This document shows, one piece after another, positions 1 to 64,000 of a stretch of DNA of 64,000 bases (position 1 is its first letter; every line of letters begins with the position of its first letter). A program made the translations under genes and the position numbers. Origin of the DNA: Escherichia phage P479; sequence record MW269952.1; one strand, 5' to 3'. The notes beneath the pieces are model-generated. The model was not told the DNA's origin, made no database searches, and saw only the letters and a program-made list of their open reading frames with translations.

Positions 1-1
1 T

Positions 2-2227
2 ATTGATATTGCTGCTAAGCTGCAGGAAGACGGTGGTGATGAAGTCCCTGAAGAAATCCTGGAAAAAATTGTTTATATGGCTTTCGATTCAGAAGAAGAA
101 ATGCTCCAGCAGTATTTGGTATTCTGGAACGAGAAAACTCCGGTTATGTTAACTGGTTGGAACATTGAGAAGTTTGATATTCCATATATCTACAACCGCC
201 TTAAAAATGTATTTGGTGAAGCTACAGCAAAACGTCTGAGCCCACATCGTCGTACAAAAGTTAAGGTCATTAACAACGGCTTTGGTGAAGAACAAGAAAT
301 CATTCAGATTCTGGGTATCTCTGTTCTGGATTATCTGGACCTGTATAAAAAGTTCAGCTTCACAAACCAACCGTCTTATTCGTTGGATTATGTTGCGGAA
401 TCTGAACTGGGTGTTGGTAAACTCCCGTATGATGGCCCGATTTCTAAACTGCGCGAATCAAATCACCAGCGGTATATTTCTTATAACATCATCGACGTTT
501 ATCGTGTTGTGCAGATTGACCGTAAGCGGCAGTTTATTAACCTGAGTCAGTCAATGGGTTATTATGCAAAGATGCAGATTCAGTCTGTATTCAGCCCAAT
601 CAAAACTTGGGATGCGATTATCTTTAACAGCCTGAAGACTCAAAACAAAGTCATTCCGGAAACCAAATCGCATGTTCGTCAATCGTTCCCTGGTGCATTT
701 GTTAAGGAACCGATTCCAAACGCGTACAAATATGTAATGAGCTGTGACTTAACATCTCTGTATCCGAGCATCATCCGACAGATTAACATCAGTCCAGAAA
801 CGATTGCCGGTTCATTTGCTCCAGCCCAGATGTATGAATACATCGCAGGAACTGCTGACCGTCCATCTGATACATTTAGTTGTGCTCCAAATGGTATGAT
901 GTATTTTAAAGATGTTGCGGGTATTATTCCGACAGAAGTCACCAAGGTGTTTAATCAGCGTAAAGAACACAAAGGCTATATGCTTGCGGCTCAACGTAAT
1001 GGTGAACTGATTAAGGAAGCTCTGCGTAATCCAGGAACTGGTACAACCGAGCCTGAAGTTGATTATCGTTATGACTTTGATGATAATATGAAAACAACCT
1101 TGCATGGTCTGAATCAAACAGTTCTGAATGGTATGTTGTACAAAGCGCAGATGGAAGAAGTTGCAGGCATGACCGCACAGATTAACCGTAAACTACTTAT
1201 CAACAGTTGTTATGGTGCTCTGGGTAATATCTGGTTCCGTTACTTTGACCTGCGAAATGCGACCGCGATTACATCTTTCGGACAACTTGCATTGCAGTGG
1301 ATTGAGCGTAAAGTTAACGAATACTTCGATAGTGTTTGTGGGACAAGCGGCGAAACTTATGTATTCTATGGCGATACTGACTCCATTTATATCCAGTGCG
1401 ATAACCTGATTAAAAAGGTTGGTGGCGAATCTAAATTCCGTGATACAAACCACCTGGTTGACTTCATGGACAAGTTTGCGAAAGACCGTCTGGAACCGGC
1501 AATCGATAAAGCTTTCCGTGAGCTGGCTGAATACATGAACAACAAACAGCACCTTATGTTTATGGACCGTGAAGCGATTGCATGTCCTCCGCTAGGTTCT
1601 AAAGGTGTGGGTGGATTCTGGACGGCGAAGAAGCGTTATGCGCTGAACGTGTACGATATGGAAGGCACACGATATGCTGTTCCGAAACTGAAAATCATGG
1701 GTCTGGAAACTCAAAAGTCGAGTACTCCAAAGGCATGTCAGAAAGCTCTGAAAGAATGTATCCGCCGTATGCTGCAAGAAGGTGAAGAATCTCTGCAGAC
1801 ATACTTCAAGGAATTCAATAAGGAATTTAATGAGCTTAACTACATGACCATCGCTGGTGTATCATCGGTTAACAACATCCAGAAATATAATGAAGGTGGT
1901 TTCCCTGGATTTAAGTGTCCGGCTCATATCAAAGGTGTGCTTGCATATATGCGTGCAACTAAAGGCCTGAAGACTGTTCCACAAATCATGGAAGGGGAAA
2001 AGGTGTATGTACTTCCTCTTAAAGTTGGCAACCCGTTTGGTGAAACCGTGATTGCATGGCCATCAGGGATTGAACTCCCGATTGAAATTCGTGACCAAGT
2101 CCTGCAGTGGATGGACTACAACACACTGTTCCAGAAGACTTTTGTTAAGCCATTAACAGGTTTCTCTGAAGCCGCAAAGGTTGATTACGAAAAGAAAGCA
2201 ACTCTTTTTGACATGTTTGACTTTTAA
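2..2227 (+). CDS. 43: DNA polymerase gp43, family B (5' end outside window)
   Basis: Frame open from the window edge; motifs KLLINSCYGALG and YGDTDSIY; followed by imm/uvsX as in T4. Confidence 0.93.
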   Translation: MDIAAKLQEDGGDEVPEEILEKIVYMAFDSEEEMLQQYLVFWNEKTPVMLTGWNIEKFDIPYIYNRLKNVFGEATAKRLSPHRRTKVKVINNGFGEEQEIIQILGISVLDYLDLYKKFSFTNQPSYSLDYVAESELGVGKLPYDGPISKLRESNHQRYISYNIIDVYRVVQIDRKRQFINLSQSMGYYAKMQIQSVFSPIKTWDAIIFNSLKTQNKVIPETKSHVRQSFPGAFVKEPIPNAYKYVMSCDLTSLYPSIIRQINISPETIAGSFAPAQMYEYIAGTADRPSDTFSCAPNGMMYFKDVAGIIPTEVTKVFNQRKEHKGYMLAAQRNGELIKEALRNPGTGTTEPEVDYRYDFDDNMKTTLHGLNQTVLNGMLYKAQMEEVAGMTAQINRKLLINSCYGALGNIWFRYFDLRNATAITSFGQLALQWIERKVNEYFDSVCGTSGETYVFYGDTDSIYIQCDNLIKKVGGESKFRDTNHLVDFMDKFAKDRLEPAIDKAFRELAEYMNNKQHLMFMDREAIACPPLGSKGVGGFWTAKKRYALNVYDMEGTRYAVPKLKIMGLETQKSSTPKACQKALKECIRRMLQEGEESLQTYFKEFNKEFNELNYMTIAGVSSVNNIQKYNEGGFPGFKCPAHIKGVLAYMRATKGLKTVPQIMEGEKVYVLPLKVGNPFGETVIAWPSGIELPIEIRDQVLQWMDYNTLFQKTFVKPLTGFSEAAKVDYEKKATLFDMFDF

Positions 2228-2296
2228 GTGTTTACAACGGCAATGGATTGCCGTATGATTACCGCATCAACTGATGAATAACTTAAGGATATTAAA

Positions 2297-2539
2297 ATGG
2301 AAACATTAATTGCGGGTACTGTTGTTCTTGGGGCTGGTTCTTTCTTCCTGGCTGCACTGACATATTTTCTGCCGTGGATTATCGCGCTGCTGCGTGGTAC
2401 CAAAAGTAATTGCGGAATCTTCTTTGTTAACCTCCTGTTAGGTTGGACAATGGTCGGATGGTTTATTGCATTTATCTGGGCACTCGTTGCTGAACGTAAA
2501 TCAAACGCACAAGTAATTATCATCAAGGAAGCAAAATGA
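2297..2539 (+). CDS. imm: Superinfection immunity (Imm)-like small membrane protein
   Basis: 80 aa, two TM helices, GW..AFIWAL motif; sits directly after gene 43 as T4 imm does. Confidence 0.6.
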   Translation: METLIAGTVVLGAGSFFLAALTYFLPWIIALLRGTKSNCGIFFVNLLLGWTMVGWFIAFIWALVAERKSNAQVIIIKEAK

Positions 2540-2679
2540 AGATAATTACAATTATTGTACTGATTGCATTTTTTAGTATGTCAATCTACTGGGCAATAAT
2601 GACTCCACATATGATTCCAACTTTAATTTTGGGTTGGGTATTTTTGGGGCTCCAAGCCCGCTATGAATGTTTTAATTAG
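2536..2679 (+). CDS. small membrane protein (47 aa)
   Basis: ATGA overlap with imm stop; hydrophobic; same AGGAAGCAAAATGAA initiation context as the next gene; not in ORF track (<60 aa). Confidence 0.4.
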   Translation: MKIITIIVLIAFFSMSIYWAIMTPHMIPTLILGWVFLGLQARYECFN

Positions 2680-2687
2680 GAAGCAAA

Positions 2688-3191
2688 ATGAAAAAGTTAG
2701 CTATCGCAGCTGTTATGCTGCTATCTGGTTGTGCTTACCAGGGCGATGTTGTTAATGCCAACGAGATTGGTAAAGCGCGAATTGCTGCAGACCGTCAGGT
2801 GCACAATGGTTCCTTTGATTTCAAAGGTGGTACTGGACTTATCTACAAACGCGACAACAATCAATGTGGAAACAACTGCGCGAAATATGCTCAACAAGAA
2901 ATTGAGTACAAACGCGAGCAAGCTGCGAAGCATGACGAAATCATTGCCAAGCTGGAAGCAGAAACCAAGCGACAAAATGACCTGGATACTGTTAACCAGA
3001 TTTCACAGGTCTGCATGTCATACATCAATATGCAGATAAACATCATGCGCGCAGAAGCTTATCAGGCAGCAGAGACGGGTTCTCCAAAAGCTAATGAGTA
3101 CCGCGATATGTATCAGCGTTCTGCTCAAAACCGTCTGAGCTATATTAATAAATGTGTAGCTAAAGAGAAAGCACGCCAAGGTATTAACTAA
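2688..3191 (+). CDS. putative lipoprotein
   Basis: Signal peptide with lipobox LLSGC; RBS-spaced ATG. Confidence 0.6.
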   Translation: MKKLAIAAVMLLSGCAYQGDVVNANEIGKARIAADRQVHNGSFDFKGGTGLIYKRDNNQCGNNCAKYAQQEIEYKREQAAKHDEIIAKLEAETKRQNDLDTVNQISQVCMSYINMQINIMRAEAYQAAETGSPKANEYRDMYQRSAQNRLSYINKCVAKEKARQGIN

Positions 3192-3212
3192 ACAAACTGC
3201 GAGAAGAATATT

Positions 3213-3341
3213 ATGATTGGTATGTTATTGATTAGCCTATGGTTGTTGTCTGCATTTGGTATTGGTTTTATGTACTGGTGGGACAAACGTCAGACCCGGA
3301 AGATTGTTGAACGTGCAATTAATCGTGGATTCAATCGTTAA
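3213..3341 (+). CDS. small membrane protein (42 aa)
   Basis: RBS GAGAAGAATATTATG; single TM helix; below ORF-track cutoff. Confidence 0.35.
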   Translation: MIGMLLISLWLLSAFGIGFMYWWDKRQTRKIVERAINRGFNR

Positions 3342-3420
3342 TTGCTCTGAAAATACAGTGATATAATTATCCTATCTTAAACCTGTGAGAAAAATATAAT
3401 GGTGCCTATGGAAAAAATGA

Positions 3421-4599
3421 ATGTCTATTGCAGATTTGAAATCCCGTTTGATTAAAGCTTCTACATCCAAAATGACCGCGACTCTTACCAAGTCCAAGTT
3501 TTTTAATGATAAAGATGTAGTTCGTACAAAAATCCCGATGCTGAACATTGCAATCAGCGGTGCACTAGATGGTGGTATGCAGTCAGGTTTGACTATTTTT
3601 GCTGGTCCGTCAAAACACTTTAAATCCAATATGGGTTTAACGATGGTCTCTGCATATATGAACAAATACCCCGATGCAATCTGTTTGTTCTATGATTCAG
3701 AATTTGGTATCACAGAAGCATATCTTCGTGCAATGAAAGTTGACCCGGAACGTGTTATCCACACGCCAATCCAGTCGGTTGAACAATTGAAAGTTGATAT
3801 GGTTAACCAGCTTGAAGCAATTGAGCGTGGTGAAAAAGTCATTATCTTTATTGACTCAATCGGTAACATGGCGTCGAAAAAAGAAACAGAAGATGCGATG
3901 AACGAAAAAGTTGTTGGCGATATGACTCGTGCTAAATCCCTGAAATCTCTGTTCCGTATTGTTACTCCATATTTTAGCATCAAGGATATTCCTTGTGTCG
4001 CGGTTAACCATACAATCGAGACGATTGAGATGTACAGTAAAACCGTTATGACCGGCGGTACAGGTGTTATGTATTCCGCGGACACCGTATTCATTATCGG
4101 TAAACGTCAGATTAAAGAAACTGGTAAAGAACTTGAAGGCTTCCAATTTGTTCTGAACGCCGAAAAATCCCGTATGGTCAAAGAGAAAAGTAAATTCTTC
4201 ATTGATGTAAAATTCGATGGGGGTATTGACCCGTATTCTGGCCTGCTTGATATGGCAATGGAAATCGGATTTGTGGTGAAACCAAAAGTTGGTTGGTATA
4301 ACCGTGAATATCTTGATGTTGAGACCGGTGAAATGGTCCGCGAAGAAAAATCATGGCGTGCAAAAGATACTAACTGCACCGAATTCTGGGGCCCGCTGTT
4401 CAAACACGAACCTTTCCGTGATGCAATCAAACGCCATTACCAACTGGGTGCAATCGATAGCAATGCTGTTGTTGATGCCGAAGTTGATGCGCTTATTGCT
4501 TCCAAGGTTGAAAAATACACTGCTCCTGAAGGTAAGACAAAACCGTCCGCTGCAGATATCGAAAACGATTTAGATATGATGGAAGACCTTGATGAATGA
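3421..4599 (+). CDS. uvsX: UvsX RecA-like recombinase
   Basis: 392 aa; N-terminus MSIADLKSRLIKAS and Walker A GPSKHFKS match T4 UvsX; acidic C-terminus. Confidence 0.93.
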   Translation: MSIADLKSRLIKASTSKMTATLTKSKFFNDKDVVRTKIPMLNIAISGALDGGMQSGLTIFAGPSKHFKSNMGLTMVSAYMNKYPDAICLFYDSEFGITEAYLRAMKVDPERVIHTPIQSVEQLKVDMVNQLEAIERGEKVIIFIDSIGNMASKKETEDAMNEKVVGDMTRAKSLKSLFRIVTPYFSIKDIPCVAVNHTIETIEMYSKTVMTGGTGVMYSADTVFIIGKRQIKETGKELEGFQFVLNAEKSRMVKEKSKFFIDVKFDGGIDPYSGLLDMAMEIGFVVKPKVGWYNREYLDVETGEMVREEKSWRAKDTNCTEFWGPLFKHEPFRDAIKRHYQLGAIDSNAVVDAEVDALIASKVEKYTAPEGKTKPSAADIENDLDMMEDLDE

Positions 4600-4933
4600 T
4601 ATCGATTTATCTGATTTAGATAATTTCGAGAAAGATGCGGAGGGAGCTAAGGCTCCTTCTGTACCTTACTACGAAAAAAGTTTGGAGATTATCCGGCAAT
4701 CCATGGGAACTGTGCGACAGGAAATTCTGTTATCACTCCCTGATGGGTCCAGTCACATTGTGTACGTAACCGGAATTAAAATTGAACCATCTGGAAAAGT
4801 TTCAGTTGATTTCGGCACCCCTTCTGAAGACCGCAAAGCGGAGCTTGCAGTGCATGTAGAAAAGTGTGTTACAATGCAAATACAAGATGAAATTGATAAG
4901 ATTAAAATGAAAAAGAGGTGGTGGAAGTGGTAG
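4589..4933 (+). CDS. 40: gp40-like protein (head vertex assembly chaperone in T4)
   Basis: 114 aa between uvsX and 41; assignment by position and size. Confidence 0.5.
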   Translation: MMNDIDLSDLDNFEKDAEGAKAPSVPYYEKSLEIIRQSMGTVRQEILLSLPDGSSHIVYVTGIKIEPSGKVSVDFGTPSEDRKAELAVHVEKCVTMQIQDEIDKIKMKKRWWKW

Positions 4934-6357
4934 AAACTATTTTATCCCAGCTACTCTTTAACAAGGAATATTTTGTTAAAGTCTGGCCATATCTGAATAA
5001 CACATATTTTGAAAAGGGTCCTGCAAAGACCCTTTTTAATACGATTAACGAACACGTAAAAGAATATCAAGCGGTACCAACTAAGACTGCACTTGATATC
5101 GCGCTCGACAGTTCTGACCTTTCTGAAGTCGAATATGAAGGCACAAAGAAACTCTTAGGAGTCCTGGCCGATACACCAGAAGACCAGGAATGGTTGGTTA
5201 AAGAAACCGAGAAGTATGTACAGAAGTCTGCGATGTTCAATGCCACATCCAGGATTATCGAAATCCAGAGTAATGCCGAACTTCCGAAAGACAAACGTGA
5301 TAAACGAATCCCGGATATTGGTGCCATCCCTGACATCATGCGCGATGCATTGTCTATCTGTTTTGACTCTGCTCTGGGCCATGACTGGTTAAACGATTAC
5401 GAAGCTCGATTCCAGACTTATCTGAACAAATCGAAGAAGGTTCCGTTCCGTATTAACATCCTGAATAAAATCACAAAGGGTGGGGTTGAGTACGGTACAG
5501 AGAATGTTTTACTGGCCGGGACGAACGTCGGCAAATCCCTTGGACTTTGTTCGTTAGCCGCTGACTATCTTCAGACTGGTCATAATGTGCTTTATATAAG
5601 CATGGAAATGGCTGAAGAAGTATGTGCCAAACGTATTGATGCCAACTTGCTGGATGTATCTCTGGATGATATTGATGAAGGTCATGTGTCATGGGCAGAA
5701 TACAAAAGTAAGATGGAAAAATGGCGCGCAGCAGGGACTCTTGGGACTCTGAAGATAAAACAATATCCAACTGGTGGTGCTCATGCGGATACCTTCCGCG
5801 CATTATTGAATGAATACAAACTGAAGCAAGGGTTTGTGCCGGATGTGATTATTGTTGACTACCTGGCAATCTGTGCAAGCTCAAGACTGAAAACGTTTAC
5901 CGAAAACAGTTACGGTCTGATTAAGATGGTTGCAGAAGAACTTCGTGGTCTGGCGGTCGAGAAAAATGTGGTCCTGTGGACTGCAGCACAGACAACCAGG
6001 GGTGCGAACGTTGCAGCTGAGATTGATATGGCTGACATTGCAGAATCCTTTGGTATTGCTCACACGGCCGACTTTATGTTGGGTGTTGTTGAGACCGAAG
6101 AATTCGCTCAAATGGGACTACAGTTAATCAAACAACTTAAGTCTCGTTATGGCGATAAGAACTACTATAATAAATTCAAGATGGGTGTTAAGAAAGGTAA
6201 TCAGCGCTGGTACGAGGTTGATGATGATTCAGCTCCTAAACAAGGCTCTACGGTTAAAGAAGCCACTGGTGAGATGAATCGCCAGGCTGAAATGAATAGA
6301 CAAACCAGGGTCAACAGGAGCGACCTGGACGACCTTGCTGCTCAAATGAAATTCTAA
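4918..6357 (+). CDS. 41: gp41 replicative DnaB-like helicase
   Basis: 479 aa; Walker A GTNVGKS; RecA-like core; T4 gp41 is ~475 aa. Confidence 0.92.
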   Translation: MVEVVETILSQLLFNKEYFVKVWPYLNNTYFEKGPAKTLFNTINEHVKEYQAVPTKTALDIALDSSDLSEVEYEGTKKLLGVLADTPEDQEWLVKETEKYVQKSAMFNATSRIIEIQSNAELPKDKRDKRIPDIGAIPDIMRDALSICFDSALGHDWLNDYEARFQTYLNKSKKVPFRINILNKITKGGVEYGTENVLLAGTNVGKSLGLCSLAADYLQTGHNVLYISMEMAEEVCAKRIDANLLDVSLDDIDEGHVSWAEYKSKMEKWRAAGTLGTLKIKQYPTGGAHADTFRALLNEYKLKQGFVPDVIIVDYLAICASSRLKTFTENSYGLIKMVAEELRGLAVEKNVVLWTAAQTTRGANVAAEIDMADIAESFGIAHTADFMLGVVETEEFAQMGLQLIKQLKSRYGDKNYYNKFKMGVKKGNQRWYEVDDDSAPKQGSTVKEATGEMNRQAEMNRQTRVNRSDLDDLAAQMKF

Positions 6358-6376
6358 AGACCTTCGGGTCTTTTTC
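6356..6376 (+). terminator. intrinsic terminator, UUCG tetraloop (after gene 41)
   Basis: AGACC-TTCG-GGTCT then TTTTT. Confidence 0.65.
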
Positions 6377-6384
6377 ATTTTAGA

Positions 6385-6446
6385 GGTTTACATCACCATA
6401 AAAAGGGTGTACTATTATCCCATCAACTACTGATGAGGATAATAAA
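6385..6446 (+). promoter_or_regulatory. early promoter-like cassette, degenerate copy
   Basis: GTTTACA and GGTGTAC then conserved leader CCATCAACTACTGATGAGGATAATAAAATG; -10 spacing atypical. Confidence 0.4.
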
Positions 6447-6695
6447 ATGTTATTAGTTAATGTGCATTACCAGTTCAAATCTGAAGAAGCTCTCCAAAAG
6501 TATGCTGATATTTGTGAGCATAATAAAAGAACAGCTGCCATTGTTGGTCTGAAGCCTTTTAAAATTTTGGATTGCTCCTTGAACAGAGCAAGGCGCTGGT
6601 GTAGTGTTGCCTGTCATGCTTCAGTTGAAGGGAATGATTATTTTTTCATTACTTTCAATGCACAAGATTTTCATTTAATTAATGAATTAAAATAG
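6447..6695 (+). CDS. hypothetical protein (82 aa)
   Basis: ORF preceded by conserved leader CCATCAACTACTGATGAGGATAATAAAATG. Confidence 0.55.
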   Translation: MLLVNVHYQFKSEEALQKYADICEHNKRTAAIVGLKPFKILDCSLNRARRWCSVACHASVEGNDYFFITFNAQDFHLINELK

Positions 6696-6750
6696 TGTAC
6701 AAGCCCCTTGTCTTAGGACATAATGATTTCATATTGAGTTACACAATAAA
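6691..6750 (+). promoter_or_regulatory. early promoter (GTGTACA, 17 bp, CATAAT) plus leader box
   Basis: GTGTACA 6696-6702, CATAAT 6719-6724, box CATATTGAGTTACACAAT. Confidence 0.6.
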
Positions 6751-6773
6751 CCAACTGTTAAAAGGAAAACCAT

Positions 6774-7076
6774 ATGTTTAATCAAACCGACATGAATCGT
6801 TACTATTTTGGACAATTCGCTCGCCGTGATGAAAACTGTGCTGCTCTTATCGCATCAGGCATTCAAACTGGTAAATTAATAAAGCTCAAAAGCGATGTTC
6901 AACCTTCATCTGTTCGCAGCTCTCTTCGTGAATATCTGCTTGCAGGCGGTGAAGTATATGTTATCGCTGAACCTTTTGTTAATGTGTGCGATGATTACAC
7001 AATTAGTGTGACTGTTATGCACCCAACTACTGGGAAAATTCGTTGTCTGACTATGCACAACTATGAGTTGGCATAA
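6774..7076 (+). CDS. hypothetical protein (100 aa)
   Basis: ORF with upstream promoter cassette and RBS AAAGGAAAA. Confidence 0.55.
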   Translation: MFNQTDMNRYYFGQFARRDENCAALIASGIQTGKLIKLKSDVQPSSVRSSLREYLLAGGEVYVIAEPFVNVCDDYTISVTVMHPTTGKIRCLTMHNYELA

Positions 7077-7085
7077 GTGAACAAA

Positions 7086-7137
7086 GGGGCTTACAGCCCC
7101 TTTTTCTTATGTTATAATGACCCTATCAACTACTGGA
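7086..7137 (+). promoter_or_regulatory. stem-loop with embedded -35, then TATAAT and leader box
   Basis: Hairpin GGGGCTTACAGCCCC (CTTACA in loop), TATAAT 7114-7119, box CCTATCAACTACTGGAG. Confidence 0.55.
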
Positions 7138-7144
7138 GAATAAA

Positions 7145-7462
7145 ATGAAAACCATTGATTGCAAGGCAGAATACAAAGTTTATTATCATGGGTCAAGCTC
7201 TAATGCTGGAATCCAAAATATGCTTTGTCCTCCTGATGCAACTGGTGTTCTGTCAGAAGTTGGGCGTAAGAAAAATTTAGGGCGTGTGTTTTTTACTGAA
7301 GATATTGGTTTGGCGCGTATCTATGCAGGAAGAGCAGCTCGCTCATATGGAGGAGAACCCCGTCTTTATCGTGTGATTGCACCTGTTGACGTGGTTTGTT
7401 TAAATGATACTAAAGGCGCAACAGTTTATCATGCTGCCTGGGCGTTTTGTGAGGAAATCTAA
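7145..7462 (+). CDS. hypothetical protein (105 aa) with YHGSS motif
   Basis: ORF with RBS GGAGAATAAAATG; H-G-S near N-terminus plus conserved Y and C-terminal EE. Confidence 0.55.
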   Translation: MKTIDCKAEYKVYYHGSSSNAGIQNMLCPPDATGVLSEVGRKKNLGRVFFTEDIGLARIYAGRAARSYGGEPRLYRVIAPVDVVCLNDTKGATVYHAAWAFCEEI

Positions 7463-7666
7463 ATGTATAAATTAGAGAACGTAGTGTTTATTGGTTGGTT
7501 TGAAAATGGCAATATGTTTACCAAAGAAACTGCGCTGGATGTCAGTGACAAAAATATGATTGAATGGGTTACAGTGCAGTATGCAGAAGTGAATAATGCG
7601 CTGGTTAAAGCCTTTGTTAATGATAATAAAGTTTTTGAATATGATTATCGTTCTAACGAAAAATAA
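7463..7666 (+). CDS. hypothetical protein (67 aa)
   Basis: Start abuts the stop of the 7145 ORF (TAAATG). Confidence 0.5.
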   Translation: MYKLENVVFIGWFENGNMFTKETALDVSDKNMIEWVTVQYAEVNNALVKAFVNDNKVFEYDYRSNEK

Positions 7667-7668
7667 CA

Positions 7669-7721
7669 GTTTACATCAAAGGGATAATGCTGTATATTAT
7701 CCCTATCAACTACTGAGGAGA
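7669..7721 (+). promoter_or_regulatory. early promoter plus stem-loop cassette
   Basis: GTTTACA 7669-7675; stem GGGATAAT...ATTATCCC over the -10; box TATCAACTACTGAGGAG. Confidence 0.6.
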
Positions 7722-7726
7722 TTGAA

Positions 7727-8020
7727 ATGAAAAAGTTATTAATCGCAGCAATTCTTACCGTAGCATCATGTGGTACAGCTCCAGTTACTGCTGGACTTGA
7801 TAAAGACCTTTGTGAGTGGTCTATGACCGCCGACCAGACTGATGTTGAACATCAGATTTATGCTGATATCATGAACATTACTAAACGTGACCGTCCAGAT
7901 ATGGTTAAAGAAGTATCTGACCAACTGGCTTCTGGTGACGTTATGCAGTATAACTATGTTCTGTATTGCGATGCTTCATTTGACAACAGCAAGATTGTTC
8001 AATGGGTTACAGGTGAATAA
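7727..8020 (+). CDS. putative lipoprotein
   Basis: Signal peptide with lipobox VASCG. Confidence 0.55.
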   Translation: MKKLLIAAILTVASCGTAPVTAGLDKDLCEWSMTADQTDVEHQIYADIMNITKRDRPDMVKEVSDQLASGDVMQYNYVLYCDASFDNSKIVQWVTGE

Positions 8021-8021
8021 A

Positions 8022-8459
8022 ATGATTAACAGAACTTTAGTTATCAAAAAACTTCGTTGTAAAAATCAAAATGCACAAGCATACAGGATGTTTTGGAGCG
8101 ACGAAATTCAATACCTGGGTTATTTTCTTGTTGATAGTGATAATAGAATTACGTTTGCTCATAAACTTCTTAACAAAGAATTAAACCATTGGCAAGAACT
8201 TATTGCGGTCAAGTCTAAATTATTTTCGCGCAATACAATGCACCAATTGGTTTATTTTTTCGCTGACGGTATTCCCGACAAGGTTGAGTTTGACGGGTTT
8301 GAATTTAAAGACATCAACCCTGATAATGAATTGAATGGCAGTATTGTTAATATGGGTATCCCAGGTAAGTACATCAAAAACAGTCTTTTGAAACTTCTGG
8401 AAACCCCTGTTTATTCAGTTGATGACCAGATTTTTAATGCCTTCATGAAGCGAGATTAG
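8022..8459 (+). CDS. hypothetical protein (146 aa)
   Basis: In-frame ATG at 8022 just after the previous stop (track ORF starts upstream at 7887); C-terminus DDQIFNAFMKRD. Confidence 0.5.
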   Translation: MINRTLVIKKLRCKNQNAQAYRMFWSDEIQYLGYFLVDSDNRITFAHKLLNKELNHWQELIAVKSKLFSRNTMHQLVYFFADGIPDKVEFDGFEFKDINPDNELNGSIVNMGIPGKYIKNSLLKLLETPVYSVDDQIFNAFMKRD

Positions 8460-8460
8460 T

Positions 8461-8817
8461 ATGAGTTATTATAATTTTCTGAATTTTGAACTGGCGAGCA
8501 ATAATGATGGTAATGCCCATTATGAATTCCGTGAGCCTCGGTTTAATCAGGCGATTGGTTATATTATCGTCAAAGATGATGTTATCATAAAGGCTCGCTC
8601 ATTCATGGTAATGAATGGACCTTATGAAGATACTCGCGGCTATCCATTTGATAAAAAGAATGTGCGCGATTGTGCAGCATGGATAACCGGAAACCCTGAA
8701 ATTGGGGTCATGATATCTACTGAAGCGAATGACATTCTGGAAGGGGTCGTCAAAGCTCAAGAACCGCCTACTGATATTGATGACCAGATTTTTAATGCCT
8801 TCATGAAGCGAGGTTGA
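8461..8817 (+). CDS. hypothetical protein (118 aa)
   Basis: ORF; C-terminus DDQIFNAFMKRG encoded by a 36-bp copy of the preceding gene's 3' end. Confidence 0.5.
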   Translation: MSYYNFLNFELASNNDGNAHYEFREPRFNQAIGYIIVKDDVIIKARSFMVMNGPYEDTRGYPFDKKNVRDCAAWITGNPEIGVMISTEANDILEGVVKAQEPPTDIDDQIFNAFMKRG

Positions 8818-8818
8818 T

Positions 8819-9040
8819 ATGTATGTTTTGACCCAATTCTCTAAAGCAATATATAGTTACTCTTGCCAGTGGGAAGTCTTTATTGATACCCCTTCGCCTA
8901 AGTATGGTGTTTTTGGGCGAGTAACTACGCAAGCTTACGTTGCGCGACCGACTAAACGTCAGATTCGTAAACTTAAAAAGGCACATCGTCAATTGATTAA
9001 AAGAAGGGAACAATATGAGTGCAATGTGTACGGGCTCTAA
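8819..9040 (+). CDS. hypothetical basic protein (73 aa)
   Basis: ORF, Lys/Arg-rich C-terminal half. Confidence 0.45.
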   Translation: MYVLTQFSKAIYSYSCQWEVFIDTPSPKYGVFGRVTTQAYVARPTKRQIRKLKKAHRQLIKRREQYECNVYGL

Positions 9041-9206
9041 GATTTCTGTCTTCCAGATTTTTGAAGAATATGAAATCGTGTCGCAAGACCAAGAAGCAAT
9101 CCATGTTATCGCTGATGATGGGGTTACCTGGATTATTCCGTTGTATCATGAAGACACTTATGAAGTGACTGATGCAAATGGTGATAAAGCTATCTTCGTT
9201 GTATAA
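9015..9206 (+). CDS. hypothetical acidic protein (63 aa)
   Basis: ORF overlapping the previous one. Confidence 0.4.
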   Translation: MSAMCTGSKISVFQIFEEYEIVSQDQEAIHVIADDGVTWIIPLYHEDTYEVTDANGDKAIFVV

Positions 9207-9209
9207 ATA
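9202..9209 (+). promoter_or_regulatory. late-promoter motif TATAAATA upstream of the 9226 ORF
   Basis: Exact TATAAATA 17 nt before ATG 9226. Confidence 0.4.
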
Positions 9210-9225
9210 GCGGAAAGGGGGTGTT

Positions 9226-9393
9226 ATGAAAACATTCAAAGATTTTATCAACGAAAATATGGTTGCCGGTGATGCAGGTGGAAACCCAACTAATATCGCA
9301 ACAGGTACCACTTCCGGGGCAGTTGTCAATAAAGGCCCTGAACAAATCCCATCAAAAAAGCGTAAGAACAAAGACGATAAACCTACAGTATAA
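9226..9393 (+). CDS. hypothetical protein (55 aa), possibly late-expressed
   Basis: RBS AAAGGGGGTG; exact TATAAATA 17 nt upstream; not in ORF track. Confidence 0.4.
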   Translation: MKTFKDFINENMVAGDAGGNPTNIATGTTSGAVVNKGPEQIPSKKRKNKDDKPTV

Positions 9394-9410
9394 TGGTCCT
9401 TCGGGGCCAT
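9393..9410 (+). other. imperfect stem-loop before gene 61
   Basis: ATGGTCC-TTCG-GGGCCAT, one mismatch, no T tract. Confidence 0.35.
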
Positions 9411-9425
9411 TGAAATGAGGAAACT

Positions 9426-10454
9426 ATGTCATATATTGATAAAGAATTTGCAGTCAGAGCTTTATCGTATCAACCACGTTATAGAGAAGTCACCGGGAGC
9501 ACATTTAAAGCAAACTGTCGTTGCAAGGTTTGTGGGGACTCCCAGAAAGATTCACACAAGGCTCGATTCTGGGCGTATACTAATCCGGCTGATGGCGCGG
9601 TTTACGTGAAATGTTTTAACTGTGACTACTCCACGCATATAAGCAAATACATAAAAGAGTTTGAGCCTGATTTACACCGGGAATATATGGTTGAGAAGTA
9701 CAAGGAGAACGCCTTCGGGCGACAACGTAATGAAGTTGCAGAAGCTCCGAAAGAACCAGAAAAAACTCCGGTTATCGAACAGCTTGCTTTTTGTGAAAGA
9801 CTCGATACTTTACCAGAAGCACATCCGATAGTTAAGTATGTAAAAAGTCGATGTATTCCAAGCAATGTTTGGAACCGACTATGGTTTACAAACCAATGGC
9901 CTGCATTAGTTAACTCCGTTAATCCTGGGACGTATAAGAATGAAACGAATGAACCACGCTTGGTTATTCCTATCTTCAACGGCAAAAAAGAAATCGAATC
10001 TTTCCAAGGACGAGCTCTTCGCAAAGATGCACCACAAAAATATATCACAATCAAAGCTCACCCAGAAGCTTCCAAAGTCTATGGCGTAGACAAGATTGAT
10101 GAGCGTAAACGCGTATGGGTAATGGAAGGTCCGATTGATAGTTTGTTTATCCCTAACAGCATTGCGATAACTGGTGGAACATTGTCATTGGAAGCCGTTC
10201 CTTATCCAGAAACCAGAGTATGGGTAATGGACAACGAACCAAGACATCCGGATACGATTAAACGTATGAAGAAGCTCGTTGAAGCTGGCGAAGCTGTTAT
10301 GTTCTGGGACAATGCACCATGGCATACGAAAGACATAAATGAGATGGTTAAATCAGAAGGAGCAACCCCTGAACAAATCGAATCATATATGGCCGATAAC
10401 GTTGCTCAAGGATTGATGGCGAGAATGCGACTTTCGAAGTACGCAAAAGTTTAG
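9426..10454 (+). CDS. 61: gp61 DNA primase
   Basis: 342 aa (same as T4 gp61); zinc ribbon CRCKVCGD...CFNCDYS; TOPRIM-like EGPIDSL. Confidence 0.9.
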   Translation: MSYIDKEFAVRALSYQPRYREVTGSTFKANCRCKVCGDSQKDSHKARFWAYTNPADGAVYVKCFNCDYSTHISKYIKEFEPDLHREYMVEKYKENAFGRQRNEVAEAPKEPEKTPVIEQLAFCERLDTLPEAHPIVKYVKSRCIPSNVWNRLWFTNQWPALVNSVNPGTYKNETNEPRLVIPIFNGKKEIESFQGRALRKDAPQKYITIKAHPEASKVYGVDKIDERKRVWVMEGPIDSLFIPNSIAITGGTLSLEAVPYPETRVWVMDNEPRHPDTIKRMKKLVEAGEAVMFWDNAPWHTKDINEMVKSEGATPEQIESYMADNVAQGLMARMRLSKYAKV

Positions 10455-10651
10455 GAAGGGATTCCGGTAAAGTAACCGATGATGGAATGGATATGTTCCA
10501 TTGTGACCTGGAGTAAGTGTACCCCTTGTGTTGCAGCGATAGGCACAACCAGTAAGTTCCACAGGAAAACATCAAGAGCTAAAAAGCCCATGATGAGCTT
10601 CTTGTCTTTCTTACTGGTTAATTTCCAAATCTGATAGAATAATGTTCCCAT
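10451..10651 (-). CDS. small membrane protein, paralog A (66 aa)
   Basis: Minus-strand ORF; TM helix LWNLLVVPIAATQGVHLLQV; paralog of 10660..10857. Confidence 0.5.
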   Translation of the reverse strand: MGTLFYQIWKLTSKKDKKLIMGFLALDVFLWNLLVVPIAATQGVHLLQVTMEHIHSIIGYFTGIPS

Positions 10652-10659
10652 AGTTCCAC

Positions 10660-10857
10660 CTATATAAGGCCGATTAATGCCAGTGAAACATCTACAACTG
10701 ATTCGAGCGCGACGACTGGTAATATAACACCATGTGCCATTGCAACTGGAGCAACAATGAAGTTCCAGAGTAGAACTAAACAGAGTACCGAAAGGACCAG
10801 AATCGTTCGCTTACGACTGCCTTTGATGGCTTGAATTAGACTAGATAGTTTTAGCAT
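10660..10857 (-). CDS. small membrane protein, paralog B (65 aa)
   Basis: Minus-strand ORF; strong RBS GAAAGGGGGA; late-promoter-like CATAAATA upstream; TM helix LWNFIVAPVAMAHGVILPVV. Confidence 0.55.
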   Translation of the reverse strand: MLKLSSLIQAIKGSRKRTILVLSVLCLVLLWNFIVAPVAMAHGVILPVVALESVVDVSLALIGLI

Positions 10858-10873
10858 ACATCCCCCTTTCTTG

Positions 10874-10881
10874 TATTTATG
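10874..10881 (-). promoter_or_regulatory. late-promoter-like CATAAATA (minus-strand membrane protein pair)
   Basis: 7/8 match to TATAAATA 17 nt upstream of ATG at 10857; strong RBS follows. Confidence 0.4.
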
Positions 10882-10941
10882 CTTTAAACCAATACGATAT
10901 AATTAACATACAAACAACATGAATTGATAAGGAAAAATATA

Positions 10942-11457
10942 ATGGCTCATTTTAATGAATGTTCTCAACTGATTGCTGGTGTTGATAAAGCTCAGGGCGC
11001 TTATGATAATGCAATTTTTGAAGGCACTGACCCACTGCAAGTTATGCTTGATATGCAGAAATCATTGCAGGTTCGTCTGGCTAATGACCGTGATTATTGC
11101 TACCATCCAGATAAATTAGCGACTGCTGGTGATGTTGTTGCTTGGATGCGCGAACAAAAAGACTGCATTGACGATGAATTCCGTGAACTGATTACTTCAT
11201 TGGGTGAAATGTCTAAAGGTGAAAAAGATGCATCTGCTGTCTGGAAAAAATGGAAGGCTCGTTATACTGAAGCGCAAGCTAAACCAATTTCAGAAATGTC
11301 CCCAGAAGACCAGCTTGAAATTAAATTTGAATTAATTGATATCATGCATTTCGTATTCAATATGGCTATTGGTTTGAATATGTCTGCGGAAGAATTGTTC
11401 AAACTGTATTATCTGAAAAATGCCGAGAACTTTGCGAGACAGGACCGTGGCTATTAA
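10942..11457 (+). CDS. 56: gp56-like nucleoside triphosphate pyrophosphatase (dCTPase/dUTPase family)
   Basis: 172 aa from ATG at 10942 (track starts at upstream TTG); all-alpha MazG-like pattern; T4 gp56 is ~171 aa; position between 61 and soc. Confidence 0.7.
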   Translation: MAHFNECSQLIAGVDKAQGAYDNAIFEGTDPLQVMLDMQKSLQVRLANDRDYCYHPDKLATAGDVVAWMREQKDCIDDEFRELITSLGEMSKGEKDASAVWKKWKARYTEAQAKPISEMSPEDQLEIKFELIDIMHFVFNMAIGLNMSAEELFKLYYLKNAENFARQDRGY

Positions 11458-12103
11458 GGCAAGATTTCATAGGACGTATATAATTAAAGTTAAAACGCCG
11501 AAAGGCGTTTTTTGGTATGGTGGTAAACACGAAACCAATGTACTAGACCCATATAAAGACCGATATTCAGGCTCCGGAAAAATACTCTGGAACATATATA
11601 AAAAGTATGGAGTCAAATATCAAATTCGCTGGTTTGTTGGTCACCAGAATAGGGAAATGGCGTTTGAACATGAAAGATATCTAATATCATTATTAAATTC
11701 TAAACATGGTTCAAACTGTATTAATATTTTACCTGGTGGGCAGGGCGGAGGCGGATATGAATGGACTGATGAAATGAAGTTGGCCCAAACACTACGTTTA
11801 AATAAGCCCGAAACTAAAGCTAAAATGAAAAGCGCCCAATGTGTTGCTCAAAATCGCCCTGAACGCAAATCCAGACAATCAAAAGCAATGAGCGAGTTTT
11901 ATGCAAATGGTGGAAATAAAATCGTATCAGAAGCCACATCTAAAGCGCAAAGAACTGCAGCTCATTGGCATGAACCATTGAAAAGTGAAATCTATCAGAT
12001 TTGGCTTTCATTAGGTAAACCCGGTGGAGCTTCTGCTGTGGTTAAAGCACTTAAGGGAAAATACGAAACAACCCCCAGCGCACTTAAACTTTTAATATAT
12101 TAA
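11420..12103 (+). CDS. GIY-YIG homing endonuclease (Seg-like)
   Basis: YIIKVKTPKGVFWYGG ... YSGSGK resembles Seg proteins; start overlaps last 38 nt of gene 56. Confidence 0.65.
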   Translation: MPRTLRDRTVAIKARFHRTYIIKVKTPKGVFWYGGKHETNVLDPYKDRYSGSGKILWNIYKKYGVKYQIRWFVGHQNREMAFEHERYLISLLNSKHGSNCINILPGGQGGGGYEWTDEMKLAQTLRLNKPETKAKMKSAQCVAQNRPERKSRQSKAMSEFYANGGNKIVSEATSKAQRTAAHWHEPLKSEIYQIWLSLGKPGGASAVVKALKGKYETTPSALKLLIY

Positions 12104-12117
12104 TTTAGAGGCATTTA

Positions 12118-12345
12118 ATGAAAAATAAATTACGCTTGGTTATAGACGCAGAAATTGATGAAAACATAAATTATGATTTTCAGCAAGTCACAATTGAAAA
12201 TTTTAAATCATCTCTTATGCGCACTGGATATGAAGTCAAGGAACACGAAGGTGTATTGTCCTTTATCAAAGATGCGAAAGCAACTATTGACTTTAGCGTT
12301 AGTTTAAATGGGGTTGAAGAAAAAGAAACATTTAAAATGTATTGA
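12118..12345 (+). CDS. hypothetical protein (75 aa)
   Basis: ORF. Confidence 0.45.
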   Translation: MKNKLRLVIDAEIDENINYDFQQVTIENFKSSLMRTGYEVKEHEGVLSFIKDAKATIDFSVSLNGVEEKETFKMY

Positions 12346-12353
12346 TATAAATA
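12346..12353 (+). promoter_or_regulatory. late promoter TATAAATA (soc)
   Basis: Exact TATAAATA 32 nt upstream of soc ATG, then RBS AAAGGAG. Confidence 0.7.
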
Positions 12354-12384
12354 CACCTGTAATTAAACAACAAAGGAGTTAATT

Positions 12385-12618
12385 ATGGGTGGTTTCGTTA
12401 ATATCAAAACCTTTACGCATCCAGCTGGTGAAGGTAAAGAAGTTAAAGGTGTTGAAGTATCAGTTCCGTTTGAAATCTATTCGAACGAGCACCGTATTGC
12501 GGATGCACACTATCAGACTTTCCCTTCGGCCGTTGCAGCCTATACTACTGTAGTGACTGATGCAGCCGATTGGCGAACTAAGAACGCGGCGATGTTTACG
12601 CCTACCCCAGTAGTTTAA
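12385..12618 (+). CDS. soc: Soc small outer capsid protein
   Basis: 77 aa; VNIKTF and AHYQTFPS match T4 Soc; exact late promoter TATAAATA upstream; terminator after. Confidence 0.85.
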   Translation: MGGFVNIKTFTHPAGEGKEVKGVEVSVPFEIYSNEHRIADAHYQTFPSAVAAYTTVVTDAADWRTKNAAMFTPTPVV

Positions 12619-12623
12619 TTATA

Positions 12624-12647
12624 GGGAACCTTCGGGTTCCCTTTTTG
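12624..12647 (+). terminator. intrinsic terminator (after soc)
   Basis: GGGAACC-TTCG-GGTTCCC then TTTTT. Confidence 0.75.
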
Positions 12648-12649
12648 CT

Positions 12650-12690
12650 TTTAATAGAGATGGTATAATTATCTCAACTACAGAGGAGAA
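12650..12690 (+). promoter_or_regulatory. stem-loop with TATAAT in loop plus leader box
   Basis: AGAGATggtataattATCTC; box CAACTACAGAGGAG. Confidence 0.45.
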
Positions 12691-12694
12691 TACT

Positions 12695-12892
12695 ATGTTA
12701 AACCGTTGGATTAAACCAAACAAAACTTTAGACGAAGTTATTGCCCATGATGTACATTTTAAGTATGGTCTGGGTGCGTTTGATGAGGTTGTCGTACATT
12801 CATTCATGATGCACGATGATGATTCTTTAGAATTCAATATTGAAATCCGTTGTGATGATGGTAAAGTTGAATTTAAACGAGGTTTCCTATGA
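12695..12892 (+). CDS. hypothetical protein (65 aa)
   Basis: ORF after promoter/stem-loop cassette. Confidence 0.5.
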   Translation: MLNRWIKPNKTLDEVIAHDVHFKYGLGAFDEVVVHSFMMHDDDSLEFNIEIRCDDGKVEFKRGFL

Positions 12893-13248
12893 TTAGTTGG
12901 CTCAAGAATTTATTCAAGACCAAAGCAGGCGAAGGTGTGGTTCCTGTTAGCCTACCAGATGTCAAGCTAAGAGAATATGTTTACATGGGCGATGGTATGA
13001 TGGAAGAAGTTCGTCGCCGACCAGAAAAAGCCGGTAATGTCGGACCAGGTGCATTGCCATTGAATTCGAAAAAGTTAAAAGAGCATCTGGATTCAAGACG
13101 TTCTACGAGTCATGTTGATACTACACCACATATCGATACTACTTCGATTGTGGTTACTGCAGCTGCAGTTAGTTCGTGGACTGGTGATTCGTCTTATTCC
13201 TCCTATGATTCAGGAAGCTGTGATTCGTCTTCCAGCTCGTGTGATTAA
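12889..13248 (+). CDS. hypothetical protein with Ser-rich low-complexity C-terminus
   Basis: 119 aa; tail DSSYSSYDSGSCDSSSSSCD. Confidence 0.5.
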   Translation: MISWLKNLFKTKAGEGVVPVSLPDVKLREYVYMGDGMMEEVRRRPEKAGNVGPGALPLNSKKLKEHLDSRRSTSHVDTTPHIDTTSIVVTAAAVSSWTGDSSYSSYDSGSCDSSSSSCD

Positions 13249-13443
13249 ATGAGAATTACAAGTTGGCTTAAAGATTGGTTGGTTACTCCAGGGATTGATG
13301 ATTCCTGGGTGGCCAGAGCCGAGGAAGAAATGCAGCGCGAAGCTGAAGAATGGGCCGCCGCAAGCGTCAAAGATATGCAGGAAAAGAAGACCGAACGAGC
13401 TGCGCTTAAACTGATGCGTGATATCTACGGAGATAAATCATGA
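13249..13443 (+). CDS. hypothetical protein (64 aa)
   Basis: ORF abutting the previous stop. Confidence 0.45.
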
Positions 13444-13589
13444 CACAAGAAGAAGCTGAACGTCAGGCAAAAGAAGCACTGGATTTGCTTTTGAAAATTG
13501 GCAGTAAAATGATGGAAGAAAATGAAAAGTACATCAAGGAAAATAAAGTTCCTGATGGTCCATTAGTTGGTAAGAGGAAAACATTATGA
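13440..13589 (+). CDS. hypothetical protein (49 aa)
   Basis: ATGA overlap; charged; hand-translated. Confidence 0.35.
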
Positions 13590-14068
13590 AAGTATATGAA
13601 TTAGAATTCTATATCCGTGATTCATCCGGCCAAACACGACCTTACGATGCAACAGCCTGTCTTATCATGGTTTACAATGGCATGGATTCGGTTACTGAGT
13701 TGGAAACAAAATTAATGAACCTGACGATGCCAGAAAATGTCACGATGAAGGTATTTCATAACAAAAACGTTAATGTGGCTGAAGGGTGTCCGTTTACTGT
13801 TTCCGAAGCTCTGCATATCAAAGGCTATCGCCACCCGGACCTTTATGGCGAAGATATCATTTTCTATAAAGATAGAGATAAAATGGCCACTGAACGCCTT
13901 AAAGGTCGCACATATCTGATTTCCACTACCGACGACCTTGCTGAAGTTGAACGTCAGATTTGGAAGCACTTTGATATCGGCTTGCGCTTTACTTTAACAG
14001 AAGAAGCTATTCAAGATACTAAAATGCGTGCTCGTATGTATGGTTACGGTCCTATCGGTGGCTACTAA
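13586..14068 (+). CDS. hypothetical protein (160 aa)
   Basis: ORF, ATGA-coupled. Confidence 0.55.
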
Positions 14069-14247
14069 TGGATTTATTTGAACTTTTTGAAGAGCCTAAA
14101 GCTCCCACAGAAGCCCGTGTGGACCTATTTGACGAACTTGATGCGATTATACAGAAGCATGGTTTTAGTCTCCCAATGGAAGTTCTACGCGACCTGGCCT
14201 CATATTACGACGACCCACCTCCATGGGCACCATGGGTGAAACGATGA
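14068..14247 (+). CDS. hypothetical acidic protein (59 aa)
   Basis: TAATG coupling; hand-translated. Confidence 0.35.
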   Translation: MDLFELFEEPKAPTEARVDLFDELDAIIQKHGFSLPMEVLRDLASYYDDPPPWAPWVKR

Positions 14248-14477
14248 ACTGGTTAACAAATATTCCCACATCGGCGCTGGATATCGACCGTAAACACGCT
14301 CATAAGGAAATTGAGCAACAAAAAATTAATCGCTTACAAAGGATTAAGACTGAATCCGAGACAATTAAAGTCAAACGCCCGACAGAATCGAAAAGTTCTT
14401 ACTCATCATATCAATCTCCGATTGGCATGGCCGCAGACATTGCAGTCTTTGGCGTCCCACTTGGAGTATTTAAGTAG
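14244..14477 (+). CDS. hypothetical protein (77 aa)
   Basis: In-frame ATG inside track ORF 14223..14477, coupled by ATGA. Confidence 0.45.
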   Translation: MNWLTNIPTSALDIDRKHAHKEIEQQKINRLQRIKTESETIKVKRPTESKSSYSSYQSPIGMAADIAVFGVPLGVFK

Positions 14478-14533
14478 TTTACTTACTCCCCTCCTAATGA
14501 CATAATGGTCTTTCTTACAACAGAGAGGCCATT

Positions 14534-15094
14534 ATGAACATCATCAAATCTGATACCGAACCCAACCAGTTAAAATTTAGTGAAATGGAGATAGCTTCAT
14601 TATTTGAATGCCGCACATCAAAAGTCGATAAGACCTTGCATTCAAACGTTAACTCAATCATCAAGTCAAGGTTATCTGTACCTGATACAGTCTTGTATCG
14701 TGGGGTTACCCAGCAAGAGATTGATTTGTTAGATGAAGCAAAAGAATCAATGCAACCTTTTGAATTTGGAAGGATAACCTCCTTTACAGAAGACTATGGT
14801 ATTGCCAGGGATTTTGCTGCAATGGAATATGTGTCAAGGACTATCATCAGATTGAATCATACAAAAGCTTTTTGTTACCATGATGCGATGCGCAAAATCG
14901 CGCTTGATGTTCCACTGGAATTCTTCAATACAGCCTCTGGTTCCAAACAGGCAGCAACGTTAAGACGTGAAGAATACATGGACATGATTGATTCTGAGCT
15001 TGAATGGTTTGTTCCAGTTGACCAGAAATTCGTGGTGGTTGATGCTGGATTTGTTGGTGATTATTATGTTCTTGACTGTGTACAAGAGCAATAA
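14534..15094 (+). CDS. ModA/ModB-like ADP-ribosyltransferase (paralog 1)
   Basis: 186 aa; R-S-E triad candidates LYRG, SFT, ELEW; position between soc and dda as T4 modA/modB. Confidence 0.6.
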   Translation: MNIIKSDTEPNQLKFSEMEIASLFECRTSKVDKTLHSNVNSIIKSRLSVPDTVLYRGVTQQEIDLLDEAKESMQPFEFGRITSFTEDYGIARDFAAMEYVSRTIIRLNHTKAFCYHDAMRKIALDVPLEFFNTASGSKQAATLRREEYMDMIDSELEWFVPVDQKFVVVDAGFVGDYYVLDCVQEQ

Positions 15095-15138
15095 GACACG
15101 TTAAGATGTTCCTATCAACTACTGATGAGGATAATAAA
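15072..15138 (+). promoter_or_regulatory. early promoter (inside 3' end of upstream gene) plus leader box
   Basis: TTGACTGTGTACA then GTTAAGATGTTCC; box CCTATCAACTACTGATGAGGATAATAAAATG. Confidence 0.5.
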
Positions 15139-15753
15139 ATGCTGTACGCAAGTCACCAATTAGCAGAGTACATCAATGCAGTTAAATGTGAATATTTTCG
15201 TGAAAATACCCAGATTGAAATTGATGAAATTTACTCTGAGTTGGAACAGAGTACACTCTGGCAGTGCATGGAAAATAAGCCAGACACTATCCAGGAAACT
15301 TTGAACAAAATTATTCGTAAGAATTTGACTTCTGTTGTGCCTGGTAAGTTATATCGCGGGATTTCTAAGAAAACTTTGGCATATCTTGAAACCGTAGGAT
15401 GTGTTGGTGCTACGATTGAGTTTGACCGTGTAATGAGTTTCTCCAAAGATTTCAGTGTTGCGCGTAACTTTGCTTCCTTTAGCTTCTATGGAACCAAAAA
15501 TATTTTCTGTATTAATGATGCACCATTCGCATTTGATTATCAGGAAGCGATTTTTAAAATGATTTGTGCGGCACCTCCTGAAGAGTTCAACGGACTATAT
15601 CCTGAAATAACTCGTTCTTCAAACTTGCAATTAGTAAATGATGAAGATGAGATGATGTTCCCTGCGGGAACTACGCTACGCGTGGACTCTATTGAGAGCA
15701 TTTATAGATGGGAAGACTATAAATTATGGAATCTTTCCGTTCTTTCTTACTGA
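15139..15753 (+). CDS. ModA/ModB-like ADP-ribosyltransferase (paralog 2)
   Basis: 204 aa from ATG 15139 (track N-terminus reads through the conserved leader); LYRG, SFS, EDE motifs. Confidence 0.6.
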   Translation: MLYASHQLAEYINAVKCEYFRENTQIEIDEIYSELEQSTLWQCMENKPDTIQETLNKIIRKNLTSVVPGKLYRGISKKTLAYLETVGCVGATIEFDRVMSFSKDFSVARNFASFSFYGTKNIFCINDAPFAFDYQEAIFKMICAAPPEEFNGLYPEITRSSNLQLVNDEDEMMFPAGTTLRVDSIESIYRWEDYKLWNLSVLSY

Positions 15754-15827
15754 AGTATTCTGGGTTAACAAAAGGCCAAAGACCTTAGAACCATTATACA
15801 CAGTAAAAATAAAAGCGTTAAAGGCTA

Positions 15828-15880
15828 AAAAGTAGTGTACATAAAAGATGTATAGTGTATAATGAATCCATACTGAGTTT
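15828..15880 (+). promoter_or_regulatory. early promoter cassette
   Basis: AAAAGTAGTGTACA; TATAAT 15858-15863 (17-bp spacer); box CCATACTGAGTT. Confidence 0.6.
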
Positions 15881-15909
15881 TCAATCGTCCGTAAGATGAG
15901 AAAAATATC

Positions 15910-16653
15910 ATGAATATGTCAAAAGAAGAGTTTGAATTAAAAGTTTACAAACGTCGCGAGCATACCAAAACGTCTGCAAAACGTCGTAACAAGGATTTCA
16001 ATCTGTCTAGTAAGTATATCGCCAATCTTTTGAAACAAGAATTCTGTGCGTATTCTGGTGAACGTTTTGATGAAAATTCAACTCAAGATAAAGTTTCCTT
16101 TGAACGCTTTAACAATGATATAGGTTATATTGAAGGCAATGTTATCCCTGTCAAAACTAAGTACAACGGTTTACGTGCTGATTTATCTCTTGATGAACTT
16201 AAACGTGCGCAGACTCGTTTGGCGGTGCGTATTAATGGCGGTTCTAAGATGCCCAATAGTTTTAAAGTAACTCCTGCTGACTATTATAAAATTCGCAAAA
16301 TTGTTAAAAATATTAAAGATACCGAACGTGGAATCAAGAAACGTCAAAAACATTTAAAAGAGCTTTATAAAAGTGGCGCTAAAGATACCACCCCTTCTGT
16401 GATTGCAGTCAAGGCTCGTATCCATGGACAAATGGCTTCCATCGGAACTAGTCAACGTGGGCTGAAAATGGTTATGGGTGGTCCTGACTGGCGTCTGAAA
16501 ATGAAATCATCTGACGCTGAAACGCGTTACGATATGTATGATAAAATTATTCAAGGTCTGGAGCGTTTAGATAAGTTGTCATTCATTGACCGCCTTAAAC
16601 TGAAACGTGGTCTACCTTTGAACGCGTCAATTTTTAAACTGATTAGAGGTTAA
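15910..16653 (+). CDS. srd: Srd-position protein with degenerate HNH-like segment
   Basis: 247 aa between mod genes and dda; basic; weak HNH-like FERFNNDIGYIEGNV without the catalytic His; assignment by position and size only. Confidence 0.35.
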   Translation: MNMSKEEFELKVYKRREHTKTSAKRRNKDFNLSSKYIANLLKQEFCAYSGERFDENSTQDKVSFERFNNDIGYIEGNVIPVKTKYNGLRADLSLDELKRAQTRLAVRINGGSKMPNSFKVTPADYYKIRKIVKNIKDTERGIKKRQKHLKELYKSGAKDTTPSVIAVKARIHGQMASIGTSQRGLKMVMGGPDWRLKMKSSDAETRYDMYDKIIQGLERLDKLSFIDRLKLKRGLPLNASIFKLIRG

Positions 16654-16657
16654 TGTG

Positions 16658-16954
16658 ATGTACTACGCATATGTGCTGGTTCACAAAGATAAAGATGGTT
16701 TTGAACGCCCATTGGAGTATGATGGAAAGGTTACCTTATACACCACAAAAGCGGGCGCAGAATATGAACTTGCCAACTATTCATATACTACAAACCGCTA
16801 TTTACGCATGGGACGTATTGAAACACGGTATACTCCCAGAAAATGGTGGTTTGATAAGCGGGAAACAAAAACTGTTTTTCCTACTGAAGAACACGCACGA
16901 GAATTGAAATTAGTTTTAGATACTTTATATGTTAAGCGAGTAAAATTGGCATGA
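16658..16954 (+). CDS. hypothetical protein (98 aa)
   Basis: ATG 16658 directly after GTG; overlaps dda start. Confidence 0.5.
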   Translation: MYYAYVLVHKDKDGFERPLEYDGKVTLYTTKAGAEYELANYSYTTNRYLRMGRIETRYTPRKWWFDKRETKTVFPTEEHARELKLVLDTLYVKRVKLA

Positions 16955-18279
16955 TTAAATTTGAAGACTTGAACACAGGACAAAAAGAAGCTTTTGATTA
17001 TATCACTGAAGCTATTCAGCGACGTTCAGGGGAATGTATCACTCTGAATGGTCCAGCTGGTACAGGTAAAACTACTCTGACAAAATTTGTCATTGACCAT
17101 TTAGTGCGTAATGGAGTTATGGGAATTGTGCTTGCTGCACCAACTCACCAGGCGAAAAAAGTTTTATCTAAATTGTCTGGTCAAACAGCGAATACAATCC
17201 ATAGTATCTTGAAGATTAACCCGACCACATATGAAGACCAAAACGTTTTTGAACAGCGCGAAATGCCTGATATGTCAAAATGTAATGTTCTGGTTTGTGA
17301 TGAAGCGAGTATGTATGACGGGTCTCTGTTTAAGATTATTCTTAACTCTGTTCCTGAATGGTGTACTATTCTTGGGATTGGTGATATGCACCAGCTGCAG
17401 CCAGTTGACCCAGGAAGCACACAACAAAAGATAAGCCCATTCTTTACGCATCCTAAGTTCAAACAGATTCATCTGACTGAGGTCATGCGAAGCAATGCTC
17501 CTATCATTGAAGTGGCGACAGAAATTCGTAATGGTGGCTGGTTCCGTGATTGTATGTATGAAGGTCATGGCGTACAGGGGTTTACCTCACAAACCGCTTT
17601 AAAGGATTTCATGATAAACTATTTCGGTATTGTAAAAGATGCTGATATGTTGATGGAAAACCGGATGTATGCTTACACGAATAAATCAGTTGAAAAACTG
17701 AACAATATTATTCGTCGCAAGCTCTATGAAACGGATAAAGCATTTTTACCGTATGAAGTCCTGGTTATGCAAGAGCCGCACATGAAAGAGCTGGAATTTG
17801 AAGGCAAGAAATTCAGCGAAACCATTTTTAATAATGGTCAGTTGGTTCGCATCAAGGATTGCAAATACACTTCCACCATTCTCCGTTGTAAAGGGGAATC
17901 ACACCAGTTAGTGATTAATTACTGGGACCTGGAAGTTGAGTCAATTGATGAAGATGAAGAATATCAGGTTGACCGCATCAAAGTTTTACCAGAAGACCAG
18001 CAACCAAAATTCCAGGCATATCTGGCTAAAGTTGCTGACACATACAAACAGATGAAAGCCGCTGGTAAACGTCCAGAGTGGAAAGACTTCTGGAAAGCTC
18101 GCCGGACCTTCTTGAAAGTTCGTGCTCTTCCGGTCAGTACAATCCACAAGGCCCAGGGCGTTTCAGTGGACAAAGCATTCATCTATACTCCATGCATCCA
18201 TATGGCCGAAGCTTCATTAGCGAGCCAGTTGGCTTATGTTGGAATCACACGAGCGAGGTACGACGCATATTATGTATAA
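16951..18279 (+). CDS. dda: Dda DNA helicase (SF1)
   Basis: 442 aa; Walker A GPAGTGKTT; T4 Dda is 439 aa. Confidence 0.9.
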   Translation: MIKFEDLNTGQKEAFDYITEAIQRRSGECITLNGPAGTGKTTLTKFVIDHLVRNGVMGIVLAAPTHQAKKVLSKLSGQTANTIHSILKINPTTYEDQNVFEQREMPDMSKCNVLVCDEASMYDGSLFKIILNSVPEWCTILGIGDMHQLQPVDPGSTQQKISPFFTHPKFKQIHLTEVMRSNAPIIEVATEIRNGGWFRDCMYEGHGVQGFTSQTALKDFMINYFGIVKDADMLMENRMYAYTNKSVEKLNNIIRRKLYETDKAFLPYEVLVMQEPHMKELEFEGKKFSETIFNNGQLVRIKDCKYTSTILRCKGESHQLVINYWDLEVESIDEDEEYQVDRIKVLPEDQQPKFQAYLAKVADTYKQMKAAGKRPEWKDFWKARRTFLKVRALPVSTIHKAQGVSVDKAFIYTPCIHMAEASLASQLAYVGITRARYDAYYV

Positions 18280-18511
18280 GGTACATAAAGAAGATTTAGA
18301 TAATCTTATCTATGGTATTCAGGACGCGGTTGAATTTTTCGAAGATAATCCGACTATCGTCGTGCAGGGTAATTACGTTTTACTGGAACTGAATCTTATT
18401 CGGAAACGTATGGCCGCGATTGAATATTTTAACAATGAAGAGCCAGGGATTTTTATCTCCGACTATGTTGCTGGCGAAATTCAGAAATTAAAAGAGATGT
18501 GCGATGATTGA
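18272..18511 (+). CDS. hypothetical protein (79 aa)
   Basis: In-frame ATG overlapping dda stop. Confidence 0.45.
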   Translation: MYKVHKEDLDNLIYGIQDAVEFFEDNPTIVVQGNYVLLELNLIRKRMAAIEYFNNEEPGIFISDYVAGEIQKLKEMCDD

Positions 18512-19187
18512 TGCTATTATTGACTTTGAAACTCTGGGAAACGGCTCGAAGGGAGCCGTTATTGACCTGGCTCTGATTACATTCGAATCTGACCCTGCTA
18601 TTGTAGAATCATTCGAAACTCTGGTTAATCGCGGCAAACGCATTAAGTTCAGCCTTGAATATCAAAAAGGTAAGCGGCTGTTCGACACAACAACTATGGG
18701 TTGGTGGAAAAAGCAATCAGCCGAAGCACGTGTTAACCTGGTCCCTTCTGCGCAAGATGTTGATACTTTAACTGGTATCCAACAGGCGATTGACTATCTG
18801 AATGGTAATGGAATTAACAAATATGAAAGCCTTATGTGGTGTCGTGGAATGTCTTTTGACTTCCCGTTATTTGTTGACCTTATCCGTGACCTGCAGCGCA
18901 ATGAGGGCATTCCCGAGCGTGAATTGAATACCTATAACCTGGAGCCGGTTGTATTCTGGAACCAGCGAGATATCAGAACCGCAATCGAAGCCCTGTCACT
19001 CGTCCGTAAAATGTGTGAAACTCCATTACCAAAGGGGACTTTAGATGGATTCGTGGCACACGATTCGGTGCATGACTGCGCGAAAGATATTTTGATGTTG
19101 AAGTATGCCCAGCGCTATGCTCTTGGTTTAGATGAAGTTCCTTCCGAAGAAGATGCAGACCCATTATCTTTGCCGAAAAAACGATAA
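18504..19187 (+). CDS. dexA: DexA exonuclease A
   Basis: 227 aa (same as T4 DexA); DnaQ-like DFETLG start; follows dda. Confidence 0.85.
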   Translation: MIDAIIDFETLGNGSKGAVIDLALITFESDPAIVESFETLVNRGKRIKFSLEYQKGKRLFDTTTMGWWKKQSAEARVNLVPSAQDVDTLTGIQQAIDYLNGNGINKYESLMWCRGMSFDFPLFVDLIRDLQRNEGIPERELNTYNLEPVVFWNQRDIRTAIEALSLVRKMCETPLPKGTLDGFVAHDSVHDCAKDILMLKYAQRYALGLDEVPSEEDADPLSLPKKR

Positions 19188-19254
19188 AAAGTAGTGTACA
19201 AGGCCAATGGAAAGAGACATAATCATCTCATCAACTACTGATGAGGATAACAAA
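19187..19254 (+). promoter_or_regulatory. early promoter cassette
   Basis: AAAAGTAGTGTACA; CATAAT 19218-19223; box CATCAACTACTGATGAGGATAACAAAATG. Confidence 0.6.
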
Positions 19255-19512
19255 ATGATTACTTCTTTTGAAATTGGCCAACAATATGAAATGTCTGCTC
19301 TTCAAGCTGCTGAAGCAGGTCTGACTAAAGCGTTTGAATGCGCATTTACAAATATTCGTGGTAAAATCTTTACTGTCAATAAAATTGCGGTATATGATAA
19401 AGAAACAGACATGAACAAAGGCATCTACCTGAACGTGTCAAATGCAAAAGGTCGTCGTGAAATTATGGTTGTACAACCTAATCAACTGGCGATGTTCAAT
19501 AAGGTTGCATAA
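19255..19512 (+). CDS. hypothetical protein (85 aa)
   Basis: ATG after conserved leader; track start 19207 lies inside the promoter cassette. Confidence 0.5.
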   Translation: MITSFEIGQQYEMSALQAAEAGLTKAFECAFTNIRGKIFTVNKIAVYDKETDMNKGIYLNVSNAKGRREIMVVQPNQLAMFNKVA

Positions 19513-20267
19513 TGAAACCAGAATTTATTGACTTTGATGTTGTAAGTATGTATGTTCGCCCAATTAAACCATTAAAACTTGAGAAACAAAATATGACTAT
19601 TGAAATTAACAAAACTTATCAACTGATTGAACCTATTATTCAAAACGCAGCTATGGTTTCTGGGTATAATACTCTGGCTGATGCTTTAGGTGAAGGTGAA
19701 TTTATTGTTGAAACTTTTGTAAAAAGTAACTGGTTTGATAAAGCATATATTCTGCATGCACGTCGCCTTGATACAAATGAAGTAGAAAAAATTATGGTTT
19801 ATGAAGCTGAGATTGAACTCTTCAAAGAAGTTGAAGAAACTCCTATCAAAGTTGGTAAAACCTACCAGCTTATTGAAGATGATAGTCAATTTGGAAAGAC
19901 TGTCGCAATGCATGCTGGTTGGCGGGTACTGAAAGGTATTTTTGGATTTACTCCATTTACCGTTAAAACAGTTAAGTACCACAATCACCAAAGCATCTTT
20001 GAATTTACTGCAGTCAATGAATCAGGTGACAATCTTGAAGCTATCCTTTATCCGCGTGAATCTGTACTGCTGGAAGAAGTTAGCGAACTGGGCGACCCTA
20101 TTGACTTGCTATGTAAACCAGTTCAAATCAAACGCCCATTTAACAGTTCCATTTGTGGTTGGGTAACAGACCAGTGGATTGAAGATGGTGTTGAACTCCT
20201 GAACGTTGTCCATGCTGGTGAATTTACTGTTGTACCACGTTCCATGGTTGTTGAAATTTTTAATTAA
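19512..20267 (+). CDS. MotB-related protein with internal duplication (251 aa)
   Basis: C-terminus GWVTDQWIEDGVELLNVVHAGEFTVVP matches the C-terminus of the next ORF; internal repeat KTYQLIE. Confidence 0.5.
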   Translation: MKPEFIDFDVVSMYVRPIKPLKLEKQNMTIEINKTYQLIEPIIQNAAMVSGYNTLADALGEGEFIVETFVKSNWFDKAYILHARRLDTNEVEKIMVYEAEIELFKEVEETPIKVGKTYQLIEDDSQFGKTVAMHAGWRVLKGIFGFTPFTVKTVKYHNHQSIFEFTAVNESGDNLEAILYPRESVLLEEVSELGDPIDLLCKPVQIKRPFNSSICGWVTDQWIEDGVELLNVVHAGEFTVVPRSMVVEIFN

Positions 20268-20274
20268 ATTTAAA

Positions 20275-20318
20275 GTGTACAAACTCATGGGGTCAGAGTA
20301 TAATGACCCCACTGGAGA
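20275..20318 (+). promoter_or_regulatory. early promoter plus stem-loop cassette (44-bp repeat copy 1)
   Basis: AGTGTACAAACTCATGGGGTCAGAGTATAATGACCCCACTGGAG; -10 in hairpin loop. Confidence 0.65.
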
Positions 20319-20346
20319 ATAAACTTATTAATCAAGAGAGAAAATT

Positions 20347-20838
20347 ATGAAAGTTGAAGAAGGTGATATTGTACGTGTTTCTAAAGAATCTCGTTCTAAA
20401 GCTGCTGGTCGTTTTGTTGAGGTTGTGAGTCTTCGCACTAATTTAGTAGGTGGAATTAAAGAAGTTAAAGTGCGTATTATTCCTAAACATGGTCATGCTG
20501 AAACTCAATTGGCTTATGTACATCCTAAATTCCTGGAATCAACTGAATTTACTGGATACATCGCTCCAGTAGTTGAAGAAGTTGAAACCATCGACCAGTC
20601 TCATGTTGGGGTTGATTTTAAATGGAAATTAGGTAAAGGTGTCTTTTTCGTTTCACCTAAACCGTTTGAATACAATTGCATGTACGGTCCGACTTATGAA
20701 ACCACTAGTATGTCCGGTTACATCACCGACCAGTGGGTTGAAGAAGGTGTTAAGCTGTATAATATCGTGTTCCTTGGAACCTTTAAAGTAGTTCCTGAGA
20801 GCTTTATCGTTGAGTATGCCGATATTCATTTTGCCTAA
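20347..20838 (+). CDS. motB: MotB-like protein
   Basis: 163 aa (T4 MotB 162 aa); N-terminal KOW-like GDIVRV; position between dexA and 39. Confidence 0.5.
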   Translation: MKVEEGDIVRVSKESRSKAAGRFVEVVSLRTNLVGGIKEVKVRIIPKHGHAETQLAYVHPKFLESTEFTGYIAPVVEEVETIDQSHVGVDFKWKLGKGVFFVSPKPFEYNCMYGPTYETTSMSGYITDQWVEEGVKLYNIVFLGTFKVVPESFIVEYADIHFA

Positions 20839-20839
20839 A

Positions 20840-20884
20840 TTATAAAATAATGATAGGGTTTGCCCTATCATTGAGGAGAATATT
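20840..20884 (+). promoter_or_regulatory. stem-loop plus RBS cassette
   Basis: TGATAGGGtttgCCCTATCA (8-bp stem) then TTGAGGAGAATATTATG. Confidence 0.45.
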
Positions 20885-21109
20885 ATGTTTAATGAAGATT
20901 GTGTGACCACTTCCCTGACCGCTGAAGAGTTTTGGGAAACCGCTGAAAGTGATAAAGTGATTGTGAAGAAAAACATCAATGAATTTCTTTGTACCACTGA
21001 TATCATTTATGTGTATGCGTATGAAGGTGCGGAATTACCTAGCTATGCATTGTTCCGCGAAGAATCAGAAGATGGTACAGATTTCTGGAAGGAGACTTAT
21101 AATGTCTAA
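20885..21109 (+). CDS. hypothetical acidic protein (74 aa)
   Basis: ORF after stem-loop and RBS GAGGAGAATATTATG. Confidence 0.5.
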   Translation: MFNEDCVTTSLTAEEFWETAESDKVIVKKNINEFLCTTDIIYVYAYEGAELPSYALFREESEDGTDFWKETYNV

Positions 21110-21473
21110 ATTTGAAACTGACAAGTGGTATTATTTTAAAGATAATGTTGCTGAAAGCAGATTCCGTTTGTTATGCACAGATAATGATAATATAGCTGAT
21201 GCTATAATCAATGGCGAGGGATTTAGACCAGTCAGAATTGAAGGCGGTGATGTGTATAAAATGGAATTATCAACTGGTGAATTTGTGAGCCTATTCATAA
21301 AGGAAGATGAATTCCGTTTCTTTGAAGAAGAAAAAGATGGCGATACTGAAGATGAATGCGAAGACGCAGCTCCATCTGAGCCAAGCGAATTCCCTTTGAC
21401 TAAAATCACCATTTCTAATAACTCTGAAGCCTGGACCGTTTACCAGATGTTGAAAGCACACTTTAAGGAATAA
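21102..21473 (+). CDS. hypothetical protein with acidic tail (123 aa)
   Basis: In-frame ATG at 21102 overlapping previous stop. Confidence 0.5.
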   Translation: MSKFETDKWYYFKDNVAESRFRLLCTDNDNIADAIINGEGFRPVRIEGGDVYKMELSTGEFVSLFIKEDEFRFFEEEKDGDTEDECEDAAPSEPSEFPLTKITISNNSEAWTVYQMLKAHFKE

Positions 21474-21474
21474 C

Positions 21475-21651
21475 ATGCCACTTTATGACTATAAATGCCA
21501 ATCCAATGACTGCGCGAAAGAATACGAAAAAATCAAGAAAATCTCTGAAAGAGATAATGATGTTTGCCCTGATTGCCATCGGCTGGCTGTTCGGTTAGTC
21601 TCGGCTCCTAAACATGTTAATGGTGGTTTTTACGACCTGCTGACTAAGTGA
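21475..21651 (+). CDS. FmdB-like zinc-ribbon protein (58 aa)
   Basis: MPLYDYKC...C and CPDC pairs; hand-translated; below track cutoff. Confidence 0.5.
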   Translation: MPLYDYKCQSNDCAKEYEKIKKISERDNDVCPDCHRLAVRLVSAPKHVNGGFYDLLTK

Positions 21652-21657
21652 GAAATT

Positions 21658-21918
21658 ATGAAGTACATTAATCGTTCTATTGCAGCGCTGGTTCTGGCAG
21701 TTTCATTGGCTGGCTGTACTGATACAGATAATGCTATTCGTGTGTTAGATGCAAACGGCTATGAACAAATCCAAATCACCGGATATAACTGGTTCTCTTG
21801 CGGTAAAGATGATTTCCAACATACAGGCTTTACGGCCGTGGGTCCAACTGGTAAGAAAGTTGAAGGAACTGTTTGTTCTGGTTTGCTATTCAAGAACAGT
21901 ACCATCCGATTTGAATAA
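21658..21918 (+). CDS. putative lipoprotein
   Basis: Signal peptide with lipobox LAGC; terminator follows. Confidence 0.55.
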   Translation: MKYINRSIAALVLAVSLAGCTDTDNAIRVLDANGYEQIQITGYNWFSCGKDDFQHTGFTAVGPTGKKVEGTVCSGLLFKNSTIRFE

Positions 21919-21936
21919 GGCCTTCGGGCCTTTTTG
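21917..21936 (+). terminator. intrinsic terminator
   Basis: AAGGCC-TTCG-GGCCTT then TTTT. Confidence 0.7.
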
Positions 21937-21981
21937 CTTTAAAATATGTGACTTATAATACCTCCATACACAAGAGGAAAG

Positions 21982-22782
21982 ATGATGATTAATGAAGTAT
22001 TCGGGATAATAAAAAATAAATTTCCTGATTATATTCCACCATCGAGTGGAAATAGTGGGATTTATATAATTTATAATTTAATATCTCAAAAATATTATAT
22101 AGGAAGTTCAAATGATTTTCATCGTAGAATTGCCACGCATTTTCGGAATTTATCCAAAGGTGTTGGCATAAACAGCCATTTACAGTTTGCATATGACAAA
22201 TACGGTAAAGAATCATTTGTATGCGAACTAATAGAAAATATAGAAGTTTATAATAAAAAATATTTCTTGAAAAGAGAAAGTTTCTGGATAACTGAATTAA
22301 ATTCTATCAAAAACGGTTATAATATAACGTTGGCGGATTTTGGTGGTGACACAATGTCCAATCATCCAAGAAAAGCGGAAATTAATTTACTTAAAGGCGA
22401 AGCCGTTAAAAAACGGAATAAACTGTTAGATAAAACCGAATATAATAGAATATATGGAACTGGTGTTAAAAGAAAGCCATACCCCGATGATTTTGGTTAT
22501 AATGTCTCCCTGCGTAAAGCAGGCGAAAATCATCATTTCTTTGGCAAACATCTTTCTCTTGAACACAAAGATAAATTATCAAAATTATTCTCTGGTGGTA
22601 AAAATCCCGAGGCTAAAACGTACTCTATAAATGGGGTCATATTCACAACCCGAAAAGAAGCCGCCGAAGTTCTTGGTATTAGTTATCCTACATTACGAAA
22701 ACGCTGCAAATCCGATGATGTAAAATGGTCCAGTTGGAAATGTTTAGGTTATACTAAAAATTTAGAGGTCAAAAATGATTAA
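21982..22782 (+). CDS. GIY-YIG homing endonuclease (Seg-like)
   Basis: GIYIIYNLISQKYYIGSS; AT-rich; basic C-terminal DNA-binding region; overlaps start of gene 39 by 8 nt. Confidence 0.8.
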   Translation: MMINEVFGIIKNKFPDYIPPSSGNSGIYIIYNLISQKYYIGSSNDFHRRIATHFRNLSKGVGINSHLQFAYDKYGKESFVCELIENIEVYNKKYFLKRESFWITELNSIKNGYNITLADFGGDTMSNHPRKAEINLLKGEAVKKRNKLLDKTEYNRIYGTGVKRKPYPDDFGYNVSLRKAGENHHFFGKHLSLEHKDKLSKLFSGGKNPEAKTYSINGVIFTTRKEAAEVLGISYPTLRKRCKSDDVKWSSWKCLGYTKNLEVKND

Positions 22783-24607
22783 GAATGAAATTCAAATCCT
22801 TTCTGATGTAGCTCACGTAAAAGCTCGCCCATCAATGTACATCGGTAGTGTTACCAATGAAGACAAAGAAATTTTTCTGTTTGGTGAATATAAAAAGGTT
22901 CAATACGTTCCAGGTTTAATTAAATTAATCGAAGAAATTGCAAATAACTCTATTGATGAAGCTATTCGCACCAATTTTAAATTTGCAAACAAAATTTCAT
23001 TGAATATTGATATCAAAACAAACGAAGTGACCGTTGAAGATAATGGTCGAGGCATTCCACAGGCGATTGTTGTAACCCCAGAAGGCGAAGAAATTCCTGG
23101 GCCGGTCGCTGCATGGACCAAGGTTCGTTCGGGTGGAAACTTTAGTGATGATGCAAATCGTGTTACCACTGGGATGAACGGAGTGGGGTCCAGTCTTACC
23201 AACATTTTTTCAATATTGTTCACAGGCACCACATCAGATGGGAAAAATGAATTAACCGTTAATTGTTCAAATGGACTTGATAATATTTCATGGAAATCAA
23301 AACCATCAAAGTTGCAAGGAACTAAAGTTAAATTTATTCCGGATTTTTCGAATTTTGAAACGTCTGGTTTTGACGAAACATATGTCCAAATTATGCTTGA
23401 CCAAATCCAGACTCTTGCAGTCATTTATCCGGATATCGAATTCAAGTTCAATGGTAAAAAAGTGCAAGGTCACTTTAAAAAATATGCCAAGCAATACGAT
23501 GATGAAATCATTATTCAGGAACAAGATAATTGCTCAATTGCAATTGGTCGGTCACCCGATGGTTTCCGTCATGTGACTTATGTTAACGGAATCCATACAA
23601 AAAATGGTGGTCACCATATTGAATGTGTTATGGATGAAATGTGTGATGTGTTAATCCCGGCGATTAAACGCAAGTATAAAATTGAAGTAACCAAAGCACG
23701 CGTTAAAGAATGTATTACATTGTTGATGTTTATTCGCAATATGAAGAACATGCGATTTGATTCCCAGACCAAGGAGCGATTGACTTCTCCGGCTGGCGAA
23801 ATCAAATCACATATCCAGGTTGATGGCAAAAAGTTAGCTGGTTCGTTGTTAAAATCAGAAGCTGTTCTGATGCCTATTATTGAAGCTGCATTAGCCCGTA
23901 AATTGGCTGCAGAGAAAGCAGCAGAGACTAAGGCAAATAAGAAAGCTTCAAAGGCCAAGGTACAAAAGCATATCAAGGCCAACGAATGGGGCAATGATAA
24001 GCTGGAAACGACTCTATTCCTGACCGAAGGGGATTCTGCAACTGGTCCATTTATCAAGGTTCGCGACCGTGAATTGCAAGGTGCTTATCCATTACGTGGT
24101 AAGTTTAAAAACACATGGGGTTTGAAAGCGGTTGACGTTATGAAGAACGCTGAAGCCTTTGATGTGTGTGCAATTACTGGATTAACGATTGGACAACCAG
24201 CCGAGAATATGAATTACCGAAACATTGCTATCATGACAGATGCGGATGTGGATGGCGTCGGTAGTATCTATCCATCGTTATTGGCGTTTTTCAGTAACTG
24301 GCCAGAGCTGTTCCATGAAGGGCGAATTCGCTTTGTGAAAACTCCTGTTATTATTGCACAGCTCAAAGATAAACAAGAATGGTTCTATTCTCTTCCTGAC
24401 TATGAAGAAGCTAAGGATAAACTTCCGAAGCACACCATCCGATATATCAAGGGGCTTGGTTCTCTGGAAGATTCCGAGTACAAACGCGTATTGCTCGAAC
24501 CAGTATTCGAAGTTGTTCAATTACCTGACAACTGGAAAGAACTGTTTGAAATGTTATTCGGTAAAGATTCCCAGCAGCGTAAAGACTGGATGAATGCGAC
24601 GCTATAA
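22775..24607 (+). CDS. 39: DNA topoisomerase II large subunit, gp39 with gp60 region fused
   Basis: 610 aa; GHKL ATPase (IDEAIRTNF, GRGIP) plus TOPRIM (LTEGDSA) in one ORF. Confidence 0.9.
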   Translation: MIKNEIQILSDVAHVKARPSMYIGSVTNEDKEIFLFGEYKKVQYVPGLIKLIEEIANNSIDEAIRTNFKFANKISLNIDIKTNEVTVEDNGRGIPQAIVVTPEGEEIPGPVAAWTKVRSGGNFSDDANRVTTGMNGVGSSLTNIFSILFTGTTSDGKNELTVNCSNGLDNISWKSKPSKLQGTKVKFIPDFSNFETSGFDETYVQIMLDQIQTLAVIYPDIEFKFNGKKVQGHFKKYAKQYDDEIIIQEQDNCSIAIGRSPDGFRHVTYVNGIHTKNGGHHIECVMDEMCDVLIPAIKRKYKIEVTKARVKECITLLMFIRNMKNMRFDSQTKERLTSPAGEIKSHIQVDGKKLAGSLLKSEAVLMPIIEAALARKLAAEKAAETKANKKASKAKVQKHIKANEWGNDKLETTLFLTEGDSATGPFIKVRDRELQGAYPLRGKFKNTWGLKAVDVMKNAEAFDVCAITGLTIGQPAENMNYRNIAIMTDADVDGVGSIYPSLLAFFSNWPELFHEGRIRFVKTPVIIAQLKDKQEWFYSLPDYEEAKDKLPKHTIRYIKGLGSLEDSEYKRVLLEPVFEVVQLPDNWKELFEMLFGKDSQQRKDWMNATL

Positions 24608-24610
24608 ATA
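24603..24610 (+). promoter_or_regulatory. late-promoter motif TATAAATA at the gene 39 stop
   Basis: Exact TATAAATA overlapping the gp39 stop, upstream of ORF 24650. Confidence 0.4.
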
Positions 24611-24613
24611 GAT

Positions 24614-24629
24614 GTGGGAGAATATTCTC
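24614..24629. other. perfect 16-bp palindrome just after the gene 39 stop
   Basis: GGGAGAATATTCTCCC. Confidence 0.5.
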
Positions 24630-24649
24630 CCGTCTTATAGGAGAAGTCC

Positions 24650-24802
24650 ATGAAAAAGTGGTGGGTTACGTTGTCAAATGGCGAATACGGTTATCTGTGG
24701 GCCGATACTAAACCTTTGTTTGCATCCTTTGTCACCATTATGTGCGAGACCTGGGATGGCGAATACTATACCGCATATGGGCAAGTCTATAAAGTTGAGT
24801 AG
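24650..24802 (+). CDS. hypothetical protein (50 aa), possibly late-expressed
   Basis: RBS AGGAGAAG; exact TATAAATA at 24603; terminator follows; hand-translated. Confidence 0.4.
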   Translation: MKKWWVTLSNGEYGYLWADTKPLFASFVTIMCETWDGEYYTAYGQVYKVE

Positions 24803-24805
24803 CCA

Positions 24806-24829
24806 AAAGGACCTTCGGGTCCTTTTTTA
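24806..24829 (+). terminator. intrinsic terminator
   Basis: AAAGGACC-TTCG-GGTCCTTT then TTTT. Confidence 0.75.
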
Positions 24830-24831
24830 TT

Positions 24832-24878
24832 ATGTACAAGCCATAAAAATTGTGTTAAGATGTCCTTGAGGTGAAAAT
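24832..24878 (+). promoter_or_regulatory. early promoter
   Basis: TGTACA 24833-24838, 17 bp, TAAGAT in GTTAAGATGTCC; same -10 variant as at 15100. Confidence 0.5.
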
Positions 24879-25163
24879 ATGATTATGTCCGACGGAAGTT
24901 TAGTTAATCTGCAGAATGTTGCACGTTGTATTATGGAAGCTGGTCTGAGGAAGGTGCAGGAGCTCCCAGATAGCGACAGGAAGCGAAGTTACTTGTTAGC
25001 TGTAAGAACAGCAGCCATGAGCATTAAGGCTGGCCAGAAGGTCCCTGAGGAGCGAATTGAAGCACTCCTTGCATTGATATACCATGACCAAGAACATAAA
25101 GCTACCATGCGTAGTATGAGAAAAATATTACAGGAGATTGGAAATGACGAACTTCAAAGTTAA
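24879..25163 (+). CDS. hypothetical protein (94 aa)
   Basis: ORF. Confidence 0.5.
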   Translation: MIMSDGSLVNLQNVARCIMEAGLRKVQELPDSDRKRSYLLAVRTAAMSIKAGQKVPEERIEALLALIYHDQEHKATMRSMRKILQEIGNDELQS

Positions 25164-25347
25164 TATGGAACTGTTTGATAAAGCTGTTCATAAAGAATAC
25201 CGCGTTATCCAACGATTTTTTGATATAAGAGAAGCTGAAGAGTTTAAAGAACGCTTCAAAGAAATCCGTATTAAAATAGCTTCAGACACCGCAACAAAGG
25301 ATGAACTTCTTGAAGTTGCAGAATTAATCAAACGTAACATAAAGTGA
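25138..25347 (+). CDS. hypothetical protein (69 aa)
   Basis: ORF overlapping the previous one. Confidence 0.45.
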   Translation: MEMTNFKVNMELFDKAVHKEYRVIQRFFDIREAEEFKERFKEIRIKIASDTATKDELLEVAELIKRNIK

Positions 25348-25354
25348 GAAAAAC

Positions 25355-27589
25355 ATGATTTTAGAAACTGAAAAGGAAACAATCCTTGGTAATGGTGCCA
25401 AGGCATCAGCATTCACAATCCAGGCATCTCCGAAGGTGTTTAAGATTCTGACCAGCGACCTTTATACAAACAAGGTGCGCGCGGTTGTCCGTGAGCTGAT
25501 TACCAATATGATTGATGCTCATATGCTCAATGGCTGTCAGGATAAATTCATTGTGCAAGCTCCTGGTGAACTGGACCCACGTTTTGTATGTCGTGACTTT
25601 GGTCCGGGTATGAGTGATTTCCAGATTCGTGGTGATGAAAATACCCCAGGTCTGTATAACAGTTTCTTTGCATCATCCAAGGCAGAATCCAATGATTTTA
25701 TTGGTGGCTTTGGTCTGGGTTCTAAATCTCCGTTTAGTTATACAGAGACGTTTAGCCTGATTTCATATCATGATGGACAAGTTAATGGTTATGTCGCTTA
25801 TATGGACGGCGATGGTCCACAGATTAAGCCAACCTTTAGCGAACCAATGAAACCTGGTGACCGGACGGGGATTGAAGTTGTTGTCCCGGTTGATAGTAAT
25901 GATTTTGGTAAGTTCCGCCACGAGATTGCATATATCATGCGCCCATTTGCCGGACTGGCTGAAGTACAAGGCGTAGGCGAAATTAATTACTTCCCAGAAT
26001 TTGATGATTATTATGCTCCAGCGCGTATTGATTATAGCAGCCCAGAACGTTATGGACTTTATGCAATTTATGGTGGAATTGTTTATCCGATTGGTGATGG
26101 TTATACAAAGAAAACCTGGATGACTGCCAAAAATGATGTTGTCTTTATTAAGTTCCCGATGGGTTCGCTGGATATTGCACCTTCTCGCGAAGCGTTATCA
26201 CTGGACAAACGTACGGTCGCAAATATCGTTGAACGTATTGAAGCCCTTGATAAGAAAGTCATGGAAGATGATTGTAAGAAATGGCAGGAATCAGAATGTA
26301 TCCGCCATACGTATCGCGAATTGCAGAGTCTGAGTTATGAAGCTCGTAATTTTCTGAAAGCTCGTAATGCTGAAACGAAATTTACAAAATCACAATTGAC
26401 TTTTAACCAGATGTACGAAATGTTCGAGCTGGACAAAGACCTTATTAATGCCGGGGTTGTCTATGATATCTATAGCACCACCCGTCTGAAACGTCTGCGT
26501 AACTCAAGCTCGAACACGAATACTGCAAGCCTGACAAGCATGTTTGGTATTCATAATGATACCTTGAATATTGTTATTGACGATGCTAAAGGGCGAATTG
26601 CGATGATTCGTGGTATCAGTTCAATGCTGTATGACACCAGCGCGAAAGCCAAAAAGCTCAAAGCATCTGGTAAAGTCCCGACTGTACAAGGTAGCAGTCT
26701 ATTGTTCGTTGACCCAACCAGCGAAATTCAAACACGTCTGATGGTTCAACTTCAAGAACGATTTAAAGGCGATACAGTTAATATCTATCGTACGTCTGAA
26801 CTGACCGCCCTTGTAAAAGACTGGATTCCGGTTGCGGACCCGAAAGAGCGTGTTAAGTCAAAGACTCCATCGGTGATTCGTTGGACTAAAACCAATGGTC
26901 GCTGGCAGTCTGTTGAAGAATTTACATGTGCAGCTGATGCAGAGGAAATCGATGGTTATGCTGTATTCATTAACCGCAGTAGCATTTCCCCGTTGAATCA
27001 AGAATATGGCACCACGACCTTCGGGACTCAAACATTATGCAAACTGGCAAACCTGTTGGAAATCAATGAATTCTGTGTTATTCGTCCACAGCTTCAGAAA
27101 AAGGTTACCAAGCTGGCACAGTGCGATTGTCTGATTGAAGCTGCAGTCAATCGTTATGTGGAATTGATTGATGCGGTTGATGTGGACCAGTACATTGCCG
27201 CTTCAAGCCGTTCGCGTTATTATATTCCTATCCTGTCTGAATATGCAGAACTGAATTTTATGTTCAAGTATTTTTATGCAAAAGACGTTCAGAAAGATGT
27301 GAATACTGACTATGCTGAACTAATGCAGTTCAATAAGTTCTTTGCTTATAACGCATATAACAGTGGAACAGTTGATAAGACCATGCAGGAAACTCTGGTC
27401 CTTTGCAATAAGATTTATGACGACCTGACCAAAAACGCTTCGGTAACAAGCGATAAAATGGTTTTTGAATTTGAAAAGAATCACCCGATTGTTTCACACT
27501 TTTTATATAACCGTAACGCTATGTCAACTGAACAAGTACAGAACGTTGCTCAAATCATGAAGGCCGTGGAAGCGGCCAATAAGGAATAA
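25355..27589 (+). CDS. rIIA: RIIA lysis-inhibition / exclusion-protection protein
   Basis: 744 aa; GHKL-like ELITNMIDAH; followed by rIIB. Confidence 0.88.
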   Translation: MILETEKETILGNGAKASAFTIQASPKVFKILTSDLYTNKVRAVVRELITNMIDAHMLNGCQDKFIVQAPGELDPRFVCRDFGPGMSDFQIRGDENTPGLYNSFFASSKAESNDFIGGFGLGSKSPFSYTETFSLISYHDGQVNGYVAYMDGDGPQIKPTFSEPMKPGDRTGIEVVVPVDSNDFGKFRHEIAYIMRPFAGLAEVQGVGEINYFPEFDDYYAPARIDYSSPERYGLYAIYGGIVYPIGDGYTKKTWMTAKNDVVFIKFPMGSLDIAPSREALSLDKRTVANIVERIEALDKKVMEDDCKKWQESECIRHTYRELQSLSYEARNFLKARNAETKFTKSQLTFNQMYEMFELDKDLINAGVVYDIYSTTRLKRLRNSSSNTNTASLTSMFGIHNDTLNIVIDDAKGRIAMIRGISSMLYDTSAKAKKLKASGKVPTVQGSSLLFVDPTSEIQTRLMVQLQERFKGDTVNIYRTSELTALVKDWIPVADPKERVKSKTPSVIRWTKTNGRWQSVEEFTCAADAEEIDGYAVFINRSSISPLNQEYGTTTFGTQTLCKLANLLEINEFCVIRPQLQKKVTKLAQCDCLIEAAVNRYVELIDAVDVDQYIAASSRSRYYIPILSEYAELNFMFKYFYAKDVQKDVNTDYAELMQFNKFFAYNAYNSGTVDKTMQETLVLCNKIYDDLTKNASVTSDKMVFEFEKNHPIVSHFLYNRNAMSTEQVQNVAQIMKAVEAANKE

Positions 27590-27590
27590 T

Positions 27591-28565
27591 ATGTTTAATA
27601 TTAAAGCTTTATCCAAATTTGACCAAAACCAGGTAGTTTCTCTTTATAAAACTGGTAATTATACCCAACAGGAACTAGCAGATAATTTCGGTGTATCGGT
27701 TGACACCATTCGCCGCGTTTTGAAAAATGATAAAGAATCAAAATTAGCTAAAACCATTTCTGCATCATTGAAAGCCGCTGTCGGGGTGGCGATTAATGCT
27801 CCAGTGACAGTAACGGTTGAAGTTCCGGTTGTTGAAGATACAATCGGCGGTAGCCGTCCAGAAATCGTATGGAACGCATCAAGCAAATTCGTTTCCATCA
27901 CTGAAGGTCGTACAGTCTGGAACGCAACAAAAGACCATAAACACTTTGATGATATTATTCAGGCATTGATTGAATTCCGTTATGAAGATGCTATCGAGTT
28001 TATTTCAATCAAAGCTGCAGTACAAAAATATGTGAAAGGCGATGTGCGTATTGAAGGTGGTAGTCTGTTCTATCAGGGAATTGAACTGCGCTCCGGCCTG
28101 GTTACTCGTATCATTGATTCAATGCAAAATGGCGAAGACTTTGAATTCTATCTGCCGTTCCTTGAGAATCTCCTTGAGAACCCGAGTGAGAAAGCTGTAC
28201 AGCGTTTGTTTGACTTCCTGGTTGCAAACGATATCGAAATCACCGAAGACGGTCATTTCATCGCATGGAAAATGGTTCGTTCAACCTACAAAGATTGCCA
28301 CTCAAACACATTCGACAACAGCCCTGGCCAATATGTTAAAATGCCGCGCTCTCGTGTGAATGACAATGACGAACAGACCTGTTCAACTGGGCTGCACGTT
28401 TGTTCTAAAGGTTATATCGGAAGTGGCTTTGGCCATGGTGATGGCCGCATCGTATCCTGTAAAGTTCACCCGCGTGATGTTGTAAGTATCCCGGTGGATT
28501 ATGGGGATAGTAAGATGAGGGTCTGTGGTTACCTGGTTCTTGATGATGTAACTGAACAATTCTAA
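27591..28565 (+). CDS. rIIB: RIIB protein
   Basis: 324 aa directly after rIIA (T4 rIIB 312 aa). Confidence 0.8.
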   Translation: MFNIKALSKFDQNQVVSLYKTGNYTQQELADNFGVSVDTIRRVLKNDKESKLAKTISASLKAAVGVAINAPVTVTVEVPVVEDTIGGSRPEIVWNASSKFVSITEGRTVWNATKDHKHFDDIIQALIEFRYEDAIEFISIKAAVQKYVKGDVRIEGGSLFYQGIELRSGLVTRIIDSMQNGEDFEFYLPFLENLLENPSEKAVQRLFDFLVANDIEITEDGHFIAWKMVRSTYKDCHSNTFDNSPGQYVKMPRSRVNDNDEQTCSTGLHVCSKGYIGSGFGHGDGRIVSCKVHPRDVVSIPVDYGDSKMRVCGYLVLDDVTEQF

Positions 28566-28573
28566 ATTAATCG

Positions 28574-28587
28574 GGGCTTCGGCCCCT
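28574..28587 (+). other. GC stem-loop with UUCG loop after rIIB (no T tract)
   Basis: GGGGC-TTCG-GCCCC followed by RBS of the next ORF. Confidence 0.4.
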
Positions 28588-28598
28588 AATGAGGCTTT

Positions 28599-28796
28599 AT
28601 GTTAGGTTTCCAAGCACGTGCAGTTGAAGAACATGACCAGCTGGTTTTGAAAATCAATGCTCTTGAAGAATTTATTAAGGGCGGTGTTTTTGAAACTCTC
28701 GATGCTCGTCAACAAGGTCTTTTGATTGCCCAGTTAGACGCGATGGGCGCATATGCTCATGTACTGGCAACTCGTATCTCTTATTTTGGTGAATAA
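28599..28796 (+). CDS. hypothetical protein (65 aa)
   Basis: ORF after stem-loop, RBS TGAGG. Confidence 0.5.
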   Translation: MLGFQARAVEEHDQLVLKINALEEFIKGGVFETLDARQQGLLIAQLDAMGAYAHVLATRISYFGE

Positions 28797-28799
28797 ATT

Positions 28800-29069
28800 A
28801 TGATTAAGCATTTCAATGTGTCAGACCGTGACATCAAAGTTTCAAATCTCCGGGGTCATCATTATGCAGGAATAGTTTACTGCGGTAAGCTCATCAAGCA
28901 TGAAGGTGATGTTCACTATGGTTGGTTGGAATGTGATGAAGTAGTTGTTGGGGAATTCCCTGACCCGGATTCTGATACATTTGATGCTCATGACCGTTTG
29001 TATTATGGCGAGCTTCACATCCGTGGAATCGTCGGTATCGATGAGGTCGTAAATGATTCAGAAGAGTAA
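28800..29069 (+). CDS. hypothetical protein (89 aa)
   Basis: ORF. Confidence 0.5.
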   Translation: MIKHFNVSDRDIKVSNLRGHHYAGIVYCGKLIKHEGDVHYGWLECDEVVVGEFPDPDSDTFDAHDRLYYGELHIRGIVGIDEVVNDSEE

Positions 29070-29646
29070 AACATGGGAGCATCTGAAAAAGATGCCCTCC
29101 TTTCTTTATACAAAGGAAGACTTAAACCCCGAATCCCTGCAGAAGATTGTAGATACTGCCAGGTATTCATTGCGTAAAGACCCAGGTCAGGACCGTGAGC
29201 AAGTCATGCAAAGATGCATGGTTGCTACAATGGCTGAACAAGCTATTGCTAAATGGACCTCCGGTTTTTTATGTGGCGGCGATGAAGATTACGATAATCC
29301 TTACTCCTTTGCATTTGATGTAGTTTCGAAGGAAGGGGTAAGAATCGAAGTCAAGACCCACCAGTCTGGTTCCAAATGGATATCCGTGCATACTGGCCAC
29401 CAGGGCGATTATCCGCATGGTTACGGGATTAATCTTGGGCCATTTATGCAGCACAAGCTTGCTGACCTTATGATTATGCTCGATGTAAAAGAGACTCACA
29501 AAGGTTATAGATTTAAACCAAAATTCCTTGCTGGGCCTGGTGCTTTCGTTCCTGAGTCTGGTCTTGTGCAGAAGTCACAAGGGGATGGTTGGTACCTCCG
29601 TTCTTGTTCAGAAGAAAAATTTCCCTATCACCGGTTTACAAGCTGA
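29053..29646 (+). CDS. putative PD-(D/E)xK-type nuclease (197 aa)
   Basis: FDVVSKEGVRIEVKT resembles a D...E-x-K core; occupies the T4 denB position. Confidence 0.35.
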   Translation: MIQKSKTWEHLKKMPSFLYTKEDLNPESLQKIVDTARYSLRKDPGQDREQVMQRCMVATMAEQAIAKWTSGFLCGGDEDYDNPYSFAFDVVSKEGVRIEVKTHQSGSKWISVHTGHQGDYPHGYGINLGPFMQHKLADLMIMLDVKETHKGYRFKPKFLAGPGAFVPESGLVQKSQGDGWYLRSCSEEKFPYHRFTS

Positions 29647-29693
29647 ACCAACTGTGTAATAATGTCCTCATACCAACAAATGAGGACATTATC

Positions 29694-29969
29694 ATGGAAC
29701 ACGTTACTACTCACAACATCAAACAAATTCTTATCCAAGCACTCAAAAACAACAACATCAATTTTCCAACTCATGAAATTTTTGATGTAACATTCAACGA
29801 AGTCCAGGGTCAAGTTGCATATTATGACGTTATTGTTTATCTTTCAGAATTTGAAGTCTACCACCTGACTGAAATTGCTTTATATCTCTATCGCGGGACT
29901 GCAGATTTTACTGGGGTTGTGAATGCGGTTGGTGCATATAAAGAAGTTAAAGAACAAATGCACAATTAA
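29694..29969 (+). CDS. hypothetical protein (91 aa)
   Basis: In-frame ATG after a 10-bp hairpin. Confidence 0.45.
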   Translation: MEHVTTHNIKQILIQALKNNNINFPTHEIFDVTFNEVQGQVAYYDVIVYLSEFEVYHLTEIALYLYRGTADFTGVVNAVGAYKEVKEQMHN

Positions 29970-30044
29970 AAAGTAGTGTACATCAGTATGGAGTCAGTGC
30001 ATAATGGCTTCATACTGAGTTACCAAACAGTCTGGAGAAACAAA
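29968..30044 (+). promoter_or_regulatory. early promoter cassette
   Basis: AAAAGTAGTGTACA; CATAAT 30000-30005; box TCATACTGAGTTAC; RBS GGAGAAA. Confidence 0.6.
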
Positions 30045-30308
30045 ATGAAATTTAAATTTTACTATGTCAAGCATAAAGTTACTGGGGAATTTGTTGCATC
30101 CGCGACCTTTGTCACCGGCGAAGGCGATACATACACCACAATGTTTTTATCAAAATGGGAATCAGACCAACCATATCTGTCAACTCGCGAAGACCTTCAA
30201 CGTTTGATTGATGGGCAATATAATAATTCCTGGTCCATTGATGTGTATAAATGTATTCAACATGCAATTGTTGAAAATCAACTTGAAATCATTGAGGTGG
30301 AATTGTGA
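30045..30308 (+). CDS. hypothetical protein (87 aa)
   Basis: ATG after RBS GGAGAAACAAA; track start 29976 is a GTG inside the promoter. Confidence 0.5.
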   Translation: MKFKFYYVKHKVTGEFVASATFVTGEGDTYTTMFLSKWESDQPYLSTREDLQRLIDGQYNNSWSIDVYKCIQHAIVENQLEIIEVEL

Positions 30309-30391
30309 GCAGCAGAACCTGGTGTTTTATCTGGATGTTGTGCATCCCAGTAATTTGTGTTTGTTTTAGTTTATTATTATTGAAACTTGCA

Positions 30392-30453
30392 TAAAAGAGT
30401 GTACATCTCCGGTGGTTGTAGTATAATGAACCTATCAACTACTGGAGATGATT
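30392..30453 (+). promoter_or_regulatory. early promoter cassette
   Basis: GTGTACA 30399-30405, 17 bp, TATAAT 30422-30427; box CCTATCAACTACTGGAG. Confidence 0.6.
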
Positions 30454-30564
30454 ATGAAAAAGTTACTTAAAGCCATTTGGAACATGTTTGTACTGTTTGT
30501 TGTCCTGAGCATTTTCCCAATTGTTTTTATGATTGACCATGTGCGTGTTTACTTTAACTTCTGA
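30454..30564 (+). CDS. small membrane protein (36 aa)
   Basis: RBS GGAGATGATT; hydrophobic; hand-translated. Confidence 0.35.
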   Translation: MKKLLKAIWNMFVLFVVLSIFPIVFMIDHVRVYFNF

Positions 30565-30574
30565 GGAAAATATT

Positions 30575-30721
30575 ATGGGTAATCGAATTTATAAAGTAAA
30601 GCTGCATGGTAAAGTGATTAAAACCCTTAGCTTTAATGCTTATATCAGTGCTGATTGTGCTCGTGATATCCTCATTGAGGAAGGTTATAGCAAATACATT
30701 CAAATTGAAGAAATTCTTTAA
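30575..30721 (+). CDS. hypothetical protein (48 aa)
   Basis: Preceded by CTGAGGAAAATATTATG. Confidence 0.4.
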   Translation: MGNRIYKVKLHGKVIKTLSFNAYISADCARDILIEEGYSKYIQIEEIL

Positions 30722-30738
30722 TTACTGAGGAAAATATT

Positions 30739-30942
30739 ATGAAACTTTTTAAAGATGTGGTAGTCGGTGAGAGCTTTGTATTGCATAATGGCCAACAACT
30801 GATTCGTATTTCTCCTTTGCAAGTTGGGACCGAATTACAACCTGTTAATGCTACAGACCTCAATGATTCAACTAAGCGTTTTTGCGTAGGTCCTAGTGTA
30901 CAGTGTCTTACTGTTGATGAACTGATGGCTATTTCTGAATAA
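30739..30942 (+). CDS. hypothetical protein (67 aa)
   Basis: Preceded by the same CTGAGGAAAATATTATG context. Confidence 0.45.
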   Translation: MKLFKDVVVGESFVLHNGQQLIRISPLQVGTELQPVNATDLNDSTKRFCVGPSVQCLTVDELMAISE

Positions 30943-30952
30943 GGAAAATATT

Positions 30953-31297
30953 ATGTCTAAAGTATTTTTTGGTAATCGCAACATTATGTTCTTTAAACAG
31001 ATTAGCATATCAGAAGCATTTGATTTAAGTTATTCAGGTGGTACAAAAGCTGTTAGCCTTAAAAATTTGATGTCTGCAGAATTTGCATTCTATCAGGACC
31101 CTGAAACTGGTTTCTACAAATTTATTAAGTTCCGCATGACTATGGACCGCGATTATCGTGACGTTTATTATACAAGTTATGAAAGTGTTATCAATGCAAT
31201 TCGTGAAGCTTATGGATTGGATTCGTTGTCTCTTGACCGCCTGTACAATGCAAGCCTTTACACCAGCGGATTTATTTTAGAACAGCTTCAAAAATAG
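30953..31297 (+). CDS. hypothetical protein (114 aa)
   Basis: Preceded by AAGGAAAATATTATG. Confidence 0.5.
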   Translation: MSKVFFGNRNIMFFKQISISEAFDLSYSGGTKAVSLKNLMSAEFAFYQDPETGFYKFIKFRMTMDRDYRDVYYTSYESVINAIREAYGLDSLSLDRLYNASLYTSGFILEQLQK

Positions 31298-31370
31298 TGT
31301 ACAAACTCTTGGGGTCAGAGTATAATGACCCCACTGGAGCACAAAACTTTAACTTATTGAGGAAATTAAT
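31296..31370 (+). promoter_or_regulatory. early promoter plus stem-loop cassette (44-bp repeat copy 2)
   Basis: AGTGTACAAACTCTTGGGGTCAGAGTATAATGACCCCACTGGAG; 43/44 identical to 20275-20318. Confidence 0.65.
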
Positions 31371-31820
31371 ATGTCTACTTACATGACCCGTCGTGACGTA
31401 CTGAATGCTGGCGCTACTACTGTTGCTTACATCCATAATGGTAATTATGTTGCAGGGCGCCCAACTAAAGAAGCTGTCACTCAACCAGGTTTTTATTTCG
31501 TGGTTAAAGGCGAAGGCGAATCACGTATTGTTGCTGCACGTTTTTATGTTGGTAACCAACGTTCACAACAAGGGTTTGACACTGTATTAAGTCACATCCG
31601 CAAACAACGTTCACAACTGTCGCGCACAATGGCGAACAATGGTGTTATCTATGAAGTCCTGTTTGTTCCAGTTTCTAAAATGAAACCTTTGACAACTGGT
31701 TATGGTAAAGGTCAAATTGCGATGGCGTTCACACGCTCACATAGTTCTGATTGTCAGACCCTTTCAGAAATGAATCGCATGCTTGCTGATAACTTTAAAT
31801 TCATTCTACAGAGCTATTAA
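31371..31820 (+). CDS. ndd: Ndd-like nucleoid disruption protein
   Basis: 149 aa (T4 Ndd ~151 aa); [10 protein letters not shown] and [11 protein letters not shown] recalled as Ndd-like; between rIIB and 52. Confidence 0.5.
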
Positions 31821-31909
31821 TATGAGTAATTTCCATAATGAACATGTGATGCAATGGCATCGTCATAATCTGAAATTAACTGGCGTCTTTGGACGCCTGT
31901 GAGGAAAAT

Positions 31910-32074
31910 ATGCAATCAGTTTTTACTTTTATCTGGCTTGTAGCTGTTATCGTTGCTGTGACTCTTTTTGCTACAGGTGTATGGGTCCCAAGTACTCTTT
32001 TTGCAGGATTTATTTGCACATGGTTTGTACTGGATGCCTTAGTCAAATTTCTGGAATCAGCGGTTAATAAATGA
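31910..32074 (+). CDS. small membrane protein (54 aa)
   Basis: RBS GAGGAAAATATG; two hydrophobic segments. Confidence 0.45.
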   Translation: MQSVFTFIWLVAVIVAVTLFATGVWVPSTLFAGFICTWFVLDALVKFLESAVNK

Positions 32075-32211
32075 TTAAGAAAATCTTGGGCTACTCGTTA
32101 GCCCTTGCTACCTTATTGGTAGCGCTGTATTATGGAGTTATGTTTGCATTAGTGCAGGTTGTGCTTTTTATTTCTGATGCTATAATGGCAGTACATTCAC
32201 TGATATGGTAA
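32071..32211 (+). CDS. small membrane protein (46 aa)
   Basis: ATGA-coupled; hydrophobic; hand-translated. Confidence 0.35.
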   Translation: MIKKILGYSLALATLLVALYYGVMFALVQVVLFISDAIMAVHSLIW

Positions 32212-32215
32212 AAAT

Positions 32216-33547
32216 ATGCAACTGAATAAACGTGATTTAAAAGACATTATTGATGTGGAAGCATTGTCATATGCTATCTACACTGTGGAAGGTCGTGCCA
32301 TCCCAAACATGATTGATGGTTTTAAACCAGTTCACAGATTTGTTATGGCGAGAGCATTAGACCTGGCTCGTGGTGATAAGAATAAATTCCATAAGGTTGC
32401 ATCCATCGCAGGTGGCGTAGCTGATTATGGTTATCACCACGGCGAAGCATCAGCGGAAGAAGCAACTTCTGGTTTGGTCGCAACATATAAAAATGAATAC
32501 CCCATGTTTGATGGACAAGGCAACTTTGGTTCCAGAATGGTGCCAGAAGCATCATCAGCTCGTTATGTATTCGCAAGGGTTTCAAAGAACTTTTATAACT
32601 TGTTTAAGGATACAGAATATGCTCCGGTCCATCCTGATGAAGAACATAAGCCTCCTGCTTTTTATCTTCCTGTTATTCCTACTGTATTACTTAACGCCAC
32701 TTCTGGGATTGCTGTTGGCTTCGCTACTGATATTCTTCCTCATTCGTTCCAGGACGTCAAGGAAGCTGTTAAAGCTATCGTGGAAGGTCGTGAGCCGGTT
32801 GCTCCGAAAGTAAAATATCCAGAATTCCGTGGTGAAGTTGTTGAGTTGGAAGAGCCTGGTAAGTATGAGCTTCACGGCACGTACAAAATGACCTCCAGGA
32901 CTCAAATGGAAATTACTGAAATCCCGGTCCAATGGAACCTGGAAAAGTATACAAGTAAAATTCTGGACCCGCTGGAAGAGAAAGGTTTTATCACCTGGAA
33001 AGATAACTGCGGCGAGCATGGTTTTGGGTTTAAGATTAAATTCCGCAAAGAATACAAGTTGGATGGTACCGAAGAAGAGAATCATGAGAAAATCATGAAA
33101 GACTTTGGTCTGATTGAGAAGCTCTCCCAGAATTTAACGGTGCTTAATCACAAAGGCAAATTGGCTGAATACACCAACACGCTTGACCTGATTCGCGATT
33201 TCGTTGATGTCCGTAAGACTTATGTTCAAGTGCGAATTGACAGTAAGATTAAAGAAACTGAAGCCGCGTTTAAACTGGCCCGGGCAAAAGTCTTCTTTAT
33301 TAAAGAAGTGATTGATGGTAAGGTTGTTATCCAGGGGAAACCTCGTAAGAAGTTGATTGAGGAGCTCCAGGCGAGTGAAATATATGGCGATTATGCAGAG
33401 AAGTTAGTGGCGATGAACATCTACCATATGACCTCTGATGAAGCCAAAAAGCTTGCAGATGAAGCAAAGGCTAAGAAAGCTGAGCATGAGTACTGGAAGA
33501 CAACTGATGTTAAAACTGAATACCTTAATGATTTGGAGGCTCTATGA
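32216..33547 (+). CDS. 52: DNA topoisomerase II medium subunit gp52
   Basis: 443 aa (T4 gp52 442 aa); GyrA-like N-terminus. Confidence 0.88.
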   Translation: MQLNKRDLKDIIDVEALSYAIYTVEGRAIPNMIDGFKPVHRFVMARALDLARGDKNKFHKVASIAGGVADYGYHHGEASAEEATSGLVATYKNEYPMFDGQGNFGSRMVPEASSARYVFARVSKNFYNLFKDTEYAPVHPDEEHKPPAFYLPVIPTVLLNATSGIAVGFATDILPHSFQDVKEAVKAIVEGREPVAPKVKYPEFRGEVVELEEPGKYELHGTYKMTSRTQMEITEIPVQWNLEKYTSKILDPLEEKGFITWKDNCGEHGFGFKIKFRKEYKLDGTEEENHEKIMKDFGLIEKLSQNLTVLNHKGKLAEYTNTLDLIRDFVDVRKTYVQVRIDSKIKETEAAFKLARAKVFFIKEVIDGKVVIQGKPRKKLIEELQASEIYGDYAEKLVAMNIYHMTSDEAKKLADEAKAKKAEHEYWKTTDVKTEYLNDLEAL

Positions 33548-33642
33548 GTTTTGGAGTTGAGTTTGCATTGCTTTGTATTTTCGCGGCAATCGCAGGTGTG
33601 ATTGTTGGTATGTTTATTGGTAATAAGATAGATAAAGACTAG
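33544..33642 (+). CDS. tiny membrane peptide (32 aa)
   Basis: ATGA overlap with gp52 stop; single TM; terminator follows. Confidence 0.3.
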   Translation: MSFGVEFALLCIFAAIAGVIVGMFIGNKIDKD

Positions 33643-33665
33643 GACCCTTCGGGGTCCTTTTTTAT
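33641..33665 (+). terminator. intrinsic terminator (after gene 52 operon)
   Basis: AGGACCC-TTCG-GGGTCCT then TTTTTT. Confidence 0.75.
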
Positions 33666-33669
33666 TTTA

Positions 33670-33756
33670 AAAAAGTAGTGTACAATCCCCTTGACCTGAT
33701 GCATAATGATTCCATACTGAGTTACACAATGAATCACAAAAACTTTGGAGAATAAA
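33670..33756 (+). promoter_or_regulatory. early promoter cassette
   Basis: AAAAAGTAGTGTACA; CATAAT 33702-33707; box CCATACTGAGTTACACAAT. Confidence 0.6.
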
Positions 33757-33972
33757 ATGTTTACTGCACAACAGAATGAAGGTCAAGAATACATTAACGC
33801 TAAATTCAAATCCAATAAAGAAGCTTGCTATTATTACTTTGACATGTTCAAGCTGGCAAACTCTAAAGAAGAACGTAAACAAGCGATTGATGTGATTGTT
33901 TCTACTTCCCATATGAAACGTACTGTGGTACAATCATATGCATCAAATTATATGAAATCTATTAAGGGATAA
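33757..33972 (+). CDS. hypothetical protein (71 aa)
   Basis: ATG after RBS GGAGAATAAA; track start is an upstream TTG. Confidence 0.5.
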   Translation: MFTAQQNEGQEYINAKFKSNKEACYYYFDMFKLANSKEERKQAIDVIVSTSHMKRTVVQSYASNYMKSIKG

Positions 33973-33974
33973 TT

Positions 33975-34583
33975 GTGAACAAGTTAAATTATATCGTTAA
34001 ATGCTCCCAGAACACGCTGCATGAGACTGATGTCAATGCTCTGGTGTTTGTATACAAAAACAACTTCGTGCGTCCAGAGGTTGTTTTAGACCAGCAGAAC
34101 ACATCAATTGATAGCATACAGACCTTGTTGAATAACAACTATGTTGAAGCTTCTGGTGATGGTTTGATGGTTACAGAAAAAGGCGTTGACCTTATTCTGG
34201 ATGCAGCTGAACTTTGGGCAAATGAAAATAATCCTGACCTTCTGGAAGTGAAGAAGACAAGAACAAAACGCGGTGTGACTGATGAAATGGAAGCGACTGC
34301 AGAATATATCAAAGAGCAATTGTTGTCTATTGGTATTGACTTTAAGAGCATTTCAGAAGACCGCAGCAATCTGATTGTGAAGTTCAAACGTATCAAGACA
34401 TTAAAACAGATTGATGTACGTCGTGATGGTCAGATTCGTGTGCATGCGTATAATACTGAACAAAAGATAGTAAAACAGTTTACAGACGTGGGATTTAGCG
34501 TTAAAGTAGGTGGATTGAATAACTACATTGACAACGTTATGTCAACTGAAAACATTCAACATGTTATTAACATCTTAAAGTGA
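33975..34583 (+). CDS. motA: MotA-like middle-transcription activator (tentative)
   Basis: 202 aa, GTG start; SGDGL segment and size/position (between 52 and asiA) as T4 MotA. Confidence 0.4.
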   Translation: MNKLNYIVKCSQNTLHETDVNALVFVYKNNFVRPEVVLDQQNTSIDSIQTLLNNNYVEASGDGLMVTEKGVDLILDAAELWANENNPDLLEVKKTRTKRGVTDEMEATAEYIKEQLLSIGIDFKSISEDRSNLIVKFKRIKTLKQIDVRRDGQIRVHAYNTEQKIVKQFTDVGFSVKVGGLNNYIDNVMSTENIQHVINILK

Positions 34584-34593
34584 GGAAATTATT

Positions 34594-34770
34594 ATGAACA
34601 TCTATCTGATTAAGTACTTAAAAGATGGTAAAGAACGTGATTACCAAATCCCCGCAAAAAATGAATATGATGCGTGCGTTCGCCTTGGTCAGATTCATGG
34701 CGATGACCGTGAATATCGCGATGATGTTGAAATTGAAATCCAATCTGTAACTTTGAAAGTGAGAGGCTAA
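34594..34770 (+). CDS. hypothetical protein (58 aa)
   Basis: RBS TGAGGAAATTATTATG; hand-translated. Confidence 0.4.
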   Translation: MNIYLIKYLKDGKERDYQIPAKNEYDACVRLGQIHGDDREYRDDVEIEIQSVTLKVRG

Positions 34771-34772
34771 TT

Positions 34773-35105
34773 ATGAATAAGCTGAATATTGTTAATGAAT
34801 TACGCGCTTGTGTGGAACCTACTCAAGAAGGTTGGGATGTTTGGTATCATGGCGCTTACCTTGGAACTATTGTCAAGGTCAAAGCTGGTCAGTATCTTAT
34901 CCATCGTCAGGATGATGCAGTAGCTCCATTTGGTGCACGCAAGAACTTCATGGCAGCGATTGGTGCCTTTGTTCCAGCAGCATATGAAGTATATAAAGCT
35001 GACTATAAAGAATACCAGGAATCACAACCAGTTATTCGCTCAATTGGTGTTAATAAAGCTCAACAGAAAAGTCTGTGGCAACGTGTTAAAGGTTGGTTCA
35101 AATGA
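34773..35105 (+). CDS. hypothetical protein (110 aa)
   Basis: ORF with RBS GAGAGG. Confidence 0.5.
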
Positions 35106-35590
35106 ATCCATTAAAAGGTAAAGAATTATCCTTTAAAGACCGTATGACCTTGTTGGATAAAGCTCTTTCTCGCGAGACTCCTGAAAGTCTCGCTGCTAAA
35201 TTACAGGCATATGGTGATTACACCGAATATACAGAAGAGGATGTTTTAGAAGAAGTCCCGGAAATCTGTTGGCAGATTGCTCATTGGAACAACAATGAAA
35301 AATATCAGCGCAGGATTGTGTGTGCAGCTAACCGCTTTAAGTTAAAAAATGGTGGGACTCTGGTTATTCCTGGCGCCAGACATTATTCCAAGGATATGGC
35401 AGAAGTGCTTGACCAGGTAAGTGATAAACTCGTGTCAGACCATGTTTGTGGTGATAATCAAGGATTTATTGACCAATACAGCAATTATTGGACCCGCGAA
35501 GAAGCAATGATTATTGCGACTTATGCAAATCAGGTGCACATTGAACGTGGCGGTAGTGAGAAAGAACTTTATTCAGAGGACCTTTACTAA
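35102..35590 (+). CDS. hypothetical protein (162 aa)
   Basis: In-frame ATG 35102 with ATGA coupling. Confidence 0.5.
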
Positions 35591-35868
35591 TGAACCTTAA
35601 ACAACTCCAAATTGATGCGATTGAAAACCATATTAATCATATCAAACATCTGAATACCATGATGGAAGACAACTGGGGAACTTATGTCAACCAACCAGGT
35701 TGGGATGCCCTAGACCATGAATATATAAAGGATATTAGTGATAACACATATAGAGTTAGAGAAGGTCTGAAACCCTTCCTGCGTGATATGTATATTGCGA
35801 CTAATAAAGAAATTATTAGCTCTCTTGAATACCAATTAAGGAAATTACATGAACAACCTGGTAGCTAA
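35590..35868 (+). CDS. hypothetical protein (92 aa)
   Basis: ORF; same size as T4 Arn but similarity not assessed. Confidence 0.5.
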   Translation: MNLKQLQIDAIENHINHIKHLNTMMEDNWGTYVNQPGWDALDHEYIKDISDNTYRVREGLKPFLRDMYIATNKEIISSLEYQLRKLHEQPGS

Positions 35869-35967
35869 ACACGATTTCAATAAGGCGTCTGTCCATAAGG
35901 ATAAGAAGAAAAACTTTAAAGAATCTAATCGTAAACAGAAACATAAAGGTAAAGGCTATGATTACTA
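35848..35967 (+). CDS. small Lys-rich peptide (39 aa), doubtful
   Basis: Hand-translated ORF overlapping both neighbours. Confidence 0.2.
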
Positions 35968-36239
35968 AACTCCATACGTGCGAAGCAACTGAATTAGTTA
36001 TTCTCATTGATGAACTTTTTAAAATTCATGCTGCTGTCGGCGACGAAATCTATGCAGAAATTCTTTGTGATTTGGATAGTAGTTTTGGCTATATCCAACC
36101 AGAATACACAATTCGGTTTTCTTGTGAACGTCCAGGTTATGCTAAAGTAACTTTCGGGTCCGGTTTAGATGAAGAACAAGTCTTAAGTGAAATCCAGGAA
36201 GAAATTGATGATTTTGGTTTAGAAGATTATATTGATTGA
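35958..36239 (+). CDS. hypothetical acidic protein (93 aa)
   Basis: ORF. Confidence 0.5.
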   Translation: MITKLHTCEATELVILIDELFKIHAAVGDEIYAEILCDLDSSFGYIQPEYTIRFSCERPGYAKVTFGSGLDEEQVLSEIQEEIDDFGLEDYID

Positions 36240-36249
36240 GGAGTAAGCT

Positions 36250-36414
36250 ATGAGTCATAACTTAGAGAACACCATCACTGGGCAACGCACACGCGAGCAG
36301 GCTTGCTTTGAGGAATTCCTTGGAGCTGATTTTAAGTTCCAGGAACCAGTTGAACAGATGTATCAGGAATATGTTGTACAGATGAAAAATCATGTGTACA
36401 ACCCAGAGGAATAA
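36250..36414 (+). CDS. hypothetical protein (54 aa)
   Basis: RBS TGAGGAGTAAGCTATG; hand-translated. Confidence 0.4.
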   Translation: MSHNLENTITGQRTREQACFEEFLGADFKFQEPVEQMYQEYVVQMKNHVYNPEE

Positions 36415-36472
36415 TAGTACAATATCCTTACTGAATAATTGAATGTCTTATTGAATACTTGAGTAAATTAAA

Positions 36473-36748
36473 ATGACTAAATTTGAAATCGTTTCTGAAA
36501 TTGTTACTGTAACTTCAATTTTGATTAAAACCGACCGGGAAGATATTACGATGAAGCGTGATGTGTTTATCGCGTTTTTGAATGAGTTGGGATTGCGGAA
36601 TGAGAATGGGAATGAGTTAAACAATGTATCGTTTAACAAGTTGTTTAAAAGTTTATCCGAAGATGAAATTGAACAAATCATTGAACAATTTAACGAAGGA
36701 TTCGAAGATATACACCGTTATCTTATGATGTATACCTCCGGATTCTAA
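36473..36748 (+). CDS. asiA: AsiA anti-sigma70 factor
   Basis: 91 aa; VTVTSILIK, FIAFLNE, FNEGFE, RYLMMYT match T4 AsiA. Confidence 0.85.
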   Translation: MTKFEIVSEIVTVTSILIKTDREDITMKRDVFIAFLNELGLRNENGNELNNVSFNKLFKSLSEDEIEQIIEQFNEGFEDIHRYLMMYTSGF

Positions 36749-37398
36749 CGTGTACGCCCAAGCGTACGACCTGCTTGTCCACACATAGCAGAAAGCCTAT
36801 CAAAACCAAGGTTAGGTTTTTGCTTATACCAGTACAGTGAGACTGTACCTGCATAAACGTTTTCCAAATTAAAGAATGGGCAGCTGAACATATATGCGAA
36901 GCTGCTTTTTTTCTTTGTTGGTAAGAATACAGATTCCGTACTGGATTCAAAATAATTACCATTAACCCCCGCCAAATATTCCGCCGAAGTCTTATCTATT
37001 GGAAACCCACCTAAATTTTTTTCGTCGACTGTATCAGGCAATATCCCCTCGTATCCCACCATATCCACAAAGTAGTTAAGGTTAGTTGGTCTAAAAGAAT
37101 ATATTGCTGTAAAGTCTGCCCCACTTGACGAGTGGACTATCTGGATTTGCTCGATAGCTGCAATTTTAAATCTGTTATCCTGGTCTTGCCTTATCATTTC
37201 AGTGTATGAGGCATATGAAGCATCCCTGTACGCATCTAAAATTGCATCACCTTTATACCAGATTACCGCCATTAAAAATAATAGAACAATAACTAGTACC
37301 CTGGAAAAAACAACTTTCCCGGTCGCATTATCTTTAAAAATTCTATCAAGAAGTCCAAAAAGTAGGTCGGGTATTGATATTCCTACTTTTGGTTCCAT
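36745..37398 (-). CDS. t: Holin T
   Basis: 217 aa; LLFGLLDRIFKDNATGKV, N-terminal TM, MCGQAGRTLGR match T4 gpt; late promoter upstream. Confidence 0.9.
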   Translation of the reverse strand: MEPKVGISIPDLLFGLLDRIFKDNATGKVVFSRVLVIVLLFLMAVIWYKGDAILDAYRDASYASYTEMIRQDQDNRFKIAAIEQIQIVHSSSGADFTAIYSFRPTNLNYFVDMVGYEGILPDTVDEKNLGGFPIDKTSAEYLAGVNGNYFESSTESVFLPTKKKSSFAYMFSCPFFNLENVYAGTVSLYWYKQKPNLGFDRLSAMCGQAGRTLGRTR

Positions 37399-37416
37399 AC
37401 TTTTCTCCTTTAAAGA

Positions 37417-37424
37417 TATTTATA
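37417..37424 (-). promoter_or_regulatory. late promoter TATAAATA (holin t)
   Basis: Minus strand TATAAATA ~19 nt upstream of t ATG, RBS GGAG between. Confidence 0.65.
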
Positions 37425-37439
37425 ATTTAATACTTCGTA

Positions 37440-38240
37440 TTATAACCAACGCCCGTAGATTGTACCTGTGGCACCCCATGAAGGAGAACTTCCTGCAACT
37501 GCTGCGCCAGAACCGCCACCGGCTCCAACTTTAAGAACCTTACCCCCATCCGACCATGCGTCTGCACCATTACCGCCAGCATCACCGCCCCGACCTGAGT
37601 GGGCGTTACCATAATCGTATCCACCGCCAGGGCTTTCATAAGAAGCACCGCCGCCGGAATACCCGCCACCGCCGCCAGGGCCAAATGGACGTCCACCACC
37701 ACCACCGATATCTTGCCAGTTGGCACCTGAGTGAGGACGATACGCAATGCCGCCGCCGCCGCCGCCACCGCCACAGATAACCCCATAGTTCCATATATGA
37801 AGTCTGCCACCAATATCGTTTACAATGCAGTCACCACCCCATTGACCGTTACCGTCGCCACCTGAATGGGTCCATCCGCCGTGGCCACCTCGACCCCACA
37901 TATGAACCCCACCATGAATATTCAAAGTAACATATTCGTTAGGTGTGTCGGCCTTCATAAAGAACAATGGAACATCACGGGTATAAGATACCAAATCACC
38001 TGTGATATTAAACACAATAGGCGCACTACCGGCTTCAAAGCAACGGTCGCGGAACCATTGGCCGTTAAAGTTATGGTCTGCTCCAAGTGTATGAATAATT
38101 TCTCTTGAGCGACCTGCAAATTGACTCATCCAGCAAGGAACACCTAATCTTAATTGACCAGCTGCTTGACTCATCCAGCGCTGGCCCGTTTCATTTACGG
38201 CTGAACTTCCAATCCAGCCAGGAACACCAACTACTGCCAT
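37440..38240 (-). CDS. 38: gp38 receptor-binding adhesin (T2-type, glycine-rich motifs)
   Basis: 266 aa with poly-Gly tracts between variable segments; directly downstream of gp37. Confidence 0.8.
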
Positions 38241-38254
38241 AATTTATCTCCAAA

Positions 38255-38267
38255 GGGGCAAAGCCCC
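38255..38267 (-). other. stem-loop between genes 37 and 38
   Basis: GGGGC-TTT-GCCCC then TTTGGAG RBS of gene 38. Confidence 0.4.
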
Positions 38268-38273
38268 TTGTTG

Positions 38274-41200
38274 TTAGAATTTAAAATAATTACTAATTTT
38301 GCGAGCAATTTTAGTGAAGAAAGGCGTTTTTAATTCTTTAATTTCTTCACTCATTTCCTGAATAGCCTTAATTAAAAGAGCATTCACAGCAGAGTTAGAA
38401 ATTGTTAAAATCTCTTCTGGGTTATCAAGAGATCCGACATTAGAAGTGCTAACAGCGTCCGGTAATACTTCTTGCAAATCCTGTGCGATAATACCAATCT
38501 CATGGCCGATAACTTCGCGGTCAGAAAGAGATTTAACTTTATCATAGGTTTTAACTTTGAGTTTATTTACCTTATCCACCGCATTCTCTTCGTAGTCTTC
38601 AACATTAATTTTCAAACGACGGTCAGAACGAATATAAACGTCGTTACAATATACAGAAGCACTAGATGTGAAATCACCATTTGCAGACCATTCGTACCAG
38701 CCGCCTTTGTTCATATGCATCATTACGGTAGCGTTACCACCGCCAGCATGAACACCCATTGACGCAAGATAATCAGCACCCCAATGAACTGCTTTCCAAA
38801 TTGAATATGCTTGGTTTTGTGAATCCTGACAGTCTACCAACAATCCAGCCGGGCGATCTCGCCAGTCTACCCATGCACCACCAGAAACTTCACCGCGAAT
38901 AAGCCCTTGATCTCCGGCAAAAGGAACACGCTCTCCCGCTTTAATCATTGCACCCTGGAAGTGATGACTAAATGAACCCCCATGATTATTTCGTATATGT
39001 AAAATACCCTCATCTGTAGCCCAGATAACAGCCTTTTCTGCATCGCTATCATCTTTAAACCAGATGTGGCGAGCGCCAGCAGAGTTTTTGATGGTTATTC
39101 CGGAAGGTCCATGCGCAGTAAAATTGCCAGCAACATCAAAATTCAAACTGTTATCTGTCCTGCGTTCCGTATAGAAGTGATAACCTTTGGAATCACTGAC
39201 TTCCATCACTGCCGCGCGACCAACTTCTGAATTTCCCCAATTATTAATAGAGAATCGTTCAGAGCTATTATTCATCTGATTTAGGTATAATGTACCATCA
39301 GTGAATGTTTCGCCAAAGAAACGAGTTTTAATTGCACCTGTCGCTAAAGTACGTTCAGTGGAAAAATGGGCGCCTTGACTATCTTCTAACTGGATGATGT
39401 TATCACGAGCGTTATTGCTATCACCCCAATGGTTAAATTTAAAATAATCTCGTGATCCTAAACGTCCGGCGTCAAAAGTCATCAAGCCTTTCATGTTAAT
39501 ATCACCGCCGACCAGAACGTTATCCGGGAAGTTAACTGTACCATCAGCATTAAATCTTGATGTATGGCCCTGTGTTCCATCTTCTTTGATATGGTGTATC
39601 ACGAATGTACCTGAATTAATTTCAGTACCTAAAGACCAAACTGCTTTACCTTGAAGGTATTTTTGCTTAACAATCGGATAATATTTGTTTACAGCATCAT
39701 CATCGATTTCCTGGAAAATAGGAGCTGCTTGAACATACTGAATATCATAACCACCAGCGCCTGCGCCATGACCAGTAAATTTAATATAGCCGTTTGCTGC
39801 GAACGTATTGTAACTTGATTGTAAATCTGGAATAGTAACTTTACCAGTATCTAAAGCTATACTAAACGGGCGAAGTGGACCGATATCGCCATGTTTACCT
39901 TCACCGTAAGCAGTTGGAATAATATGAAGACTTCCTTCTGAACGTCTAAAAATGACCCCGTAATCGTTGTTCCAGATGCGGAGCCCGTTAACAGCACTTG
40001 TAGTAATTTCACCAGCGGTGTGGACCGCTCTATCAACCAAAATATCTTTTTTAACAACAAGATTTTCGTTAATAGTTTGTTGCCCATTTAATACAGCCTC
40101 AATGGTATTATCTTTATTGCGCTGGATATAATGCATTGTGCCAGTGACATCAGATATTTCCATTATGTTTTTACGAGTACCATCTACTGTATTAAAGGTG
40201 TTACCCCACACAGAAAGCCTCATATCATCAACAGAACTTTGTCCTGATGTATTTCCTTTAAACACCAAAGAAGATGAACTAGCTTGTCCATCAATAGCAA
40301 TTAGTCCGCCGCGAACATCAAGATTGCCAGGAGTAACCAACAACCCGCCATGAGTGTTAACGTTTGTTACACCTTTGCCACGAAAATAATGGTGATATTT
40401 GCCGCTTTGGTGATAACCTAAAAGAGTTTGACCGTCGCCGAAGCCGTTTTTATCATTAGTAGTATTAACAATAACTAATGGGTAGTTTTGAGTTGTAGGA
40501 AGAATTAAATCAGAACCGTTGGTTGAATAACCCGCAACTAACTGTTTAAGGCTTGTAACTTCAGTTGGAGTTGTAAGTAAAGTATAAGCTCCATTATTAA
40601 TTGTATGGAACTGGCCGTCTTGTCTCCATTTCAGACCGGTGTCATTATCGCCTAAAGCAATAGAACCTTTACCTAAGGCAGAACCGACCATCGGCCCGGA
40701 TTCAATACCTACTGCAATAGAATGTCCTGCCTGTAAGCCGCCGGAATAAGAAAATGACAACATGTACTCTGTTGGGGTCGAACCCGAATACCAACTTATG
40801 CCATTATTTTCGCAAATTTCATGAAGTATTGCAGATGCCGGGTCGGTACGTACAACGCGCAAATAGTTTTTATCCGTGACAGAATTATTATTTGCTAATG
40901 AAGATATATCGTAATCGCCAATATTCTTACTGTCTGCATTAACAGTATTAGTATAAATTACTGGAGATTTTACCGATGTTCCGGCGGAAATAGACGGAGC
41001 ATAAAATAAACCGTCGCCGTTGAATGCAAAAATATTAGATGTTGAATTAGTGTAATCCTGAACACGAACGTTCAAGATTTGCTTGGTATCCCCAGCACGG
41101 TTTTGAGAATAAATTATACCTCTTTCGCGGGCATCAGCCAAATCCTGGAATCGAACATGCGCAGTACCATTAGCACGTACCAAAATCTCGCCCATATCCG

Positions 41201-41519
41201 TCATTAGGCGAGATTTTGCTGTGACATCACCAGTTGCTGTTATACTACCAGTAGTAGTAAAATGTCCAGACGTTTGTGAAATGGCTCCGGCTATAGTATA
41301 GGTACCGGTTTGGGTGTAATTTCCTTTATGGATAACGTTACCATCGATATTACCACCTTTAGCAAAGCCAAGGTCGATGATGGCGCCGGTGTCATCTTTA
41401 GTAAAAAGTAAGCGGTCTTTCAGGTTGATAGCCAGTTCACCTTCAGCAAGAACTGTTGGCGCCGGGCGAACGCCGGCAACCTTACTTCTTTTAAATTGTA
41501 TTTGTTTTAAAGTAGCCAT
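38274..41519 (-). CDS. 37: gp37 long tail fibre distal subunit
   Basis: 1081 aa; N-terminus MATLKQIQFKRSKVAGV; position after gp36. Confidence 0.88.
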   Translation of the reverse strand: MATLKQIQFKRSKVAGVRPAPTVLAEGELAINLKDRLLFTKDDTGAIIDLGFAKGGNIDGNVIHKGNYTQTGTYTIAGAISQTSGHFTTTGSITATGDVTAKSRLMTDMGEILVRANGTAHVRFQDLADARERGIIYSQNRAGDTKQILNVRVQDYTNSTSNIFAFNGDGLFYAPSISAGTSVKSPVIYTNTVNADSKNIGDYDISSLANNNSVTDKNYLRVVRTDPASAILHEICENNGISWYSGSTPTEYMLSFSYSGGLQAGHSIAVGIESGPMVGSALGKGSIALGDNDTGLKWRQDGQFHTINNGAYTLLTTPTEVTSLKQLVAGYSTNGSDLILPTTQNYPLVIVNTTNDKNGFGDGQTLLGYHQSGKYHHYFRGKGVTNVNTHGGLLVTPGNLDVRGGLIAIDGQASSSSLVFKGNTSGQSSVDDMRLSVWGNTFNTVDGTRKNIMEISDVTGTMHYIQRNKDNTIEAVLNGQQTINENLVVKKDILVDRAVHTAGEITTSAVNGLRIWNNDYGVIFRRSEGSLHIIPTAYGEGKHGDIGPLRPFSIALDTGKVTIPDLQSSYNTFAANGYIKFTGHGAGAGGYDIQYVQAAPIFQEIDDDAVNKYYPIVKQKYLQGKAVWSLGTEINSGTFVIHHIKEDGTQGHTSRFNADGTVNFPDNVLVGGDINMKGLMTFDAGRLGSRDYFKFNHWGDSNNARDNIIQLEDSQGAHFSTERTLATGAIKTRFFGETFTDGTLYLNQMNNSSERFSINNWGNSEVGRAAVMEVSDSKGYHFYTERRTDNSLNFDVAGNFTAHGPSGITIKNSAGARHIWFKDDSDAEKAVIWATDEGILHIRNNHGGSFSHHFQGAMIKAGERVPFAGDQGLIRGEVSGGAWVDWRDRPAGLLVDCQDSQNQAYSIWKAVHWGADYLASMGVHAGGGNATVMMHMNKGGWYEWSANGDFTSSASVYCNDVYIRSDRRLKINVEDYEENAVDKVNKLKVKTYDKVKSLSDREVIGHEIGIIAQDLQEVLPDAVSTSNVGSLDNPEEILTISNSAVNALLIKAIQEMSEEIKELKTPFFTKIARKISNYFKF

Positions 41520-41527
41520 AATGCCTC

Positions 41528-42175
41528 TTAATAATATCCAAAATCTTGTACGGAGTCTTTAAGAACGATTTGGTCAAAACGGGGCACGTGAGCCGGGTCT
41601 GATGCTGGGTTCCTAGAGAAGAAATTAGGTGCTGACAAGTTACCTGTCATTGTTTGCAATGTACTATTATTTAGTTCTACCTGTTGCTGGTTAGTTACAT
41701 TACCAAGACCAACTTGAGCTTTTGACGGAGTATTTCCTGGAGAAAATACACGACCTGTTTCATCATAAATTTGTCGAGCTAACGTATCACCCATAACAGT
41801 AAGACGTTTTGCTCCTGTCGTAGTGTCAGGGTCAAAAATAACGAATGGTGTTCCCGTTTCAGTCTCAAATCCAAACGGCCCTTTAATACGGAAAGATGCA
41901 GTAAATGGTGTGCCGCCCGTTCTCGCTCCCAACTTAATCCCGTAACCATTTGAATCGTTAAATGTCAAGCCTTGTTCGAAATATACGTTTGCTTTATAAT
42001 TACCACCAAGAGCTTTAGAAACGAAATCGTTATCGACTGCTTGTGGTTTGTTGTATTCGGAATAAATTTTATAAGTTTTGAAATATAAGTCATTACTGAC
42101 TGGTGTTAATGGGAAATTACCCTGGTGCCAGAGGACCGAACCTCCGGCTGTTGAGCCTAGTTTTAAATCTGCCAT
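41528..42175 (-). CDS. 36: gp36 long tail fibre hinge protein
   Basis: 215 aa (T4 gp36 ~221 aa); late promoter upstream. Confidence 0.8.
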   Translation of the reverse strand: MADLKLGSTAGGSVLWHQGNFPLTPVSNDLYFKTYKIYSEYNKPQAVDNDFVSKALGGNYKANVYFEQGLTFNDSNGYGIKLGARTGGTPFTASFRIKGPFGFETETGTPFVIFDPDTTTGAKRLTVMGDTLARQIYDETGRVFSPGNTPSKAQVGLGNVTNQQQVELNNSTLQTMTGNLSAPNFFSRNPASDPAHVPRFDQIVLKDSVQDFGYY

Positions 42176-42210
42176 TTATAAGTCCTCTTCAACCGGCATA
42201 TGATATTTTG

Positions 42211-42218
42211 TATTTATA
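42211..42218 (-). promoter_or_regulatory. late promoter TATAAATA (gene 36)
   Basis: Minus strand TATAAATA ~36 nt upstream of gp36 ATG. Confidence 0.65.
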
Positions 42219-42220
42219 AC

Positions 42221-42244
42221 GAAAAAAGGACTCCGAAGAGTCCT
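42221..42244 (-). terminator. intrinsic terminator on minus strand (after gene 35)
   Basis: Minus strand AGGACTC-TTCG-GAGTCCT then TTTTTT. Confidence 0.65.
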
Positions 42245-43373
42245 ATTGTTTTTCTCGTAGTTCGGCTGCGTATATCTTGCCGGCTCTCGGAGCTTGTGCA
42301 TCTGGTAATGTTACAATTGTATTACCTGTATTTGTTGCATCGTTTGCATATGACATCCTTATGCCGTTGACACCAAATTCAGCTGGTTTGAATGCCGAGT
42401 CACCTCTGGTTATCTCACCAATAACAATATTACGTATTGACCCAGTTCCCGCAGCTACAGTCCTTGATGTTACTACTGTAAAGCCATCGGCTCCCGCTGG
42501 AATCTCGACATATCTTTCGAAACTTGCCCATGCACCAGCTGGAACGTTTGCTGCAATATCGATGTTTGTATTTGATATCGGAGAAGTGCTAGGGCTTTTA
42601 AAGAATCGAACCGAAGTCCTTACAGTCCCGGCGGCTTTCAGTGCAGCGTCAAATGACATCTGAAACTTCAGGTAAAGCACATCCAAAGGTAAAAGGTTAT
42701 AGGTGCTCATAGGAGTCACCAGGTCCTCTGTGGGGAACCTTCTAATCGCGGTTGATGTTCCATCACCTGTTGATGAATACGTGTTCTCGTCTTCCGTTAT
42801 GCGCACAGGATAGCCTGTTGCTCCTATATCACTAAAGGTATCATAAATGACTTCAAGCGGAGTCGAAACATCCTCAACTAACTTCCCGTCATTATACTTA
42901 ACATGCTCCGAAACAATTACGTTCCGGCCGGTTATGTAAAAAGCCGAGTACGATGTATCAACTTTGTCAATCAGCCATTTATCTGGGAATGCCCTTGAAC
43001 CGCATTTACGGAACCAATCAATTAATGGCTGTGATGCGTTTAGTTTCCCTGAAGAAATAAAAGCAATCAATCTTCCGGCTGGAACAGATTCCACAAAGGT
43101 GATTAATGCCTGACTGATTGCATCATGTGTGCTAGTCAATGAATAGTTTTTCGTGTTAACAATTTTATTCGTAGTTGTATCAATTTCCAATAGAGTCAGA
43201 CCATTACCAAAAGTAGTTGGTCCAATTCGTTCATCCTGAAATTTGATATACGATTTCACCGTGGAAAGAGTACAGCTCCCTGCTATACTCATTTTAAATT
43301 TAACGGCATTATTTTCTGATATAACTGGCGTTTGGACGTATCCTTGTCCAAACTCTGCCATAAATTTTTCCAT
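42243..43373 (-). CDS. 35: gp35 long tail fibre hinge connector
   Basis: 376 aa (T4 gp35 372 aa); between 34 and 36. Confidence 0.8.
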   Translation of the reverse strand: MEKFMAEFGQGYVQTPVISENNAVKFKMSIAGSCTLSTVKSYIKFQDERIGPTTFGNGLTLLEIDTTTNKIVNTKNYSLTSTHDAISQALITFVESVPAGRLIAFISSGKLNASQPLIDWFRKCGSRAFPDKWLIDKVDTSYSAFYITGRNVIVSEHVKYNDGKLVEDVSTPLEVIYDTFSDIGATGYPVRITEDENTYSSTGDGTSTAIRRFPTEDLVTPMSTYNLLPLDVLYLKFQMSFDAALKAAGTVRTSVRFFKSPSTSPISNTNIDIAANVPAGAWASFERYVEIPAGADGFTVVTSRTVAAGTGSIRNIVIGEITRGDSAFKPAEFGVNGIRMSYANDATNTGNTIVTLPDAQAPRAGKIYAAELREKQ

Positions 43374-43381
43374 ATTACCTC

Positions 43382-46300
43382 TTATTCAATCCATTCGAAC
43401 TTAACGGATTTAGTGGTCGGGTCTGGGATGATACGCACGTTACCGATACGCAACCAATCGAGAATGGTTAAGTTCCCCATCGTTGTGTTGTCAGCCGGTA
43501 ATGCACCAACATCCTCTGCAGATGGAGGGTTATCCGCGGTGTAAACCATTGCGAAAGTCGTCCATGCAGATTTATTTTTCTGCCAGGTACGGGTATAACG
43601 AATAGTACCACCGTTCAATCCAGTTGGATAGCAAACCCAATCTTGATAGCACGAATCCAGCGTATTACCGAACTGAGTCAATGTACCAGGATATTTAATT
43701 TGTTTATCACGAACTGAATAGTCAAACCAGGTTCCGCGCAGTTTCTGACCAGAACTACTCAATACTTCGTCACCGAGCGAGCCGTCATCATTACGATAAC
43801 GAATAGCAGGCGAGGCGAAAGTTCCGTTTTCAGTTAACCAACCAGAAGCATTCCAAACTTCATCAGTTACCCCAGCAGGTTTAGTTTGAACTGTATCAAT
43901 GTTTACCTGACGTTTTAACTTCATTGTCCAGTAGCCAGGGAACTGGCTATAAGTCGGTTCATCATTGATATCGACAGACCAGAAGCCAACAGTATCTGCA
44001 GTCGGAGCTTGTGCGATAAGACTTGGTTTCGTACCGAATACACGGACCGGAGCATTCACACGGAGCACACCAGACATTGTATCACCGGCTTGGTTAACAA
44101 AGTTTCTATCTACAATCTCAACAGCGTTTTTCTCGGTCAGGACTTTAAATGCACCGCCACCGTTTGCTATGATATTACCAGCATCAAGAGTTTTAAGCAC
44201 TAAATTCTGCGAGTTATCACCCAGAGCCAGAGTTGCGCCAGAAGCTTCACCCGTCGTGGTTGCAATAGTACGACCATTTAGAACGTAATTATTTTTGGCT
44301 TGAACATCGTTACCGGCGCTGAGGTTGTTCAATACAGCAACATTACCCGAGGCGGTGTTTAATGTCAATACGTTAGTCGTATCGCCAATAGTCATTGTCG
44401 TTCCGGCGGAAGGAGCAGTGATTTTCCACTTGTTAGTTCCGTTAACAACATTCACAGTTCCGAACGTCGAAGTGCCAGCCGTTACATCAGTAAACACTGC
44501 AGTGCTCGTCGATACAACCGGAGCAGAGATATTTGTCTGTTTAGTAAGAGTTAACACACCTTCAACAGTCTGAGCAATATCACGACGAATAAACTGGGTC
44601 GAATCAAGGTTATCCAGTTTTTCAGCATTAACAGCCATCGCATTTATCGGTAAGAAGTTTTGCAATACGCGGTTTAATTCGTAAGGCGAAACCGCATATC
44701 CAGATTTTGCATAGCTAACCAGTTTACTTGGGTCCGGAGTATACACACCATTTGCATATGTAAATCCTGCACCAGTCGTTGTAGTTGCGGCCGAAGTAGC
44801 TGCACCAGAAGATAAACGAACAAATCCACGCAGTGTTTCAGATGCTTCCCAGGTTGTTTCCGTTTGTGCAATATATTTCAGCGCCGACGGACTGATGGCC
44901 AAGACTTTTGATGTGCCTGCTGTTGCTTCTGTGTTTGTCGCGATGCGAACAATACCTTCGGCATTTTCAGTGGCTTTTTTCGACATCAATTTAAGCGGAG
45001 TAACGATTGTTTTATCGTCAGTGCCGGTATTGACTTCACCCTGAGTTGCTAATCTTGCCGTACCACGCTGAGTCTCATTTGCTTCAAGAATATTCAGGCT
45101 ATAATGGTCCCAGAGCGTCCCTGTTTCTACTAAACCACTTAATGCATTAACAGAAGTACGAGCAGTATTATTAAATCTATTTTTAATTTTTAATGGGGTT
45201 GAGATACGAGTATCATCAGTTCCAGTATCAAATTCTGATTGCGTAGCAATCTCGGCTATGCCGGTTAACGTTTCTGATGCTTTACGGTCATTTAACGTTT
45301 TGGGAGTCACAGCTCTGGTATAATCGGTTCCTGCATCTGTTTCAACCTGGGTAGCAATCTCGATTAAACCGATACGGGAATCAAGAGCAGTTTTGCGATG
45401 TAACATTTCTGGAGTAACGACTGCGTTTGCCCATCCAGATTGAGAAGTACCAGCAATTACTTCACTTTCAACCGCAAGAATAACCGCGCCTTGCTGAGTG
45501 TAAGTAGCTTTGTACTGGTCAAGAGCTTTCGGGGAAACAACCAGATTAACCGTATTTTTATTATAAACGTTTGTACCATTTAATTCACGTGAAGCAGCAG
45601 GAGTTGTACCAGTCGTTGAAACGTAAGTTACAATACCAGATAGCGATTCTGAGCCCTGACGCGCTTGCAGTTTCTTTGGAGTGATAATTGTGGTATCATC
45701 TACACCTGCATCGGTTTCTTGCTGTGTGGCGAGTTCTGCGAGCCCACGTCTCGTTTCTGTTGCCGTACGTTCATTGAGTTTTTTCGGGGAAATAATTACA
45801 TCATCAACAAATGCAAAATCACTGTTCTGATTTACTTGAGCAGTCGTTGCGATTCTGGCAATGCCTCGTTGGTTCTCTTTAGCAACACGGTTGGCCAAAG
45901 TCTGAGGGGTAATTGCGAGTTCTTTCTCTGGGTTATTTTCATGGTCAACGTTTGCCTGAGTCTGGTTTGCCAGAGCAATAACACCAAGACGCGTACGCGT
46001 GGAATCATTTAATGAGTCAACCCGTTCAACAGTCGGAACGTTTTGAGCAACAACCCAATAACTTGTTCCAGACACTTCATCTTCTGCATATGACAATTCA
46101 ATAACTGGAGTATAACTGATATTACCATTAAAGGTCAATGAATCAACCATCACCCAAGTTGTATCCGGTGGATACTCGGAACGTTTAGGGAATTGCAGCA
46201 ATTTAATGTCAGATGCAATCTTATCACCAACAGCAGCTCTTATATTAACGGTCTGTGATTTACGGAGATAGTTCAGTGCAATCTTAACAATGTCGCCTTG

Positions 46301-47338
46301 CAAAACATCAGTTGGTAAATCGATATTAATCGTTGCCGGAGTTGAGTTATCTTCGCCAAATACAATGACGCTTTCGTTTGGTAAAAGTTTAACACTGTCA
46401 CGAATAACGCGCAGACGAGTTTTAAAATCACCATCCCAAACATACCAGAGTTTTTCGGCAGCATTATAAACGAAGAAACCATCACCTGTGGTACGGAATT
46501 CCATTTGATGCTGACCAGCTTTACCAAGACTAGAACTGGTGTCAAAGGTTTCAACCATCAGGTGGAACGTTGGTCCCATGCCATCGATATCAACAGATTT
46601 GACAATATCACCCTGGTTTGCATACTTAGGAAGAATGAAAGTAATCGGTGCACCAGTTGTATAACGACGCATAATAAAGTCGCCAGCTTGTGCATGGAAA
46701 CGACCTGTCGATGGTTCTACTCTGATGCCACGTTCTTCGTTGCCAGCTTCCCAAAATTGCCATAAGCGGTTTGAAAAAATAAGCATGTTATAAGAGAATG
46801 GTTTGGTAATTAAAACTTCCGGATATTGATTACCAAAGCGAACAATCTTTTGGTTACCTGCCCCTGGTACGTTGCTTGACTGGATTTTAATTTCATTGTA
46901 ACCAACGTTCCCACCGATATCTTTAATAACGATGGTATCACCATCAACCGGGTTTGGAGGCAATGTAAATGTGGTAAAGCTTGCAGCAGAGTCGACGGCG
47001 ATAAATTCGCCCGAGTTAAGCTGACGAGTTGGAGATGCAACAGTTTCCCATTTAGGGTCAGTACGAGTTGCTAACCAATACTGAGGGGTAAATGCTCCCG
47101 CAGGAGCCGCGATATCACGTTGAGCAACCCAAATACGGTTATCATTAATAACTGCAAAGTTCTTTTTGTATCCGCGTGTTGCATCATATTGTTGAACTGT
47201 GTTTTCTTCTATAAAGAAATCTACGTTAACGCCGTCTGATAAAACTGAGTAATCAGCTTTTGCGACATTAATGACTTTCTCACCAGCAGCATCGAGACCG
47301 GATGTTGCTCTGAATGCTGGTTTTAAAATATCGGCCAT
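43382..47338 (-). CDS. 34: gp34 long tail fibre proximal subunit
   Basis: 1318 aa (T4 gp34 1289 aa); late promoter TATAAATA upstream. Confidence 0.88.
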   Translation of the reverse strand: MADILKPAFRATSGLDAAGEKVINVAKADYSVLSDGVNVDFFIEENTVQQYDATRGYKKNFAVINDNRIWVAQRDIAAPAGAFTPQYWLATRTDPKWETVASPTRQLNSGEFIAVDSAASFTTFTLPPNPVDGDTIVIKDIGGNVGYNEIKIQSSNVPGAGNQKIVRFGNQYPEVLITKPFSYNMLIFSNRLWQFWEAGNEERGIRVEPSTGRFHAQAGDFIMRRYTTGAPITFILPKYANQGDIVKSVDIDGMGPTFHLMVETFDTSSSLGKAGQHQMEFRTTGDGFFVYNAAEKLWYVWDGDFKTRLRVIRDSVKLLPNESVIVFGEDNSTPATINIDLPTDVLQGDIVKIALNYLRKSQTVNIRAAVGDKIASDIKLLQFPKRSEYPPDTTWVMVDSLTFNGNISYTPVIELSYAEDEVSGTSYWVVAQNVPTVERVDSLNDSTRTRLGVIALANQTQANVDHENNPEKELAITPQTLANRVAKENQRGIARIATTAQVNQNSDFAFVDDVIISPKKLNERTATETRRGLAELATQQETDAGVDDTTIITPKKLQARQGSESLSGIVTYVSTTGTTPAASRELNGTNVYNKNTVNLVVSPKALDQYKATYTQQGAVILAVESEVIAGTSQSGWANAVVTPEMLHRKTALDSRIGLIEIATQVETDAGTDYTRAVTPKTLNDRKASETLTGIAEIATQSEFDTGTDDTRISTPLKIKNRFNNTARTSVNALSGLVETGTLWDHYSLNILEANETQRGTARLATQGEVNTGTDDKTIVTPLKLMSKKATENAEGIVRIATNTEATAGTSKVLAISPSALKYIAQTETTWEASETLRGFVRLSSGAATSAATTTTGAGFTYANGVYTPDPSKLVSYAKSGYAVSPYELNRVLQNFLPINAMAVNAEKLDNLDSTQFIRRDIAQTVEGVLTLTKQTNISAPVVSTSTAVFTDVTAGTSTFGTVNVVNGTNKWKITAPSAGTTMTIGDTTNVLTLNTASGNVAVLNNLSAGNDVQAKNNYVLNGRTIATTTGEASGATLALGDNSQNLVLKTLDAGNIIANGGGAFKVLTEKNAVEIVDRNFVNQAGDTMSGVLRVNAPVRVFGTKPSLIAQAPTADTVGFWSVDINDEPTYSQFPGYWTMKLKRQVNIDTVQTKPAGVTDEVWNASGWLTENGTFASPAIRYRNDDGSLGDEVLSSSGQKLRGTWFDYSVRDKQIKYPGTLTQFGNTLDSCYQDWVCYPTGLNGGTIRYTRTWQKNKSAWTTFAMVYTADNPPSAEDVGALPADNTTMGNLTILDWLRIGNVRIIPDPTTKSVKFEWIE

Positions 47339-47369
47339 GTGCTTTATCCTTATTGATTTGGTATATGTG

Positions 47370-47377
47370 TATTTATA
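47370..47377 (-). promoter_or_regulatory. late promoter TATAAATA (gene 34)
   Basis: Minus strand reads TATAAATA ~32 nt upstream of gp34 ATG. Confidence 0.7.
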
Positions 47378-47434
47378 TTGCTTTAAAAATTTTATGCTAA
47401 TATAATCGAGTCAACTAATTGAACAGAGGTTCAT

Positions 47435-48379
47435 ATGAATTTAGATTTTTTACTCCCTGAAGAAGACCGCCAAAAAGATGGTTTTCAGTTACTCGATTTT
47501 AGTCAGCTCATCATGGCTGCAGCCTTTCAGGAATTCGGCAAAGACGCGGGCTTTCCTAAAGTAACAACTGCAATGACCAGGCACCTGGTTCTGAACTCCA
47601 TCAGAAAAAATATTGTGCAGTTCAAGAAGCTCGGTTATACGATTCCGATTATTTGTGTTGATAACTCGAAGAATGGCTATTGGCGCCGGACTAAATCTTA
47701 TTATTATAAGAAAAACCGTGCGAAAGCTCGTGAAGAGTCTCAATTCGATTGGGAAGGTCTACATGCTGCCATGCACATCATCATCGATGAAATGGAAAAA
47801 CACATGCCTTACATCGTGATGAATATGGATAAAGTCGAGGCTGATGACCATATTGCAGTATTAACGAAGTTGCTCACTGGTCTCGGACATCCGGTTATGA
47901 TTGTTTCTTCGGATGGTGACTTTACACAGTTGCATAAATTCCCTGGGGTGAAACAATGGTCCCCGATGCAGAAAAAATATGTCAAAACTAAATCAGGCGA
48001 TGCCCTTATGGATTGCGTGACAAAGGTTGTTAAAGGTGACAAAAAAGATAACGTGTCGAGCATCAAGGTTCGTGGTGATTTTTATTACACTCACGAAGAA
48101 GGTGAACGCACTCCACCGACCCGTGCAGCCGAGCTTGAACAAATTGCGCTCAACTATTACGACCATGACGTGCTGAAAACGCTTTTAACAGAAGAGCAAT
48201 ATAATAGATTCTGTGAAAACCAATTGTTGATTGATATGGACTTTATCCCAACGGAAATATCCGCTTCAATCTTAGAACGATATAATAACTACGTTATCCC
48301 AGCCAAAAGTAAAGTTTATCCTTACTTTGTTAAGTCTGGTCTGTCTAAACTAACTGCAAACATTGCTGAATTTTATTAA
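47435..48379 (+). CDS. rnh: RNase H (FEN-family 5'-3' exonuclease)
   Basis: 314 aa; CVDNSKNGYWRR..YYYKKNRAKAREES and SSDGDFTQLHK match T4 rnh. Confidence 0.9.
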   Translation: MNLDFLLPEEDRQKDGFQLLDFSQLIMAAAFQEFGKDAGFPKVTTAMTRHLVLNSIRKNIVQFKKLGYTIPIICVDNSKNGYWRRTKSYYYKKNRAKAREESQFDWEGLHAAMHIIIDEMEKHMPYIVMNMDKVEADDHIAVLTKLLTGLGHPVMIVSSDGDFTQLHKFPGVKQWSPMQKKYVKTKSGDALMDCVTKVVKGDKKDNVSSIKVRGDFYYTHEEGERTPPTRAAELEQIALNYYDHDVLKTLLTEEQYNRFCENQLLIDMDFIPTEISASILERYNNYVIPAKSKVYPYFVKSGLSKLTANIAEFY

Positions 48380-48387
48380 GGTATATT

Positions 48388-48657
48388 ATGAAAGAGAAAA
48401 AAGTGAAAGTTGAATTTTGTCCTGATACTCATGGTGCTGAACTGGCCAAGCTGATTAAAGCTGCTTCCGATACCAAATTAAAAATGGAAGCATATGCAGA
48501 CGAAATTAAAGACCTTAAAGACAAGGCAAAAACCGAATTAGGCGTTGACGGTAAGATGTTCAATACACAGCTCGGCCTGTATCATAAAGGCACCCGTGAG
48601 CGTTTTGAAGATGAAAAAACCGAAGCTGTGGAGCTCTATGATGTCCTCTTTAGTTAA
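48388..48657 (+). CDS. dsbA: DsbA-like double-stranded DNA binding protein
   Basis: 89 aa (same as T4 DsbA); between rnh and 33. Confidence 0.6.
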   Translation: MKEKKVKVEFCPDTHGAELAKLIKAASDTKLKMEAYADEIKDLKDKAKTELGVDGKMFNTQLGLYHKGTRERFEDEKTEAVELYDVLFS

Positions 48658-48931
48658 TTTTGATACACAGAAAACTGAATCGCCTTCCGGGGCGATTAGT
48701 AAGCAGCAAAACGGGCTTGATATTGAAGCCATGGTCGAGTCAACTGAAATGTCTTATCTGGAAGCTGCGACTGCCTGGTTGGAAGAACGTGGAATTCCTG
48801 AAGGTAATTTTGCTCGATATATCCCTGCGGGAATCGTCGATAAGATTATGAATGAAGCATATGATGATAACCTGCTTCGTCCGAGTATGTCTCGTACACA
48901 GAAAACTAATACGCTGGACTTTTTGTTATGA
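48638..48931 (+). CDS. 33: gp33 late transcription co-activator
   Basis: 97 aa from in-frame ATG 48638; between dsbA and 59. Confidence 0.6.
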   Translation: MMSSLVNFDTQKTESPSGAISKQQNGLDIEAMVESTEMSYLEAATAWLEERGIPEGNFARYIPAGIVDKIMNEAYDDNLLRPSMSRTQKTNTLDFLL

Positions 48932-49596
48932 TTACGATTCGCATGCCTCCAAATAACAACCGATATATAAATGGTAAATCAGTATACCAACTGTACTTAT
49001 CCATCAAACAGCATTTTTCGGGTCGTTATGATATTATCAAATATAACTGGACCATGCGAATCTCCGATAGTGCTTATCAAAAACGTCGCGATAAGTATTT
49101 TTTCGAAAAGCTTAGCGATAAGTACACTCTCAAAGAATTAACGTTAATATTCATGTCAAACCTGGTTGCAAACCAGGATGCATGGATAGGCGATATAAGT
49201 GATGCCGATGCTCTGATATTTTATAGAGAATACATTGGCCGACTTAAAAGAATTAGACAAGTATACGAAGATGATATAAAGAACATCTATTACTTCAGTA
49301 AGAAAGTCGAAGTCAAATCGCTCCAAGAGATTTTCGAGTATAATACTAAAGTGAATACAAGTTATATTTTCAAACTTCTCCAATCGAATGTTATCTCATT
49401 TGAAACGTTTTGTTTGCTTGATTCATTTTTAGGCATTATAAATAAACATGATGAACAGACTAACGACTTGGTTTGGGAAAAGTATTCAACCAAACTAAAT
49501 GCCTATAAGAAAATCTTAAATATAGATTCTCTTGAAGCTCGTAAATTGTTCATCGAGACCGTTAAAAACTGTCAAATAACGCTTCAATCACTTTGA
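48928..49596 (+). CDS. 59: gp59 helicase loader
   Basis: 222 aa; GKSVYQLYL..KQH, YNWTMR, KRRDKYFF, NLVANQDAWIGD match T4 gp59. Confidence 0.9.
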   Translation: MITIRMPPNNNRYINGKSVYQLYLSIKQHFSGRYDIIKYNWTMRISDSAYQKRRDKYFFEKLSDKYTLKELTLIFMSNLVANQDAWIGDISDADALIFYREYIGRLKRIRQVYEDDIKNIYYFSKKVEVKSLQEIFEYNTKVNTSYIFKLLQSNVISFETFCLLDSFLGIINKHDEQTNDLVWEKYSTKLNAYKKILNIDSLEARKLFIETVKNCQITLQSL

Positions 49597-49656
49597 AGTA
49601 TAATTAATACGTAATCAAAACAACTGCTAAAAATCAAATAATCTAAGGAAAATCAT

Positions 49657-50568
49657 ATGTCTATGTTTAAACGTAAAAACCCTGCTGACCTGGCTGCTTC
49701 CCTTAACGCTCTGAAAGGTGGTGCTGGTTTCTCTTCTGACGATAAAAAAGAATGGAAACTGAAAGATACTGATGGTGTCGGCTCTGCGGTTATTCGTTTC
49801 CTGCCTTCTAAGAATGAAGAAAATCCATCTCCGTTCATCAAGCTCGTTAACCACGGCTTTAAAAACGCGGGTCAATGGTATATTGAAAACTGTACTTCTA
49901 CTCACGGTGATTATGAAAACTGTCCTGTGTGTGCGTACATGAATAAGAATGACCTGTACAATACAAACGAATCCGAATATCGTAAACTGAAGCGTAATAC
50001 TTCTTACTGGGCTAACATCCTGGTCATTAAAGACCCTGCTGTTCCGTCTAATGAAGGTCAAGTATTCAAATACCGCTTCGGCAAGAAAATCATGGACAAA
50101 ATCAACCAGATGGTTGAAGTCGATGTTGACATGGGTGAAACTGCTATCGATGTAACTTGTCCGTTTGAAGGTGCGAACTTCGTACTGAAATCTAAAATGG
50201 TTTCCGGTTATAAAAACTACGATGATTCCAAATTCATGAACCAGTCTGAAATCGCTGGTATCAATGATGAAGCATTCCAGAAAAAACTTTGGGACGAAAT
50301 GTCTGACCTGAATGAATTGCTGGTATTTAAATCCCTTGAAGAGAATCAGAAGAAATTCTCTAAAGTAATGGGTACAGCTGCTCTCGGTGGTGCTGCTTCT
50401 AAAGCTGCTGCACAAGCCGATAAACTGGGCGCTGACCTGGACGATTTTGATAAAGATATGGAAGACTTCACTTCCAGCAAACCTGCTAAGTCTGAACGCA
50501 CTGCGACTGCTCCAAGCACTCCAGAGCCTTCTGATGATGGTCTTGACGACCTTCTGGCTGGCCTTTAA
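49657..50568 (+). CDS. 32: gp32 single-stranded DNA binding protein
   Basis: 303 aa; IRFLPSKN, zinc site [14 protein letters not shown], acidic C-terminus. Confidence 0.93.
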
Positions 50569-50572
50569 TATA

Positions 50573-50597
50573 AGGGGACCTTCGGGTCCCTTTTTTA
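50573..50597 (+). terminator. intrinsic terminator (after gene 32)
   Basis: GGGGACC-TTCG-GGTCCC then TTTTTT. Confidence 0.8.
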
Positions 50598-50602
50598 TTT
50601 TC

Positions 50603-50678
50603 AAAAAGTAGTGTACAAGTCCCTTGAGCTAAGGCATAATGATTCCATCAACTACTGATAACAACTGAGGAAATAAAA
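50603..50678 (+). promoter_or_regulatory. early promoter cassette
   Basis: AAAAAGTAGTGTACA; CATAAT 50635-50640; box CCATCAACTACTGATAACAACTGAGGAAA. Confidence 0.6.
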
Positions 50679-51041
50679 ATGGAAATCGGCAAAAAATATG
50701 AGTTCAATCCACATCGTATTAAATCTTTCATTGATATTAGTTCATCGAATGCTAGTATGGTCGACATCATCCAAGAAAATGGCGGTTGGTTTGAAGTTAA
50801 ATCAATATCAAGTGCAGACGGCTATGATTATGTAACCGAAATCATTTGTGCTAATGGTGCAATCTATAATGATGATGGCATGGGTGATGATTATTTTGAA
50901 CTTAGTGAAGAAGAGTTTTATTGCTTCCGTGAATACTCCAATTATACAAAAACACCTTCGGGGGCGGTTTCTATTAATTGTGTTGTAGATGCTAATAACG
51001 TCGACCAAATCATTGAACTTCTACAAAAAGCTTTCAAATAG
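50679..51041 (+). CDS. hypothetical protein, paralog of 51390 ORF (120 aa)
   Basis: GKKYEFNP, DDYFELSEEEFYCF, IIELLQKAF mirror the 51390 ORF. Confidence 0.55.
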   Translation: MEIGKKYEFNPHRIKSFIDISSSNASMVDIIQENGGWFEVKSISSADGYDYVTEIICANGAIYNDDGMGDDYFELSEEEFYCFREYSNYTKTPSGAVSINCVVDANNVDQIIELLQKAFK

Positions 51042-51043
51042 CA

Positions 51044-51103
51044 GTTTGCAACGGGTCTATGATTATGTTATTATAGACCTATCAACTACATGAGGAAAAT
51101 AAA
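51044..51103 (+). promoter_or_regulatory. stem-loop cassette with leader box
   Basis: GGTCTATgattatgttattATAGACC; box TATCAACTACATGAGGAAAATAAAATG. Confidence 0.5.
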
Positions 51104-51331
51104 ATGGCTAAGGTTAATATTGATATCGTTGATTTTGAATACACTTACGAAGTTATCCGTAATCGTTATCCTTCTTTGTGTATGACTTACATTAAAGATA
51201 CCCAATTCTTTAGTATTCAAATTGAAGTTCAAGGTCCTCTCAAAGACCTTACCCGCTTTATGCAAAATGAATATTGCGAAGGGATGCACCCGGAAGATGC
51301 TGAATTTTATATGGGCTTGATTCAAGCTTAG
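51104..51331 (+). CDS. hypothetical protein (75 aa)
   Basis: ORF after stem-loop cassette. Confidence 0.5.
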
Positions 51332-51389
51332 TATACAAACCAACGGGAACATGATAATATGTTCCCTCAACAAAAATGAGGAAATTAAA
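51331..51389 (+). promoter_or_regulatory. early promoter plus stem-loop cassette
   Basis: GTATACA; stem GGGAACATgataatATGTTCCC with GATAAT in loop. Confidence 0.5.
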
Positions 51390-51758
51390 ATGATGGAAAC
51401 TGGTAAATTTTACGTATTAGACCCTGCTGCTAAAAAACAATTCATCGCTGGTAGTCCTGATGATAATTCGTGCATGGTCAAGTTGATGGAACAACATGGT
51501 AGTTCCTTCAAAGTCCTGGATATGTGCTATATTGAAGGTGATTATTTTGTTGAAAAAGTTGAAATGAAAGATGGTACCATCCTGAATAGTATGGGTGATT
51601 TTGATGAGTACTTTGAACTCGCTGAATGGGAATTCTGTCACTTCCTGGAAGTTGATGGCGATGCTCCTGATGTTGATACCCAAACCATTCATGTGCAAGT
51701 CAATCACAAAAATGCCGCAGAAGTCATTGCACTGATTAAAGCAACTTTTGGGGTCTAA
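51390..51758 (+). CDS. hypothetical protein, paralog of 50679 ORF (122 aa)
   Basis: In-frame ATG 51390 after RBS TGAGGAAATTAAA. Confidence 0.55.
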   Translation: MMETGKFYVLDPAAKKQFIAGSPDDNSCMVKLMEQHGSSFKVLDMCYIEGDYFVEKVEMKDGTILNSMGDFDEYFELAEWEFCHFLEVDGDAPDVDTQTIHVQVNHKNAAEVIALIKATFGV

Positions 51759-52014
51759 TATGACTAAAGATGATTTCCTGGATGCAGTAGAAAAGGCGAG
51801 TGAACAGTTTGAAGTAATGGGTGTACGTTTACATAAAGACAGAAATTATGGTCTGGATGTTCAAACATACTCATTATGGCTTGTTGGTGAACATAGTCTT
51901 GCAACCAATCTGGTGATGGGTGTAGATACCTATCCTTTATTAGTTAAGTCCAGAAGTATGGAAAAAGCCACCAAGGAAATGACTAAACTTGGAAAATGGC
52001 TTGATAAAATTTAA
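51748..52014 (+). CDS. hypothetical protein (88 aa)
   Basis: ORF. Confidence 0.5.
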   Translation: MGSNMTKDDFLDAVEKASEQFEVMGVRLHKDRNYGLDVQTYSLWLVGEHSLATNLVMGVDTYPLLVKSRSMEKATKEMTKLGKWLDKI

Positions 52015-52089
52015 AAAGTAGTGTACAACCAAATGGGGCTATAATATAATGGTCCCATACTGAGTTACACAATAAAACTGGAGAATAAA
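52014..52089 (+). promoter_or_regulatory. early promoter cassette
   Basis: AAAAGTAGTGTACA; ATATAAT; box CCCATACTGAGTTACACAAT; RBS CTGGAGAATAAA. Confidence 0.6.
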
Positions 52090-52329
52090 ATGAAATTACA
52101 ACGTGAGAGCATCAAAGATTCAGAAGTTAAAGGCAAATGGTATTTCACAATCCAAGGTAACAATCCAGAAGCTCTGGAAAAAGCTGAAGAAGCTTTGTGC
52201 GCAATGGGTTGGAAAGATGAGTGTGATGGTTGTCCTCTTTATGAAGATGGTAGCTCATCTGGTTTCTGGATTCACCACTCTGACGTTGACCAATTTAAAG
52301 CTGACTGGAAAATCGCTAAGAAAGCGTGA
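52090..52329 (+). CDS. hypothetical protein (79 aa)
   Basis: ORF after promoter cassette. Confidence 0.5.
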   Translation: MKLQRESIKDSEVKGKWYFTIQGNNPEALEKAEEALCAMGWKDECDGCPLYEDGSSSGFWIHHSDVDQFKADWKIAKKA

Positions 52330-52339
52330 GGAAAATATA

Positions 52340-54115
<1,776 letters not shown>

Positions 54116-54116
<1 letters not shown>

Positions 54117-54313
54117 TGAATATTCGTATAGTAAACAATAGATACGGCACCAATGAGGTGCTGTTTGAAAAAATGAACATAAGTCTCGATGAACTGCCTA
54201 AAGAGAAAACAACGATTTTTGTCCAGGGTAAAGAACTTTATGTTATGCGTGTAATTAAATCGTATGAATATGATGATTTCAATCGGTCTATCTGGTTTAT
54301 TGTCGAGGTATAA
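54116..54313 (+). CDS. hypothetical protein (65 aa)
   Basis: ORF coupled to td stop. Confidence 0.45.
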
Positions 54314-54378
54314 TGAAAATTCAAATTGTCGGTATTTTATTTCTGGCCGTAATGGTCGGGCTTAACTTCCTACTATGA
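54313..54378 (+). CDS. tiny hydrophobic peptide (21 aa), doubtful
   Basis: TAATG and ATGA coupling; hand-translated. Confidence 0.2.
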   Translation: MKIQIVGILFLAVMVGLNFLL

Positions 54379-54674
54379 AAGCCTGTCGGGTTGTTAACAA
54401 ATATCAATCCGACTTTGATGTGAATATTCAACGGGGTACCATGTGGGGAAATCCATATAAAGATGGTACCCGAGAAGAAAACATAAAGAACTTTAAAGAA
54501 TATTTCATAGCAAAGATTAAATCGGGTGAAATCAAAAGAGAACACCTTGAAACTCTCCGCGGAATGCGATTAGCCTGCACATGCAAACCGAAGTCATGTC
54601 ATGGTGATGTTATCGCTTTGGTCGTTAACAAACTTTTCAAAGACACCTTTTCGCTCGAGGATTTGGGTACATAA
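54375..54674 (+). CDS. hypothetical Cys/His-cluster protein (99 aa)
   Basis: WGNPY and CTCKPKSCHGDV; resembles a DUF4326-like family from memory. Confidence 0.45.
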   Translation: MKACRVVNKYQSDFDVNIQRGTMWGNPYKDGTREENIKNFKEYFIAKIKSGEIKREHLETLRGMRLACTCKPKSCHGDVIALVVNKLFKDTFSLEDLGT

Positions 54675-54733
54675 ATACGATTCCGCTTCAGGGCACTGTG
54701 ATATAATTATTTAAAATTTAATGAGAGGAAATT

Positions 54734-54979
54734 ATGAATTTACGATTTAAACGCCAGTCAGGCGAAGTCATTTTTGAAATGCCACAATTTACCGAACAGG
54801 ATTTACCTGCGCCAAATTCTTATATCACTATTGACGGAATCAAATTTCTGGCCAAAAGACATGAACGTGTCTACTGTCATGATTCAGCCGGTGATGTCCA
54901 GTCATATTTTGACATCACTGTCCAGTCAGAAGAAGAATATAATGATGAAATGACTTCGGAACTACCAGAGACAATTTAA
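54734..54979 (+). CDS. hypothetical protein (81 aa)
   Basis: ORF with RBS GAGAGGAAATTATG. Confidence 0.5.
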   Translation: MNLRFKRQSGEVIFEMPQFTEQDLPAPNSYITIDGIKFLAKRHERVYCHDSAGDVQSYFDITVQSEEEYNDEMTSELPETI

Positions 54980-55012
54980 GGTTCCCAACCCTTTTGAACT
55001 ATAGAGGAAAAC

Positions 55013-57268
55013 ATGCAAGTACAAAAAAGTAGTGGTGTATCTCAAGATTTTGATGGCCAGAAAATTATTAAAGTTCTTTCTTGGTCATGTGAAGGAACCA
55101 ATATCGACCCATACGAATTATACGAAACAATCAAACCACATCTGCGCGATGGCATGACTACTCGCGATATTCAGACGGTTATCATCAAAGTGTCTGCTGG
55201 GCTTATCTCGGTTGAAGAACCAGATTACCAATATGTTGCAGCCAAAGCTACGATGTTTGCTCTGCGTAAAGATGTTTATGGACAATTTGAGCCGCGTTCT
55301 TTTATTGACCAGATTTCTTATTGTGTTAATGAAGGCAAATACGACCCGGAGCTGTTGTCAAGCTACTCGGCCGAAGAGATTACTTATCTGGAATCTCGTA
55401 TCAAGCATGAACGTGATTTTGACCTGACTTATGCAGGCGCGATGCAACTTAAAGAGAAATACCTGGTTAAAGATAAAACCACTGGTAAAATCTACGAGAC
55501 TCCACAATTCGCTATCATGGCTATCGGCATGGCACTGCACCAGGATGAACCAACGGACCGCCTGAAGCACGTTTGCCGTTTTTATGATGCAGTATCCACC
55601 CGACAGGTTTCGTTGCCCACACCTATCATGGCGGGCGCCAGAACACCTACCAGGCAGTTCAGTTCCTGTGTGGTTATCGAAGCGGCTGACTCCCTGAAGT
55701 CAATTAATAAGACTGCTAATTCAATCATCGAATATATCAGTAAGCGTGCAGGTATCGGTATCAACGTTGGCATGATTCGTGCCGAAGGTTCGAAAATCGG
55801 TATGGGCGAAGTCAAGCATACTGGTGTTATTCCGTTCTGGAAACATTTCCAAACGGCTGTTAAATCATGTTCACAAGGTGGAATCCGTGGCGGCGCTGCT
55901 ACTGCTTATTATCCTATTTGGCATTTGGAAGTTGAAAATTTACTCGTTCTGAAGAACAACAAGGGCGTTGAAGAAAACCGCATCAGACATATGGACTATG
56001 GTGTCCAGCTGAATAACCTGATGATGGAACGACTGGCTAAGAATGATTACATCACTCTGTTTAGTCCACACGAAGCTGGCGGTGAATTGTATTATTCATA
56101 TTTTGATAACCCGGATAAATTCCGCGAGTTATATGAAGCCTTAGAAAAAGACCCGACGGTTCGTAAGAAGCGCATCAAAGCAAAAGATGTATTCGAATTA
56201 TTCATGACCGAACGTTCCGGTACAGCCAGGGTTTATCCGCAGTTCGTCGATAACGTGAATGACTACACTCCGTTCATCCGTGACAAGGCTCCGATTCGTC
56301 AATCAAACCTTTGCTGCGAAATTGCAATCCCAACTACTGATGTGAACAGCGAAGACGCTGAAATCGGATTGTGCACATTGTCTGCATTTGTTCTGGATAG
56401 TTTTGACTGGCAGGACCAAGATAAGATTAACGAGCTAGCCGAAGTTCAAGTTCGTGCACTTGACAACCTGTTGGACTATCAGGGTTATCCGGTTAAAGAA
56501 GCTCTGAAAGCCAAAAAACGCCGCAACCTGGGTGTTGGGGTTACTAACTATGCTGCATGGTTGGCAAGCAATTTCGCTTCCTATGCTGATGCAAATGATT
56601 TAACGCATGAACTGTTCGAGAGATTACAATATGGCCTTATCCGTGCATCAATCAAGCTCGCCAAAGAAAAAGGACCTTGCGAATATTATTCAGACACTCG
56701 TTGGGCTCGAGGCGAATTACCTATCGACTGGTACAATAAAAAGATTGACCAAATCGCAGCTCCAAACTACGTTTGTGACTGGGCGCAGTTGCGGGAAGAC
56801 CTGGTTGAATATGGCATCCGTAATAGCACATTATCAGCACTTATGCCTTGTGAGTCATCTTCCCAAGTTTCTAACAGTACAAACGGTATCGAACCTCCGC
56901 GTGGACCAGTCTCTATTAAAGAGTCAAAAGAGGGTTCCTTTAATCAAGTCGTGCCCAATATTGAGCACAATAAAGGATTGTACGATTACGCATGGGTGCT
57001 AGCTAAGCAGGGTAACAAACCTTATCTGACCCAAGTCGCGATTATGTTGAAATGGATTTGCCAGTCGGCATCAGCAAACACGTATTATGACCCGCAGAAT
57101 TATCCGAAAGGAAAAGTTCCGATGTCAGTTATGCTTGACGACTTGATGTATGGTTGGTACTACGGAATCAAGAATTTTTACTATCACAATACTCGTGATG
57201 GCTCGGGAACAGACGATTACGAAATCGAAGCTCCTAAAGCAGAAGACTGCTCCGCCTGTAAACTGTAA
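55013..57268 (+). CDS. nrdA: Ribonucleotide reductase large subunit NrdA
   Basis: 751 aa; N-terminal ATP cone; class Ia core incl. NLCCEI; terminal Cys pair. Confidence 0.93.
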   Translation: MQVQKSSGVSQDFDGQKIIKVLSWSCEGTNIDPYELYETIKPHLRDGMTTRDIQTVIIKVSAGLISVEEPDYQYVAAKATMFALRKDVYGQFEPRSFIDQISYCVNEGKYDPELLSSYSAEEITYLESRIKHERDFDLTYAGAMQLKEKYLVKDKTTGKIYETPQFAIMAIGMALHQDEPTDRLKHVCRFYDAVSTRQVSLPTPIMAGARTPTRQFSSCVVIEAADSLKSINKTANSIIEYISKRAGIGINVGMIRAEGSKIGMGEVKHTGVIPFWKHFQTAVKSCSQGGIRGGAATAYYPIWHLEVENLLVLKNNKGVEENRIRHMDYGVQLNNLMMERLAKNDYITLFSPHEAGGELYYSYFDNPDKFRELYEALEKDPTVRKKRIKAKDVFELFMTERSGTARVYPQFVDNVNDYTPFIRDKAPIRQSNLCCEIAIPTTDVNSEDAEIGLCTLSAFVLDSFDWQDQDKINELAEVQVRALDNLLDYQGYPVKEALKAKKRRNLGVGVTNYAAWLASNFASYADANDLTHELFERLQYGLIRASIKLAKEKGPCEYYSDTRWARGELPIDWYNKKIDQIAAPNYVCDWAQLREDLVEYGIRNSTLSALMPCESSSQVSNSTNGIEPPRGPVSIKESKEGSFNQVVPNIEHNKGLYDYAWVLAKQGNKPYLTQVAIMLKWICQSASANTYYDPQNYPKGKVPMSVMLDDLMYGWYYGIKNFYYHNTRDGSGTDDYEIEAPKAEDCSACKL

Positions 57269-57909
57269 TGAATTATCAAAACATTTATAATAATTTAATA
57301 TCCCGGGGTAAAACCCGGGAACCTTTAACTGAGTATAAAGAGATTCATCATATTATCCCAAGATGTATGGGTGGCACTGATGAAAAGACAAACCTTGTTG
57401 AGTTAACAGGCCGCGAACATTTCATTGCACATTGGCTTCTTACAAAATTTACCAATTCTGCTGGACTTAATCAAGCCTTTGGTATGATGTGTCTTACCAA
57501 TAAAGGTAGACAATACAATGTTTCTTCTAGACTATACGAAATTGGCAGAAAGCTTTTATCGGAGTCTATGACAGGACGAAAAATGTCTGAGGAAACTAAG
57601 AAGAAAATTAGTGAGACTCTTAAAGGAAGAGAATTCACAAAAGAGCATATTGCTCGTATGCGGAAGCCAAAAACTGAAAAAGCCAAAAAGAATATCGCTG
57701 CAGCTAAGGTTGGTGCGCTTAATCCAATGTATGGTACAATATCTCCAACAAGAGATGTTCCACATACAAAAGAAACATGCGAATTGATTTCTTTAAAAAC
57801 CAAACAAGCCACTGATTATCCGCCCTGTCCACATTGTGGTAAAAAGGTCAATAAGGGTAACGCATTGAGATGGCATTATGATAAATGCAAATTTAAGGAC
57901 TTAAAATGA
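57268..57909 (+). CDS. HNH homing endonuclease (MobE-like) with NUMOD3-type repeats
   Basis: EIHHIIPRCMGG..NLVELTGREHFIAHW; repeats GRKMSEETKKKISETLKG; Zn-finger CPHCGKK; wedged between nrdA and nrdB. Confidence 0.8.
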   Translation: MNYQNIYNNLISRGKTREPLTEYKEIHHIIPRCMGGTDEKTNLVELTGREHFIAHWLLTKFTNSAGLNQAFGMMCLTNKGRQYNVSSRLYEIGRKLLSESMTGRKMSEETKKKISETLKGREFTKEHIARMRKPKTEKAKKNIAAAKVGALNPMYGTISPTRDVPHTKETCELISLKTKQATDYPPCPHCGKKVNKGNALRWHYDKCKFKDLK

Positions 57910-59084
57910 GTACAGTTTTTAACACCAAACAAGTTGATGTTTTGGAGGAGCCGATGTTCTTCGGTTCTGGATTGGGCATCGCCCGTTATGATATCCAACG
58001 TCATAAGGTATTTGAAGAACTTACTGAAAAATCCCTCTCATTTTTCTGGCGACCTGAGGAAGTAAACCTGATGATGGACGGAGCTCAATTTAATAAGCTT
58101 CCTGAACATCAACAAAATATTTTTACCAACAACCTGAAATACCAATCACTTCTGGATAGTATACAGGGTCGTGCTCCAGCTGCAGCATTAGCCGCATTAG
58201 TTTCTGACCCAAGTCTTGATACATGGATTCAGACCTGGACATTCAGCGAGACAATTCACTCTCGTTCTTATACGCACATCATGCGAAATCTCTATACTGA
58301 CCCGGCGAAGGTATTCGACGAAATCCTGTTAGATGATGCAATCATGAAGCGCGCAGAATCCATTGGTCATTACTATGATGATGTTCTGAATAAAACTCGT
58401 CAATGGCAAAACCAGATTGCTTTTGTTGAACTGGCCAAAGAAACTCCCGAAGCGGACGAACGTTTGGAACGAGCTATCAAACAAGAAGCTATCGCCAAAC
58501 GAGCATTGATGAAGTCTCTTTATCTCTGCCTGCATGTTATTAACGCCCTGGAAGCTATTCGTTTTTATGTATCTTTCGCATGTACTTTCAACTTCCATAA
58601 GAACATGGAAATCATGGAAGGTAATGCGAAGATAATGAAGTTCATCGCCCGTGATGAACAGCTTCACCTTAAGGGGACACAATATATTCTTCGTCAGCTG
58701 CAAACTGGTGTAGACGGTGACGAATGGGTTAAAATCGCTCACGAATGCGAAGCAGAAGCCGCAGCTATTTTCATGGAAGTTAATCGCCAGGAAAAAGAAT
58801 GGGCCGTGCATCTGTTTAAAGATGGTGGACTCCCTGGGTTGAGCGTCGAGATTCTTAACCGCTTCATCGATTACCTGACAGTTTCTCGTATGAAGCAATG
58901 CGGTCTCCCTTGTGAAATCGTGTTAGAATCTACTAAGCACCCGATTCCATGGATTCGCGAATATCTTAACTCTGATAATGTGCAATCTGCCCCACAAGAA
59001 GTTGAGTTGTCTGCTTACCTGGTAGCCCAGATTGACAATGACGTCGATGAGAATGTTCTTGCTGGTTTCCGTAAATATCTATAA
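57906..59084 (+). CDS. nrdB: Ribonucleotide reductase small subunit NrdB
   Basis: 392 aa; di-iron ligands; uninterrupted. Confidence 0.92.
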   Translation: MSTVFNTKQVDVLEEPMFFGSGLGIARYDIQRHKVFEELTEKSLSFFWRPEEVNLMMDGAQFNKLPEHQQNIFTNNLKYQSLLDSIQGRAPAAALAALVSDPSLDTWIQTWTFSETIHSRSYTHIMRNLYTDPAKVFDEILLDDAIMKRAESIGHYYDDVLNKTRQWQNQIAFVELAKETPEADERLERAIKQEAIAKRALMKSLYLCLHVINALEAIRFYVSFACTFNFHKNMEIMEGNAKIMKFIARDEQLHLKGTQYILRQLQTGVDGDEWVKIAHECEAEAAAIFMEVNRQEKEWAVHLFKDGGLPGLSVEILNRFIDYLTVSRMKQCGLPCEIVLESTKHPIPWIREYLNSDNVQSAPQEVELSAYLVAQIDNDVDENVLAGFRKYL

Positions 59085-59086
59085 GG

Positions 59087-59107
59087 AAAGGGCTTCGGCC
59101 CTTTTTG
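59087..59107 (+). terminator. intrinsic terminator (after nrdB)
   Basis: AAAGGGC-TTCG-GCCCTTT then TTT. Confidence 0.7.
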
Positions 59108-59110
59108 CCC

Positions 59111-59521
59111 ATGAAACAAATCGCTGATGAATACAGTTTTATAAAATATGCGGAGTTAGAGTTAGTCGATGGTAAAATCCCTATCCTTACTCTCGCAAAC
59201 AAGAAAAATGTTATCTATGCTATTTCAGTTGATGATGAACTAGTGTATATTGGTAAGACGAACAACCTTAAGAAGCGTATCAACTATTACCGGACTGCAA
59301 TTAACCGAATTGAACAGACGAGTGATTCAAACAAATCCCGGATGATACATGAAGCTTTACAAGAAGGTAAAAAGGTGATATTCTATGCACGACAATGTTT
59401 CAATCTGTCAATGACCAATGAACTTGGCACAATGTCAGTCGAAACGATGTCTCTGGAAGAGCCGATGTTCATCAAGCTTTTTAATCCCCCGTGGAATTAC
59501 CAACATAAGGTGAAGAAATGA
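59111..59521 (+). CDS. denA: Endonuclease II DenA (GIY-YIG family)
   Basis: 136 aa from ATG 59111 (T4 DenA 136 aa); VIYAISVDDELVYIGKT; adjacent to nrdB. Confidence 0.7.
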   Translation: MKQIADEYSFIKYAELELVDGKIPILTLANKKNVIYAISVDDELVYIGKTNNLKKRINYYRTAINRIEQTSDSNKSRMIHEALQEGKKVIFYARQCFNLSMTNELGTMSVETMSLEEPMFIKLFNPPWNYQHKVKK

Positions 59522-60654
59522 TTGAATTATATGATAACTTAATGAAGCTTTGCGCCGAATCCGATAAAGGTAAGTTTTTCTATACGGATTTTGTTTCTCC
59601 ATTTGAAACTAAGTTCCGCATCTTTAGCTATAACTATGCTTCCTATAGTGATTGGCTTCTTGATGATGCGCTGGAGTGCCGTGGCATTATGTTTGAAATG
59701 GATGACAATGGTCCAGTTCGCATTGCCGCTCGTCCTATGGAAAAATTCTTTAATCTGGGTGAGAATCCAATGACCATGGACCTTAACCTTGATGAGGTTG
59801 TCCTGGTTACTGCAAAAGCTGATGGTAGCTTGGTTTCTACTTATATGGACCAGACTAATATCGCCTTTAAATCCAAAGGGTCAATCAAAAGCTCCCAAGC
59901 TGCTGAATCCTTGCAGGTGTTTAAACAAGAGCATCGCAGTGCATTCAGGGCTCGCGTAACTGAAATTACTGAAGCTGGTTATACATGCAATATGGAATAT
60001 GTTGCACCAACCAACCGTATTGTTTTGCCTTACCAGGAACGTGACCTGATTTTACTGAACGTTCGTCATAATGAAACGGGTGAATATATTCCTTATCGGG
60101 AACTGTTCAAAGATGCTGCACTCCGTCCTTTCCTGGTTGAAGCATATGACCCGGCGAGCATTGAGAATGTTCGTGGTATGAAAGAGATTGAAGGCTTCGT
60201 CTACGAGTTGGTAAGTGGTCAGAAGTTCAAGCTGAAAACAGAATGGTATTGTGCTCTGCACCATACTAAAGACTCCATTAATAATAATGAGCGTCTGTTT
60301 GAAGTTGTTGTTGCTGGCGGCGCAGATGATGTTATTGCCATGTTTACTGGTGATGATTATGCTCGCGAAAAGGTTAATGCCTTTACCATTGTACATCTGG
60401 ATTATCTGTCTAATACGCTGGGATTGTTGCTTGATGCCCAGAAACAATTGGCAGGAAAAGACCGTCGTGAGTTTGCGATTAAAGGTCAAGAGTTGTGTAA
60501 ACCATATCCGGGATTGTTCTCCGTATTAATGAACACCTATCAACGCCCACAGGAAACTGAACAAACGATTGATCAAATCAATAAAGTTTTCCTTAAAAAT
60601 CATAAACTTTACATTCCGTCGGACTACCAAGCGGAAGTAATCCTTCCTGAATAA
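59518..60654 (+). CDS. rnlA: RNA ligase 1 (gp63)
   Basis: 378 aa; RIFSYNYASYSDWLL, ECRGIMFEMD, ligase lysine motif KADGSL match T4 Rnl1. Confidence 0.9.
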   Translation: MIELYDNLMKLCAESDKGKFFYTDFVSPFETKFRIFSYNYASYSDWLLDDALECRGIMFEMDDNGPVRIAARPMEKFFNLGENPMTMDLNLDEVVLVTAKADGSLVSTYMDQTNIAFKSKGSIKSSQAAESLQVFKQEHRSAFRARVTEITEAGYTCNMEYVAPTNRIVLPYQERDLILLNVRHNETGEYIPYRELFKDAALRPFLVEAYDPASIENVRGMKEIEGFVYELVSGQKFKLKTEWYCALHHTKDSINNNERLFEVVVAGGADDVIAMFTGDDYAREKVNAFTIVHLDYLSNTLGLLLDAQKQLAGKDRREFAIKGQELCKPYPGLFSVLMNTYQRPQETEQTIDQINKVFLKNHKLYIPSDYQAEVILPE

Positions 60655-60659
60655 TAAAA

Positions 60660-60725
60660 AAGGGGTGTACAAGCCCCTTCTTTCTATACATAATGGTTCC
60701 ATCAACTACTGATGAGGACTAAAAC
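60660..60725 (+). promoter_or_regulatory. terminator-like hairpin carrying -35 in its loop, plus -10 and leader box
   Basis: AGGGGtgtacaaGCCCCTT; CATAAT 60689-60694 (18-bp spacer); box CCATCAACTACTGATGAGGA. Confidence 0.6.
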
Positions 60726-60959
60726 ATGTTAAACTTAATTACAAATGAAAGAGTTACACAGGCATATGGTGACAGTAATGACGGAATCTATGTCTACAAG
60801 GGAGACCGCCGGATTGGTTTCATTACTGACCTGAAGGCCAAATTGTTAAAAGAACTGAAAGCTCAAACAGGTGATTCTGGGTTTAGAGCAAGAGCCAAAA
60901 AGAAAGATGAACGCCTGGGTGCCAACTCTTTTGGTCCTAGAGGTTACAACCGCTACTAA
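60726..60959 (+). CDS. hypothetical basic protein (77 aa)
   Basis: Shares DGIYVYKG..GF.TDL N-terminal module with the next ORF. Confidence 0.5.
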   Translation: MLNLITNERVTQAYGDSNDGIYVYKGDRRIGFITDLKAKLLKELKAQTGDSGFRARAKKKDERLGANSFGPRGYNRY

Positions 60960-60972
60960 TGAGGAAAATATT

Positions 60973-61476
60973 ATGAATATGCAACTGATTTCAAATGATA
61001 TGATTGTTGATGTATATGGTGACCGCCATGACGGAATCTATGTTTATAAAGGTTCCAAAAATGTTGGGTTCCTTACTGACTTAAGAAAGAAACTGGCGTC
61101 TGATAATAAGTTGAAGGCGAAACAAAAAGAATATCGTGATAAGAAATCAGAAGAGCGGAAAGAAGCCCTTCATGAATCTGTTCCCGAAATGGTTGACTTC
61201 TTAAAGAACCATTTGGTTAAATATGATGCAGAAGTGTTCATCAATCAGACCCAACCTAATGTGCATATCAATGGATGTGTTTGTTATGTTGTGGTTGAAC
61301 CCCTGACACTTCAACACCGCCTGGGAATTAAACACCCAGTGTTAACCCAGGATGATATGGCGGATGAAGTTGGTAATCAGTTCCGCATTTCAACATCTGA
61401 CAGTACAAATCACATCCTCCTGAATGGTTTATCCCAGGATGATATTGTTGAGGTAATCATCAAGTTATGCAAATAA
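60973..61476 (+). CDS. hypothetical protein (167 aa)
   Basis: In-frame ATG 60973; occupies the T4 alc position, similarity not assessed. Confidence 0.5.
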   Translation: MNMQLISNDMIVDVYGDRHDGIYVYKGSKNVGFLTDLRKKLASDNKLKAKQKEYRDKKSEERKEALHESVPEMVDFLKNHLVKYDAEVFINQTQPNVHINGCVCYVVVEPLTLQHRLGIKHPVLTQDDMADEVGNQFRISTSDSTNHILLNGLSQDDIVEVIIKLCK

Positions 61477-61820
61477 GTAATCTCACCACAGGGCTTATGC
61501 TCGCCCTGGTAGTAACTGCTGGTAGTGGTTTCTATCTAAAAGCAAAAGTGGATAATCTCAAGACGGCGGTGGCGGAAGTCACCAAAGTCGCAGAAGATAA
61601 TGCGAAAAATCTGCAATCAGTAAAAGACCAGGTTAATCAAATTAATCTCCTTGACCAACAGCGACAGGAATATGTTGAACACCTGCAGAAGGAAAATGAT
61701 AAACTTCGCGCAGATGCAAAACGTACTAAGGTTGTGGCAGCGAAGCCTAAATTAGTCGAAAAACAGATTAATCAGTCATTTGATAAGTTCGCCCAGGACT
61801 TCCAGGAGCTCACCAAATGA
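61467..61820 (+). CDS. i-spanin (PseT.3-like)
   Basis: 117 aa; N-terminal TM then coiled coil; start overlaps next gene; adjacent to pseT. Confidence 0.6.
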   Translation: MQISNLTTGLMLALVVTAGSGFYLKAKVDNLKTAVAEVTKVAEDNAKNLQSVKDQVNQINLLDQQRQEYVEHLQKENDKLRADAKRTKVVAAKPKLVEKQINQSFDKFAQDFQELTK

Positions 61821-62107
61821 TGAAATCTATCCTGGCAGTATGTTTGGCTATTGGACTCGTTTCATGCGCCCAGAAGCCCGTTGTGGAGCCCACAATCCAA
61901 GTTCATCCTAATTGGCCCGTTGCATTGGCTGATTACAAACAGCAATGGGAAGTGAAGGTAATTGAGGGTCAAGCCTGGGTTGGTATGCCTTTTGAAGCAT
62001 CGCAAGAATTCAGGATTTGGATGAATGATGTAAAAAGGTATGTACATGACCAAAAAGGCATGTTATGTTATTATCGTTCTGAACTAAAAGAGGAACGTTG
62101 CAAATGA
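61817..62107 (+). CDS. o-spanin lipoprotein (PseT.2-like)
   Basis: 96 aa; lipobox LVSCA; ATGA-coupled to i-spanin. Confidence 0.6.
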   Translation: MMKSILAVCLAIGLVSCAQKPVVEPTIQVHPNWPVALADYKQQWEVKVIEGQAWVGMPFEASQEFRIWMNDVKRYVHDQKGMLCYYRSELKEERCK

Positions 62108-62211
62108 TTGAGTCTTGTATTGATGGGTCGGATGTCATTCTATTTGGCTTTACATGCTTTTGTTTTGGAATCATGCTTAGCATGTGTATAAATGGTATTT
62201 TTGGAAAGTAG
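62104..62211 (+). CDS. small Cys-rich membrane peptide (35 aa)
   Basis: ATGA-coupled; hand-translated. Confidence 0.3.
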   Translation: MIESCIDGSDVILFGFTCFCFGIMLSMCINGIFGK

Positions 62212-62274
62212 TTTACAAACTCTTGGGAGCAGAGTATAATGCTCCCACGGATTATAAAATTTGAGGAAATTATT
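62210..62274 (+). promoter_or_regulatory. early promoter plus stem-loop cassette (third relative of the 44-bp repeat)
   Basis: GTTTACAAACTCTTGGGAGCAGAGTATAATGCTCCCA. Confidence 0.6.

Positions 62275-64000
<1,726 letters not shown>

Follow-up and report, generated by a model that had tools for sequence, protein, structure and literature searches.

The alc locus of Escherichia phage P479 carries two Alc-related genes in tandem: a full-length alc (ORF167) and, directly upstream, a short gene (ORF77) that is a truncated alc paralogue keeping only the N-terminal module of Alc. That both genes are real, and that these are their identities, we regard as almost certain. The explanation that accounts best for the data overall, and to which we give about an even chance, is that the phage maintains by selection, next to alc, an N-domain-only paralogue that would dock at the site used by Alc itself. 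The analysis covers a stretch of 64,000 nucleotides of the phage genome (sequence record MW269952.1), here called the window, and follows up a sequence-only reading of this DNA that had pointed out two adjacent ORFs with a common N terminus. Both are present on the + strand, at 60726–60959 and 60973–61476. The features of the locus are:

59518–60654, + strand: rnlA (RNA ligase 1), the upstream neighbour; matches Pfam T4_Rnl1_C (E 2.8e-42) and RNA_lig_T4_1 (E 3.4e-23) and is named rnlA in Shigella phage SP18
60660–60679, + strand: terminator-like hairpin, AAGGGG...CCCCTT followed by a T-rich tail, just 3' of rnlA; from a consensus scan only
60714–60718, + strand: Shine-Dalgarno GAGGA, 7 nt 5' of the ORF77 ATG; read from the sequence
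60726–60959, + strand: ORF77, short Alc paralogue, 77 aa (alcb of SP18, VR7ORF243c, PHROG 17715); PF17527 E 7.3e-11, phrog_17715 E 2.9e-53
60726–60860, + strand: ORF77 residues 1–45, Alc-type N-terminal module; secondary structure in the AlphaFold2 model as in Alc residues 1–45
60861–60956, + strand: ORF77 residues 46–77, basic tail rich in glycine and aromatic residues, unlike Alc; from the Alc HMM, pLDDT and dN/dS
60912–60956, + strand: ORF77 C-terminal motif RLGANSFGPRGYNRY (consensus RLGxNSFGPxGxN[RK][YF]); 10 of 15 residues identical to the divergent short protein P0048
60961–60965, + strand: Shine-Dalgarno GAGGA, 7 nt 5' of the alc ATG; read from the sequence
60973–61476, + strand: ORF167, alc (alca of SP18), 167 aa; PF17527 E 2.5e-50, phrog_1253 E 1.9e-74
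60973–61083, + strand: Alc residues 1–37, the N-terminal module common to ORF77; from conservation, the AlphaFold2 model and seven of the eight invariant residues
61072–61212, + strand: Alc residues 34–80, a single long helix (the 'Lys-rich linker'); AlphaFold2 pLDDT 87–96, 49% charged
61213–61473, + strand: Alc residues 81–167, C-terminal alpha/beta domain with a conserved DAEVFINxTQPNVH motif; missing from ORF77
61467–61820, + strand: pseT.3 (Rz-like i-spanin), the downstream neighbour; phrog_739 E 1.9e-36, annotated in SP18

The gene order nrdB-denA-rnlA-[ORF77]-ORF167-pseT.3-pseT.2-small ORF-pseT, in which denA encodes a GIY-YIG EndoII, places the pair at the position of T4 alc, as the sequence-only reading had recognized; ORF167 is moreover Alc itself. 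The genes are tightly packed: 13 nt separate the stop codon of ORF77 from the ATG of ORF167, and pseT.3 starts within alc, sharing 10 nt with its end. ORF77 begins at the first start codon after an in-frame TAA (60720–60722), and the two Alc-related genes share an identical start signal, GAGGA-7 nt-ATG. In the program-made list of open reading frames, the alc frame is open upstream to a GTG at 60871, inside ORF77; in the family alignment the invariant M1 falls on the ATG at 60973, which marks this ATG as the conserved alc start. Several GenBank records, and the protein clusters P0003 and P0004 (188–189 aa), annotate Alc with an N-terminal extension into the short gene. The hairpin after rnlA overlaps a weak sigma-70-like match (TGTACA-17-CATAAT, 60666–60694). 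A promoter of its own was considered for ORF77 and rejected: the sole candidate is this match (9 of 12 positions) inside the hairpin, and the consensus scan near rnlA returned neither hairpins nor sigma-70-like matches above shuffle expectation. The GC-rich hairpin before the short paralogue might act as a partial terminator or serve in RNA stability.

By its sequence, ORF167 is the full-length Alc orthologue of the phage. It scores 171 bits against PF17527, far over the curated cut-off of 25 bits, with residues 1–166 aligned to positions 1–176 of the 177 in the profile; the match to phrog_1253 has an E value of 1.9e-74, and identity to T4-type Alc is 54%. The placement of alc between rnlA and the pseT.3/pseT.2 spanin genes, which is conserved in T4-like genomes, is found here too. 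An AlphaFold2 model with a mean pLDDT of 92 divides the protein into the N-terminal module (helix 8–15, hairpin 23–26/29–33), the helix spanning residues 34–80, and an alpha/beta domain at 87–166. The helix has nearly no hydrophobic periodicity and no heptad pattern, and in the model would act as a rigid spacer, not as a coiled coil. A search of the PDB found no sequence relative of Alc with a solved structure.

The short protein combines two unlike parts. Its match to PF17527 (42.5 bits, above the same cut-off) is confined to residues 2–59, on profile positions 3–62 of 177; PHROG 17715, in turn, covers it end to end, residues 1–77 on profile positions 1–77. The predicted fold of the N-terminal part (pLDDT 77–93 over residues 1–40) repeats that of Alc, with a helix at 7–14, a beta-hairpin at 22–25/28–32 and the start of a helix, and it retains the family-invariant I, G, D-G-I and G. 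With only 77 residues, the protein has neither the charged helix nor the C-terminal alpha/beta domain with its invariant P95 and FINxTQPNVH. Because these parts are missing and the tail scores -1.9 bits on the Alc profile, ORF77 is best described as a paralogue of the Alc N-domain and not as a complete Alc. Of the 32 residues of the tail, 8 are K/R, 5 G and 4 aromatic, and disorder is predicted from residue 52 (pLDDT below 50 at 52–55 and 59–77). As a source for it, a piece of Alc altered by frameshift or internal deletion was rejected on the same -1.9 bits and on a tblastn comparison with three alc genes in all frames, which returned nothing, including no out-of-frame match to alc DNA. The pairing by MAFFT of DERLGANSFGPRGY in ORF77 with DAEVFINQTQPNVH in Alc was likewise discarded, being without statistical support. 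No NCBIfam model matches, and the tail motif matched nothing identifiable.

The homology of the two N termini is beyond chance. The motif quoted in the sequence-only reading, YGD..DGIYVYKG....GF(I/L)TDL(K/R)(A/K)KL, occurs exactly as given in both ORFs and is followed by a Lys-rich stretch, after which the two sequences diverge. That reading had left the significance of the likeness to be settled by alignment statistics: BLASTP between ORF77 and ORF167 gives 27/62 identities (44%) and 40/62 positives at E 3e-16, and an HMM built from full-length Alc proteins only matches ORF77 residues 2–60 at E 7e-20. Its estimate of about 35 residues for the shared module proved too short, as the core spans about 37–45 residues and similarity is detectable to about residue 60; the homology itself is genuine. 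Within the Alc family, the N-terminal module is more conserved than either the helix or the C-terminal domain as a whole. Seven of the eight invariant residues of the family alignment lie in it (M1, I6, G16, D20, G21, I22, G32), and ORF77 keeps all seven. The suggestion that the shared N terminus is a common binding module is therefore a plausible one, which fits this pattern of conservation.

ORF77 is a real gene under purifying selection. Thirteen genomes were compared (the window, SP18, VR7, VR20, VR25, VR26, RZ, DK-13, MN01, EAWsc9, YenM_P8, TH44 and UPEC01), and ORF77 is intact in every one of them, at 92–100% DNA identity. Its Nei-Gojobori dN/dS of 0.107 across this set is in line with those of alc (0.105), pseT.3 (0.099) and pseT.2 (0.145). 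The most constrained part of the short protein is its tail: residues 46–77 have a dN/dS of 0.033, with 12 synonymous variable sites set against 2 variable amino acid positions. The C-terminal domain of Alc, with a dN/dS of 0.034, is almost invariant within the genus.

Where does the short gene occur? Over the 1-kb region around the pair, identity reaches 100% with Escherichia phage 212, 99.8% with Shigella phage SP18 and 94–99% with about 30 further records; every one of these that was checked belongs to Gaprivervirus. A tblastn search of 50,697 phage records found the full 77-aa gene only in about 34 Gaprivervirus-like records, the other matches (about 760) being the N termini of ordinary alc genes. 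A word-index search of 5.8 billion proteins returned two clusters for the short family, and an HMMER profile search of 1.84 billion representatives returned 35 that belong to the Alc family, among which P0048 is the only genuine divergent short form. Other candidates fell away on inspection: P0045 is a frameshifted T4-type alc, P0002 a frameshifted ORF77, and the N-terminal matches P0062 and P0067 resemble truncated or partial alc products. Scans of IMG/VR and metagenomes for further members of the short family returned only near-identical Gapriverviruses, and a DNA pattern for the tail motif found only VR20, VR25 and VR26 in addition to two chance matches.

P0048, 78 aa long and 45% identical to ORF77, is encoded on an 1828-bp contig (L020; Logan contig SRR24146912_118039, the pair at 1046–1796), after rnlA and before the gene for a 167-aa Alc. 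The best DNA matches of this contig are Gapriverviruses at about 71% identity, and it represents an uncultured relative. Between ORF77 and P0048, 19 of 38 residues are identical in the module, 6 of 25 in the linker and 10 of the last 15, a comparison that defines the C-terminal motif RLGxNSFGPxGxN[RK][YF] as the best-conserved part between the two proteins. Alc is 79% identical between this contig and the window and the short protein only 45%, so that outside its C-terminal motif the short gene is the faster-evolving of the two. On these sequence comparisons, the short gene predates the genus Gaprivervirus and is specific to it and to one uncultured sister lineage.

The pair has been recorded before. 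The SP18 record of 2010 names alcb ('similar to N-terminal region of JS98 Alc') and alca, and the gene pair is thus already in public annotation; the VR7 record lists the short gene as VR7ORF243c, 'similar to T4 Alc', and other records label it as hypothetical or as a 'PRC domain' protein. We found no literature on alca/alcb, be it a functional, an expression or an evolutionary analysis. With the gene pair and the gene 42 puzzle discussed below known before, what is new here is the evidence for selection, the second lineage and the conserved tail motif.

The copy could have arisen either by local duplication or by acquisition of a fragment of T4-type alc. A 39-nt core is 85% identical between ORF77 and the alc of the same genome, and this core has no DNA match to a T4-type alc; at the protein level, the module of ORF77 is nearer to T4-type Alc (27/42) than to the neighbouring Alc (22/42). 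Concerted evolution or gene conversion between the two N-terminal modules was rejected, given that ORF77 is nearer to T4-type Alc and that the short and long modules of contig L020 are not specially alike. The first 50 codons of alc (60973–61122) fall into two allele classes among the Gapriverviruses L001 and L007–L017, MNMQLISNDMIVDVYGD...SKNVGF and MDMQLISNEMIVNEYGD...TKKIGL. In the same sequences, pS is 0.32 over these codons compared with 0.09 in the rest of the gene, and the classes do not follow the variants of ORF77. The pattern of alc alleles looks like recombination, with a putative breakpoint at the module boundary.

What might an isolated N-terminal module of Alc, a classic phage factor, do? 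The biochemistry is known for T4 Alc only, which terminates host RNA polymerase on cytosine-containing DNA and not on modified DNA. It acts on the elongating polymerase, and the paf mutations in the beta-subunit (R368, P372) abolish its action. How Alc terminates transcription was not known according to a 2010 review, and we found no mapping in the literature of the part of Alc that contacts RNA polymerase. We take the N-terminal module to be a docking module because seven of the eight family-invariant residues are located there; its target would most likely be the beta-subunit site defined by the paf mutations. The long charged helix would then serve as a rigid spacer, and the C-terminal domain of Alc would be the effector or the DNA-sensing part. 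The short protein would dock at the site of Alc without bringing a C-terminal domain, and could either tune or compete with Alc, or present the polymerase with a tail motif of its own while the host is being shut off. This combination of docking and modulation is offered tentatively, its chance being somewhat short of even. Alternatively, the module could bind DNA or mediate self-association.

Self-association underlies the rival explanation that fares best, although it is an unlikely one: the module would be a self-association surface, and through it ORF77 would join Alc in a heterodimer and regulate or poison it, without binding RNA polymerase alone. The arrangement of the genes would suit such a complex, as they lie side by side, share their start signal and are probably translated together. 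The predicted module, a small helix-hairpin-helix unit, could pair, and the 39-nt core shared at 85% identity by the two genes of one genome is also in its favour. A dimer by way of a coiled coil is nevertheless unlikely because the Alc helix 34–80 is 49% charged and has no heptads. Nor do the short and long N-terminal modules co-vary: the window and UPEC01 encode the same ORF77 protein (99% DNA identity) but carry different alleles of the Alc N terminus, and in contig L020 the likeness of the two modules does not exceed the family average. We also found no literature report of Alc as an oligomer.

A second rival, which we consider improbable, concerns the tail. Here, ORF77 would be a small nucleic-acid-binding protein that acts independently of RNA polymerase, its basic tail conferring either nucleoid unfolding in the manner of unf or RNA binding. 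The composition of the tail and its predicted disorder are in keeping with such a role. Furthermore, T4 alc and unf are the same gene, according to the title of a cited paper, and GenBank notes call Alc 'RNA pol- and DNA-binding'. However, what is best conserved in the tail is a specific motif and not a general basic character, which points to a defined partner.

The sequence-only reading had gone in another direction, proposing that Alc has no obvious role on unmodified DNA. This premise is only partly right. The window extends over gene 43, uvsX, 41, 61, 56, rIIA/rIIB, denB, ndd, motA, tail-fibre genes, 32, td, nrdAB and pseT, so that the absence of gene 42 and beta-gt between uvsX and gene 43 was visible from the sequence, and in tblastn and phmmer searches T4 gp42, the dCMP hydroxymethylase, finds no homologue in it or in the complete SP18 genome; no glucosyltransferase was found in either. 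A hidden gene 42 was considered and rejected on the same searches. The interval between uvsX and gene 43, which in T4 contains beta-gt and gene 42, holds a 167-aa ORF instead (2688–3191, + strand) that has no Pfam hit, and whose SP18 counterpart has a lipoprotein-like N terminus (LLSGC). The argument as put is nevertheless not supported. The phage retains the dCTPase gp56, denA, denB and ndd, and Gordeeva et al. (2018) reported for VR7, a phage of the same genus, DNA with modified, non-glycosylated cytosines, based on restriction digests in which the chemical nature of the modification was not determined. Taken together with the constraint on alc, these points lead us to conclude that the DNA of the phage is probably modified, by a route other than gene 42, and that Alc probably keeps its role. 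A missing gene 42 alone does not imply that Alc is without a role, and the strong constraint on alc (dN/dS 0.105) agrees with this.

Carried to its end, the argument from unmodified DNA would make a classical Alc useless or suicidal on cytosine-containing phage DNA, with both Alc-like proteins repurposed around the shared binding module. We see little chance of this. The absence of gene 42 and of a glucosyltransferase from the window and from the whole SP18 genome is what recommends it, and two papers report that Gapriverviruses are without the hydroxymethylase. The same two papers, however, note that these phages have dCTPase, DenA, DenB and Alc, and each of them suggests a non-canonical base of unknown kind: in T4, keeping dCTPase, denA and denB is sensible only with a non-canonical cytosine. 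The restriction analysis of VR7 DNA argues against repurposing as well, and the nearly invariant C-terminal domain of Alc, together with 54% identity to the T4-type protein, fits a conserved function. The region of gene 56 (about 10652–11458, + strand), which encodes the dCTPase, is only about 83% identical to SP18, with flanks at 94–97%, and represents a locally divergent allele of a gene on which the question of cytosine modification turns.

Several other intervals of the window differ from SP18 or carry putative mobile elements. A 213-aa ORF between nrdA and nrdB (57268–57909, + strand), in an interval that does not align with SP18, contains HNH and NUMOD3 motifs and would thus be a free-standing homing endonuclease in a mobE-like position. 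Upstream of gene 39, a 266-aa ORF (21982–22779, + strand) has GIY-YIG, NUMOD3 and an I-TevI DNA-binding domain, which suggests a Seg-like homing endonuclease; the stretch around it, from about 21920 to 23555, has no alignment with SP18. On the opposite strand, an antisense ORF (63393–63950, - strand) shares about 87 nt with the 3' end of pseT and gives a weak NUMOD3 match; in SP18 (gp235) it is annotated as a homing endonuclease. Two small ORFs between td and nrdA, in a stretch that likewise does not align with SP18, match DUF4326 (54375–54674, + strand; E 9e-22) and DUF5496 (54734–54979, + strand; E 7e-11).

Finally, the notion of ORF77 as a functionless relic, in decay since alc was partially duplicated in tandem, for which its truncation relative to Alc, a tail without homologue and the existence of similar-sized frameshifted alc fragments such as P0045 (63 aa, T4-type) and P0002 could be cited, is largely refuted by the selection analysis and effectively excluded, since ORF77 is intact in 13 of 13 genomes, has a dN/dS like those of alc and the spanins overall and of 0.033 in its unique tail, possesses its own strong Shine-Dalgarno, and has a counterpart with the C-terminal motif conserved in a lineage whose DNA identity is only about 71%.

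A selectively maintained N-domain-only paralogue suggests that the module works alone, which would make it a small reagent for mapping the contact of Alc on RNA polymerase. A bolder version of docking at the Alc site is that the short protein is a dedicated RNA polymerase-docking regulator, from the one T-even lineage without dCMP hydroxymethylase, which tunes how Alc discriminates between phage and host DNA under another cytosine modification. We rate this version as a long shot; the link between the short gene and the loss of gene 42 is inseparable from shared ancestry because it rests on a single lineage. If it were true, nature would already have split Alc into an anchor and an effector, giving a direct handle on the mechanism of Alc. 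For the genus as a whole, the retention of an anti-cytosine-DNA toolkit (dCTPase, EndoII, EndoIV, Alc) without gene 42 points to a further cytosine-modification pathway.

We close by placing the locus next to the systems that are known. The gene order is that of T4 with one extra gene, ORF77; in RB51, a T4-type phage, and in JS98, alc is single and follows rnlA at a distance of 64 nt, without a short copy. An earlier review described the distribution of alc as matching that of gene 42, whereas in this phage alc is present and gene 42 absent. T4 Alc, the alc/unf product (PF17527, PHROG 1253), equals ORF167 in length (167 aa) and in its placement between rnlA and pseT.3. Compared with T4 Alc, ORF77 is without about 100 residues, that is, most of the charged helix and the entire C-terminal alpha/beta domain, and has an unrelated tail instead. 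For the C-terminal domain of Alc, the comparison system is the 'double-wing' DNA-binding domain at the C terminus of T4 MotA (PDB 5jlt, 6k4y). The closest counterparts of the short gene are ORF77 under other names: PHROG 17715, a 77-aa profile labelled 'inhibitor of host transcription' by similarity only, is the same gene, and alcb of SP18, which stands next to alca, the long Alc of that phage, encodes a protein 100% identical to ORF77.
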